NCBI GenBank assembly: GCA_963695335.1
Contig: OY968764.1
Span: forward strand, 32,001 to 96,000
Reading direction: 5' to 3'
DNA length: 64,000 bases
Source of the DNA: an uncultured bacterium
GTDB lineage: Bacteria; Babelota; Babeliae; Babelales; Vermiphilaceae
Shown one piece after another: positions 1 to 64,000 of the stretch. Below the pieces are notes generated by a model, which saw only the letters and a program-made list of their open reading frames with translations, made no database searches and was not told the origin of the DNA. A program made the position numbers and the translations under genes. Within the stretch, counting starts at the first letter, position 1, and each line of letters begins with the position of its first letter.

Positions 1-166
1 CAATAATCACCGCTGAATGTGTGTAAATATACATAAAAATTGATGGTGTACTTGCAACGTAATATGCAGTTCCTGCTGTCAATGCAAGCGCACAACTCAT
101 CCAACCATACACTCCCGCCATAAATGATGAAGCTCTTTGATCAAGTTCATAATTATTTGAAAACAT
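1..166 (-). CDS. Bax inhibitor-1/YccA family membrane protein, 5' part (runs off window start)
   Basis: Hand translation MFSNNYELDQRASSFMAGVYGWMSCALALTAGTAYYVA...; FMxxVYGWMxxALALTA is typical of the YccA/BI-1 N-terminus; AAGGGA RBS upstream. Confidence 0.75.
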   Translation of the reverse strand, partial: MFSNNYELDQRASSFMAGVYGWMSCALALTAGTAYYVASTPSIFMYIYTHSAVII

Positions 167-322
167 AGTCATCCCTTTACATAGATACATAACAGATTTT
201 CCTCATACTCTACGCGATATATAACTCAGTATACAAGGATTTCACAGAGACATACAATACGCTTGCCTTGCAAAAAGCAATTATGATAAAAATAAGCTAA
301 ACACGTAAAAAAAGGAATAAAT

Positions 323-922
323 ATGATATATCAATTACTTATCCTTATTGCACTCACCTGCAATAATATAGTGCAATGCACTTCGTTCGGATCAAGCACC
401 AAAGATATCAAACAACCAGTCAATTTTTCAGGAAAAGTGACTACTCATCAAGGACAACAATATATCGTAGATAACATTTCTATCGATAACAAATATAAAG
501 ATGTCATCATGTATGCAAAACCCACAGAACACGCGCAAGCTGTTCTGAATCAAGACAACCAGCACCTTGAAATAAAACTCAATGAAAACCCTGCCACTGA
601 TTTTGCTAAAGATCCGTATAACCTTGATAAAATCAAAGAAATACAAGTTCCTTCTCCAAACACTATTTGGTATTACCAAAAAAAACCAAATCAACAAAAA
701 ATGGAATATATAGAAGTTGTTGTTATCACAAAAAGCAATACCAAAAGTTATCATCTTTTGGAACACAGAGCTCAAATTTATTGCGATGAAGTTGATGCAG
801 CTGGTTCCCAAGAAAAAATAATACCTTTGACAGCATTACAAACATTAAGCATTGAAGGTTTTACATACCGTGACACGAGCAAAACCACAAAAGAATGCCC
901 TCCATGCTCAGCAAAAAAATAA
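323..922 (+). CDS. Hypothetical exported protein (199 aa)
   Basis: AAGGA RBS, hydrophobic N-terminus, terminator downstream. Confidence 0.75.
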   Translation: MIYQLLILIALTCNNIVQCTSFGSSTKDIKQPVNFSGKVTTHQGQQYIVDNISIDNKYKDVIMYAKPTEHAQAVLNQDNQHLEIKLNENPATDFAKDPYNLDKIKEIQVPSPNTIWYYQKKPNQQKMEYIEVVVITKSNTKSYHLLEHRAQIYCDEVDAAGSQEKIIPLTALQTLSIEGFTYRDTSKTTKECPPCSAKK

Positions 923-929
923 GCATTAA

Positions 930-958
930 AAATCCCTCCACTCAAAATGGAGGGATTT
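930..958. terminator. Bidirectional intrinsic terminator
   Basis: AAATCCCTCCA/TGGAGGGATTT inverted repeat between convergent genes. Confidence 0.75.
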
Positions 959-971
959 AATTTAAAAACAA

Positions 972-1607
972 TTATTTCTTCAAAGCATCAATCTTATCTT
1001 GAACTGCTTGCTTTGCTTCATTAAGTTTCGTCACGAGTTCTTTAATTGCTGGGTTATTTTCAGCCAATTTTTCTTTCTGTTCTCGAGTTAAAACTGTCTT
1101 GCCATTATACAACACAGATTCATACGCCATAGAATATCGCTGATCAATAAATCCCGCCTTAGATATTTCTTCCCATGCGGGAGCATCATAATTTTTTAAA
1201 CAAGGTGTATCTCTTCCACATCTATTCAATGCATCTAGATAGATACCCGTCATGACATATGCTCTATGTGTTAGCTCTTTATCAAAACCACAATTGTCTT
1301 TATACATGTCGCGCAATTCTATATTAATCTTAGTTTTATTTTTATATTCTTCTTCAATTTCTGCATGTGCACGACCAGCTACAGAATTTTCATCTGGCTG
1401 CGAGATATGTCTTCCATTGCATTGATGTGATCTTGAAGTTGCTCTTTCGTTATCATTTTTTGTTTGTTGAGTCGTATACACGCCATCGATAGATGAACCT
1501 GCATCAAGTGCTTTAATATATTCAGCTATGAGCTCTTCTGTATAATCCTCTGCATACATAGAAATCGAACAACTCATTATCATAAGTAACAATAACTTCT
1601 TTTGCAT
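972..1607 (-). CDS. Hypothetical secreted protein (211 aa)
   Basis: Signal peptide MQKKLLLLMIMSCSISMYA, GAAGGA RBS. Confidence 0.75.
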   Translation of the reverse strand: MQKKLLLLMIMSCSISMYAEDYTEELIAEYIKALDAGSSIDGVYTTQQTKNDNERATSRSHQCNGRHISQPDENSVAGRAHAEIEEEYKNKTKINIELRDMYKDNCGFDKELTHRAYVMTGIYLDALNRCGRDTPCLKNYDAPAWEEISKAGFIDQRYSMAYESVLYNGKTVLTREQKEKLAENNPAIKELVTKLNEAKQAVQDKIDALKK

Positions 1608-1691
1608 AGTATTCCTTCTCTTGTTATCACAATAATTACACGTTATTATATTTTTATAATAATACGTTTATCATACAGAAGGATCATAAAA

Positions 1692-2018
1692 ATGGCTATA
1701 TCAATTACCCCAGAAAATCATGAAGCAGAAATCAAAAAATCAAATAAACCGGTTATATTAGATATCTATGCAACCTGGTGCGGGCCGTGTCAGCAAATGA
1801 ATCCAACATTAGAAGAGCTCGAAAAAGAATTGGGAGACAAATATAAGTTTGCAAAACTCAACGTGGATGAAGCACGAGAAATATCAATCAAAGATTACGG
1901 TGTCACTTCTGTTCCAACCTTTGTCTTTATTAAAGATGGTGTAATTAAAGGTAAAGAAATGGGATATATGAGTAAAGAAACGTTACACGAGAAAATTGTT
2001 GCTGCATTAGCACAATAA
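1692..2018 (+). CDS. trxA: Thioredoxin
   Basis: WCGPC active site, LNVDE, cis-Pro SVPT; start moved to MAISIT after AAGGA RBS. Confidence 0.95.
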   Translation: MAISITPENHEAEIKKSNKPVILDIYATWCGPCQQMNPTLEELEKELGDKYKFAKLNVDEAREISIKDYGVTSVPTFVFIKDGVIKGKEMGYMSKETLHEKIVAALAQ

Positions 2019-2030
2019 TTAAATTTTAAA

Positions 2031-2070
2031 ATAAAAAAGAGCTCTGGTTTTATCCAAAGCTCTTTTTTAT
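2031..2070. terminator. Bidirectional terminator
   Basis: AAAAAAGAGCT...AGCTCTTTTTT hairpin with A and T tails between convergent genes. Confidence 0.8.
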
Positions 2071-2095
2071 TTATATCAATATATTCTGTAATTGC

Positions 2096-11829
<9,734 letters not shown>

Positions 11830-11899
11830 ACAACTCCTTTTTTTGTGAAACATAAAATTTTAATAAATTTAAACATAAAAAATAACTATTTAGCAAGTT

Positions 11900-11936
11900 A
11901 AAAAGAGACTCCTGTTTTTAACAAGAGTCTCTTTTT
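11900..11936. terminator. Terminator hairpin (repeated module)
   Basis: AAAAAGAGACTC...GAGTCTCTTTTT. Confidence 0.75.
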
Positions 11937-11952
11937 AACTCAATGTGCAAAA

Positions 11953-14900
11953 TTAATTATGTTGTTCTAACGTATGTAAGCGATTATTAATGTCTTCTAT
12001 TACCATCTGCTGTTGCTCCATGTTCGCATGTAGTTTTTGAACCTCATTAAGCAGCAACACTGGCAATACATGATACTGAACAGTAAACGGTTCACCATTG
12101 CCATCTCTTACCACAAGGCCAGGAAATATTGCATCAACTTCTTCTGCTATTAAACCGTACTGTTGTGTTTCAGAAGCATCATTGTTATACGCAAAAGTTA
12201 CGGGACGAAGATTGTAAATAGCTGCTGATAAATCACTCATATCTTCAATATTATGTTTTACTCTTCTTGTTGAAGCAGCTGTACCTAATTGCCCTGTATC
12301 ATCAACTATGACTGGTAACGTCATTGCACTACCTGTTGTTGTGCTATAAATATTAGCAATACGTGTAACATTATTTTCTGATGCGGAAATTGCTCCAGTA
12401 TTGTATCCAATATAAACGTTACTATTGCCCGTTGTAAGAGTTCCTCCAGCACCAGTACCAATTGCAATATTATTGTTTCCTGTTGTGTTACTTGCTAGTG
12501 CTGAATCACCAAGAACAACATTATTATTACCGATTGTATTGTTAGTTAATGCAAATCTTCCGATTGCTGTATTCAGTGTACCTGTTGTATTAGCAAACAT
12601 TGATCTATAACCAACAGCCGTATTGTTATCAGCGCCACTATTATTCAATGCAAGTTGACCAATTGCTGTGTTATTAGAACCAGTAACATTAAACTGTAGT
12701 GTCTCATCACCAACCGCCGTATTTCCACCACCTGTACCATTAATTTCCATTGATTGTTGTCCAATTGCAGTATTTGAATTACCACCAGTGTTATTATTCA
12801 ATGCATTTCTTCCAACCGCAGTATTACTAACTCCAACACCATTGAATGTCAATGCTCCTGCTCCTACCGCAGTATTTTGAGAACCTGTTCCATTCCCTTT
12901 TAATGCGTCTTGTCCTACAGCAGTGTTAAGAATACTCGTATTGAACTGCAATGCATTACCACCAACAGCTGTGTTACCAAAACCAGTTACGTTGGTTGTA
13001 AGGGCTAAATAACCAACTGCTGTATTTGGTGTACCTGTTGTATTTGAAGATAATGCACTACTACCTACCGCTGTATTACCAACTGTTTGATCATTTACAG
13101 CAAGTGCATTGTAACCAACAGCCGTATTGTCTGTTCCTGTTATGTTTGATTGAAGTGCATTTCTTCCAACAGCAGTATTATCTGTACCTACCGAATTATT
13201 AACAAGCGCTTGAAGCCCCACAGCAGTGTTGTTAATACCTGTTGTATTAGTGAAAAGTGCACTTTGTCCGACCGCAGTATTACCATCAGCTACATTGTTA
13301 AACAATGCATTAACACCAATGGCCGTATTATACGAACCAGTCGTGTTCGTTTGAAGTGCAAAACTTCCAAGTGCGGTATTATTCATTCCTATATTATTTG
13401 CATAAAGCGCATTTGCCCCCACTGCTGTATTATCAATACCCGTTGTATTGTTTATAAGTGCACTATTACCAACAGCTGTATTATTAGAACCAGTTGAATT
13501 AGTGAAAAGAGCATTGTATCCGACAGCAGTGTTGCCATCAACTAAATTATCAGACAATGCACCAACACCAACCGCTGTATTATAAGAACCTGATATATTA
13601 GAGCCCAATGCACCCAATCCAACAGCAACATTGTTATTTCCCATTTCACTGAGAGCAAGAGCAGCTTGTCCAACTGCAGTGTTATTAGCACCTGTTGTAT
13701 TATTTGCAAGCGCATATTCCCCAAAAGCACTATTATTATTTGCAAGATTATTTTGTAATGCATTCATACCAATAGCAGTATTATTAACACCAATTATATT
13801 CGCTGTAAGTGCATTACATCCAACGGCTGTATTAGAAAAACCAGTTGTATTAGACAATAAGCTATTGACACCAATAGCAGTGTTAGAAGAGCCAATGCTA
13901 TTTGCCTGAAGCGCAGCTTGTCCTACCGCTGTGTTAGATGAACCAACAGAATTAGTAAGGAGCGCATTTTGTCCCATTGCTGTATTTTGAATACCTATAG
14001 TATTTGATTGAAGTGCACCTTGTCCTACAGCAGTATTCTGCCATCCCGTTGTATTAGCATTAAGTGAATTTTGTCCAACTGAAGTATTTTGATAACCTAT
14101 TGTATTATTTGCTAATGCATTATGCCCAACTGCAGTATTATTATCAACAGTATTAGCATTCAAAGCTATCACTCCAACAGCTGTATTATTCATTCCTGTT
14201 GCATTAAATGATAAAGTTCCAAGCCCAATAGCAGTGTTATTCGCACCAGTGGTATTTTCTTGTAAAGCGCCTGAACCAAAAGCACTATTTTGATCACCTT
14301 CTGTGTTAAATTGCATTGCATTAGTACCAACAGCTGTATTCATGAATCCAGCATCATTTAATTGAAGAGCATTTTGTCCAACAGCAACATTAGAATAACC
14401 TACTGTATTCGTTGTAAGCGCATTATATCCAACTGCTGTATTAGCAATACCTACTGTATTATTTAAAAGTGTTTGATATCCAACAGCAGTATTATTTATA
14501 CCTGTTGTATTACTCTGTAATGATTGACTACCAACTGCCGTATTACCAACAGTTCCATCATTTGAAAGAAGCGCATTAAAACCTACTGCTGTATTATCCG
14601 TTCCTGTATTATTACCTGATAATGCAGTAGCACCAATAGCAGTATTATTAATTCCACTTACATTAGAATCAAGAGCTTCAAATCCAACAGCGGTATTATT
14701 CACCCCAGTCGTGTTACTCTCCATAGCAAATGTTCCAACAGCTGTGTTTTGTGAACCAGTTGCATTATTAGTAAGCGCCTCATATCCAACGGCAACGTTA
14801 GATGTTCCTGTTGTATTTTCAAAGAGCGCATCATATCCTACGGCAGTATTTCCATCAACTGTATTATAATAAAGCGCACCACTACCCACTGCAGTGTTAT

Positions 14901-16737
14901 TACTACCTGTTGTATTATATTCAAGCGCTTCACAACCTATGACAGTGTTATTATTACCTGTTTCATTAGAATAAAAAGCATATGCACCTACAACAGTATT
15001 ATCACTACCTGCTGTGTTATTTGGCATAGCTCCCGCCCCAACAGCAGTATTACTAGCACCTGTTGTATTGCTGAGTAATGCACCACTTCCAACTGCTGTA
15101 TTAGCATCCGCTCCATCATTTGCAGTGAGTGCATTGTACCCAATCGCAGTATTATCAGTACCAACTGCACTGATCATCAATGCTCCAGATCCCATAGCTG
15201 TGTTATGAGTGCCCACTGTGTTATATTGTAATGCATTTTGACCAACTGCTGTATTAAGATCTCCAGTATTATACAATAACGCATTACTACCAATAGCAAC
15301 ATTACCCATTCCCGTCACATTATTTGCAAGTGCACTAAATCCAACAGCTGTATTGGGTGTACCTGTAGTATTTGCTGCCAATGCAAGACCACCTACAGCC
15401 GTATTAGCATTGGTTCCGGATGTATTTGCAGCAAGCGTATTAAATCCAACTGCAGTGTTATACAATCCTGTTGTATTTGATTCTAAAGCAAATGTTCCCA
15501 CAGCTGTATTATATGTACCACATGTATTTGCAGTAAGAGAATTATATCCAACAGCTGTATTCAGAGTACCTGTTGTATTACCTGCCATTGAACTTGCACC
15601 AACAGCTGTATTATATGACACTGTATTAGCATTTAATGTATTAGCCCCTAATGCAGTATTATTAGTACCTGTAACGTTAGCACTCAATGCATCACCAACC
15701 GCAGTATTATTACTGCCTATTGTAGTAAGAGGTAATGTATTATATCCAACAGCCGTATTACCTGAACCTGTTGTAACAGCTGCAAGTGCATTAACACCAA
15801 ATCCACTATTTCTTCCTGTACCAGTTGTACTTACATTACCAGCATTACTACCCACAAATGTGTTATCTGTTCCAAATGTATGAATAAATAATGATCCTCC
15901 TTTAATAACATTACCCGTAGCAAGGCTTGTTGAATCACTCAAAAAAAGATCGCATCCAGCAATAACATCACATGCACTTACAGTTCCTGATGCAAAAACA
16001 TCACCAACAGAAAGTGTGGTAGCACATATCGTATCCACACAACTTGAAGGATCAAACACTCCTGTAGCACCCGTTGCGCCAGCAGCTCCTGTTGCACCAG
16101 TTGCACCAATACTACCAGACCCTCCTGGTCCAGTTGCTCCCGTTGCACCGGTGTTTCCTGTATGCCCACGGTGCCCGCGATGTCCACGCGGACCACGTGG
16201 CCCTTTACAACACAACGGTTTAACACAACAATTTCCGTTTATATGGGTATCATTATCATTAAATGCATCATCACAACATCTTTGTACAGTCAAATCACCA
16301 TTTTCAATCTGACATTCTAATTCATCGAGCATGTTTTCAATTTTATGTAATTGATCTTCAGACATGCTATGACTCTTACGAACTATAAAATCTTCAGCAT
16401 ATGCAAGCGTTTCTACTATTGCATCATAGTCGCTAACAACATAGCCCCGTTTAATATGATTTCTTAATCCCCACAAAAGAGAATTTTTATTTTCATCAAA
16501 CTTAACTATTTCCTCGATTATATTTTCGATATCACTAACATCATTACCAAGATAAATATAAGAACGTTTTGGATTATTACGGATTTCTTGCAGCTCTATT
16601 TCAGATAAATGAATAGCTACTTTTTGATGCGCATGATCTTCAGAAAGTTGCTCACGCGCCACCATTGGTAATGGCCCAACCAACAAAGCTAACGAGACAA
16701 CTAATGAGAATGATTGAGAAATACATATCTGTTTCAT
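11953..16737 (-). CDS. Secreted fibre protein 4 (1594 aa), paralog with the longest repeat region
   Basis: Same architecture, shorter collagen segment, Cys-rich linker, ASTRRVKHNI. Confidence 0.85.
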   Translation of the reverse strand: MKQICISQSFSLVVSLALLVGPLPMVAREQLSEDHAHQKVAIHLSEIELQEIRNNPKRSYIYLGNDVSDIENIIEEIVKFDENKNSLLWGLRNHIKRGYVVSDYDAIVETLAYAEDFIVRKSHSMSEDQLHKIENMLDELECQIENGDLTVQRCCDDAFNDNDTHINGNCCVKPLCCKGPRGPRGHRGHRGHTGNTGATGATGPGGSGSIGATGATGAAGATGATGVFDPSSCVDTICATTLSVGDVFASGTVSACDVIAGCDLFLSDSTSLATGNVIKGGSLFIHTFGTDNTFVGSNAGNVSTTGTGRNSGFGVNALAAVTTGSGNTAVGYNTLPLTTIGSNNTAVGDALSANVTGTNNTALGANTLNANTVSYNTAVGASSMAGNTTGTLNTAVGYNSLTANTCGTYNTAVGTFALESNTTGLYNTAVGFNTLAANTSGTNANTAVGGLALAANTTGTPNTAVGFSALANNVTGMGNVAIGSNALLYNTGDLNTAVGQNALQYNTVGTHNTAMGSGALMISAVGTDNTAIGYNALTANDGADANTAVGSGALLSNTTGASNTAVGAGAMPNNTAGSDNTVVGAYAFYSNETGNNNTVIGCEALEYNTTGSNNTAVGSGALYYNTVDGNTAVGYDALFENTTGTSNVAVGYEALTNNATGSQNTAVGTFAMESNTTGVNNTAVGFEALDSNVSGINNTAIGATALSGNNTGTDNTAVGFNALLSNDGTVGNTAVGSQSLQSNTTGINNTAVGYQTLLNNTVGIANTAVGYNALTTNTVGYSNVAVGQNALQLNDAGFMNTAVGTNAMQFNTEGDQNSAFGSGALQENTTGANNTAIGLGTLSFNATGMNNTAVGVIALNANTVDNNTAVGHNALANNTIGYQNTSVGQNSLNANTTGWQNTAVGQGALQSNTIGIQNTAMGQNALLTNSVGSSNTAVGQAALQANSIGSSNTAIGVNSLLSNTTGFSNTAVGCNALTANIIGVNNTAIGMNALQNNLANNNSAFGEYALANNTTGANNTAVGQAALALSEMGNNNVAVGLGALGSNISGSYNTAVGVGALSDNLVDGNTAVGYNALFTNSTGSNNTAVGNSALINNTTGIDNTAVGANALYANNIGMNNTALGSFALQTNTTGSYNTAIGVNALFNNVADGNTAVGQSALFTNTTGINNTAVGLQALVNNSVGTDNTAVGRNALQSNITGTDNTAVGYNALAVNDQTVGNTAVGSSALSSNTTGTPNTAVGYLALTTNVTGFGNTAVGGNALQFNTSILNTAVGQDALKGNGTGSQNTAVGAGALTFNGVGVSNTAVGRNALNNNTGGNSNTAIGQQSMEINGTGGGNTAVGDETLQFNVTGSNNTAIGQLALNNSGADNNTAVGYRSMFANTTGTLNTAIGRFALTNNTIGNNNVVLGDSALASNTTGNNNIAIGTGAGGTLTTGNSNVYIGYNTGAISASENNVTRIANIYSTTTGSAMTLPVIVDDTGQLGTAASTRRVKHNIEDMSDLSAAIYNLRPVTFAYNNDASETQQYGLIAEEVDAIFPGLVVRDGNGEPFTVQYHVLPVLLLNEVQKLHANMEQQQMVIEDINNRLHTLEQHN

Positions 16738-16812
16738 ACAACTCCTTTTTTTGTGAAACATGATTTTTTTAGTAAATTTAAACACACACAATAGTCATTT
16801 AGCAAGGTACAC

Positions 16813-16849
16813 AAAAAAAAGACTCCTGGTTTTTACAGGAGTCTTTTTT
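16813..16849 (-). terminator. cysS terminator (same module as between the fibre genes)
   Basis: AAAAAAGACTCCTG/CAGGAGTCTTTTTT. Confidence 0.8.
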
Positions 16850-16880
16850 ATAATCAAGTTTTTTATATATGCTCTAATTC

Positions 16881-18194
16881 TTATATTTTACCATCGTGAA
16901 CATCAACACCCATCGTTTTTAATTGATCACGCAATTCATCTGAACGTTTCCAATTTTTTTCACGACGCGCTTTATTCCGTTCAATAATGAGTGCTTCTAT
17001 TTCTGGTGTTAGTTCAACAGTTTGTTCTAGCAATGGTTGCAAAGTTAAGCCAAGCACATGAGTAAGTATATTTTTTACCACAGCCAACTCATATTGATTA
17101 TTGGCAATCTCAGCGATATTTTCAAAAATCACTCCAAGTAATCCAGGAGTATTCAGGTCGTCTTGTAAAAACGCTTTCATACGATCAACTATGTCCGACT
17201 GATATGTTGTATTTAATTCTACATTTTGTGCACACAAACGAATCAAACGTTCATAACTTTTTTGAGCACTCGTCAAACCTTCAAAAGAAAATTCAATAGG
17301 CATACGATAATGATGCGTTAAAAAATAATAACGCAAAACCATAGGATCAAAATGTTTATACACATCACGTAAAACAAAAAAATTACCCAATGATTTTGAC
17401 ATTTTTTCTTTATTACTGTTCACCATTCCATTATGTATCCACATGCGTGAAAAAGGTGCTCCCAATAAACTTTCTGATTGAGCGATCTCATTTTCATGAT
17501 GAGGAAATATCAGATCAAGGCCACCACCATGAATATCAATATGTTCACCCAAATTAAGATATGCAAGCACAGAACATTCAATATGCCACCCTGGACGTCC
17601 ATAACCCCATGGGCTCTGCCAAAACTCTCCTTCTGGCTCACCCTTCCACAGCGCAAAATCTAAAGGATTATTTTTTTTATCGCACACATCAATGCGAGCT
17701 CCCGCATGCAAATCTTCTATTTTTTGTTTGGATAATTTTCCATATTCTGGGAACTTTTTAATAGAAAAATAAACATCATTGCCCGCTTGATACGCATCCC
17801 CTTTATCAATAAGTCTTTGAATAAATTCTATAATTTGTGGGATATTGTCTGTCACACGAGGTTCGTGTTGAGGTGATACACAATTGAGTTTTCCAATATC
17901 TTGATGAAAATTTTTAATATAACGGTCAGCAATTTCATGAAACCGTAACCGGTCCCCAAACTCTTTTTCTGCTCGATGCATCGTTTTATCATCAATATCG
18001 GTAAAATTTCTGCAATACGTTACGTCTATACCAAAAAATTGAAGCGTTCTATACAAAAGATCAAAAGCAACATAACATCTACCATGACCAATATGAGCAT
18101 CATCGTATGGAGTAACGCCACAAACGTACATTTTTACCTGTTTGCCTGTTACAAATTCTTCTTTTTTTCCCGTCAGGGTATTGGTAAATTGCAT
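16881..18194 (-). CDS. cysS: Cysteine--tRNA ligase
   Basis: MYVCGVTPYD, HIGH, GRPGWHIECS, HGGGLDLIFPHHENE, KMSKSLGN. Confidence 0.98.
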   Translation of the reverse strand: MQFTNTLTGKKEEFVTGKQVKMYVCGVTPYDDAHIGHGRCYVAFDLLYRTLQFFGIDVTYCRNFTDIDDKTMHRAEKEFGDRLRFHEIADRYIKNFHQDIGKLNCVSPQHEPRVTDNIPQIIEFIQRLIDKGDAYQAGNDVYFSIKKFPEYGKLSKQKIEDLHAGARIDVCDKKNNPLDFALWKGEPEGEFWQSPWGYGRPGWHIECSVLAYLNLGEHIDIHGGGLDLIFPHHENEIAQSESLLGAPFSRMWIHNGMVNSNKEKMSKSLGNFFVLRDVYKHFDPMVLRYYFLTHHYRMPIEFSFEGLTSAQKSYERLIRLCAQNVELNTTYQSDIVDRMKAFLQDDLNTPGLLGVIFENIAEIANNQYELAVVKNILTHVLGLTLQPLLEQTVELTPEIEALIIERNKARREKNWKRSDELRDQLKTMGVDVHDGKI

Positions 18195-18398
18195 AGTATT
18201 CTCTTTATATCGCCTAATTTTAAATTCATTACAAGAATTTTTTAGTTACTTTCTCTTACTTTAACACAACTTTTGCCATTATTTAAGACCACAAAAGGGA
18301 TATGCCCTAGTAAAAAATTAAAAAATGAGTAGTATGTTTCATTAATTCTTCCTAATTATTGTGTCAATTAAAAGTAATGACGGGCAGCGGGATTATCT

Positions 18399-20888
18399 AT
18401 GATAAAAAAAGGACTTCACAATTACTGTGCTACCATACTTATACTACTCTTTTGCAGTAGTATTACCTTCATCACCAAAACAGAGTCTACCCAAGACTTG
18501 ATAGAAGAGGATAATACGCAAGAAGAAGTAGCACCATCTTTCAATCTTCCACCTCGAATTAATAGTATTATTGTTCACGGCAATGCTTCTACTGCAACAG
18601 ACGCTATCTTAAACAACGTACCCTATAAAATTGGCGAACTGTTTGATCCTCGTAAAACAAAAACACTCATCCGTAACCTTTACTATAAGCTTAAAAAATT
18701 CCGTACAGTCAAAGTTATGGCAGAGCCTCTTGAAAACAATTACATAAATTTGCATGTTATCGTTCAAGAAAAATATCCACTCAAAGAGATACAATTTATT
18801 GGCAATAAAAAAGTATCTGAAAAAGATATCAATAAAAAAATACATCTTGATGAAATCACCGCTATAGATCCTGAAGAACTTAAAATAATCGCCAATAAAA
18901 TCAAAGAACTATACCTTGAAAAAGGGTATCATCAAACAGATATTGCAACAGAAACAGTTCTTGATGATAATAATCGTGCAACTGCAATATTAACGGTGAA
19001 TGAAGGAATAGCCGCAACAGTTAAACAGATACATTTTATTGGCAACAACAGTATTAGCAGCAAAGAATTACGCTCCATTGCTTTGACAAAAGAAGATTGG
19101 CTGCTCGGATTCTTGGATAAATCTGGAAATTATCATCCTGATCGCCTTGAAGGTGACAAACATTTTATCGAGCAATATTACCAAAATTGTGGATTTTTAC
19201 ATGCCAAAGTTGTTGATATTGTAGTAGACATCAATCCAGAAACACAAAACATTATTCTTACATTTGAAATAGAAGAAGGACATCAATACGTTATCAATAA
19301 AATCAGCGCCCCTGGCAAAGATAATGTTTCTGAAGAACATCTTCTTGCAATGCTGCCAATACGCCCCGGTATGTATTATTCACGTGAAGGCATTACCAAT
19401 TCAATAAAACGTCTTGAATATATTTGGGGAGATTTTGGTTATATTTTTGCACATATCGACCCTTCTATCCAATCTAACGAAGATGAAAAAACAGTAGATA
19501 TTTCATTCTTCTCAGAATTGGGAGATCAAGTTTATTTAAATAAGATTAATATCCGTGGCAATACCAAAACACGCGACAAAATCATTAGACGTAAAATTAT
19601 TCTTGATGAAGGCGAATTACTCACCCAAACCAAGATGAATATATCAAAACGTAATGTTGCTTCTCTTGGTTATTTTGATCCAAAAGAAGGCGTTAACTGG
19701 AAAATTCGTCGCCTTAATAAAGAAGAAGCAGATCTTGATTTAATACTCAAAGAAACCAAAACAGGTCACTTTGGTGCACAACTTGGTTTTGGTGGTGCGG
19801 CCGGTGCCACATGGGATGCGGCAATTTCTGGTATGTCAGTAAAAACTGAACTTTCTGACACCAATCTTTTTGGAAGCGGTGTGCATCTAAATTTAAGCGC
19901 AACCTATGCAAAAGATGAACAAACAGCAATGCTCCATGTTGCGCAACCATGGCTCTTTGATAAACCAATTTTAGGGGCATTTGACATCTTCCATCGTCGT
20001 CCAGTCTATGACGAATTACGTCATGTCAGAACTGTTAAACAAAAACTTACCGGCGGATCGGTTACATTTGGTGGAATTACACAATCAAAAAATCCTCTGT
20101 TTCATGACGTCAACATTCTATTTACATCAGGCGTTGAGGATATTAAATATGATGCTAATCCTCCAGAATCTTTATTTGCAAATCCAATAGAAAAAGCACT
20201 CTATCAACAAATTCTTACCAAAGAATTCACACCTGGCACGTATGCATTTGTATCAACAAAACTGGAACAAGATACACGTAACCATCCTGTGCATACTATG
20301 CAAGGTCACAAGTTACGATTCTCTGGAAAATTTGCAATCCCTACCTTTGGCAACAATATTGGTTTCTATAAATTAGAACTTGATGGCAGCTGGTTTACAC
20401 CACTTATTTCTGAATACAATCTGATACTCAAGCTGCATGGCTATTTTGGTGTTGCCTCACCATTCAAAAATAGAATTGTTCCGTTTGGTGATCTGTATCA
20501 TATTGGTGGTCAGCATAGTGTGCGTGGTTTCTTGTTCGGTCAAATTGGACCACAATTCTCTGGCGATACAATTGGTGGTGCAAAGGCATTTTTCTGGAAC
20601 GCAGAACTGATTGCACCCATTACTCCCGATATGAATATGAAAGCTGTTGTATTCTATGATGGTGGTACTGGTTTTAACAATCCATATGTTACACCTGCAG
20701 ATAAACCATTTGTTACTGGCAATGGTTTTGATTATCGCCACGCAGTTGGGATTGGTATCAGAATGTTGCAACCAATGCCAATGAATATTGATTGGGGTTT
20801 CAAAATAGATCCACGCAAAGATAAACTTAATCCAGCCCGCAGCGAATCTGCCTCAGAAATACATTTTGGTATGTCATATGATTGGTAA
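18399..20888 (+). CDS. bamA: Outer membrane protein assembly factor BamA
   Basis: POTRA repeats (IxxIxFxGN), VRGF motif, C-terminal aromatic beta-signal. Confidence 0.93.
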   Translation: MIKKGLHNYCATILILLFCSSITFITKTESTQDLIEEDNTQEEVAPSFNLPPRINSIIVHGNASTATDAILNNVPYKIGELFDPRKTKTLIRNLYYKLKKFRTVKVMAEPLENNYINLHVIVQEKYPLKEIQFIGNKKVSEKDINKKIHLDEITAIDPEELKIIANKIKELYLEKGYHQTDIATETVLDDNNRATAILTVNEGIAATVKQIHFIGNNSISSKELRSIALTKEDWLLGFLDKSGNYHPDRLEGDKHFIEQYYQNCGFLHAKVVDIVVDINPETQNIILTFEIEEGHQYVINKISAPGKDNVSEEHLLAMLPIRPGMYYSREGITNSIKRLEYIWGDFGYIFAHIDPSIQSNEDEKTVDISFFSELGDQVYLNKINIRGNTKTRDKIIRRKIILDEGELLTQTKMNISKRNVASLGYFDPKEGVNWKIRRLNKEEADLDLILKETKTGHFGAQLGFGGAAGATWDAAISGMSVKTELSDTNLFGSGVHLNLSATYAKDEQTAMLHVAQPWLFDKPILGAFDIFHRRPVYDELRHVRTVKQKLTGGSVTFGGITQSKNPLFHDVNILFTSGVEDIKYDANPPESLFANPIEKALYQQILTKEFTPGTYAFVSTKLEQDTRNHPVHTMQGHKLRFSGKFAIPTFGNNIGFYKLELDGSWFTPLISEYNLILKLHGYFGVASPFKNRIVPFGDLYHIGGQHSVRGFLFGQIGPQFSGDTIGGAKAFFWNAELIAPITPDMNMKAVVFYDGGTGFNNPYVTPADKPFVTGNGFDYRHAVGIGIRMLQPMPMNIDWGFKIDPRKDKLNPARSESASEIHFGMSYDW

Positions 20889-21153
20889 AAAACAGATTTT
20901 ATTGCTCAGCATAAATGCTCTGCAGATTAATGCCATGCATGAGATTATAGTTTATAAACCAATATCTGGTGTGATGACATTTTCACGAGAAGAAAAACAA
21001 ATCATCGACCGTCTCCCGTTTATCATAGAAAAAATTAGAAAAGAAAGAGCAAAGGAAATAAAAGATCATGAATATCAAAAAGATCATCACACTGAGCCTT
21101 ATTCTTGCCATCAATCTTTCCAATATTCGCGCGATGGAACATCCAAACTCTGA
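20878..21153 (+). CDS. Possible small secreted hypothetical protein (overlaps both neighbours)
   Basis: MIGKKQILLLSINALQINA|MHE, signal-like; 86-nt overlap with the next gene lowers confidence. Confidence 0.35.
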   Translation: MIGKKQILLLSINALQINAMHEIIVYKPISGVMTFSREEKQIIDRLPFIIEKIRKERAKEIKDHEYQKDHHTEPYSCHQSFQYSRDGTSKL

Positions 21154-22567
21154 GAAAACACAAAAATTTGTGAATGCAATGCAAGGCTCAGAATTTGCAA
21201 GCGTGACACAATCACCAAAATTTTTGGCTCTGCTGCAAAAACCAGAATTTTGGGCTATGATGCAAACACCGCAATTTCAATCTTTTTTAAAGGCACTAGA
21301 GTTTCATCAACAAAATCGCAATCTAAAATCATACGCTCACATACAAGAAACATTGGAAGATTTATTAGAAACTGAAGCACTCGAAGATCTTTTTCACACT
21401 GGAATATTTTCAGATTATATACGTATAAAACATCATATCATGAAAGAAATAGACGAGTATAAAGAATATCAAGGCGCAAAACAACTTTATACTGAAGGCG
21501 GTCTAACTGAAGACATGGTTGATGATTGTAAAAAAACATTACGCAACACACAAGCATATAAAGAGCTCATAGATGCTGCAAATGCAGAAATGTTTCCTGC
21601 GCATAAGAATATTGCAAACAAAACATCTAAAATATTCTCAGCTGATAACGATAGCAATACAACAACTGCATCATCTACCACTCAATCGCAACAAAGCATA
21701 AATCCTTGCAACTTTCAAGATCCTGCAAATGATGAAACTGCAGCTTTTTTAAGTATGACTCAAACACCGCAGTACCAAGCTTATGCCCAAGCAACAAAAC
21801 TTCATGAAAAACATAATACTCTTGAAACAAAAGGACTCTTAGAAGAAGCTTTGGGCCTTCTGATAGAAACTCCAGAATCAAAACTTTTGCTCCAACTAAA
21901 AGAGCAACAAAAAGCAGAGGCCAACAATGCTCAAGAATACTCAGATCATGTATTAACAAAAAATCTTGCCATGGAACAAACACCGGAATACAAACAATAT
22001 CAAGAAGCAAAACTAGCCTATGAACAAAATCCCAATGAAGATACAAAATATATGGTTGATCTCTGCAAAGCTGAACTACGCAGCACAAGAGAAGGTCAAG
22101 AATGGCTGCATGCAACAGACCAAGAACAACATGTCACAAATAACATTGTCAACTCTGAAAAATGGAAAAGAGAGCAACAATATCCAAGGTTTCAGGACAA
22201 CACATCAATCATAGAAAATAGAAATAATGCATGGCTAATAGTTCAAAACACAAAAGAATATCAACGTTTTAGTCAAGCAAAGTTAGATCATGAACGCTAC
22301 AACAATGAAGACACTTTATACCTTGTCAAAGAACACCAAAAACTTGCCAAAGAAACTCCAGAATATAAAACTTACTTTGCGCTTGAGCAACAACGACGTG
22401 CAATAACAGGGGAACCTCGAACAAATAATAGTAACAACGATTGTTTTATTCAACCTAAAGGTCCAAAAATAGATATCCCATTAACATCGCCTAACAACAA
22501 CTATTCACCGAGAGAAACCTGCGTGCCTCGAGAGATACAATTGCAACTGACGAATAACAAAAAATAA
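21068..22567 (+). CDS. Secreted helical-repeat hypothetical protein (499 aa)
   Basis: Signal peptide ...IRA|MEH; recurring TP(E/Q)Y(K/Q)xYxxAK motif. Confidence 0.8.
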   Translation: MNIKKIITLSLILAINLSNIRAMEHPNSEKTQKFVNAMQGSEFASVTQSPKFLALLQKPEFWAMMQTPQFQSFLKALEFHQQNRNLKSYAHIQETLEDLLETEALEDLFHTGIFSDYIRIKHHIMKEIDEYKEYQGAKQLYTEGGLTEDMVDDCKKTLRNTQAYKELIDAANAEMFPAHKNIANKTSKIFSADNDSNTTTASSTTQSQQSINPCNFQDPANDETAAFLSMTQTPQYQAYAQATKLHEKHNTLETKGLLEEALGLLIETPESKLLLQLKEQQKAEANNAQEYSDHVLTKNLAMEQTPEYKQYQEAKLAYEQNPNEDTKYMVDLCKAELRSTREGQEWLHATDQEQHVTNNIVNSEKWKREQQYPRFQDNTSIIENRNNAWLIVQNTKEYQRFSQAKLDHERYNNEDTLYLVKEHQKLAKETPEYKTYFALEQQRRAITGEPRTNNSNNDCFIQPKGPKIDIPLTSPNNNYSPRETCVPREIQLQLTNNKK

Positions 22568-22586
22568 CTTTTATTTTCTTCAATAA

Positions 22587-22616
22587 TTGCTTCTGATTCC
22601 ATCCCCCTTGTATAAT
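22587..22616 (+). promoter_or_regulatory. Sigma70-like promoter
   Basis: TTGCTT-18 nt-TATAAT upstream of 22657. Confidence 0.55.
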
Positions 22617-22656
22617 CAACACAAAATAAACTGACAAACCAAAAGGGGGATGGTTT

Positions 22657-23034
22657 ATGAATATTCACAATCTATCATGCTTATTTCTTTTATCTCTTAG
22701 CTCCTTACTACACACCAGCCCATTCGCTACACGTCTTATGCTCACTAATACAGAAGAAACAAAACAATCTCATACAGATCACCTTTTTATACAAGCAAAA
22801 AAAAGCGCTGACGACTATATCAATGCACGTAGCCAATGTTTACAAACACATGATTGCATAACTAACAAAGAATATAGAAACGCAAGGAAGTTGGTTATAT
22901 CTTCTATCACAGATTTGATCATTCATATAGATACATATGACGATGATGATGCTACTCATACTCATGAAAAAAATGAAGCTGAAAATATCAAAAATCAGCT
23001 CATACAATTACTAGAGAGTACAGATAAAAAATAA
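22657..23034 (+). CDS. Hypothetical secreted protein (125 aa)
   Basis: GGGGGA RBS, hydrophobic N-terminus. Confidence 0.7.
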   Translation: MNIHNLSCLFLLSLSSLLHTSPFATRLMLTNTEETKQSHTDHLFIQAKKSADDYINARSQCLQTHDCITNKEYRNARKLVISSITDLIIHIDTYDDDDATHTHEKNEAENIKNQLIQLLESTDKK

Positions 23035-23050
23035 GTGTGAAATCAGCTCA

Positions 23051-23160
23051 TTTCAGAGTACTTCAGTGTTACTTCAGAGCTCACCAATATAATCGATCTG
23101 GTCGTGTTTATAAAACATTCAACTCTGAAGTCAACTCTGAAGTCAAAGCATTTCAGAGTT
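23051..23160. repeat. Cluster of six TTCAGAG-like boxes in both orientations
   Basis: TTTCAGAGT, CTTCAGTGT, CTTCAGAGC, AACTCTGAAGTC x2 in tandem, TTTCAGAGTT. Confidence 0.65.
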
Positions 23161-23174
23161 CATAGCTAACTATA

Positions 23175-23203
23175 TTGATATCCGTCATAGACTGTAGTAT
23201 CAT
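23175..23203 (+). promoter_or_regulatory. Sigma70-like promoter
   Basis: TTGATA-17 nt-TATCAT upstream of 23242. Confidence 0.6.
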
Positions 23204-23241
23204 CTTACACAAAAAAAGTCTCATCAAAAAAAGGATCTAAC

Positions 23242-23769
23242 ATGTCTTTCTCAAAAATATCATTATTTTTATTATTGTGGTCCACAAATTACTCTTGCAT
23301 AATTGCTATGGATAAAGCTGCTGCCATAGTAACAACACAAGAATCTATTCAACAAAAATTAACAGCTCTAGATCTTAATATCTTAGCAATATTAAAGCAA
23401 TTAAGATTAGTAGAAAAACAAAAAAATCAAGATCAGTTAGCGTATGATAATTATTACGCAACCTGGCAAGAGGAAAAATCTAAAGCTTCATGTTTTGAGT
23501 GTCTTATGGGAAAACCTGAATTTGATCATAATGCACCTGAAGTGCGTAATTACAAGGGGCGCCTTATACTACGCGCTGAATCAATCCATCCTACCATATA
23601 TGGTAACGATGGCTCAGAAGGGAAATATAATGCTCTCAGGTCAAAATTATCAAGAAACCAAACTATCTCTTTTAAATATCAACATGATTTTGAACTAGGA
23701 AAAAGACATCAAGATCTCGAATTTTTACAATTAATAGAAAAAGATTTGCAAGATCATCTTAATTCTTGA
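23242..23769 (+). CDS. Hypothetical secreted protein (175 aa)
   Basis: AAGGA RBS; signal ...IIA|MDK; coiled coil; CxxC. Confidence 0.75.
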   Translation: MSFSKISLFLLLWSTNYSCIIAMDKAAAIVTTQESIQQKLTALDLNILAILKQLRLVEKQKNQDQLAYDNYYATWQEEKSKASCFECLMGKPEFDHNAPEVRNYKGRLILRAESIHPTIYGNDGSEGKYNALRSKLSRNQTISFKYQHDFELGKRHQDLEFLQLIEKDLQDHLNS

Positions 23770-23811
23770 TGTACCTTGCTGGTTTGTAACTGATAATTAA
23801 TGTAATCAAAC

Positions 23812-23844
23812 AAAAGAGAGCTGGGTAAACACTCAGCTTTTTTT
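23812..23844 (+). terminator. Intrinsic terminator
   Basis: GAGCTGGGT/ACTCAGCTT followed by a T run. Confidence 0.65.
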
Positions 23845-23931
23845 ATTTTTCATAACAATTGATTCTTATTACCATCCCACGCTAAGCTAGAAGCATGAAA
23901 ATAAATAATCATTAACTCATGAGATGTAATC

Positions 23932-24201
23932 ATGAAAAAACATTCTTTTATAACCCTTGTCATCAGCGCGCATATTCTCATCATCTTTTTGCAAATACAT
24001 AAGCACACGCTGTTTATAAAAAATAGTTACAATCACCAGCAGTGCGAAAAAAAGTTAGCACTGCTGCAAGAAAAAAAACAAACATTAACACAAGAACTGT
24101 ATGCGCTCAAAGATCGTGATAATATTAAAAAATACGCACAAGATAAACTCAAGATGCGTCCATATGCTCTCAACCAAGTTAAAAAGTTACAAACATCATG
24201 A
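23932..24201 (+). CDS. FtsL-like cell division protein
   Basis: Single TM helix, coiled coil, IKKYAQDKLKM motif; ATGA overlap with the downstream PBP gene. Confidence 0.65.
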   Translation: MKKHSFITLVISAHILIIFLQIHKHTLFIKNSYNHQQCEKKLALLQEKKQTLTQELYALKDRDNIKKYAQDKLKMRPYALNQVKKLQTS

Positions 24202-25832
24202 TACACAGCTTTAAGTTCCGCTCAACACTTGTTTTCTTCTTTTTTACCATGCTCTACGCAGCAGTTGGCATCAATTTATATGTAATTCAAATTAAACAGC
24301 ATGATTTTTATAAAAAATTAGCAGATCAGCAGTATCACGTGACCATCACACAAACACCACTGCGTGGCCCAATTTTTGATAGAACTGGTCGTAACTATCT
24401 TGCAATGAACAAAGATTATATTGCTGCATTTATTTTGCCCACACAGATGAAAGATAAAAAACGTACATTCACATTTTTAAAAAAACATTTCCCACAAACA
24501 ATTGCACGTTTTAAAAACTATAAACATAAACATTTTATGTTCATCAAACGGAGACTTTCTCCAGAAGAAATTGAACTCATCAAATGCGAAAACAGTCCTG
24601 ACATCTTCTTACTTTCTGAACCAGGCCGTTATTACCCTCTTGCATCAGCAAGCCCTCTTGTGGGGCTCACGAGCATTGATAACAAAGGCCTTCTTGGTAT
24701 TGAATTACTGTATAACAATTCCCTTGCAGGCCAACCAACCACATACCACTTAGACAAGGATGCGCGCTCTGGGTATTATTACTTTAAAAAAGAGACAACG
24801 GTGCAAGGAGATCTTGGCCAACCATTATATCTGACTATCGATGCAGATTTACAATTCTTGGTTCAAGAAGCTGTGCAACAAACTGTTGATAAATTCCATG
24901 CAAAAGAAGCGGCTGTTATTATTATGAATCCACAGAATGGTGAAATTATCACCATGCTTTCATACCCTTATTTTGATCCTAATAATCCACAAAGCACTAA
25001 TCAGGAAAATTTTAAAAATAAAATTGTTGTTGATGCTCATGAGCTTGGCTCAGTGATGAAAGTATGCGCCGCACTTGCTGCATTTGAAGAAGGTGTTGTA
25101 ACTCCTGATGAACTGATTGATTGCAAAGATAGCCTCACCACACAGATAGATGGCCGTACCATCAACACCGTACAAGCACATGGTATTATTCCATTCAATG
25201 ATGTTATTGCATTTTCAAACAATATTGGTATCGCCATTGTTGCAAAACGGTTAAACGACTCAATCTATGACCATTATAAAAAGTTGGGCTTTGGAACTAA
25301 AACTGGCATCGAATTCCCGGGAGAAAATAGTGGCTTTGTTAATCCTCCGGAACATTGGTCAAAACAATCAATTATTTCACTCTCTTATGGATATGAAGTT
25401 TCTATGACGTTGCTGCAACTTGCTTGTGCATTTTGTACTATTGCAACGGGACACAAAGTACATCCTATCCTTGTCGTAAATCAATGTGTTCCGCAGGAAA
25501 CACAACAGATTTACTCAGATGCCTCCCTCAACACCATCAAAGAAATATTAGAAAGAACAACCTTAAAAGGCACCGCACGCAGAGCTGCAATAAAAGGGTA
25601 TCGCATCATGAGTAAAACAGGAACTGCAAACATGCTCATTGATGGAAAATATGATCCCAATAAAAATATTTACACCTGTGCAGGAATTGTTGAAAAAGAT
25701 GATTATCAACGGGTTATTGTAACATTTGTTAAAGAAGCCCAGCAAAAAAATATGTATGCATCAACCGTTGCTGTGCCTTTATTTGAGGCTGTCGCAGAAC
25801 GTATGCTTATTCATGATAAAATAATTTCTTGA
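24198..25832 (+). CDS. ftsI: Class B penicillin-binding protein (FtsI/PBP3-like)
   Basis: RGPIFDR, RYYP, GLLGIE; catalytic SVMK, SNN and KTGT motifs; follows an ftsL-like gene. Confidence 0.85.
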   Translation: MIHSFKFRSTLVFFFFTMLYAAVGINLYVIQIKQHDFYKKLADQQYHVTITQTPLRGPIFDRTGRNYLAMNKDYIAAFILPTQMKDKKRTFTFLKKHFPQTIARFKNYKHKHFMFIKRRLSPEEIELIKCENSPDIFLLSEPGRYYPLASASPLVGLTSIDNKGLLGIELLYNNSLAGQPTTYHLDKDARSGYYYFKKETTVQGDLGQPLYLTIDADLQFLVQEAVQQTVDKFHAKEAAVIIMNPQNGEIITMLSYPYFDPNNPQSTNQENFKNKIVVDAHELGSVMKVCAALAAFEEGVVTPDELIDCKDSLTTQIDGRTINTVQAHGIIPFNDVIAFSNNIGIAIVAKRLNDSIYDHYKKLGFGTKTGIEFPGENSGFVNPPEHWSKQSIISLSYGYEVSMTLLQLACAFCTIATGHKVHPILVVNQCVPQETQQIYSDASLNTIKEILERTTLKGTARRAAIKGYRIMSKTGTANMLIDGKYDPNKNIYTCAGIVEKDDYQRVIVTFVKEAQQKNMYASTVAVPLFEAVAERMLIHDKIIS

Positions 25833-25857
25833 TATAAAATTCTTAGGAAAAAAATAG

Positions 25858-26778
25858 ATGAAAAATCAAACTCATTGCCTTGTACCAGCAGATGTTCCAG
25901 AAAAAAAACGTGATACATTTATAAAAAATTATACAAAAATCACTCGCAACACCGGCCGCCTTTTTTTATTTTCATGCGATCACAAAATAGAACATCTTAA
26001 TGAAAATTTTTATGGTCCAGGCATCAGCCCACAAGCAATTCATCCCGAACATCTTTTTCGCATTGCATCACAGGGTAATATTGGTGCAATGGCAACTCAT
26101 TTGGGCCTCATTGCACGGTATGCACAGCAATACTCATCAATACATTATATCGCAAAACTCAATGCTAAAACAAATCTAATACCCACACAACAACACGATC
26201 CCAAAAGTGATTTATTATGGACGGTTGATGATGTAGTGAGTATGTGTCACAACAATAACAATATAATGATCCCAGGAGTTGGCGTTACCATTTATCTTGG
26301 CAGTGAATACGAATCAGAACAACTTGCACAAGCAGCTACTACCATTGCACATGCACATAGTGAAGGTCTTGTTGCAATTGTGTGGATGTATCCACGCGGA
26401 AAAGCAATTACACATGAAACTGATCCCAATCTTATTGCAGGTGCTACAGGAATTGCTGCATCACTTGGTGCTGATTTTGTAAAAATAAAAACACCTGCAG
26501 CAACAGATATTTCTACATCAGTGCAAAATCTTAAAATTGCATGCGCAGCAGCAGGCAACACCAAAGTTATCTGTGCAGGTGGTGAACAGATGAAACCAGA
26601 AGAATATCTGAAAACAGTCTATGATCAAATTCACAATGGCGACAGTGCTGGCACAGCAACAGGACGTAATATTTTTCAACGTTCGCTCACTGAAAGTATT
26701 GCATTAACACAGGCAATCGCTGGAATTGTGTACGATAACGCAGATCTCAAAACAAGCATATCTTTGTTATCCTCTTGA
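25858..26778 (+). CDS. Class I (DhnA/FbaB-type) fructose-bisphosphate aldolase
   Basis: DHKIEH, WMYPRG, LGADFVKI, AGG, GRNIFQ. Confidence 0.88.
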   Translation: MKNQTHCLVPADVPEKKRDTFIKNYTKITRNTGRLFLFSCDHKIEHLNENFYGPGISPQAIHPEHLFRIASQGNIGAMATHLGLIARYAQQYSSIHYIAKLNAKTNLIPTQQHDPKSDLLWTVDDVVSMCHNNNNIMIPGVGVTIYLGSEYESEQLAQAATTIAHAHSEGLVAIVWMYPRGKAITHETDPNLIAGATGIAASLGADFVKIKTPAATDISTSVQNLKIACAAAGNTKVICAGGEQMKPEEYLKTVYDQIHNGDSAGTATGRNIFQRSLTESIALTQAIAGIVYDNADLKTSISLLSS

Positions 26779-26828
26779 ATTTATCCTCATCCTGTCCTAA
26801 GCTAGAAAAAAAATAAGGATAATGTTGC

Positions 26829-28265
26829 ATGAAAAAATATCTCCCACTGCTCGTGTCTCTCTTTTTTATTGCCCCAAACAACGGCTATGACCGTGATGTG
26901 TATGCACACTCTTTTATGTATACCAAACCTGCGTATTATGATGTTGTAATGGAACAAGCACTCTGGCACAACATTGCATACAATAAAAAAGGACCTATTA
27001 AAGGCGGCCTGCAAGCTGTTCCCTTCTTCCAACAATCTATGAGTCTTTGCAAAACGGCCAAATATTTTCTCATGAAAGGCAAAACAGAACTGCTTGTGGC
27101 TGGTGATAACACTCCTTTAATTTTAAACAGAGATATTCGCGCAGAATGGGTTAATCTACCATCCACATTTAGTGGTGTTTTATCACTGAACCCAAAACAG
27201 AAACAAGTCGGTCTATTTCTTGAATATCATCAAGATTTAAAAAATTGGTTTGATGTGATGATATTGCGTGATATGTACATCTCAGTGCAAATGCCCGTAT
27301 CAGAAACAGAAAATGATATTCATTTTACCCAAACAAATGTCATAAATCCTCAAGAACAGTTCCCGCAAGATATACTGCAAGCATTCAATCAACCATCATG
27401 GGAATTTAGTCGTATCACCAACTGCCAAAAAAAACGTGTTGGTGTTGCAGAGTTACGAGTAAAAGTTGGTACTTCGTACATTTCAGAAAATTATTTCCTC
27501 ATCAATTACTATTCAATACTTGGTATACCAACCGGTAATAAACAAAATGGTGAAATTATGTTTGAAGCGGTTAACGGTAATAATCACCATTTAGGGATTG
27601 GTGCCGGGCTTAACTTACAAGCACCGCTTAATCGCGATACAAGTTGTTGGGCTCTGTGTGCATTTCTTGATCTTGAATCAATGATTCTCATCAGAAATAA
27701 ACAGCACCGCACCTACGATTTACTCCAAAAACCATGGAGTAGATTTGTTCAAGTGAATTTACCAATTATTGAAGGCAAACCTTTTAATCTTGCAACAACC
27801 ACCAATCTACCCGGTGTTAACTTTTTTACACAAAAAATTTATGCAAAACCATTTAACGTTGTTGATTTTGCACTTGGCTGGCGCCTGAAAATAAACTCTG
27901 TAGAAGGTGAAATTGGGTACGCTATTTGGGGCCATCCAACAGAACGTACCAATCTTAATACACCAATCTGCCAACCATTTGGTATTGCAGGCAGCGCTCC
28001 CGGAAAAACAGCAAGCCGTAGTACCATTGCACAACAAGCACCAGATGATCTTGATTTTGTTGCTATTACACGATTTGATTTGGATCGATCAACGGGAGAA
28101 AGCAGCGGTGGATTTGTGCAGCGCGCTGTTGCAAGTTTAGGTTGGGTTAAACAAGGTGAAACAATTGATGGCGTTGTTGGTATCGGTGGATCAGTTGATG
28201 TTCCATTTGAAACATCGATATTACAACTTTGGAAAGTCTGGGGAAAAGTTTCATTAACATTTTAA
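26829..28265 (+). CDS. Hypothetical protein, probable outer-membrane beta-barrel (478 aa)
   Basis: Signal-like N-terminus, alternating amphipathic strands, C-terminal WGKVSLTF beta-signal. Confidence 0.6.
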   Translation: MKKYLPLLVSLFFIAPNNGYDRDVYAHSFMYTKPAYYDVVMEQALWHNIAYNKKGPIKGGLQAVPFFQQSMSLCKTAKYFLMKGKTELLVAGDNTPLILNRDIRAEWVNLPSTFSGVLSLNPKQKQVGLFLEYHQDLKNWFDVMILRDMYISVQMPVSETENDIHFTQTNVINPQEQFPQDILQAFNQPSWEFSRITNCQKKRVGVAELRVKVGTSYISENYFLINYYSILGIPTGNKQNGEIMFEAVNGNNHHLGIGAGLNLQAPLNRDTSCWALCAFLDLESMILIRNKQHRTYDLLQKPWSRFVQVNLPIIEGKPFNLATTTNLPGVNFFTQKIYAKPFNVVDFALGWRLKINSVEGEIGYAIWGHPTERTNLNTPICQPFGIAGSAPGKTASRSTIAQQAPDDLDFVAITRFDLDRSTGESSGGFVQRAVASLGWVKQGETIDGVVGIGGSVDVPFETSILQLWKVWGKVSLTF

Positions 28266-28286
28266 AAAATTATTAGGACCTTTTTT

Positions 28287-28673
28287 ATGAAATTTGCTTA
28301 CACCATACTATACGTACAAGACGTAGAATCGACTCTCAATTTTTATATCAAAGCTTTTGAATGTACGTTACGATTTTTGCACGAAAGTAAGACCTATGGT
28401 GAACTTGAAACAGGAAATACGACTCTTGCTTTTGTAAGCGAATCACTTGCAGAAAATAATATAGGTACATTTGAAAAAAATGATCTCAAAAAAAAACCCG
28501 CCGGTTTTGAAATAGCTTTTACTACCGATAATGTGGAGCATGCCTATGAACATGCATTACATTCAGGAGCACAAGCAGTTCACGCGCCGATACAAAAACC
28601 ATGGGGACAATTAGTAGCCTATGTCCGAGATATTAATGGTATTATCATTGAAATATGCAGCCCTTTGTCCTAA
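28287..28673 (+). CDS. VOC/glyoxalase family protein
   Basis: YTILYVQDV..FY..AF, YGEL.TG, KPWGQ.VAYVRD..G..IEI. Confidence 0.9.
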   Translation: MKFAYTILYVQDVESTLNFYIKAFECTLRFLHESKTYGELETGNTTLAFVSESLAENNIGTFEKNDLKKKPAGFEIAFTTDNVEHAYEHALHSGAQAVHAPIQKPWGQLVAYVRDINGIIIEICSPLS

Positions 28674-28679
28674 ATACTT

Positions 28680-28982
28680 ATGCCAAAAAATAAAACAGCT
28701 CTTCATTTAAATGATCTTATGAATATTGGAAAAGCAATGCTCCAAGATCTTCATCTTCTTAATATTCAAAGCATAGAACAATTAGCAAAAATGGATCCAG
28801 ACACGTTATACACAAATCTAGAAGTAATCACTAAAAAGCATCAAGATCCTTGCGTCTGGGATGTCTTTGCTGCTGCAATTCATGAAGCACGCACTGGTCA
28901 AAAATCTCCTTGGTGGAAATGGACCCCCATGCGAAAACAAAAAGAAGCATTACGCCCTTTATGCATCCATAAAAAGAAATAA
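28680..28982 (+). CDS. Helix-hairpin-helix protein, Cdd1/mitomycin-resistance-like family
   Basis: LxDLxNIGKA..DL..L, DPCVWDVF, PWWKWT. Confidence 0.75.
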   Translation: MPKNKTALHLNDLMNIGKAMLQDLHLLNIQSIEQLAKMDPDTLYTNLEVITKKHQDPCVWDVFAAAIHEARTGQKSPWWKWTPMRKQKEALRPLCIHKKK

Positions 28983-29005
28983 CCTGGCATATCACACAAG
29001 CTTTA

Positions 29006-29033
29006 TTGACCATGCCTTTTTTTGTGGTATTCT
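29006..29033 (+). promoter_or_regulatory. Sigma70-like promoter with extended -10
   Basis: TTGACC-16 nt-TATTCT preceded by TGn. Confidence 0.5.
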
Positions 29034-29276
29034 AAAATTAATATTCAATTAATTCCTGGGAAAGGAATCCCAACTATGAAAAGTTTAATTATCTCTAATT
29101 AGTCGTCTAAGCAGTATTATTTATATCTATTAGATGACGTCTTTATGTATTACCTTTTGCGCTTCTTACAGCGTTAAAGGTTATTTCTTAGTATTCCTAT
29201 TTTATTACATACATTCGTAAGGTATAGCTCCATGCATTGGAATAATTATGTATCTCTATTAATGGGATTAAGTATT

Positions 29277-30180
29277 AGATCTCTTTCGATTCTCTGAAAA
29301 ATAGATATATTTAATGGCTAAACTAAAAAAGGGAGGCCATGAAAATAGATCATTTAAAAAAGTTATCTGATGAACAATTTCGCCGGGTAGTAGGTGTAAA
29401 GAGAAACACCTTTGTTTTAATGTCTTATACTTTACATAATGCGCATATAATTAAAAAAGCGAAAGGTGGTCGTCCGAATAAATTAAGTTTAGATACCATG
29501 CTTTTAATGGCATTGGAGTATCTAAGAGAGTATCGAACTTATGCTGCTATTGGAGCTAGTTATGGGTTAAGTGAAAGTAATGCATATCAATCAATTCGAT
29601 GGGTTGAAAATGTACTGATTCAATGTAATGAATTTAAATTGCCTGGCAAAAAAGCTCTTACCAAAAGCGATAATGAATTTGAAGTAATTTTAATCGATGT
29701 AGCTGAAAGTCCAATTGAACGCCCTAAAAAAAACAACGGCAATTTTATTCTGGAAAAAAGAAAAGACATACTGTAAAAACTCAAGTGATTGTTGATAAAG
29801 ATACAGCAGCTATTATTTGTACTAGTTTTACAAATGGAAGAAAACATGACTTTCGTCTTTTCAAAGACTCAGGCGTTCATATAAATCCTGCGATTAACGC
29901 ATTAACTGATACTGGTTATTTAGGATTACAAAAAATTCATTTGAACACTTCTATGCCAAAAAAGAAAAGCAAAAAGCACCCTTTAACAAAGGCTGATAAA
30001 ATTAAAAATCAGGAAATATCAAAAGAACGTGTTTTGAATGAAAATGTTATAGGTAAAATTAAACGTTTCAAAATTGTCGCTGATCGATATCGCAACAGGA
30101 GAAAGCGATTTGGTTTACGTTTCAATTTGATAGCAGGAATATATAATTTTGAGTTAAAAAATTAGTTTCGAAAGAGGTCT
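29277..30180 (+). mobile_element. Insertion sequence, IS5-family (ISL2-like), ~904 bp
   Basis: Terminal IRs AGATCTCTTTCGA / TCGAAAGAGGTCT; flanking ATT (or TA) duplication; two-ORF DDE transposase. Confidence 0.9.
29339..30165 (+). CDS. Transposase, HTH + DDE, two ORFs joined by a -1 shift at the A8 run 29726-29733
   Basis: GGRPNKLS, LEYLREYRTY, IDVAE..IERPKK then QRQFYSGKKKRHTVK in the -1 frame, HDF, DTGYLG, ENVIGKIKRFKI. Confidence 0.88.
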
Positions 30181-30198
30181 ATTATATACTCGATAACT

Positions 30199-31023
30199 AT
30201 GTGTACTGAAAGTATAAAAAAAATGAATAATTCTAAAATATCTCACAATACATTGTCTCAATGGTTAAGTGATGTTAAAGCAGAAACAATTTCAAAAAAA
30301 GCTGGTCAACTCATCACCAATGATGTCTGTGGCTCTCCAGTAAGTATCGATTGGCAAATCACTGATATCCTATCGTCGAATCTTGCTGAATTTAAAAGAA
30401 ATGTGTGCGACTTGGCTGCTAAAGTAACAGCTACGATAGAAATACAATTTTTACATGCATACCCTGAGGCAGTATCTCAAGATGGATTTTTAAAGGCATG
30501 TGAACCTTTATTTGGACATGGGATAGAAAATATTGATTGGCAAGCAGTTGAAAAAACAATACAAACATCAATCAAACAATTTTATCTCATGGATATATCA
30601 AAATTTGGTGCTGACATTGTCGGTAAACTTGCTGATGATGTTTATTTTTTTGCATCAATTAAAGATCAAAAAACAGATAATTTACTTGGATTTATTATCT
30701 GTTCTATTACACCAGCATTGCCATATGGTAATATTAAAGTAATCAATATAGTAATTGCGCCAGAAGGGCAAAATCGTGAATTAGAAAGAATACTGTTGAG
30801 TTCTATTTTTGCTATAATTCCACAAGTACAACGTATATTCATTATTACTCGACCAACCAATAGCACAGCACTAAACGCATACAAAACATGTGGCTTTATA
30901 CAAGATGTAAATCCTATACAAGATCCAAATCATACAATTACAACAGAACATTTTGTTGTGTTTGAATATAAAAGCAATCAATGCAATATACTGCAAAACA
31001 TAGCTGAAACATTTACTGAATAG
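30199..31023 (+). CDS. GNAT-family acetyltransferase, original 5' end (29232-29276) cut off by the IS
   Basis: IVIAPEGQNRELERILL, N..ALNAYKTCGF motifs; in frame with MHWNNYVSLLMGLSI across the IS. Confidence 0.7.
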   Translation: MCTESIKKMNNSKISHNTLSQWLSDVKAETISKKAGQLITNDVCGSPVSIDWQITDILSSNLAEFKRNVCDLAAKVTATIEIQFLHAYPEAVSQDGFLKACEPLFGHGIENIDWQAVEKTIQTSIKQFYLMDISKFGADIVGKLADDVYFFASIKDQKTDNLLGFIICSITPALPYGNIKVINIVIAPEGQNRELERILLSSIFAIIPQVQRIFIITRPTNSTALNAYKTCGFIQDVNPIQDPNHTITTEHFVVFEYKSNQCNILQNIAETFTE

Positions 31024-31029
31024 ATTACA

Positions 31030-31058
31030 AGAAGGCCACCAATCCATGGTGGCCTTCT
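31030..31058. terminator. Hairpin/terminator
   Basis: AGAAGGCCACCA/TGGTGGCCTTCT perfect 12-bp stem. Confidence 0.7.
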
Positions 31059-31084
31059 CCCATTGCTTCATAAAATATCTTAAT

Positions 31085-31193
31085 TTATTGCGCCTCAATA
31101 AATAATTCAGGCCCTTTTTTATAAAGCTTATATTCTTGATACATGTACCAAGATAAAAAAAGCCCTGCAATAACCAAAATTTTGTTTTGTCAT
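31085..31193 (-). pseudogene. Frameshifted copy of the small membrane peptide gene at 38025-38147
   Basis: MTKQ then, after a shift, ILVIAGLFLSWYMYQEYKLYKKGPELFIEAQ*; AAAGGT RBS. Confidence 0.6.
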
Positions 31194-31211
31194 AATGATT
31201 ACCTTTCTTTT

Positions 31212-31282
31212 GCGCTCATCCTGCCGTATTCTCCGTAGCCTTTGGCGAAGGATGTAAGCTTGTCGAAGGATTTCCTTGAGCG
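31212..31282. repeat. REP-like palindromic element with nested hairpin
   Basis: GCGCTCATCCTG[...CTCCGTAGCCTTTGGCGAAGGA...]AGCTTGTCGAAGGATTTCCTTGAGCG. Confidence 0.75.
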
Positions 31283-31356
31283 TTATTGTTTTTTATATAT
31301 AAAGTTATATCCTTTCTGGAAGGTCTGGGGAAAAATTTCACTAACGTTTTAAAATT

Positions 31357-31389
31357 AAAAAGCCTCATGTTGTTACGCATGAGGTTTTT
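31357..31389 (-). terminator. Intrinsic terminator
   Basis: AAAAAGCCTCATG/CATGAGGTTTTT. Confidence 0.7.
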
Positions 31390-31412
31390 GCATTGTACAA
31401 ACTTATTTGTAT

Positions 31413-31913
31413 TTATTTTCTAAAAACTTCTTCTTTTGATTTATTATTTTTAGATTGAGTATTTTCAACATATTGTTTAAAAAGAGAACAATATTCTAGA
31501 TTTCGTGTACCAAAAATTACTGCCCCAACATTACACAATTTATCATCATAATCAGGCATTTGTTCAACATCATAACAATATATAGCATTATTCATATTTC
31601 CATGTTCTTTAATCTCTGAAAACTCATCAGAGTCAATAAAATGATGGTTTTTTGCAATTTTATCAAGCGTGCCTATTTCTTTAAATTGCTTATTCTTGAG
31701 CATTACTATTCTTGTATATTTAAATACAGGATCAGGTTGAGAATGCCACCACAGCGCATTCAAACGCCGATGTATGCTATCGCCACCAATATATGTATTC
31801 ATTCCATTCTTGAAAACAAAGTTTTTTGATTCACATGCTTCTAAAATTGTAAATGTAACACTATTCATTGCTATAAAAACTATAAGTCCAAACATCATTT
31901 GTTTTATCATCAT
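31413..31913 (-). CDS. Hypothetical secreted protein, paralog A
   Basis: AAGGA RBS; shares FxEIGTL, MNNAIYC and DYDxKLxxVGAxI with the adjacent gene. Confidence 0.75.
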   Translation of the reverse strand: MMIKQMMFGLIVFIAMNSVTFTILEACESKNFVFKNGMNTYIGGDSIHRRLNALWWHSQPDPVFKYTRIVMLKNKQFKEIGTLDKIAKNHHFIDSDEFSEIKEHGNMNNAIYCYDVEQMPDYDDKLCNVGAVIFGTRNLEYCSLFKQYVENTQSKNNKSKEEVFRK

Positions 31914-31926
31914 TGTGCATCCTTTT

Positions 31927-32493
31927 TTATTTTTTTGTAGCAAGTTTTTGTTGTGCCAAATATTCTCTATAAAAAGCACATCGTTCTAAATTTTGAGTAC
32001 GATAAATTATTGCTCCAACATGATGCAACTTACCGTCGTAATCTGCCACTTGCGCAACGTTAGGACAATAGATAGCATTATTCATCCCTGCATGTTTTTC
32101 AAACTTAGCCACAACCGCTGGCTTATTGGGTGCTTGGCGATTTTTAGCTGATCCACGAGGAATTGCCATATTTCTAATCACCTCTAATTCCCTACTTCTT
32201 TCACGATTACTTTTCTCAAGTGAACCAAGAGTACCAATTTCCTGAAATTCATTATCTTTAGTAAATTCTACTACTTTTGTATCTTTAAACACAGGTGTAG
32301 GTCTTGCTTGTAAACGCTCAAAATTTAAATATGACCACAAATCATTACCCTCAATAACAGTAGGAACTCCACTAAAAAATACAAAATCCTTTTCCAAAGA
32401 AGATGCCACTGCTTCTATAGGACTCTCAGATGGCATACAGCTACCAGTTACCATGAAAATCATACTCATAAACATCATTTGTTTTGTTATCAT
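31927..32493 (-). CDS. Hypothetical secreted protein, paralog B
   Basis: AGGAG RBS; same shared motifs. Confidence 0.75.
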   Translation of the reverse strand: MITKQMMFMSMIFMVTGSCMPSESPIEAVASSLEKDFVFFSGVPTVIEGNDLWSYLNFERLQARPTPVFKDTKVVEFTKDNEFQEIGTLGSLEKSNRERSRELEVIRNMAIPRGSAKNRQAPNKPAVVAKFEKHAGMNNAIYCPNVAQVADYDGKLHHVGAIIYRTQNLERCAFYREYLAQQKLATKK

Positions 32494-32527
32494 TATATAT
32501 CTCCTTTTAACAATTATTATTATTTTA

Positions 32528-33502
32528 CTATTTTGTTGAATCTTCAAGTTTTCTTAAATTCTCTTTTGTCTTTTCTCTCAAATTATCAATTACTGCATCA
32601 TATTCCTTTCTTGATTTTTTCACTTCTTCTGATGCTCCAAGAACCCCATCTCCATGACGTAAATCAAGTCCTCTTACATGATCATATATATGAAGCTGCA
32701 CAATATAATCCTTCAGCTGTTCTATATACTGTTGTTTTAATATCCTATTCTGCTCAAAACCCAACAACATCTGCACAATCATATGCACCGTTGCAAGCGT
32801 CAAACACGCAGCTCCACCAACAACAGCACATGCTACTTTATTTCTTTCAAACCAATTTTTTTTAATTTCATCGCTTTCAATCTGATCTTGCAAAGATTTC
32901 TTCAAAGAAACAGAAACAATATTCTCTCCAAATCGCTCTTTTACATCTTCTGATAATTGCCCTTTATTACATGCAGATGTACCAATCACCAAAACATCTG
33001 GATACTGTCTACATTGATCAATCAGCATCCACAATGTTGATGCAAGTAATCCGGAATAATCTGCCATTTCAGGTAATTCTGTGATAATCAAAGCAAGTGG
33101 TTTACCTCTTTTAATAATAGGACGCACTTCATTAAGTAACATTTGGCGCCCTTCACGATACTCTTTTAAAAGCGCTGACGCTTCGATCACGTAATAATCA
33201 TACCCACAACGTAACGCTATTGATTTTGCAATGGCTGTTGTGCTTGCGTTACTCGTTCCCCCCAATAAAAGCAAAGACTGTGGCGCTGCATCTGCATCAG
33301 ATGGATACAATAAGTCTTTAATGTTTTTTTTCACCGCGGCTGGTGAATGCTTTAACACTTCTTCTACCAAATTTTCATCAAAAGAATCTTCATAACTAAA
33401 CCGACCAATACGCTTGGATTTATCCGCAATCCCATGCTTTTCAGCTTCCGCGTATACTAAAGAACTGATACATACCAATACAGCACATACGTGATGTTTC
33501 AT
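32528..33502 (-). CDS. Signal-peptide AAA+ paralog with degenerate Walker motifs (pseudo-ATPase), C-terminal TM + coiled coil
   Basis: Aligns by eye with 36572-37942 (RIGRFS.ED.FDE, CGYDYY.xEA, LW.LxD.C.QY); Walker A is GGTSNAST, Walker B is IITE. Confidence 0.75.
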   Translation of the reverse strand: MKHHVCAVLVCISSLVYAEAEKHGIADKSKRIGRFSYEDSFDENLVEEVLKHSPAAVKKNIKDLLYPSDADAAPQSLLLLGGTSNASTTAIAKSIALRCGYDYYVIEASALLKEYREGRQMLLNEVRPIIKRGKPLALIITELPEMADYSGLLASTLWMLIDQCRQYPDVLVIGTSACNKGQLSEDVKERFGENIVSVSLKKSLQDQIESDEIKKNWFERNKVACAVVGGAACLTLATVHMIVQMLLGFEQNRILKQQYIEQLKDYIVQLHIYDHVRGLDLRHGDGVLGASEEVKKSRKEYDAVIDNLREKTKENLRKLEDSTK

Positions 33503-33519
33503 AAAAAATCCTAAAAAAC

Positions 33520-33900
33520 TTATTCTGTTGTTTCTATAATAAATTGATCATTCTGATGCTTAATAACTACTTCTTTTGATTTTTTCTTACATACTTTTTC
33601 CTCCCAATCCGTAAGTATTTGTACAAACTGCTCTCGTGTCATTTTTAATACAGTTGGTATCTCTTCTTCTGAAAACAAATCTGTTAATAATATATAACCA
33701 TTTTCTTTTTCCAATGCCGTCAAGTTGCTACATGTATATTGTTCATTGTCATTGAGTGCATACTCTATAAAAGAGGATGGATAATAACGAGCATCACAGG
33801 CTAAAAAATTTCCAAGAATATTCATTTCTATATTGGATGCATCATCATAGGCATAACCACTGAAAGGCAACTCATTGCGTATTAATTTAATAAATTCCAT
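33520..33900 (-). CDS. Small acidic cytoplasmic protein, putative orphan immunity protein
   Basis: 126 aa, no signal peptide; ATG directly abuts the stop of a toxin-tip remnant. Confidence 0.55.
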   Translation of the reverse strand: MEFIKLIRNELPFSGYAYDDASNIEMNILGNFLACDARYYPSSFIEYALNDNEQYTCSNLTALEKENGYILLTDLFSEEEIPTVLKMTREQFVQILTDWEEKVCKKKSKEVVIKHQNDQFIIETTE

Positions 33901-33942
33901 CTATATTCCTGTTTTCACAATTGGATAAGCTGTAATTTTAGC
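33901..33942 (-). pseudogene. Remnant of a toxin C-terminus (AKITAYPIVKTGI*)
   Basis: ITAYP resembles the C-terminal motif of bacterial EndoU-type toxin tips; located immediately before an immunity-like gene. Confidence 0.5.
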
Positions 33943-33962
33943 TTATCTTTCATGTCTCTTCT

Positions 33963-34292
33963 TTAAAAACTGTATTCTCCACTTTTTATTTTTGGAAAAT
34001 AATATTTTTTTGCTTCTTCGAAATTATCAAAATCTCTCACAAATCGGAATAATTGCTCCGGAAGATTAATATCTTCTTCACAAACTAAAGACATTAAACT
34101 TCTCTGAATTTTATCTAAAACCATAAAATACCAATTAGCTTGTTCCATGGTTTCACACATTTTTATTTGAGAAAATATATACCGAACATTTTGATGCAAT
34201 AAAATTAATCTTTGATTTAAATGTTTTCCAAATTCGTTAATTTGATTTAAATCTTTTTCTATTTCACTTAAAGAAATAAACAAATCTTCCAT
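33963..34292 (-). CDS. Small helical cytoplasmic protein, putative cognate immunity protein
   Basis: Starts 12 nt after the toxin stop with AAAGGA RBS; no signal peptide. Confidence 0.55.
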   Translation of the reverse strand: MEDLFISLSEIEKDLNQINEFGKHLNQRLILLHQNVRYIFSQIKMCETMEQANWYFMVLDKIQRSLMSLVCEEDINLPEQLFRFVRDFDNFEEAKKYYFPKIKSGEYSF

Positions 34293-34304
34293 AATCAATT
34301 TCCT

Positions 34305-36527
34305 TTATACAAGTTTCTGTTTAGATTTAGATATTGGAGATAAATGAGCTACCACTTTTGTAGATGGATTAAAAATCATTTCCCAATCATTATGTATATA
34401 CTTAAAAAAACCTTCATACCCTCGCGGATCTGGCACAATAGTTGTAGCTCCCCGCAGTACTGACTCTGCCCTAAAGCCAGGACATCTTCTTCCATTATTC
34501 CAAAGTTTATCATAATAAAATTGAGTAAACTTAAATCCATTAACTTCATAATAAGTCTCTTTTAAAGCACCACTAATATTATCTTTAGCTGCTGCAGCAA
34601 TTTTAGCGTTAGCACTTTCCATCTTCTCCATCAAGCAAGCAACTTCTTCAGCGCATCGTACTGGCACACCTTCAGCAGTCACAGCAACTTCTGCAGATTC
34701 TCCGCCTTTACGCATACAACTTACAAAGGTTGGTAAACTTTCTGTGGTAATCGCAGATACCACTTTGGTTACACCATGCAGCAACATCATATCAACAACT
34801 GCTTTTGTACCAACACGCGCAACATCTTCCGTTACATTATTTTTCTGCGCATATTCGTAAATAGCTACTAACGTTTGAGGATCTATCGCGTATTGCCCTA
34901 TCATCTGTTCATATTGCTTTGGATCTGTTTCTAAAAGATCTGTTGCTGCTTCTAAGACACAACTTGCGTACGCAAGTTTACCCAAACAATACCCTGCAAC
35001 AACAAATGATTGCACCACATCTTGTGCCGCTTCAACAGGATGACACACTGCATGCACTGCACCATGTAATGATTCACACACACCATCGCATGCTCCTTTT
35101 GCAATCAGTGGTACATGCGTTGATAATGCTGAATACGTATACTGCGCAGCGTCTTTGGCAAAATCAATTAACGACCAACATGCATCGAGCGTGCGTGATG
35201 CCATCACAACATCACCATTTTTATTTAAACTCAATGATGCATTTGCAAAATCAACAACTGCACCTTGCATATTTCCAACCAAATCACCACTCACAACAGC
35301 ATCAACAACTGTAATTGCTTCATCAACCAAATGGTGTTGTAGATGATTACCGTCAAGCAGTATTCCTTTACGATCTGACGTCAAATGATCTGCAGCAAGA
35401 TAATTCGCCTGTAACGCATTAACTTTGTGAATTTGTTTAACAGATTGTGAGTTAATAATTGTACGTGTAGCAGCATCATAACGCTGTTGCACCGTATCAA
35501 AATGTGATTTTTGTAAAATGTGATTTGTACATTCTGATTGCACAACCGCAGCTTTTTGTTGCGCTTCTTTTTCTTGCCTGTCCTTCGTAGCTTTAGCGGA
35601 GTAGGGAGCAAGGCGCTTTTGCTCCATGTTTGCATTATAAGCATTATGCGCCTGCTCAACTTTTTGCCGCAACGCAGGATAGTGCTCAAAAACTGATGTT
35701 GTATCAACTTTTTTTCCAATCAATCTTCTTGATACAACCGTTGTAACAGATTCATTACCTACAGTACGTGCTTTTTCAATATCACCTTCATGCAATGCTT
35801 TATACACAGTGCCAAGATTACTATGCACCGATGCTGCACTACGCAATTCTTTATCCCTCATACTGCTTTCAACATTATGCCCATCATAATACTTCCAATT
35901 AATATCTGACTTTACTTGCTGCATCAAAGGATTATTTTTCGTACAATCATCATACAAACGCTGGGCAGAACCTGGATAAAATTCTTTCAAAAAATTGGCA
36001 TACGCATGTATCAATGCAATTTGATCTTTACAAGAAAGATTCTCACAAAAACTATTATTTGCACCATTAAACAAAATAGTTTCCATGCGTGTGCAATATG
36101 TTTCCAAACGATCAGTAAATCTTGGTATCAGTAATGCATCTGATGATATAAATTGAGATAAATCATGTAAGCACTGACGCAAACCATGAGAAAAAATATA
36201 TCCCGGTAATGCACAGTAATGCTCAGCAATAGCGCTATAATACATAAGCGGTGTCACAACATTACCAAAGTATTGTTGTAATTGTGGCGATGCTTGATAT
36301 AAAAGAGGATTGCAATAAATTGGAACTTTTGTAGCAGAATAATCAGGAATTGTTATCACGTTTGCTGAAAAGTGCCTGTTATGTGATGATTGTGCATTTT
36401 GATCAACATGCACTTCAACATGCGGCAGATTATTTTTATTATTTGCATCGCATGAAAATTCATAAGAAAATAGAGCGCAGCATTGCATCAATATAGCGCT
36501 TACAAGAAAACTATTTTTTAACTTCAC
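34305..36527 (-). CDS. Secreted 740-aa protein, putative polymorphic toxin
   Basis: GTG start, signal peptide, hydrophobic/Ala-Gly-rich helical pre-toxin region, linker AVTAEGVPV, distinct ~85-aa tip ending WEMIFNPSTKVVAHLSP, followed by small ORFs. Confidence 0.65.
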   Translation of the reverse strand: MKLKNSFLVSAILMQCCALFSYEFSCDANNKNNLPHVEVHVDQNAQSSHNRHFSANVITIPDYSATKVPIYCNPLLYQASPQLQQYFGNVVTPLMYYSAIAEHYCALPGYIFSHGLRQCLHDLSQFISSDALLIPRFTDRLETYCTRMETILFNGANNSFCENLSCKDQIALIHAYANFLKEFYPGSAQRLYDDCTKNNPLMQQVKSDINWKYYDGHNVESSMRDKELRSAASVHSNLGTVYKALHEGDIEKARTVGNESVTTVVSRRLIGKKVDTTSVFEHYPALRQKVEQAHNAYNANMEQKRLAPYSAKATKDRQEKEAQQKAAVVQSECTNHILQKSHFDTVQQRYDAATRTIINSQSVKQIHKVNALQANYLAADHLTSDRKGILLDGNHLQHHLVDEAITVVDAVVSGDLVGNMQGAVVDFANASLSLNKNGDVVMASRTLDACWSLIDFAKDAAQYTYSALSTHVPLIAKGACDGVCESLHGAVHAVCHPVEAAQDVVQSFVVAGYCLGKLAYASCVLEAATDLLETDPKQYEQMIGQYAIDPQTLVAIYEYAQKNNVTEDVARVGTKAVVDMMLLHGVTKVVSAITTESLPTFVSCMRKGGESAEVAVTAEGVPVRCAEEVACLMEKMESANAKIAAAAKDNISGALKETYYEVNGFKFTQFYYDKLWNNGRRCPGFRAESVLRGATTIVPDPRGYEGFFKYIHNDWEMIFNPSTKVVAHLSPISKSKQKLV
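35577..35606. repeat. 30-nt palindromic element inserted in frame in the toxin gene
   Basis: CCTGTCCTTCGTAGCTTTAGCGGAGTAGGG encodes PYSAKATKDR; related to the nested hairpins near 31225, 45346 and 54721. Confidence 0.7.
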
Positions 36528-36571
36528 TTTTTTTTGCTTTCTTTTTCACTCAAAAAAATTATTTTTATTCA

Positions 36572-37942
36572 TTAATCCCAGCCTCTATCCTTAGTCTTCC
36601 TATTACTCATAGCTTGCGATACTTGAACTGCAGTTGAAAGCATAGCAAGTTTTGCTGAGTCTTTTTGGACAGCATGAGATTGTTGATGCGCTTGTTTTTG
36701 AAATTCAAATGCATCTTTTTGACAATCTAATCCATCTTTTTGGTAACCTAATCCTGTCTGTTGAAGTACATATGATAATTTCTGCAACATAAGTGATTCA
36801 TCAGAATTTTTCTTCTGCCATGATGCAACATACATAGAATGAATCAACCCAATCGTTTGTAAAATAATAGGGAATGCCGTTTTAAAGAATGGCTGCAGAT
36901 GTGGTTCAATTTTTTCATAAATAATCACAGGGTGATAAAAAGATTTCCACAGCGCAAGCGCTCTTTCAAAATCTTTACATGTCACAGTATAACGCCGCGG
37001 AGTTCGGACATTGGCAAATTGTATTGCTTTACATACCAATTTTTCAATTTCTCGCGCAGATCTACCGCCAGTTTTTTTAACAAGATAATCCAAAAACTTT
37101 GCATCAATTGCATGCCGTTCATCTTTTAAAAAATGTTGTAACATACGCTTACGTGCAACACTGTTGGGCATATCAATCGTGATAATATCTTCATCAAAAC
37201 GGCTTTGCAGTTGTGCTGGTAAATCTTTTTTTGATTTGTTGGATGTACCAATAAAAAAAACGTTATCATACTGAGCACATGAATCTAATAAAATCCACAA
37301 CGCAGCAGCAACGGTAGCATCAGAATCATTCTCTTTTTTATATTTATCAGTTAATTCCGTCAGCTCATCAAGAATAACAACCACCTTTTTGCCAGATTCC
37401 AAAAGAGGATATATTTCCCGTAACAAATTTTGCGGACCAGAATTTTTATATTCATTCAACAAAAAAGGCGCTTCAACAATGTAATAATCATACCCACATT
37501 TAATTGCAATCGCTTTTGCAAGCGTTGTTTTTCCTGTGCCAGGTTTGCCCACAAGCAAAAGCCGCTTGGGTAAAGCGGCTTTGTTTTTAGGAGGATACAA
37601 TAAGTTTATAATAATTTTTTTAATTGCAGCAGGAGCCGCCGCAAGTGCATTATTCACACAATCTTCATCAAAACAATCTTCATCGCTGAAGCGCCCAATT
37701 CTTTGGTAATTAACACCACCATTGTTATAGATATTATTTTGATATGACATATTATCAGGAACATGCAAAGGGCTAAATCCGTATGGCGCCTGAGAAATAT
37801 ACTCCTGTGAGGAAAAATAATCTAATGCAGATTTAAAAAGTGTAACATCAACAACATTATCATCTGTGCAAGGTTGTTCATCTTGAGCAAAAAAACAAAA
37901 ATAACTACAGAATATAAAAATAAGAGAGGTATATTTCTTCAT
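36572..37942 (-). CDS. AAA+ ATPase (classic AAA clade) with N-terminal signal peptide and C-terminal hydrophobic/coiled-coil tail
   Basis: Walker A GKPGTGKT, pore loop LLNEYKNSG, Walker B VILDE, SRH GTSN...LQSRF, lid MPNSVAR...GGRSAREIEKL. Confidence 0.9.
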   Translation of the reverse strand: MKKYTSLIFIFCSYFCFFAQDEQPCTDDNVVDVTLFKSALDYFSSQEYISQAPYGFSPLHVPDNMSYQNNIYNNGGVNYQRIGRFSDEDCFDEDCVNNALAAAPAAIKKIIINLLYPPKNKAALPKRLLLVGKPGTGKTTLAKAIAIKCGYDYYIVEAPFLLNEYKNSGPQNLLREIYPLLESGKKVVVILDELTELTDKYKKENDSDATVAAALWILLDSCAQYDNVFFIGTSNKSKKDLPAQLQSRFDEDIITIDMPNSVARKRMLQHFLKDERHAIDAKFLDYLVKKTGGRSAREIEKLVCKAIQFANVRTPRRYTVTCKDFERALALWKSFYHPVIIYEKIEPHLQPFFKTAFPIILQTIGLIHSMYVASWQKKNSDESLMLQKLSYVLQQTGLGYQKDGLDCQKDAFEFQKQAHQQSHAVQKDSAKLAMLSTAVQVSQAMSNRKTKDRGWD

Positions 37943-38024
37943 TGCATACTTTCACTTTTGTGATCAAATTCACACTAGTATACTATAAAAAAACAACCTC
38001 TCAATTAAAAATTAAAGTATAATT

Positions 38025-38147
38025 TTATTCTGCTTCAATAAAAAATTTGAAACCATTGTGATATTGCTTATATTCTTGATACATGTACCACACTAAAAAT
38101 ATCCCTACAACAACCAAAAATATTGTTACAAAAGATTGCTTTGTCAT
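38025..38147 (-). CDS. 40-aa single-TM peptide
   Basis: MTKQSFVTIFLVVVGIFLVWYMYQEYKQYHNGFKFFIEAE*, GGGGGA RBS, paralog at 31085-31193. Confidence 0.6.
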   Translation of the reverse strand: MTKQSFVTIFLVVVGIFLVWYMYQEYKQYHNGFKFFIEAE

Positions 38148-38164
38148 ATTCTATCCCCCACTTT

Positions 38165-40090
38165 TTACTTAAAAGCTTCTTCCATTTCTAATTCAACCAA
38201 CAGCTCTTCACACGCTTTATATGCAACAGAATTTTTTTCAAACTTCTGCATTGCATCTTTAACTGCTTTTACTTTTTCATCATGTTTTTTTTCATATACA
38301 CCCCATATAAGTGATGTATGATAAAACAGTGATGATCGCAACTCTTTTATTTTTTGTTGTATCTCGTTTTCAACAATATCCCCAAACAATTCAAATGGAA
38401 GGAATATTTTAACAACCTGCTGCACATCAGCAGGTAATGTTATAAATATTTGATAATCAAGATCTTTAACATCTAATACCACCGGCACATTATTAATTTT
38501 TGCCAAGTATAAACGATACAACAAACGTGCTTGCGCAATGTTCAATTGTTTTGCGATGGTATGAAGCGTTTCTTTCTCAATTAATTTAAACAACATAAGA
38601 CCATCGCTACCTCCACATAAAAGTGAATGCCCATCGGGACTAAAAGCTACACAATGTACATCATACATACCATCAAATTTTTTAATCGATTTGCCTGTCT
38701 TACAATCAAACATCAATATCTTAACATACTGATCATGGCTTCTGGTGTACCCCACAACTATATAATCATTTGATGGATGAAATGCTACACATGTTATACG
38801 ACCTTCAGTTACAAATTTTTTTACTTTATCACCCGTTTCAGCATTCCACAAAATTAATTCCAAAGTGCCTCCAACCAGATGTTTACCATCAGTGCTGAAT
38901 GCTATACAAGGTGTTCCGTCATCCAACCCCACAAATGGCCTTATTTTTTTGTATGTTTTACAATCATAAAGAACCACATTCTGTAATATAGGAAAGTTTG
39001 TTACTACAACGACATCATCACTATATGGCCTACAAGCTACACACCTCATATCTTCTACATAATCTTCAAATGAACCTTTTAATCTATCAAACCGAATACT
39101 TTTCTCTTTATATGTTGAAACTGTTTTACCTGTCTTTACATCATATAAAATAGGTTTATAACTATGCCGAAACCATGATCCAGCAAGAATAGAATTGCCA
39201 TCAGAACTAAATGTTACACAACTCACCGGTCTACCTTCACCAAATATTCTGATCCGTTCACCAGTGATGGCATCAAACAAAATAAGAGTATCAAACGCTC
39301 TGTATGCACCCGCAACAACATAGTTACCATCAGGGCTAAATGTCACACAAGGCTCTGGAAAAGATATTTCAACCAAGTTTTTTATAACCTTACGATTTTT
39401 AAAATCATACAAAATAAGATTATGATCAATACCTGCCGCTGCAGAAATGATACGATTGCCATCAGGACTAAATGCCACCTGTCTCACCATTCCTTTGTGA
39501 GGGAGAGCAATTTTTTCTGGATTTTGCAAATATGCAACAACCGGAGCAATAATGCCCGCTTGCTGCAACACGGTTGCCCCCATCTGTTGTTGCACTTCTA
39601 TGGGAAACATATAGGTCATGAGTAATGATGCTAAACCTTGCATTTCTAAAGTAAATGCATCTGCAAGGAGAGATTTTTGTTGAGGCCCAGATAATGAAAT
39701 ATAAAACTCTCGAAATATTTTCAGATTGCTGGCTTTATGCAAAGCTTCTTGAAGTAATGCCAGTTGTTTACTCGTTATCATTGATACATTAATTGGATTA
39801 TCTTTGCTATTGCTACCCTTTTGATGCACAAAAAAGACCTGCAACACTTTTGATTGATCAATCTGCCATTGTGGCACTTCTAACAACATTCCATCAGATG
39901 TTTGTACCCACACAATATCACTTTTATAACGCGCGGACTGTTCTTGTGTTTGTAACACGGGAGCTCCACGGCGACGGCTCTTTAAGGTAAACTTGAATGG
40001 TTCCATGCAATGCAACAAAACACCAAACCATAATACTGATAACAAAACAGCTGCCCCAACCGCAGCACTTAACTTCTTTGTATGCTTCAT
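38165..40090 (-). CDS. Secreted Skp1/POZ-like + WD40 repeat protein (divergent repeats)
   Basis: GGGGGT RBS, signal peptide, [11 protein letters not shown]...QSKVL...LEMQGL, repeated VAFSPDG/ILYD. Confidence 0.85.
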   Translation of the reverse strand: MKHTKKLSAAVGAAVLLSVLWFGVLLHCMEPFKFTLKSRRRGAPVLQTQEQSARYKSDIVWVQTSDGMLLEVPQWQIDQSKVLQVFFVHQKGSNSKDNPINVSMITSKQLALLQEALHKASNLKIFREFYISLSGPQQKSLLADAFTLEMQGLASLLMTYMFPIEVQQQMGATVLQQAGIIAPVVAYLQNPEKIALPHKGMVRQVAFSPDGNRIISAAAGIDHNLILYDFKNRKVIKNLVEISFPEPCVTFSPDGNYVVAGAYRAFDTLILFDAITGERIRIFGEGRPVSCVTFSSDGNSILAGSWFRHSYKPILYDVKTGKTVSTYKEKSIRFDRLKGSFEDYVEDMRCVACRPYSDDVVVVTNFPILQNVVLYDCKTYKKIRPFVGLDDGTPCIAFSTDGKHLVGGTLELILWNAETGDKVKKFVTEGRITCVAFHPSNDYIVVGYTRSHDQYVKILMFDCKTGKSIKKFDGMYDVHCVAFSPDGHSLLCGGSDGLMLFKLIEKETLHTIAKQLNIAQARLLYRLYLAKINNVPVVLDVKDLDYQIFITLPADVQQVVKIFLPFELFGDIVENEIQQKIKELRSSLFYHTSLIWGVYEKKHDEKVKAVKDAMQKFEKNSVAYKACEELLVELEMEEAFK

Positions 40091-40109
40091 TCCTACCCCC
40101 CTAATTATT

Positions 40110-41936
40110 TCATACTTCAAAAGCTGCTTCTATCTCTAATTCAGTCAACAATCTTTCACATGCTTTATATGTAACAGAATTTTTATCTAAATCTTGCATA
40201 ACAATCTTGAGCGTCTTTATTTTATCATCAGGTGTTGCATCAGTTTTAATAAATTTTAAGCGATACTCATTCATTTTCTCTTGAATTTGTTTTTCAATAA
40301 TATCTGATGCTAATTCAAATGGCAGAAATACTTTAATGACCTTTTGCACATCGGTAGGCAACGTAAGATACAATTGATAATCAAGATCTTTTGGATCTAA
40401 TATCACTGGTACATTATTAATTTTTGCTAAATAAAGACGATATAAAAAGCGTGCTTGTGCAATATTCAAGTTATTTGCTATATAACTAAGCGCTTGAGGA
40501 TCAATGAATTTCCATAAAATTAAGTTGGCACCTAGCAATCCTGCAACTATATGACGACCATCAGGACTCCATGCTACACAAGCCACACTACTGCTACACT
40601 TTTTAAAAATCTCTATTTTTTTACCAGTTTTACCATCCCATAGAATTAAATGCTCGTCATATGATCCTGATATTATATAATTACCATCAGGACTATATGC
40701 CACACCCTTTACAACAAAAGTATGTCCTTTAAGAGTTTCTATTTTTTTTCTAGTCTTACTATTCCATAAAGTCAAATTATAAACAGCCGCTCCTGAAACT
40801 ATATAATTACCATCAGGACTATATGCTACACAATAAACCTGACCAGCATTACCTTCAAAAGTTTCTATTTCTTCACCAGTCTTACCATTCCATAAAATCA
40901 AATTATGAGTCGACCCTGAAACTATATAATTACCATCAGGACTGTATGCTACACAACGCACCTCATCAATATGTCCTTGAAGAAGCTTTATCTGCTCACC
41001 AGTCTTACTATTCCATAAAATCAAATTATGATCAGCCGATCCTGAAACTATATGATTACCATCAGGACTATATGCCGTGCAAAGTACCGGTCCAGTATGT
41101 CCCTCAAGAGTTTTGATTTTTTCACCAGTCTTACCATTCCATAAAATCAAATTATGATCAGTCGACCCTGAAACTATATAATTACCATCAGGACTGTATG
41201 CTACACAACGCACCTCATCAGTATGTCCTTGAAGAAGCTTTATCTGCTCACCAATCTTACTATTCCATAAAATCAAATTATGATCAGCCGATCCTGAAAC
41301 TATATAATTACCATCAGGACTATATGCCACACAAAAGACATTGTCTTTATGTCCTTTAAGACTTTGATCTTTTTTTAGATCTTTTTTTAAATATTCAACC
41401 ACTGGCGCAATAATACCCGAAGCTTGCTCAACAGCTGCTCCCATCTGTTGTTGCAGTTCTGCGGGAAACATATAACTCATTATTAATGATGCTAAACCTT
41501 GCATTTCCAAGGTAAATGCATCTGCAAGGAGAGATTTTTGTTGAGGCCCAGATAATGAAATATAAAATTCTCGAAATATTTTAAGATTACTTGCCTTACG
41601 CAAAGCCTCTTGAAGTAGCGCCAATTGTTTACTCGTGATCATCGATGCATTAATTGGCTTATCTTTGCTATTGCCACCTTTTTGATGCACAAAAAAGAGT
41701 TGCAGAACTTTTGACTGATCAATCTGCCACTGTGGAACTTCTAGCAACATTCCATCAGATGTTTTTACCCATACAATATCACTTTTGTAGCGCGGCTCAG
41801 ATTGAATGGGTTGTACGCGAATGCGCTTGGATGTTGATTTTTCAGAAATCATTGTATTGATTGGTGTGACCATATACAAAAGAGCTGCCAAAACAACTCC
41901 ACCAACACATGCTTGAAATCTTTTATTATCATTCAT
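40110..41936 (-). CDS. Secreted Skp1/POZ-like + 7 WD40 repeats
   Basis: Seven [22 protein letters not shown]...LILWN units. Confidence 0.9.
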
Positions 41937-41960
41937 TTCTACCGCCCCCTTTAAAAATTG

Positions 41961-43787
41961 TCATACTTCAAACGCTGCTTCTCTTTCTAATTCAATCAAC
42001 AATCTGTCGCAAGCTTTATAATCAACAGAATTTTTATCCAAATCTTTCATCAAAATCTTAACTGTTTTAATTATGTCAGCAATTGTTGCATCAGTTTTAA
42101 TAAATTTTAAGCGATACTCATTCATTTTCTCTTGAATCTGTTTTTCAATAATATCTGATGCTAATTCAAATGGCAGAAATACTTTAATGACCTTTTGCAC
42201 ATCAGTAGGCAATGTAAGATACAATTGATAATCAAGATCTTTTAAATCTAATATCACTGGTACATTATTAATTTTTGCTAAATAAATACGATATAAAAAG
42301 CGTGCTTGTGCAATATTCAAGTTATTTGCTATATAACTAAGCGCTTGAGGATCAATAAAATTCCATAAAATTAAATTGTCACCTAGCAATCCTGCAACTA
42401 TATGATAACCATCAGGACTCCATGCCACACAAGCCACACTCCTGCTACACTTTTTAAAAATCTCTATTTTTTTACCAGTTTTACCATCCCATAGAATTAA
42501 ATGCTCGTCATATGATCCTGATATTATATAATTACCATCAGGACTATATGCCACACCCTTTATAACAAAAGTATGTCCTTTAAGAGTTTCTATTTTTTTT
42601 CTAGTCTTACTATTCCATAAAATCAAATTATGATTAGCCGCTCCTGAAACTATATAATTACCATCAGGACTATACGCTACACAATAAACCTGACCAGCAT
42701 TACCTTCAAAAGTTTCTATTTCTTCACCAGTCTTACCATTCCATAAAATCAAATTATTCGACCCTGAAACTATATAATTACCATCGGGACTATATACAAC
42801 ACAACGCACCTCATTAGTATGTCCTTTAAGAATCTTAATCTTTTCACCAGTCTTACCATTCCATAAAATCAAATTATTCGACCCTGAAACTATATAATTA
42901 CCATCGGGACTATATGCAACACAACCTACCTCATGAGTATGTCCTTGAAGAATCTTGATCTTTTCACCAGTCTTACCATTCCATAAAATCAAATTATGAT
43001 CAGCCGACCCTGAAACTATATAATTACCATCAGGACTATATGCCACACAAAAGACACTCTTTTTATGTCCTTGAAGAATCTTAATCTTTTCACCAGTCTT
43101 ACCATTCCATAAAGTCAAATTATGATCAGCCGACCCTGAAACTATATAATTACCATCAGGACTATATGCCACACAAAAGACATTCCCTTTATGTCCTTTA
43201 AGAATTTGATCTTTTTTTAGATCTTTTTTTAAATATTCAACCACTGGCGCAATAATGCCAGAAGCTTGCTTAACAGTTGCTCCTATCTGCTGTTGCAGTT
43301 CTTTTGGAAAGAAATACCCCATCAATAAAGATATTAAACCTTGCATTTCCAACTTTGATGCACTATTAATAAGATTTTCTTTTTGATCTTCTGGAAGGCC
43401 AGCATAAAATTCTCTAAAATCTTCAAGATTATTGGTGAGATTTAAAGCCTTTTGCACTAACGCTAGCTCATCACTTGTTATCATTGATGCATCAATGGGA
43501 TTATCTTTGCTATTACTACCTTTTTGATGCACAAACATAATCTGCAACACCTTTGACTGATTAATTTGCCACTGTGGAATTTCTAGTAACATTTCATCAG
43601 ATGTCTCTACCCATAGAACTTCATTTTTATATTGATCTGATGTGCTTTCTGTATCCTGTACAGAAGAAGGCAAGAAAGGTTCTGGCTCACGAAGTCGCTT
43701 CATTGTATTAACTGGCATAACCATGTACAAAAGAGCTGCCAAAACAACTCCACCAACACATGCTTGAAATCTTTTACTATACTTCAT
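41961..43787 (-). CDS. Secreted Skp1/POZ-like + 7 WD40 repeats (close paralog)
   Basis: As above; C-terminal half nearly identical in DNA to 40110-41936. Confidence 0.9.
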   Translation of the reverse strand: MKYSKRFQACVGGVVLAALLYMVMPVNTMKRLREPEPFLPSSVQDTESTSDQYKNEVLWVETSDEMLLEIPQWQINQSKVLQIMFVHQKGSNSKDNPIDASMITSDELALVQKALNLTNNLEDFREFYAGLPEDQKENLINSASKLEMQGLISLLMGYFFPKELQQQIGATVKQASGIIAPVVEYLKKDLKKDQILKGHKGNVFCVAYSPDGNYIVSGSADHNLTLWNGKTGEKIKILQGHKKSVFCVAYSPDGNYIVSGSADHNLILWNGKTGEKIKILQGHTHEVGCVAYSPDGNYIVSGSNNLILWNGKTGEKIKILKGHTNEVRCVVYSPDGNYIVSGSNNLILWNGKTGEEIETFEGNAGQVYCVAYSPDGNYIVSGAANHNLILWNSKTRKKIETLKGHTFVIKGVAYSPDGNYIISGSYDEHLILWDGKTGKKIEIFKKCSRSVACVAWSPDGYHIVAGLLGDNLILWNFIDPQALSYIANNLNIAQARFLYRIYLAKINNVPVILDLKDLDYQLYLTLPTDVQKVIKVFLPFELASDIIEKQIQEKMNEYRLKFIKTDATIADIIKTVKILMKDLDKNSVDYKACDRLLIELEREAAFEV

Positions 43788-43973
43788 TATATTTTCCCCC
43801 ATATTTGTAAAAACCCTATAAATCCAGAGTATTAAAATTACAATTAAAAAATAAAGAGTTTGCTTGTTTCATCTCTTGCGTCTGCATTTTTATTCTGTTA
43901 AGCTATTGGTGTTTATCGTTTATACCTTATAAACGGTGTTGGAAATCTGTTTATTTTTACTAAAGTGATGTCT

Positions 43974-44306
43974 ATGAACATTTATGTTGGAAATCTCTCT
44001 TACACATCTACAGAAAATTCATTAAGAACTCTTTTCGAAACTTACGGCGCGGTAACAACAACTAAAATTGTTACTGACAAATTCACTGGGTCATCCCGTG
44101 GTTTTGGTTTTGTTGAAATGCCAAACAACGATGAAGGTCAAAGAGCTATTGATGAACTTAATGGCAAAGAATATGAAGGCCGTAAAATAGTTGTTAACGA
44201 ATCTCGCCCACGTGAAGACAATGGCGGCAGCCGCGGTCCTCGCCGTGATGGTCATGGCGGTGGTGGCTACAACCGCGATGGTGGCGGCAGAAACTCTCGC
44301 TACTAA
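43974..44306 (+). CDS. RRM RNA-binding protein with Gly/Arg tail
   Basis: RNP2 IYVGNL, RNP1 RGFGFVEM. Confidence 0.95.
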   Translation: MNIYVGNLSYTSTENSLRTLFETYGAVTTTKIVTDKFTGSSRGFGFVEMPNNDEGQRAIDELNGKEYEGRKIVVNESRPREDNGGSRGPRRDGHGGGGYNRDGGGRNSRY

Positions 44307-44324
44307 AATTAAGCTTAGCTCGCT

Positions 44325-44379
44325 ACCCTTCGATACATTCTACTACGCTGAAGCTTCGTAGAACACTCAGGGCGAGCGG
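44325..44379. repeat. REP-like element, long variant
   Basis: ACCCTTCGATACATTCTACTACG...CGTAGAACACTCAGGGCGAGCGG; inverse copies at 49588 and 55466. Confidence 0.8.
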
Positions 44380-44555
44380 ATATAGGCAAAAACTAAAAAT
44401 TGAGGGCTTATACGCATAGTATGAGCCCTTATCCATATCCAAAATAAACCTTGCCTAGACCATTTTCTTCTGCTAGACTGTTAAAAGTAATAAATATTTA
44501 TTGGCCAATAAATGTTATCGGTAATTGTTTTTATTTTTACAAGAGTGATTTTTTT

Positions 44556-44888
44556 ATGAATATTTATCTCGGAAATCTTCCTTATTCAGCAACTGAAGCT
44601 TCAATCAGAGACCTTTTTGAAGGTTTTGGTTCAGTAACAACAACTAAAATTGTAACTGACAAATTCACAGGCGCATCTCGTGGTTTTGGTTTTGTTGAAA
44701 TGCCAAATGATGACGAAGCTCAAAAAGCTATCGCTGAATTAAACGGCAAAGAATTTCAAGGCCGTAAATTGGTTGTTAACGAATCTCGTCCACGTGAAAA
44801 CACTGGTGGTTTTAGCAATAACAACTCCCGTGGTCCACGTCGCGAAGGTGGTTTCAGCCGTGATGGTGGAAGAAATTCTCGCTACTAA
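44556..44888 (+). CDS. RRM RNA-binding protein, tandem paralog
   Basis: IYLGNL, RGFGFVEM, ends GGRNSRY like its neighbour. Confidence 0.95.
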   Translation: MNIYLGNLPYSATEASIRDLFEGFGSVTTTKIVTDKFTGASRGFGFVEMPNDDEAQKAIAELNGKEFQGRKLVVNESRPRENTGGFSNNNSRGPRREGGFSRDGGRNSRY

Positions 44889-44911
44889 TTCTTAGTAGAT
44901 TATGAATTTAG

Positions 44912-44946
44912 AAAAGAGCTGTGTGAAAACACGGCTCTTTTTTTTT
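44912..44946 (+). terminator. Intrinsic terminator
   Basis: AAAAGAGCTGTG/CACGGCTCTTTT followed by a T run. Confidence 0.8.
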
Positions 44947-45296
44947 GACCCCAATCTTCATTTCATTCCAATTGGGGACCCCGTTATAAGAATTTAAAGC
45001 ACGAGACTCTGGCCTATTTATCTAGATTTATTGACTTATTCACCACACAATTCTTATTATCTCCTTAACTTAAAATAAATTCCTACACATTCCGTCTGAT
45101 GACTTAGGCTATGAATTCTTATGAAATAGACTGCGGTCTGAAGTAGGAATGATCCAAGGAATCCAAGGGAACCATTGGTGTACGGGGTGTGGGGTGTTTA
45201 CAAAAACACCCCACGTAATCAACCGTAACGGAGTGAAGGTTTTTCTAGGGTCCCCAGCGGTACAAGCTGGGGATTAAAAAAATAAAAAAGAGTCAT

Positions 45297-46598
45297 ATGA
45301 AAAAAAAACTTTCTTTTATGCGCTCAAAGATATCCTTCAACAGTTTCCGACTTCGCCAAGGCTTCGTCGGACGCGGCAGGACGAGCGCAGGAATAATCGT
45401 CATTTCCATTATAATCATCATCACCATCCTCTGGTACTTATCTTCCCCTCTCTCCTCTTCAAAAACAATAAAAGTCGGCATCCTCCATTCCCTCACTGGC
45501 AACCTGGCCATCAGTGAAAAACCTGTAGCAAACGCAACTCTCCTTGCAATTAAAGAAATTAATCAAAACGGTGGAATTTTAAATAAACAAATTGAACCAA
45601 TTCTTGTTGACTGCAAATCTGATGAACATATTTTTGCACAAGAAGCAGAACGTCTTATCACACAAGAAAACGTGGTTGCACTTTTTGGATGCTGGACATC
45701 TCCAAGCAGAATTGCAGTAAAAGATGTTGTAGAAAAATATAATTCACTTCTTTTTTATCCAGTGCAATTTGAAGGCATTGAAAATTCACAACATATTGTG
45801 TATGCAAGCACAACACCAAATCAACAAATTATTCCTGGTATCACGTGGTGTATGCAGCATCTTGGTAAAAAGTTCTTTCTTGTTGGTTCTGATCTTTTAT
45901 TGCATGAAATAATGAAAGATGTTATTCATGCATATGATGGAACTGTGGTTGGTGAGGCATATTTTGCTCTGAACAATACGCACGTTGACGATATTATAGA
46001 AAAAATCATCAACGCAAAGCCTGATATTATTTTAAATAATATTGAAGGTGAACCGAATATCACATTCTTTAATGCATTACGTGCACAAGGAATTACACCG
46101 GAAAAAATACCTACCATGTCATTTTCAGTATCAGAGCCAGAACTAAAAGTTTTTAAAACAGATTCTATGACCGGTGATTATGCAACATGGAGTTATTTTG
46201 AAAGCATTGATAATCCTGAAAACAAAGCATTTATCAAAAAAGTACAACAAACGTATGGTAATGATCACGGAACAAGCGATGCTATGGAAGCTGCCTATTA
46301 CAGCGTTTATTTATGGAAACAAGCAATAGAAAAAGCACAATCAACTAATACAGATCTTGTTATTCCTGCCCTCAACAACCAAGCATTTGATGCTCCACAA
46401 GGCCTTATTCATATTACAGAAAAATTACTCGGTGCATGGCAATTTTTCCGCGTTGGAAAAATACGATCCGATAAACAGTTTACTATTTTGTGGAGTTCTG
46501 AAAAAGCCATCAGGCCTTTGGCATATCCTCCTACAAGAACAGTGAGTGAGTGGGCGATAGCTCGCGCAAATATAGATAAAAAAGAGAATAAAAAATGA
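45297..46598 (+). CDS. Urea/short-chain amide substrate-binding protein (UrtA/FmdD/AmiC-like)
   Basis: IKVGILHSLTG..AISE, LFGCWTS.SR, LLFYPVQFEG.E, PNQQ, FFLVGSD. Confidence 0.9.
   Translation: MKKKLSFMRSKISFNSFRLRQGFVGRGRTSAGIIVISIIIIITILWYLSSPLSSSKTIKVGILHSLTGNLAISEKPVANATLLAIKEINQNGGILNKQIEPILVDCKSDEHIFAQEAERLITQENVVALFGCWTSPSRIAVKDVVEKYNSLLFYPVQFEGIENSQHIVYASTTPNQQIIPGITWCMQHLGKKFFLVGSDLLLHEIMKDVIHAYDGTVVGEAYFALNNTHVDDIIEKIINAKPDIILNNIEGEPNITFFNALRAQGITPEKIPTMSFSVSEPELKVFKTDSMTGDYATWSYFESIDNPENKAFIKKVQQTYGNDHGTSDAMEAAYYSVYLWKQAIEKAQSTNTDLVIPALNNQAFDAPQGLIHITEKLLGAWQFFRVGKIRSDKQFTILWSSEKAIRPLAYPPTRTVSEWAIARANIDKKENKK
45320..45388. repeat. 69-nt REP-like element inserted in frame in the N-terminal signal/anchor of the binding protein
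   Basis: GCGCTCAAAGATATCCTTCAACAG[hairpin]CAGGACGAGCGC; its removal restores MKKKLSFIGIIVISIIII. Confidence 0.85.
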
Positions 46599-49561
46599 TG
46601 TTAATCAAAAAAACTGTTGGTTACGCAACACCCCTATTTTTTATTGTGGCAATCGGGGCTTTTGGCCTCTATAATTATATCTATTTTTCTAGCATTCCAG
46701 CATACCAAAACAGATTAACTGAAATGGTGCATCAGCGCACTCAAGACATTCATGATTATCTCAACGAACAAGAAAAAAATGCCATAGAACTCGCATCAAA
46801 CTTCACTCCAACTCAAACATTACTCACAACACACAAAGAAAATATGGGATTTAAAAACATATTTTTTATTGATAAAGATGGCATCATTACATTCTCAACA
46901 ACGCAAAAAAATATTATTGGCACCAACGTACATCAACTGACAGATTCATCATTGCGCAAGTCATATGAACGTGCTTCCATGTCTCTCACCAATGATTATT
47001 CAGATTTTGCATACAGCGAACTGCTGCAAGAGCCAGCGCTGTTTATAACCATTCCCATTTTAAAAAATAAAAAATATATTGGTGCACTTGCATATCAACT
47101 GAATCAAGAAAAAATATATATGATAACCAATCAATATATTGGTTTGGGAAAAACAGGTGAAGCGATATTAGCTAAAAAAGAAGACACTCATATTGTATTT
47201 CTTGCACCTTCCCGCAATGATCCTGATTTAGCATTTAAAAAACGAACAATGTCATCAGATAAACCTCTTGCAATTCAAGCAAGCATCACTGGTCATAATG
47301 GATCAGGCATAGCAACAGATTATCGTGATACAAAAATTATTGGTGCATGGAGCTTTATTCCCAAACTTGATTGGGGAATGATTATCAAAATTGATCAAGA
47401 TGAAATCATGCAAACAGCGAACAAAGTGTATAACTTATTCTTGCTACTCATGATTATTTTTATACTGAGCTTACTTGTAAGCATATATGTTTTCTATCCA
47501 CAATTAGATCGCATCATAACAAAGATTAATCACAAAAAGCCGCTCAATAAAATTCCTGCACTGCTCAAACATCCACTCTTTATTTTACTCTTACTTTTTG
47601 CTGGCTTAACCATAAAAAACAGTGTTCAATATAAAAAAAATAGTTTAAACAGCATCGATTCTGCAAAAAAACTGGCAATCAAAAACGTCTCAGAAAATTG
47701 TGACACTATTGAAACAACAGTCAAAAAAATAGCATTCATTGCACAATCAATTGCTGATGATTTGCGCACGCACTATCTTAAACATGATGATATTGATACT
47801 CGTATCAAACGCGATCTTGCAGAAAATAGCATTCTCACCGGTATTGATATTTATTACGAAAAGCAATTGCACTCCACTCATCAAACAGCTGATGCTCAAA
47901 ATATCGTTAAACCTGCGTGGTATGACCACGCAATAAAAAACGGCTCTGTGTGGTTAATTAATCCAGATACAAAAAATGACAAAAAAAGAACAGCAACATA
48001 CGCGCTTGCAATCCACAATAAAGACAATAAACAACAAGGCGTTATTGCCCTCACCTTCTCTCTTAAAAAAATTACCAATCTTGCAGAATATAGCGGAGTT
48101 GGGCAAACAGGGTACGGTATTATCATGAGTGATAATGGTACTTTTATTTTTCACCCTCTTACCAACTTAGTGAACACACAAACTACTCTTTTACAATATG
48201 CACAATCACAAGGTAATGAAGAACTTGCAACAATCGCAAACAAAGTCTTAGATAAAAAACCGGTCATGGCATCATACAGATCAAAAGCAACACAGGAAAC
48301 TATGTGGATCTATACACAACCAATTGCAATCAATAACTGGATCATTGGAACAACTTTTGCAGAAAATGAAATCTGTCTTCCACCACAAACTGCGCGCCAC
48401 GATTATTTCTGGATACTCATGTGGACAACCATAACATTGCTTCTTTTTGGTGCATTGTTGTGGAGATATGCATTCCTTTCACTGTTTTATTATGGAGTAA
48501 TCGCCAATGCAATACTGCTCCTGGCACTCATCAGTTCATGGAATATTATTAAACAAACAACAACAGTTAATAGAGAATCTCGCACAATTATTACTGATCA
48601 ATCAGCTCTTAACAAATTTTTAAATGATCTTAATGAAGAAGCTGCTCGTAAACATGAACCAGCACCTATCAATATTCCGTCCGGAATTCTTTTATATTCA
48701 CTGAGCAACACAGGTCCTGATAATGTCACGATTTCTGGTTATTTATGGAATAAATATAATACAAAAACTGATGCAAACATTATTCGTGGTATGGATCTTC
48801 CACAAGCAACACGCATGATATATGGAACACCAATTTTTTCACAATCAGGCGACACAGAAACATCAACATGGAATATCCAAGGAGTTATGTATCAAGAACA
48901 AAAATATGAAAAATTCCCGTTTGATCAACAACAGTTGCGCATTATGTTTGAACACAAAGATATTGAAAAAAATATCATTCTCACCCCAGATTTAGTTGCA
49001 TATAAAACAATCAGCCCTGAATCAACTCCAGGTTTAAGCAAAGAATTTTCACTTTCTGGCTTTACTATTGAACAAGCATTTTTTGAATATCAAAAAGTTG
49101 AACCAAAAGCTGATTTTGGTCTTAAAGGCTACGGAAAAGTAACTGACAATTATTATCTTGTGTACAATGCAATCATCACGCGTAATTTACTCAATCCATT
49201 CGTGATTTATTTATTACCACTGCTTGTTATTCTCTTTACGCTGTTCACTACACTTTTGGTTATCAAAAGATCAAGCTCTGCGCTTTCTATTTTGGGTGCT
49301 TATTCAGGTCTCTTTTTTGCACTCATTGTATTGCAGCGATCAATGCGTGAGCAATATCCATCCGGCAGCACATTGTATCTGGAATATGCATTCTTTTACA
49401 CCTATATCACTATTATACTGCTCATTCTGCATACCATTTTAATGTACTACTATAACCACTGGGATAAATATCAAAATAGATCACTCTATCTTATGAGAAT
49501 TTTATTCTGGCCATTCCAGTGGATAACATGGCTTATCACAACAATCATTATTTTTTATTAG
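46595..49561 (+). CDS. Membrane protein with two Cache-like sensor modules fused to a pentameric ligand-gated ion channel-like domain
   Basis: Cache motifs (FFIDKDG.I.FST, GLGKTGEAIL, DYR..KIIGAW; GQTGYGIIMS..GTFIFHP); Pro-loop YEKFPFDQQQL, then R..YLLPLLVI (M1) and three more TM helices. Confidence 0.75.
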   Translation: MMLIKKTVGYATPLFFIVAIGAFGLYNYIYFSSIPAYQNRLTEMVHQRTQDIHDYLNEQEKNAIELASNFTPTQTLLTTHKENMGFKNIFFIDKDGIITFSTTQKNIIGTNVHQLTDSSLRKSYERASMSLTNDYSDFAYSELLQEPALFITIPILKNKKYIGALAYQLNQEKIYMITNQYIGLGKTGEAILAKKEDTHIVFLAPSRNDPDLAFKKRTMSSDKPLAIQASITGHNGSGIATDYRDTKIIGAWSFIPKLDWGMIIKIDQDEIMQTANKVYNLFLLLMIIFILSLLVSIYVFYPQLDRIITKINHKKPLNKIPALLKHPLFILLLLFAGLTIKNSVQYKKNSLNSIDSAKKLAIKNVSENCDTIETTVKKIAFIAQSIADDLRTHYLKHDDIDTRIKRDLAENSILTGIDIYYEKQLHSTHQTADAQNIVKPAWYDHAIKNGSVWLINPDTKNDKKRTATYALAIHNKDNKQQGVIALTFSLKKITNLAEYSGVGQTGYGIIMSDNGTFIFHPLTNLVNTQTTLLQYAQSQGNEELATIANKVLDKKPVMASYRSKATQETMWIYTQPIAINNWIIGTTFAENEICLPPQTARHDYFWILMWTTITLLLFGALLWRYAFLSLFYYGVIANAILLLALISSWNIIKQTTTVNRESRTIITDQSALNKFLNDLNEEAARKHEPAPINIPSGILLYSLSNTGPDNVTISGYLWNKYNTKTDANIIRGMDLPQATRMIYGTPIFSQSGDTETSTWNIQGVMYQEQKYEKFPFDQQQLRIMFEHKDIEKNIILTPDLVAYKTISPESTPGLSKEFSLSGFTIEQAFFEYQKVEPKADFGLKGYGKVTDNYYLVYNAIITRNLLNPFVIYLLPLLVILFTLFTTLLVIKRSSSALSILGAYSGLFFALIVLQRSMREQYPSGSTLYLEYAFFYTYITIILLILHTILMYYYNHWDKYQNRSLYLMRILFWPFQWITWLITTIIIFY

Positions 49562-49587
49562 GAACTACAAAAACTAAATTTTTTACC

Positions 49588-49643
49588 CCGCTCGCCCTGA
49601 GTGTTTTACGAAGTGAAACGTAGTAAAATGTATCGAAGGGTGC
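49588..49643. repeat. REP-like element, long variant
   Basis: CCGCTCGCCCTGAGTGTTTTACG...GTAAAATGTATCGAAGGGTGC. Confidence 0.8.
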
Positions 49644-49662
49644 AACATACAAAGGAATTTTC

Positions 49663-50157
49663 ATGACGAAAAAACATATCACAACAATCGCGCTCATCAG
49701 CGCACTCATATTCAGCACACCCAATTTTGCAGCAAAAGATAATCCAGCAACTTCTATGCTTATGAGCAACTGGAACCGCGCACGTACTTGGTCAAACAAT
49801 TTTTATTATAGATGCCAGCATGTGGGCATATTAGCAACAATATACGCAAGCTTTGGCATATATGATTTCAACAAAATTACAGGACTGGATGAAGATAAGT
49901 TAAACAGCTACAGTTCCAGCGAACTCAAAAACGCCACCAATCGCGTTGAAACAATGATTAAATATGGTGCATGGACGGAAAAACTTAATCAATTTTTTAT
50001 GCAACTGCAAGGTAAATACTTAGAAGCTTTGCATAAGGAAGAAGCAGCCATCGCTGAAAAAAAAGAAAAAAAAGAACTCGAACAATCTTATGATGAAAAA
50101 AAAGTTGCTCAAGAAATAGAACAAATGATGCGGGCTGCGCAACAAAAAAAGAAGTAA
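49663..50157 (+). CDS. Hypothetical secreted protein (164 aa)
   Basis: AAAGGA RBS, signal peptide, C-terminal charged coiled coil. Confidence 0.75.
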   Translation: MTKKHITTIALISALIFSTPNFAAKDNPATSMLMSNWNRARTWSNNFYYRCQHVGILATIYASFGIYDFNKITGLDEDKLNSYSSSELKNATNRVETMIKYGAWTEKLNQFFMQLQGKYLEALHKEEAAIAEKKEKKELEQSYDEKKVAQEIEQMMRAAQQKKK

Positions 50158-50197
50158 GCTTAAATATTTAATCAATATATTTTAATTTTTCTCTTTT

Positions 50198-50271
50198 GCG
50201 CTCGTCCTGAACTTGTTGAAGGATATCCTTGAGCGCTCGAAGATATCCTTCGACAGGCTCAGGACGAGCGC
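50198..50271. repeat. Two REP-like elements head to head
   Basis: GCGCTCGTCCTGAACTTGTTGAAGGATATCCTTGAGCGC overlapping GCGCTCGAAGATATCCTTCGACAGGCTCAGGACGAGCGC. Confidence 0.85.
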
Positions 50272-50293
50272 GGAAAATCAAACACTTAAGTTT

Positions 50294-53182
50294 CTACTCC
50301 CTCGCCGCTTCCCCCTGCTTTTTCTTACTCATCCAATCTTTAATACGCTCAAACAACGCTTTTTCTTTTTCCTTAAACGCAGTCCATACCGCAGGGTCAA
50401 CCACATTATAAGAAAACACTTTAATACCACTTTCAGGGTTTAAACCACCAAGCTTGTCGCGTGTTTCCACCAGCACAAATTCTGCGATATCCTGAGGATT
50501 TTTATCAAGATCTGCTAAAATAGTTTTAATATCGGTTGTAGTCACTTTTTCCCCATCACCTGTTGAAATAAACTCTTTTTTAGGCCCACCGGAAGTTGTG
50601 TAATATACAGATTTATCAACATTATCTTTAGGAATAGCAACTTGCAACATCTCACCATATTTACTCAAATTATCATGCTCTTCTTGTAGCTGCTTTAACT
50701 CATCTGCAAATGCTTGATACGCATCGTTTAACCCAAACATATTAAATATCTCTTCTGTAGTGAAAGCTATCTCGCCCATATTATGATTTTCTAAAAGATA
50801 ATGCATTGAACAACTGCCCAATCTACCTAAATTACCGAACAAAAACTTATTTAAAAACAAGAGCGCTTGACGATTAGAAATACCAAATGGATTTGTTTTT
50901 GATTGATGGGAAAATGGATTACCTTCTTTAATCAAACGTTCACGCTTTTCTGTTTCTGATGCATAAAACTTTTCACTTACTTTCCCCACAACTGGATCAT
51001 CAAGCTGCGTAAACATAAAATCATCCAGATCTTTGCCTGATTTGTATTCATACAACATATCGTAAACATCTGTTAAAAAGCCATATTGCCAACGCCGCGC
51101 ATGATAGAAAACTTCATAATTTTGATCAATTAACTCTTTCTCTTTAGACATAATTTGCTGAACCATGGGTGTAAAATAAGAATTATCTAATAAACTATAC
51201 ACCCAATGGGTATCATCTTTACTACCAATTTGCAAATGTCGGTATGATGGTGTTTGTATTAAACTATCATCAATTTTAAGTGCATCATTAATTACATTAA
51301 GCGCATTCGGCAAGATATCAGCCAAAGGATAATACTCACCCACTAAATCAATAATCTTTGATGCACTAATATTACTTTTTTGCATTAACTGCTGTAATAC
51401 ATGATTAATTTTATTTTTAACTTTTACTTTCCATCCAGGAGCTCGATGCCATACATCACGTAATACTTTTTTTAAAACACCGAGATCATCTACAGTTATA
51501 ATGTTAAAAATTTCATCAGGAAAATCTTTATCACTTTCAAGAAATATTTTTACTATAGTACCAAGGCTATTTTTTATTTTTCCTGCATAAGATTCAATTG
51601 GCCTTTGTGATAAATCTTGTAAAACAAGCATAGCCAAATCCTCAGCAATAAAAGGATTATCTCCAGATTTTTTCTGAATATTAAATGCCAATTCAAGTAA
51701 ATTACTTACTAATTTATCATCAAAAATAACTTCTTTACGTAATGTTTTTTGCAAAATAGAGCGAATAGGTTTGAACAATTTTGTTGAATTTTTCTTAAAG
51801 ATATCAGCATCATTAAAAACCGTTGCATCATTCAAAATTATAAACTCAAGAATTTTATCGGGAAAATCTCTATCACTTTCAACAAATACATCTACCATTG
51901 CACGCAAAGTACTTTTTATTTTTCCAGCATAAAACTCAACGGGCACTAAAGTTATTTTTGTTTCTCCAGCATACCACTCAACAGGCGTTTTTGATAAATC
52001 ATGAACAATCCGCATAGCCAAATTCTCAGCAAATACAACATCATCAGATGCAGAATAGAGTAATGTAGCTACTAATTTATCAGCAAAAGCAATATCTTTC
52101 TGAAACATTATAGAAAAATTATTATTAAAAATTATAGGAAGAATTTTTTGTTCTACAACCTTTGGACGAGAACCCAGATTATTAACATACGATAGCTTTA
52201 TCACACGATGCTGCATTAATAAATCCCACAACTGTTTTATCTTTTCTTCATCTTTCTCTTTCTCTATTTTATCCACTATACGACGACTTAAGCTACCGAA
52301 AAAATTGATAGGCATAGGTCCACTAATATCTTTTAAAAGTATCTTTATATCATCTATAAAACTATCAACATTTTCAGGTAACAATGCAGAAATATAGCGA
52401 TAATATTCCTTAGGATTATTTGGCCAACCTAAATCCTTCAATATTTTTTGTTTAACAGCTTCTATTTTTAATGCTGTTGCCTGATCATGCTCATCAACAA
52501 AAAGAGATTGATCAAATACTAAACCATGATAATTATAATAGTTCGCCAGAGATTTAAATAAAACTTGTATATCATCAATACTATTTTTTCTGAAAAATGT
52601 TTTAATTTGTTCAATTAAATGAGCATCTATTGGGCCTCTAGATGCCTGCAATTGTTGAATTATCACCTCTGACTCTTCTTGAGGTGACAACTCTTTTTTA
52701 CCAACTGTTTCTTCAACAGGCATTGAAGGCTTTGGAGCCGTTTCTTTAAGCTCCTTGCGTTCAATGCCTGTACTGTATTGTCTCTTTTGAATTCCCGTAG
52801 CAAATGGTGAAGGAGCACTTTCGACTGGTGCAACCACAATCGGTTTAGGTGCAGTGGATGCACCACTAAACCATGATGTCATCAAATTATTAAACCAATT
52901 ACGCACATATTGTCCTGCTTGAGAAATTCTTAATTTTGCTGCTGCAAGCGTTACACCGCTCAATAATTTTTTTTGATCTAAAAATGGAGATGTTTTTTTT
53001 ATTTCTGGCAACGTTGATGGTATAAGCGTTGGTTGTATAGGTGTAGGTTGAGTTGGTTGTTGTATGAACGGTGTACCCACAGTTTGCGCACGCCGTGCAC
53101 CAGTTCTGAGTGTTGTCATTCCATGCATTAATGCCACATTACTCAACAAAAAAATCATAATCACTATTTTTATATTCTTCAT
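50294..53182 (-). CDS. Large secreted hypothetical protein (962 aa), putative effector
   Basis: AGGGGA RBS, signal ...MHG|MTT, Pro/Thr-rich linker, internal duplicated segment, C-terminal FYHA...LQVAIP...EFVL domain. Confidence 0.8.
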   Translation of the reverse strand: MKNIKIVIMIFLLSNVALMHGMTTLRTGARRAQTVGTPFIQQPTQPTPIQPTLIPSTLPEIKKTSPFLDQKKLLSGVTLAAAKLRISQAGQYVRNWFNNLMTSWFSGASTAPKPIVVAPVESAPSPFATGIQKRQYSTGIERKELKETAPKPSMPVEETVGKKELSPQEESEVIIQQLQASRGPIDAHLIEQIKTFFRKNSIDDIQVLFKSLANYYNYHGLVFDQSLFVDEHDQATALKIEAVKQKILKDLGWPNNPKEYYRYISALLPENVDSFIDDIKILLKDISGPMPINFFGSLSRRIVDKIEKEKDEEKIKQLWDLLMQHRVIKLSYVNNLGSRPKVVEQKILPIIFNNNFSIMFQKDIAFADKLVATLLYSASDDVVFAENLAMRIVHDLSKTPVEWYAGETKITLVPVEFYAGKIKSTLRAMVDVFVESDRDFPDKILEFIILNDATVFNDADIFKKNSTKLFKPIRSILQKTLRKEVIFDDKLVSNLLELAFNIQKKSGDNPFIAEDLAMLVLQDLSQRPIESYAGKIKNSLGTIVKIFLESDKDFPDEIFNIITVDDLGVLKKVLRDVWHRAPGWKVKVKNKINHVLQQLMQKSNISASKIIDLVGEYYPLADILPNALNVINDALKIDDSLIQTPSYRHLQIGSKDDTHWVYSLLDNSYFTPMVQQIMSKEKELIDQNYEVFYHARRWQYGFLTDVYDMLYEYKSGKDLDDFMFTQLDDPVVGKVSEKFYASETEKRERLIKEGNPFSHQSKTNPFGISNRQALLFLNKFLFGNLGRLGSCSMHYLLENHNMGEIAFTTEEIFNMFGLNDAYQAFADELKQLQEEHDNLSKYGEMLQVAIPKDNVDKSVYYTTSGGPKKEFISTGDGEKVTTTDIKTILADLDKNPQDIAEFVLVETRDKLGGLNPESGIKVFSYNVVDPAVWTAFKEKEKALFERIKDWMSKKKQGEAARE

Positions 53183-53274
53183 TACAATCCCCTTTTTTTT
53201 GACCCCCTAATTATATTTGAATATACTACATGGCAAAAGCACATCTCAATCATTTAAACTAGAAAAAATAAAGA

Positions 53275-53313
53275 GCGCTCAAAGAAACCCTTCAACAGGT
53301 TCAGGGTGAGCGC
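53275..53313. repeat. REP-like element
   Basis: GCGCTCAAAGAAACCCTTCAACAGGTTCAGGGTGAGCGC. Confidence 0.8.
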
Positions 53314-53320
53314 GAGGATC

Positions 53321-53350
53321 AAAAAAAAGGAGCTGAATCAGCCCCTTTTT
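53321..53350 (-). terminator. Intrinsic terminator
   Basis: AAAAAGGAGCTG/CAGCCCCTTTTT. Confidence 0.6.
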
Positions 53351-53374
53351 AAAAACTAAAATAATTTCTAGCCG

Positions 53375-53818
53375 TTATTCTTCTTCAACCTCTTCATAAA
53401 ATACTTTAATATCACCAATCATACCACGACGTGTATACAGTTCACCTTCCATTTTATCCTGTTTTGCTGCTGCCATAATTTGTGATATTGTTACTTGTTG
53501 TGCTGCATGAGGATACTCATAGGTTAATTCATATGCACCCGCTTTTTTTGCAGTAAAAATTTTAATAAAACCTTTACCGCCACTCACTGATTGTCCCGGT
53601 TGCACAACTGCATCAACATCTTTACCATCTTTTTTATATTCAACACTCATAGCTTGCGATGAATCATTCATAATCATTATATCACCAGCTGATTGACCCA
53701 TTTGCATGAATGATCCCATTCCACCAAAACGGCTTTTTATAAACATAAGCCCTGCAATAGCTGCTACTGCAAGTAAACCGATCATTATTATTTTGTGCAT
53801 AGAATGATGATGTTTCAT
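53375..53818 (-). CDS. Hypothetical membrane-anchored protein
   Basis: AAGGAG RBS before MKHHHSMH; single N-terminal TM helix. Confidence 0.75.
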   Translation of the reverse strand: MKHHHSMHKIIMIGLLAVAAIAGLMFIKSRFGGMGSFMQMGQSAGDIMIMNDSSQAMSVEYKKDGKDVDAVVQPGQSVSGGKGFIKIFTAKKAGAYELTYEYPHAAQQVTISQIMAAAKQDKMEGELYTRRGMIGDIKVFYEEVEEE

Positions 53819-53863
53819 AAAATCTCCTTTTATTTTTTTATTCCTCATTTTTTTACTTCTTCT

Positions 53864-53902
53864 GCGCTCGCCCTGAACATGTTGAAGGGTTTCTTCGAGC
53901 GC
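53864..53902. repeat. REP-like element (inverse of 53275 copy)
   Basis: GCGCTCGCCCTGAACATGTTGAAGGGTTTCTTCGAGCGC. Confidence 0.8.
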
Positions 53903-54029
53903 GCTTTAATCCTTTTTCCCCAATTTTCGCTTCACTCTCATCGGGGTCCCCATCAAGAGAAATCGAAGATGGGGGTAAGCTGATGAGCGCGAAGAATAAA
54001 TTGCATTATCACCGTAGCACAATTATTAC

Positions 54030-54680
54030 TTATTCTGCAATAATCTCCTGCAACTCATGCAGCGCAACAAGATGATCCGGTTCCTTGAATATTCCTGATG
54101 CAACCGCACAATCATCAACTCCTTTTTCAGCAACAATTTTTATATTGTCTTTATTGATTCCACCGTCAATACCTATCGAAAAAAAAGTCTCACTTTTTTT
54201 TCGGTAATCCGTTAATTGTTGTAAACGTGAAATTGAATTTTGCAAAAAAGGCTGTCCAGAAAATCCAGGCTCAACTGACATCAACAAAACTTGATCCACA
54301 ATTTGGCAAAATGGAAAAATTCTTTCAAGAGGCGTTTTTGGATGTATTGCGATACTTGGCTTGTGTTTTTTTTCTCTTATTATTTTTATAAACTTATCAA
54401 CATTAACTTCCGATTCTATGTGAAATGAAATTAAAGAATCTTCTGGAAGAAAAAGTTGACTGTAAAACTGTTCTGGATGTTGCACCATCAAGTGTATCCA
54501 CACTGGTTTATCAACAAGTTTTGCAATCTTATTTACTGCATCAATTGGTAATGCAGTGTTCGGAACAAACTGATTATCCATAATATCCAAGTGAAAACCT
54601 GCACAATATGGTTCTAACAATTTTATTTCATCTTCTAAGTTTGCTGGATCAACTGACATGAGAGATGGGTAGATGCGCAT
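54030..54680 (-). CDS. rpe: Ribulose-phosphate 3-epimerase
   Basis: IYPSL, HLDIMD..FVPN, HLMV..P, FHIE, MSVEPGFSGQ.F, IDGGIN. Confidence 0.95.
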   Translation of the reverse strand: MRIYPSLMSVDPANLEDEIKLLEPYCAGFHLDIMDNQFVPNTALPIDAVNKIAKLVDKPVWIHLMVQHPEQFYSQLFLPEDSLISFHIESEVNVDKFIKIIREKKHKPSIAIHPKTPLERIFPFCQIVDQVLLMSVEPGFSGQPFLQNSISRLQQLTDYRKKSETFFSIGIDGGINKDNIKIVAEKGVDDCAVASGIFKEPDHLVALHELQEIIAE

Positions 54681-54697
54681 ATTATTTTCTCTTTTTG

Positions 54698-54761
54698 TGT
54701 TCGTATGCTTCGACAGGCTTCCTCCTTCGTTAAAACTTCGGAGGACACGGCACCACGAACG
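54698..54761. repeat. REP-like element with nested hairpin
   Basis: GTTCG...CTTCGACAGGCT[TCCTCCTTCGTTAAAACTTCGGAGGA]...CACGAAC. Confidence 0.65.
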
Positions 54762-54842
54762 GGTTTATAATGTTCACATTTTGTTCGCCTTGTCGAAATG
54801 AGCGAACGTTTTTTCACTATATCACAATCAAGCTCTTTTTCT

Positions 54843-55124
54843 CTCGCGCTCGTCCTGAACTTGTTGAAGGATATCTTTGAGCGCATAAATTATCTGAGTG
54901 ACTTATTATAAACTATTGCAACGAAAATTAATTATTTCTTATAACTATATAAAATGTTTATAAATAAAGAATTAAAGGAGATATCCATATGGAAAATTAT
55001 TAAAAAATATGAGTCCTGCAATGTAAGAATATCTAGATTTTTTTTATTTTTTAAATATACTAAGAAACGAAGAATATTCTTCGCGCTCAAAGATATCCTT
55101 CAACAAGTTCAGGACGAGCGCGAG
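54843..55124. repeat. Two identical 42-bp REP-like elements in inverted orientation (54843-54884, 55083-55124) flanking an AT-rich spacer
   Basis: CTCGCGCTCGTCCTGAACTTGTTGAAGGATATCTTTGAGCGC and its exact reverse complement. Confidence 0.9.
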
Positions 55125-55163
55125 GGCAAAAAATAACGCAAAATCAACTATGAAGGAGAATAT

Positions 55164-55445
55164 ATGTTTCATAATTTTCGTCCACTGGGCGACCGTGTCT
55201 TAATTAAACTCATCGAACAAGAACAAAAAACAACCTCTGGCATCATTATTCCTGATGCTGCGCGTGAAAAACCGCAGACTGGTAAAGTTATCGCTGCAGG
55301 CCAAGGGCGTATCATTGAAGGTAAGTTAATGCCACTTGCTGTTAAAGCTGGTGACATTGTCTACGTTGGTAAATATTCAGGGACTGATGCTGGTGAAGAT
55401 CACCGCATTGTTCGTGAAGATGATATCCTTGGAATTATTGAATAA
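55164..55445 (+). CDS. groES: Co-chaperonin GroES
   Basis: [38 protein letters not shown]. Confidence 0.97.
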
Positions 55446-55465
55446 TAAATTTTTATAATTTCCCG

Positions 55466-55600
55466 CCGCTCGCCCTGAGTGTTCTACGAAGTAAAACGTA
55501 GTAGAATGTATCGAAGGGTGCAAAATAAAAAAAATTTATGATTATCGATTTCCGCATCCTTCGATACATTTTTGCAGAGCAAAAACACTCAGGACGAGCG
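55466..55600. repeat. Inverted pair of long-variant REP-like elements between groES and groEL
   Basis: CCGCTCGCCCTGAGTG...TGTATCGAAGGGTGC and GCATCCTTCGATACA...CACTCAGGACGAGCG. Confidence 0.8.
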
Positions 55601-55632
55601 TAAAAAAACGATGAATTATAAGAAGTTGATAA

Positions 55633-57290
<1,658 letters not shown>

Positions 57291-57330
57291 CCCCACAAGG
57301 ATATCCTCGAGCGCAATATATAATTACATT

Positions 57331-57356
57331 GGCCCCAAACATTGGGGCCTTTTTTT
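57331..57356 (+). terminator. groEL terminator
   Basis: GGCCCCAA/TTGGGGCC followed by a T run. Confidence 0.8.
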
Positions 57357-57427
57357 GTATTTATCACAAATCTTGTTTACAATTATTCCATCAAATTATT
57401 CATGATTATATTTTCAAAGGACCATTC

Positions 57428-58339
57428 GTGAACAAATTACATGCATCTCTTTTTTCACTATTTTCTGTAGCCACTTTTTTATGCTCAGCCTCTGAACAAC
57501 CAATTACACAATATGATGAGAAACAATTATCCACTATCAAAATATTTGACAAAAAAGTTAACTTCAGCGAGCAACAATGTCACGAAAATTATACACATTT
57601 CATTAAAAATGCTAACGCATTACAAGAGACTTTTAAAAATCAGCATAACTTTCCTCTTGTAAACAATGAACTTCGCTTTATGATGGCAGAAAATCTAAAA
57701 CCAATCATAAAACACACAGATTTTATAAACCGTTTACGAAGACATCTAACACAAACTCCTCATCAACAATCCCACAGATTGAATTACCTCAATACAATAC
57801 AGGGAACGCTCAGAAATATAAATGAACTTACTATTACCACTGAAGAAATAGAACAATATATAATGGTTATTGGTGACATAGTACCCCGACCAATGCAAAA
57901 TTTACATAACCCCATTGATCAGCTAACACAACAAATATTTGATGAAATTACAGAAGAGAATGAACAATGTGCACGATTATTCCCCACCCCTTTGGACAAA
58001 GAAGCTTCAGAGCAAAATAAAAAAACAGTAGATTGTCTAGCGGAATTCCTCAAGATTACACAACAAGAAAAAATAACTAAAAAACAAAAAAAACAGGCAA
58101 AACAAATTGCAGAACTACAAGCAACAATCGATGAATTCCCAACAATGAAACTACCACCGCTCGTGACTGATACAATGACTGATGCTGAAATAGAAGCTAT
58201 CATCGCTCAGCACGATAAATTCTTCAAGAGCGAAGCAACGAGAAAAACTCCTTATATCATAGCAGGCGCAATTGCCATCCTCATTGCTTACTGTTGCAAG
58301 CTTCACCACAAACTTGCTGACTTTATCAGCTCAAAATAA
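57428..58339 (+). CDS. Hypothetical secreted protein with C-terminal TM anchor
   Basis: AAAGGA RBS + GTG start, signal ...CSA|SEQ, C-terminal YIIAGAIAILIAYCC. Confidence 0.7.
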   Translation: MNKLHASLFSLFSVATFLCSASEQPITQYDEKQLSTIKIFDKKVNFSEQQCHENYTHFIKNANALQETFKNQHNFPLVNNELRFMMAENLKPIIKHTDFINRLRRHLTQTPHQQSHRLNYLNTIQGTLRNINELTITTEEIEQYIMVIGDIVPRPMQNLHNPIDQLTQQIFDEITEENEQCARLFPTPLDKEASEQNKKTVDCLAEFLKITQQEKITKKQKKQAKQIAELQATIDEFPTMKLPPLVTDTMTDAEIEAIIAQHDKFFKSEATRKTPYIIAGAIAILIAYCCKLHHKLADFISSK

Positions 58340-58380
58340 AAACAACAATTTTTTTCAATCACACATAGATAATTATAATT

Positions 58381-58405
58381 GGCCCCAAACTTGGGGCCTT
58401 TTTTT
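58381..58405 (+). terminator. Terminator, near copy of 57331
   Basis: GGCCCCAAACTTGGGGCC followed by a T run. Confidence 0.8.
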
Positions 58406-58473
58406 ATTGTAATTTTTACGCATGAATATTACTCTATTATCATTACATATCCCCTCACAATAAAGGTATTAGC

Positions 58474-58797
58474 ATGATAATGATGAAAAAAATACAACTC
58501 TCTTTTTCTATACTCATGATCCTCACAGGAACAAACTGTTTTTATGCAATGAACAAACAACAAAAAACTGAACTTCTTAAAAACACACAAGAATGTGTAG
58601 GATCTGTAAAACAAAGCACAGAATCTATCAAACAATGCACCGAATCTGTAAAACAATGTACAGAATCTATAAATAAATGCATTGCAACTGCAGACAGAAC
58701 AATTGAGACTACAAACAGAACGATCGACAATATAAATAAAATGATAGAGGAAAGAAATAGACAACAAAGGAACTATACTCACCATCCTATCCAATAG
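58474..58797 (+). CDS. Small secreted heptad-repeat (coiled-coil) protein
   Basis: Signal ...FYA|MNK; (Q/E)(C/S)TES(V/I)K repeats encoded by 21-nt tandem repeats. Confidence 0.7.
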   Translation: MIMMKKIQLSFSILMILTGTNCFYAMNKQQKTELLKNTQECVGSVKQSTESIKQCTESVKQCTESINKCIATADRTIETTNRTIDNINKMIEERNRQQRNYTHHPIQ

Positions 58798-58857
58798 ATT
58801 TATGCAATAAACAATCAAATAGACACAACATATCTTCATAAAACACAACAAACAAAT

Positions 58858-60147
58858 ATGAAAAACTTTTTTATTTTTACATCACTCATATTATCCACAT
58901 CATTCACAACGTTCACCATGGAAAAAGAACATCAAAAAAGAAAAGATTTTCATTGGCATTCAATGGATGATATAAATGATGTAAATGATAACAATACAAC
59001 AACCGCATCATCAACCACACCTATTCCACATGATGAACTTAAAGAGTTTGCTGATCAACTTAATACAGCAATTAACAAAAGATGTACTGTAAAAGATTTG
59101 TTCGGATTTGCATATGAATTAAAACATTCTGAACTCAAAGAAAAAGATTTTTTTGCCATCGCACAGATCATCGATAAATATTCAAAAACATATGATTTTA
59201 CACTCAACAATTTCATAGAAACTTTTAATTATATATCCAAACATCCATGGTACTGTGGTGATACAAAAAACTATCTTAACACGACTATACTCTATTTTAC
59301 TGATCTTGCGAAAAAAAATTTTGATGGTGTCACGAGTACAACTTTAGACATAGTTGGCAATGCTAATTCTCTACAATCAACGCCACAACTGAATAGATTA
59401 CCCCAATACCTTAGATACTATTGCATGAACAATGCATACCACAAAAAGATTGCCCAATCATATGACATCGTTCTTACTAGTCACACAGATAATATTACTT
59501 GTGTTGATGTGCATGAAGCAACTCACCGTGCAGCTACTGGTAATTGTGATAAAACATTACACATATGGGATCTTACAACAGGAAAATGCTTACGCACATT
59601 AAATCACCACCATCCTGTAAATTGCATAACATTTAACGATAATGGATCTCGTTTTGCAACAGCAGCCAATTTTGAAGATGAATCAAGCTTTATAGGCATA
59701 TGGGACTCTCAATCAGTTCGGCTCGACAGACCTGTATGTTATAAGGAAATAGAAATACCGGCTATTCATTCACTATCGTATAAAAACAACACACTCATTG
59801 CTTGCAGCAAAGATAATCCCCCAAAGATTTTTATCTTCTCGGTAAAAAATAATAAGATCAAAGAGAAAGAACTGGCGATGGAGCTATCACAACAACGCAA
59901 CAGTAATGAATTCCATCAAAAATGGGGTGATTATAGAGCAATAGATCCCCGTAATAGTTTGTCGTATAAGGCAACAATAACTATCACCAAAAAAAACTGC
60001 CATAAATTTTGTCTATATCAGCAAGCTATAAAAAATGATGCACTCAATTTTAATGTTGAAAGAATTGAAGCTACTCCTTTTACTGAATATGAAAAAGGTA
60101 TATTACACAAATTATTGATTGCTGAACAAACAAAACAAAAAATTTAG
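58858..60147 (+). CDS. Secreted protein with partial WD40 repeats
   Basis: Signal ...TFT|MEK; SHTDNITCVD...LHIWDLTTGKC. Confidence 0.8.
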   Translation: MKNFFIFTSLILSTSFTTFTMEKEHQKRKDFHWHSMDDINDVNDNNTTTASSTTPIPHDELKEFADQLNTAINKRCTVKDLFGFAYELKHSELKEKDFFAIAQIIDKYSKTYDFTLNNFIETFNYISKHPWYCGDTKNYLNTTILYFTDLAKKNFDGVTSTTLDIVGNANSLQSTPQLNRLPQYLRYYCMNNAYHKKIAQSYDIVLTSHTDNITCVDVHEATHRAATGNCDKTLHIWDLTTGKCLRTLNHHHPVNCITFNDNGSRFATAANFEDESSFIGIWDSQSVRLDRPVCYKEIEIPAIHSLSYKNNTLIACSKDNPPKIFIFSVKNNKIKEKELAMELSQQRNSNEFHQKWGDYRAIDPRNSLSYKATITITKKNCHKFCLYQQAIKNDALNFNVERIEATPFTEYEKGILHKLLIAEQTKQKI

Positions 60148-60167
60148 AAACTACTCATATTTTTACA

Positions 60168-60195
60168 AAGGCACCCAATACTGGTGCCTTTTTTT
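60168..60195 (+). terminator. Intrinsic terminator
   Basis: AAGGCACC/GGTGCCTT followed by a T run. Confidence 0.75.
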
Positions 60196-60281
60196 ATTGT
60201 AATTTACATACATGGTCATTAATATACTATAAGTAAAAATATGCTCATCACCTTCCTCAACATAGTTTGCGTACAAAAATT

Positions 60282-60908
60282 ATGAAAAAAATAATCATAC
60301 ATATAGCAATCTTGTGCAGCTTCTCTTACATGCATGCCATGGAAATGGTTCCACAAGAAAATAATGCATCAACCTTCACATTCAACAACAGTTTAATTAG
60401 TCAACTTAAAAAATCGAGTAAACAAGACAGATCTAACCCAATCCTTTTTAAACAACGAATAAACAGATTAAATATATTACTAGCATTACTCAACCACAAT
60501 GCTGAAATCACTTTTTGCGAAGATAAAAACGTAACACACAATAAACTCTACAACGAACTATTATCTCTTATAAGCTATAACGTTGCTGATAACACAATCA
60601 AAATAGATCGCACACCTTTTTACCGTAAAACTACCTTGCAATTAAATCGTTCTTTACTATGCATTACTACTTCACTACCCTTAACAAATGAACTTAAAAA
60701 AACAATCTCAAACTTTTTAAATCTATATACTCCTTATATCGTAACAAAAAAGATAACCACGAAGGCTTTAACTGAAGAAGAAGAAAAAAAGGAAAAAGAA
60801 TACGATGAAACAACTCTGCTTGCAAATCTACCATACAATACACAAAAGCTATTATTAGAAATTTTTGATGATATGGATAATGTGCCTTCACAACAAGGAG
60901 TGCAGTAA
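60282..60908 (+). CDS. Hypothetical secreted protein, paralog of the 63490 ORF
   Basis: Signal MKKIIIHIAILCSFSYMHA|MEM. Confidence 0.75.
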   Translation: MKKIIIHIAILCSFSYMHAMEMVPQENNASTFTFNNSLISQLKKSSKQDRSNPILFKQRINRLNILLALLNHNAEITFCEDKNVTHNKLYNELLSLISYNVADNTIKIDRTPFYRKTTLQLNRSLLCITTSLPLTNELKKTISNFLNLYTPYIVTKKITTKALTEEEEKKEKEYDETTLLANLPYNTQKLLLEIFDDMDNVPSQQGVQ

Positions 60909-62104
60909 TGAAACACATACAACTCATTGTATGCTTTATAATTTCTTCTATCGGATCCATAACTTTTGCCATGGAACATTTTGTAGAACTGCAACAACAA
61001 CCAATTAATAATTGTATTACCACAACAATCAATGCAATCGATGAAAAAATTAATAAAAAATATTCAAAAAATTTCATTCCTGATTTTGCAACCACACTCG
61101 GATTAACGGAAGAAGAAAAGCACGATATCGCAACTATCGCAAGCGCATGTTGTGAAAAAAATAACACACAACTTTCCACACAATTGATCAATGATTTACG
61201 TAAAAAAAATATATTCTTTGATGCAGCAATTGATTACTTCAGCGATTTTGCGCATCAGAATATTAATAATGTTACATACACAACAATAGATACGGTTAAT
61301 AACCCCGCAAATCAACAACCTATCCCTCAACTCAATACCATTCCACAACCAATCAAAAAATATATTATAAAAACGGTATACAAAGAAATGGGCGCATCAT
61401 ACAATATTCCGCTTGTTCATGATAGAGCTGTTCGTCTTTTTGCAATACATCCCAAAAGCGATACTGTTGCCTCTTACTGCCATGGTAACACTTTGCACCT
61501 ATGGGACTTAAAAACTGGCGCTGAAAAAAAGAAAATTGTAAATCATCCCAACATTGATTTTATGCAATTCAATCACGATGGTTCTCTTATAGCACTCATC
61601 AGTAATCTTTTAACAAAAAATTTCTGTAAAAAATCTCGGATTCAGATCAGAAACAGCACAACGGCAGAGCGAATCGCCACAATTAAGCAAGATAATCATG
61701 TATATTTTGCAAACTTTGTACAAGGACAATCCAACAGCACAATTGCCACATTTATGCTTGAGGAAAACAGTAAATATAAACGGCGAGATAGAGTGATGCA
61801 TCTCTGGCAATTAAACGAGCAAAATAAATATATCCACATCGGCTCTTTACCACCACTGCCATGGCTCGGTGAACACTTTATAGAATTTTTATCAGACAAG
61901 AAAAAATATGAAGGAAGTTTAGATGAAGAAAACAATAGAGTTATCCACATAACGGCAAAAAAATGTCCCGCCTTATATCTTTGCACCCAAGCGATATACA
62001 ATCATAAAGAGACAAACACACGTAATATTATTGAGCAATCACAAACATATCAACAATTAACGGAATATGAAAAACAGTTAGTCATTAAAAAATATCATAA
62101 GTAG
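60908..62104 (+). CDS. Secreted protein with partial WD40 repeats, paralog of 58858-60147
   Basis: Signal ...TFA|MEH; shared YFxDxAxxN..VT.TT.D, LHLWDLKTG, IT.K.C...LC/YxQAI, TEYEK. Confidence 0.8.
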   Translation: MKHIQLIVCFIISSIGSITFAMEHFVELQQQPINNCITTTINAIDEKINKKYSKNFIPDFATTLGLTEEEKHDIATIASACCEKNNTQLSTQLINDLRKKNIFFDAAIDYFSDFAHQNINNVTYTTIDTVNNPANQQPIPQLNTIPQPIKKYIIKTVYKEMGASYNIPLVHDRAVRLFAIHPKSDTVASYCHGNTLHLWDLKTGAEKKKIVNHPNIDFMQFNHDGSLIALISNLLTKNFCKKSRIQIRNSTTAERIATIKQDNHVYFANFVQGQSNSTIATFMLEENSKYKRRDRVMHLWQLNEQNKYIHIGSLPPLPWLGEHFIEFLSDKKKYEGSLDEENNRVIHITAKKCPALYLCTQAIYNHKETNTRNIIEQSQTYQQLTEYEKQLVIKKYHK

Positions 62105-62132
62105 CTCCTTCACACTATTTGGAGAAGTAATA

Positions 62133-62825
62133 ATGAATATATTCAAGCTTTTTCTTTTTCTTTTTATGAATATCAATCTCTTTTTTTGTTTGGCAATGGA
62201 AACAAATAAAGATCTCAAGCCGCAAAAAATTCTCTCAACACTTTTCAAGCTGATGCACAAAAACGAATCATCTGAGGAATCTTTTATAACAAAAAAACCA
62301 AAAGATTCTTATACAAGTCATCTCAATAACTTTAATCAACATACCACAGCATTGCGCAATGCAATTGAACAGGCACAAAAAAATCCTAGTGATAAACAAA
62401 CAATACCAGGCCTACGTTCAACAATTATTACAGAAGATTTAATTCCACTCAGACACAAAGTAAAAAATATCTTACGTTACATTAAAAATAATAATTTATA
62501 TCTCTCTCATTCCAATCAAGCTTTCAGTAAAAGCAAACACTCACCAAGAATACAAATTATTGATTCCATGATAGCTACCCTTAAAAATGACACCATCGAG
62601 TTAGATGATAAAACAGTTCAAAATTATCAATACATAATGAACCATATAGCTGACTTTTCAACAAAAAAAAATCATGATAATATAGTTGAATCTCAAGTTT
62701 TTGCAGCCTTAGAAACTATTTCTTTAAACAATAAAGATAAAGCAAAAAAGTTAGCAGAACTCTTGCATGACGAAATTGTAAACGAAAATGCATTAAAAAA
62801 ATGTATAAAAAATTGCTCTCTCTGA
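62133..62825 (+). CDS. Hypothetical secreted protein (230 aa)
   Basis: GGAG RBS, signal ...CLA|MET. Confidence 0.7.
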   Translation: MNIFKLFLFLFMNINLFFCLAMETNKDLKPQKILSTLFKLMHKNESSEESFITKKPKDSYTSHLNNFNQHTTALRNAIEQAQKNPSDKQTIPGLRSTIITEDLIPLRHKVKNILRYIKNNNLYLSHSNQAFSKSKHSPRIQIIDSMIATLKNDTIELDDKTVQNYQYIMNHIADFSTKKNHDNIVESQVFAALETISLNNKDKAKKLAELLHDEIVNENALKKCIKNCSL

Positions 62826-63418
62826 TAGTATTATCTGCACAGCTGATTGCATCAGAAAAAGATCTTTCAAAAAACAGTTCTTTAATTTTGGCGATAAAAA
62901 ACAAGAATGAAAAACTTGTAGAAGATCTTTTACAAAAAGACACGAATCCAAATAGTGAAGATGAGCATGGTAATCATGCTATACATCTGGCGATGGAATG
63001 GGATACAGAACCAGAAAACCCCTTTTATAAAAAAAGAAATTTTTCTTCAAACATTGTGAAAGCCCTTTTAAAATACAACGCAAATCCAAATATACGTTAT
63101 AAGTTCAAAGACGCAACACCGCTCCATGCAGCGGTGTTTCATAATGCACCGGAAATTGTCATAGAATTAATCTATTATGGCGCCAAAAAAGATGCTTGTG
63201 ATGCGCGAGGAGTTACCCCATTGGCCCTTGCACAAACTTACAAACATCATGATATTGTTAACATACTTTCTATCAATGTACCGCCGCTACCAGTATTTGC
63301 CATTGAAAAAGAAATTACATCATTTCATCTGATAGAAATTGTAAAAACACCATTCATTATCGATACATCAAAACCGTTTTCAGCCAAAAAGATCATTGAT
63401 GATTACAGTTCTCTTTGA
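62801..63418 (+). CDS. Secreted ankyrin-repeat protein
   Basis: GNHAIHLA, TPLHAAV, GVTPLALA, IVKALLKYNANPN. Confidence 0.9.
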   Translation: MYKKLLSLIVLSAQLIASEKDLSKNSSLILAIKNKNEKLVEDLLQKDTNPNSEDEHGNHAIHLAMEWDTEPENPFYKKRNFSSNIVKALLKYNANPNIRYKFKDATPLHAAVFHNAPEIVIELIYYGAKKDACDARGVTPLALAQTYKHHDIVNILSINVPPLPVFAIEKEITSFHLIEIVKTPFIIDTSKPFSAKKIIDDYSSL

Positions 63419-63489
63419 TCTTATTACATTTCTTTTCTATACTACACTCAAAAAAAACAAAGCTGCAAAACTTCATAAAAAAAACGAAC

Positions 63490-64000
63490 ATGAATATACA
63501 GATAAAAATACAGACATTATTACTGCTCCTTGTTATGTCTACGCAATGCATGGAACCAGAAGTTTTGACATTAAATAGCCGTGTAATCAGGCAAATTATA
63601 AAAGTTAATACAGACAATAGATTTTATATACCTGGTTTTAGCAGACAAAGAGATAGAATAATAGTATTACAACAGTTGGCAGACCAAGGTGCTCATATTA
63701 CTTTTAGTAGTAAAGATACAGAGATTCCATCTTGGTTAGATAAAAATATTGATACAACTCAAAAAACTCTCTATAAATTTTTTTCATTTTTAAAATACAA
63801 CAAAAATACAGCTCAAATTGCTGCACAATATACCTGCTCTGAAGAACCAGAAAACTTCACTCACATTTTATGCCTTAACAATGATGCATTATGGATTACT
63901 GCTAAAAAAAATATCGTAAAAAATACACAACCGATTATATCAGATTTATGCTACAGATATGCACATAACAATGAAACAACACATGTCCCTCAACTGGATC
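63490..64000 (+). CDS. Hypothetical secreted protein, 5' part (runs off window end)
   Basis: Hand translation MNIQIKIQTLLLLLVMSTQC|MEPEVLTLNSRVIRQ... open to the end; resembles the 60282 protein. Confidence 0.7.
   Translation, partial: MNIQIKIQTLLLLLVMSTQCMEPEVLTLNSRVIRQIIKVNTDNRFYIPGFSRQRDRIIVLQQLADQGAHITFSSKDTEIPSWLDKNIDTTQKTLYKFFSFLKYNKNTAQIAAQYTCSEEPENFTHILCLNNDALWITAKKNIVKNTQPIISDLCYRYAHNNETTHVPQLD

Follow-up and report, generated by a model that had tools for sequence, protein, structure and literature searches.

A polymorphic toxin locus of Babelota with a neighbouring AAA+ ATPase gene

Layout of the locus

The locus occupies the minus strand of the window, that is, the whole 64,000-nucleotide stretch of DNA analysed here, which belongs to the genome of a Candidatus Babeliales (Dependentiae) bacterium (G000 below; 1213 ORFs, 94% complete). 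Every part listed in the first-pass annotation is present, all of them on that strand. The unit opens with a 40-aa single-TM peptide (38025..38147), whose homologues, 43-44% identical, keep this position 5' of AAA1 in the related loci L031 and L033. It is followed by AAA1, a 456-aa AAA+ ATPase (36572..37942; Pfam AAA, E 1.5e-19); by a 740-aa putative polymorphic toxin (34305..36527); by two small genes, IMM1 (33963..34298) and IMM2 (33520..33900), with a scar of coding sequence between them (33901..33939); and by AAA2 (32528..33502), an AAA paralogue that its motifs mark as catalytically dead. Two predicted small secreted proteins complete the unit: SEC1 (31927..32493), which also lies 3' of AAA2 in relatives and for which the homologue search returned only three homologues, none of them named, and its tandem paralogue SEC2 (31413..31913; 34% identical to SEC1). 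A terminator-like hairpin (31363..31384), recognised by consensus match only, would mark the end of the unit. The TM peptide has a second, frameshifted copy (31085..31198; 96-nt direct repeat, 78%). This copy lies past the hairpin, and a search of the relatives L031, L033 and L034 did not recover it; it is therefore probably a relic of a local duplication, and its absence from these relatives rules it out as a member of the conserved unit. Promoter-like sites numbered 28 against 34.6 expected, which is not above chance. Among the sequencing runs listed as containing this DNA there was none of RNA, and one DNA run covered only three short pieces.

A constant carrier, its tips and their immunity genes

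The 740-aa protein consists of a signal-like peptide, a subfamily N-domain (residues ~73-310), a pre-toxin core and a C-terminal tip. Its signal peptide was called from sequence and hydropathy only, and many proteins encoded here have a signal-like N-terminus (494/1213 ORFs positive in a crude test). The core (residues 372-622; 34662..35414), predicted to be helical and ~250 aa long, is found phylum-wide, in 111 of 251 genomes and with up to 12 matches per genome, and it has no family match in Pfam or among PDB sequences. The pre-toxin region had been described as hydrophobic, and it is so only moderately (best 19-residue windows 1.49 and 1.44). In agreement with the earlier failure to recognise an RHS, CdiA, LXG, MafB, VgrG or PAAR signature, searches of the entire protein against Pfam and NCBIfam were blank, with no PAAR, VgrG or RHS domain found by Pfam. 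A full-length structure model (mean pLDDT 45) gave a best fold-search Z of 7.9, on generic helices, and in a profile comparison of the carrier modules the core matched X3 weakly (probability 53%), with no match for the other modules. Alignment of the toxin against genome_contigs and viral_contigs yielded no confirmed locus. It should be kept in mind that the wide core and AAA alignments are too divergent for pattern scans and that the range of the family has been established within Babelota.

Among close homologues of the toxin, residues ~12-650 are constant and the tips are EndoU, RNase-A-like or other; no invariant C-terminus was seen. This computed tip swapping, together with the lack of a Pfam or NCBIfam match to the carrier, upholds the proposal of a polymorphic, Sec-type toxin whose carrier falls outside the listed classes. 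Dozens of tip types occur in the phylum, many without a Pfam name, and the loci are a source of many tip-immunity pairs for finding new nucleases.

The tip of the present toxin (residues 652-740; 34305..34574) is homologous to CdiA-CT from E. coli NC101, an EF-Tu-dependent tRNase, and the expectation of a BECR-fold RNase proved correct. Its match to chain A of PDB 5I4Q was obtained by Foldseek (E 2.3e-8, TM 0.80, 42% identity), by structure superposition (Z 13.5, rmsd 1.8 over 80 residues) and by profile (E 4e-35). With residue equivalences taken from the offset of the structural alignment, R680, H728, E716 and Y672 correspond to R200, H248, E236 and Y192 of CdiA-CT, so that the catalytic Arg200 and His248 and the EF-Tu-binding Tyr192 are all kept. 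Gln250 is replaced by Ser730 in the Babelota tip, and this glutamine is described as dispensable in CdiA-CT (Michalska et al. 2017, PMC5737660).

The likeness to the NC101 pair described there extends from the tip fold, the catalytic Arg/His and the EF-Tu-contacting Tyr to a homologous immunity protein (PDB 5I4Q, PMC5737660), whereas the carriers differ: a filamentous CdiA in E. coli and a Sec-type protein in Babelota. Tip and IMM1 match the two chains of 5I4Q. For IMM1 alone, PDB searches gave chance coiled-coil matches only, and the match to 5i4q_B (E 1.9e-6) came with the profile. A gene of the IMM1 family directly follows the NC101-type tip in all 14 of 14 distinct loci, and IMM1 is the cognate CdiI-NC101 homologue. 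The IMM2 family, which has no Pfam or PDB match, follows 26 of 27 Pfam-EndoU tips and only 2 of 96 other tips; this association rules out that IMM2 serves the tip now in place as an additional immunity gene. The scar can be aligned with the ends of the EndoU tips in L035, L036 and G000:512076, and it adjoins IMM2 as those ends do. By these alignments and counts, the scar is read as the final ~12 codons of an EndoU tip that has been displaced, and IMM2 as the orphaned immunity gene of that tip, so that the toxin-tip scar and the two immunity-like genes of the first-pass annotation are accounted for. A small gene lies directly downstream of 81 of 93 toxins, and orphan immunity arrays also occur at L083, L091 and L119. 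We regard the toxin-immunity part of our explanation as almost certain.

The tips might be aimed not at rival Babelota but at protist mitochondria or food bacteria, with immunity serving self-protection only. Mitochondria use an EF-Tu homologue. In addition, Chromulinavorax is described with the host mitochondrion enwrapping the cell and with putative vesicles being shed (PMC6561590). Two observations make this reading improbable. First, orphan immunity, as in IMM2 and the arrays above, concerns tips that the cell itself no longer makes, and it would bring no benefit unless neighbours delivered them. Second, 43 clusters of tips were counted in 146 candidates, a diversity in keeping with an arms race of kin against kin. 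The sequences show that these parasites, reduced and obligately intracellular, maintain a large interbacterial arsenal as a phylum; an arsenal of this size implies frequent co-infection, and superinfection exclusion inside protists can be tested.

The AAA genes and their linkage to toxins

AAA1 keeps an intact Walker A (132), Walker B DE (192-193) and Arg finger (248), as had been claimed, as well as an aromatic pore loop and the sensor-1 Asn. Its N-terminus is signal-like, and the AAA domain is followed by a helix of moderate hydrophobicity and then by a tail that is rich in Q and resembles a coiled coil. By its motifs it belongs to the classic-clade unfoldase type (CDC48/PAN/FtsH). Across the family, Walker motifs and the pore-loop aromatic are found, and a C-terminal hydrophobic helix is present in 55 of 108 members against 43 of 252 in the background. 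AAA2, 44% identical to AAA1, has lost Walker A and the Walker B Asp, in agreement with the dead paralogue reported earlier, and a TM-like helix stands in place of the missing helical lid. Its dN/dS values (0.13 and 0.16) indicate purifying selection and rule out a decaying pseudogene. In the commonest two-AAA arrangement the Walker motifs are kept in both copies.

Sixty loci were chosen by the AAA gene alone. A toxin lies directly downstream in 30 of them and within 5 kb in 41, whereas for the genes of G000 chance gives 8/1213 (0.7%) and 52/1213, respectively. The 30 co-oriented cases, with the AAA gene directly upstream of the toxin, come from 24 genomes, 16 genera and 4 families; the genomes compared are related rather than independent, and genes that are linked diverge together whether or not they share a function. 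The order AAA1-toxin-immunity recurs in L031, L033 and L180, where the tips are different, and AAA2 follows immunity genes in L031, L034 and L180. Counted from the toxins, an AAA gene is directly upstream in 12 of 88 and missing from this position in 76; it accompanies 7 of the 10 toxins with a core that begins no earlier than residue 350, and 5 of the 78 others. The link is therefore real and not obligatory. The proposed synteny holds far above chance, although the close toxin homologues L036 and L037 lack the AAA gene. The first interpretation is partly supported: it stands for the toxin class, the BECR tip, the immunity genes and the AAA synteny, with export of the AAA, its part in delivery and an active/inactive hetero-oligomer being hypothetical. 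As far as computation reaches, none of the three outcomes named beforehand as refuting it was seen. A functional tie between AAA genes and toxins is likely in our judgement.

Two other readings of the AAA genes must be weighed. They could encode effectors directed at the host, remodellers of the p97 kind that act on their own and only happen to share conflict islands with toxins, the latter leaving through Sec and secretins or vesicles. Consistent with this, 19 of the 60 AAA loci have no toxin in the automatic test (~13 of these clearly stand-alone on inspection), AAA-ankyrin and long AAA fusions exist, most toxins have no adjacent AAA, VCP/Cdc48 are the closest solved sequences to AAA1, and MafB is reported to be still secreted after deletion of mafA (PMC4287609). 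We nevertheless consider it unlikely: the position and orientation seen in the 30 loci are stereotyped, clades of the AAA tree follow the type of carrier for the most part, not the genome, and all four family AAAs of G000 lie inside toxin loci. Alternatively, the AAA proteins could be protective, membrane-anchored extractases that clear the cell's envelope of incoming or mis-inserted carriers and so confer immunity whatever the tip. A dead copy among the immunity genes would then be a decoy or poison subunit for rings. The conserved AAA2 after the immunity array, the AAA genes downstream of toxins in L092, L100 and L108, the degenerate copies beside active ones in L065, L092, L100, L167 and L177, and the stand-alone genes, which could be orphan defence genes, all agree with such a role. 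It appears quite unlikely, however, given that the AAA gene usually stands upstream of the toxin, the place of trafficking genes in other polymorphic systems (PMC3482391), and that the small downstream genes already provide tip-specific immunity.

Known systems and a possible delivery route

The locus has the sequence features of a polymorphic toxin system, with a carrier that matches no listed family and a frequent AAA neighbour; our literature search found no paper describing this ATPase-linked system. With the Sec-dependent class (Zhang et al. 2012, PMC3482391) it shares the signal peptide, the constant N-terminal part, the variable nuclease tips and the downstream immunity genes and orphan cassettes. 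The class table in that paper gives no signature neighbour gene, in contrast to the AAA family here, and the Babelota carrier matches no Pfam or NCBIfam family. The MafB/MafI/MafA system of Neisseria (Jamet et al. 2015, PMC4287609) likewise has a lineage-restricted signal-peptide carrier without repeats, a variable tip, an immunity gene and an upstream accessory gene that is confined to some of the classes; there it is the MafA lipoprotein, here an AAA+ ATPase. The MafB N-terminal domain DUF1020 (PF06255) had no match in the toxin or in 26 core members, and a likeness to MafB by language model (0.87, 98 shared features) is a weak lead. As for type V CDI, Pfam and NCBIfam found no TPS domain or filamentous haemagglutinin repeats on the 740-aa protein. 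The earlier remark that no transporter is adjacent also holds, as no CdiB/TpsB gene adjoins the locus; PF03865 was matched neither in G000 nor in any control genome. ClpV of T6SS and the CDC48-like AAA of PVC/eCIS are also AAA+ proteins encoded with a toxin delivery system (PMC3482391). They act in the cytoplasm on phage-tail machines, whereas the Babelota AAA begins with a signal-like segment and carries a hydrophobic helix towards its C-terminus, and G000 has no sheath match. Neither T6SS sheath (PF05943), phage-type sheath (PF04984) nor VirB10 was matched in this genome, while the sheath searches did find matches in control genomes.

Our best explanation overall, towards which we lean modestly, is a Babelota polymorphic-toxin locus with the AAA as a delivery accessory, serving competition between bacteria that would share a protist host. 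The toxin would enter the Sec pathway through its signal peptide, the helical core would take the tip across membranes, and the tip, by homology to the tested toxin, would cut the 3' ends of EF-Tu-bound tRNA in the rival cytoplasm. IMM1 would shield the producer, and IMM2 would retain protection against the EndoU tip once held by the locus. The AAA gene may be a dedicated accessory of a toxin subset, mostly with long N-terminal regions; its product, most likely exported by Sec and held at a membrane by the C-terminal helix, would use host-derived ATP outside the bacterial cytoplasm, in the periplasm or the host cytosol, and act on the carrier by unfolding or threading it while it is being exported or delivered, with AAA2 as a non-catalytic partner or regulator. 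For this specific delivery role we stop just short of even confidence. The score of 0.00 from a complex prediction for carrier 25-640 and AAA1 60-430 counts neither for nor against it.

AAA+ motors that thread cargo across a membrane are known from HSP101 of the Plasmodium PTEX, which an intracellular parasite exports by a signal peptide, and from FtsH in nuclease-colicin import. Both are functional analogies to the Babelota AAA, the known likeness being the AAA module. We tentatively put forward a new route, in which ATP-importing intracellular bacteria export a classic AAA+ unfoldase as a membrane-anchored motor that threads or loads polymorphic toxins toward rivals inside one and the same protist cell. 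The exported AAA would be single, paired or joined by a pseudo-ATPase partner, and host ATP would be reached outside the bacterial cytoplasm. If the linked AAA does work there, energy parasitism would have allowed a machine driven by ATP to operate in a compartment that ordinarily contains none, and polymorphic toxins would have a new mode of delivery. G000 itself carries two ATP/ADP-translocase-family genes and two secretins.

A constant carrier with an exchanged tip

The 740-aa gene at 34305-36527 (minus strand) is a polymorphic toxin, and each of the elements listed for the locus in the first-pass annotation was found in the window. Its product has neither a Pfam nor an NCBIfam match. Our search of 1.84 billion representatives returned 294 matches; in six near full-length homologues the alignment stops at about residues 640-652 and the ends differ, two of these six ending in EndoU, and one homologue retains the same tip. 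Closer homologues, with core identity of up to 90%, terminate in EndoU or RNase-A-like domains. The proposed C-terminal variation is borne out by these EndoU, RNase-A-like and other ends on a shared carrier.

The RNase tip that the annotation expected was also recovered: our model of residues 652-740 (pLDDT 89.6) matches CdiA-CT of E. coli NC101 by Foldseek (E 2.3e-8, TM 0.80, 42% identity), by structure comparison (Z 13.5, rmsd 1.8 over 80 residues; next row Z 6.9) and by profile (E 4e-35). CdiA-CT NC101 is described, in part of its report, as cleaving tRNA 3' ends in an EF-Tu-dependent manner and as requiring Arg200, His248 and Tyr192 (PMC5737660), whose equivalents in the tip are R680, H728 and Y672; the tip belongs to the NC101 tRNase family. 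This tip type is also C-terminal on RHS and PT-HINT proteins (8 of 44 proteins scanned). For the next gene, IMM1 (33963-34298, minus strand), CdiI NC101 is the sole clear profile match (E 1.9e-6), and an IMM1-like gene directly follows this tip type in 14/14 distinct loci. The scar at 33901-33939 aligns with the ends of EndoU tips, and genes like the second small gene, IMM2 (33520-33900, minus strand), follow 26/27 Pfam-EndoU tips versus 2/96 other tips; thus the locus formerly had an EndoU tip, whose place was taken by the present tip and IMM1. In four regions from other genomes of the phylum (L083, L091, L098 and L119), the toxin is followed by long small-gene arrays, with up to six consecutive IMM2-like copies.

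Genomic setting and spread of the toxin family

The window (G000:C1:32001-96000) belongs to G000, a Babelota genome assembled as a single contig of 1.37 Mb (35.7% GC, 94% complete). All named relatives of the locus proteins come from Candidatus Babeliales or Dependentiae, the closest at 72-80% identity; these bacteria are described, in parts of two reports, as intracellular, with protists as hosts (PMC12172432; PMC6561590). Directly upstream of the locus (38165-43802) are three signal-peptide WD40 proteins in tandem, with a single copy there in L031 and L033. On the other side, 28287-31023 is a local insertion, with an IS5-like transposase in two ORFs, GNAT, Cdd1 and one further small gene, that separates the locus from a 478-aa gene adjoining it directly in L031 and L034. 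The short repeat element at 31200-31285 has about two dozen copies genome-wide.

The toxin family extends across the phylum: 111 of 251 phylum genomes gave matches, 278 in all, to a 235-position profile built on the pre-toxin core (residues 372-622), for which there is no Pfam match and no PDB sequence match. From 150 matches listed, we took 80 regions, best first and favouring long contigs, a choice made with the AAA list already known and therefore possibly slightly biased. These regions contain 93 toxins, 81 of which have a small co-oriented gene next. The tips include EndoU, RNase A-like, Ntox17, Ntox21, Ntox35 and colicin D types (135 of 146 candidates scanned, the 11 omitted being incomplete or duplicate), and the 146 candidates form 43 clusters, a few of them non-toxin. 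One tip cluster without a Pfam match (L132, L136, L138, L163, L166, L176 and L178) has an HE-x-x-E motif with a later His on seven carriers, mostly AAA-linked.

G000 itself has five toxin-family loci, one of them split by insertion sequences. This second AAA-linked locus (G000:C1:510436-519771) comprises two active AAAs, a carrier of the ~1000-aa type interrupted by two insertion sequences, an EndoU tip, an IMM2 paralogue (67%) and an orphan carrier fragment. At G000:C1:805949-815433, a family toxin and its immunity gene lie within a putative cluster that we take to be tolQ/R/A-tolB-like, adjoining what is presumably ftsH. This placement is of interest because colicin entry uses Tol and FtsH.

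The AAA proteins and their linkage to toxins

AAA1 (36572-37942, minus strand) has the intact Walker motifs and Arg finger noted in the first-pass annotation (Walker A at 132, Walker B DE at 192-193), as well as an aromatic pore loop and a sensor-1 Asn. Among solved structures it is most related to VAT/p97/Cdc48; among NCBIfam models PAN and CDC48 score best, all far below their cut-offs. AAA2 (32528-33502, minus strand) is dead, as had been proposed: it lacks the helical lid as well as Walker A and the Asp of Walker B, and has a TM-like helix. Its dN/dS values (0.13 and 0.16; AAA1 0.09-0.10) indicate purifying selection, and degenerate AAA copies beside active ones recur at five unrelated loci. 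Across the family, 98/108 members have a hydrophobic N-terminus (background 252/433), 98/108 a strict Walker A pattern, and 55/108 a hydrophobic segment C-terminal of the AAA module (background 43/252). In the AAA tree, AAA1 stands apart from the two other active AAAs of G000, whose neighbours are AAAs from other genera that accompany the same carrier type; the tandem pair of this carrier type corresponds to two old sub-clades whose order is fixed, and only one of them has the C-terminal hydrophobic helix.

L031, L033 and L180 show the order AAA1-toxin-immunity with different tips; an AAA2 gene comes after the immunity genes in L031, L034 and L180. AAA1 is also upstream in L038. No AAA adjoins the same carrier in L036 and L037. 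Eight contigs, inferred from matching size, appear both among AAA1 homologues and among toxin homologues; three of these are too short for much else. The AAA family search (6 candidates scored per genome) matched 47/251 genomes, and hand-grouping gave 72 clusters outside G000: 11 in regions already taken, 60 newly taken and one omitted. A toxin lies within 5 kb in all 11 clusters from regions already taken. The proposed AAA-toxin co-occurrence held from the AAA side, where an automatic test placed a co-oriented toxin directly downstream in 30/60 AAA-picked loci (24 genomes, 16 genera, 4 families) and within 5 kb in 11 more; chance levels among G000 genes are 8/1213 for directly downstream and 52/1213 for directly downstream or within 5 kb. 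Inspection of the 19/60 loci with none revealed 2 with a missed toxin, several cut by contig ends and ~13 stand-alone. The co-occurrence did not hold generally from the toxin side, where, among the 88 toxins for which 2 kb or more of upstream sequence was present (5/93 dropped for short context), a family AAA lies at most two genes upstream in 12 and within 5 kb in 20. Upstream AAAs accompany 7/10 toxins whose core starts at or beyond residue 350 versus 5/78 others, kin not being independent. Many AAA-linked toxins have other carrier modules with only a weak relationship to the core; the AAA family is therefore found beside several types of carrier.

Relation to known systems and possible role of the AAA

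The locus qualifies as a polymorphic toxin system and functions in the manner of the Sec-dependent ones; the nearest layout is mafA-mafB-mafI, as described in part of PMC4287609. By the features tested, it is distinct from CDI, MafB, T6SS and PVC. The sections seen of a 2012 survey list Sec-exported toxins without a signature neighbour and associate AAA ATPases with T6SS and PVC (PMC3482391). Our literature search, largely outside subscription journals, found no account of either these toxins or their link to AAAs, and the words toxin and AAA are absent from the main text of two Babelota genome papers, one of them PMC6561590. There is a real chance that the AAA-linked toxins represent a new delivery mechanism.

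Two secretins and two ATP/ADP-translocase-family genes are present in G000; searches for T6SS sheath, phage-type sheath and VirB10 gave no match there, and a search for TpsB (PF03865) gave none either, in G000 or in the control genomes. An exported AAA would need ATP outside the cytoplasm; an importer of host ATP would have it in the periplasm and around the cell, which would make such a motor feasible in an energy parasite. The likeliest role of the AAA is that of a membrane-held unfoldase that would load or thread long carriers. Rival readings would make it a hitch-hiking host effector or a protective extractase, or would place the target in mitochondria. Signal peptides were called from sequence only; part of the Chromulinavorax report gives them for 44% of proteins (PMC6561590), so the signal peptide may be a general export tag.

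Several other AAA arrangements were observed. Two tandem FtsH-like paralogues with signal-like N-termini lie near a toxin at L052:12069-14699. A 519-aa signal-bearing AAA (G000:C1:143500-145059), which resembles ATAD3, clusters with the AAA of L096 outside the main family. Long AAA fusions occur at L129:2863-5547, L158:5845-10365, L169:5388-8639 and L175:5699-9226, one with ankyrin repeats and the others of 1083-1506 aa; three adjoin divergently transcribed toxins. In addition, membrane-like proteins of 176-198 aa, forming two related pairs, lie immediately 3' of the AAA gene at L137:7983, L161:8193, L173:7878 and L168:1655, in three cases between AAA and toxin.
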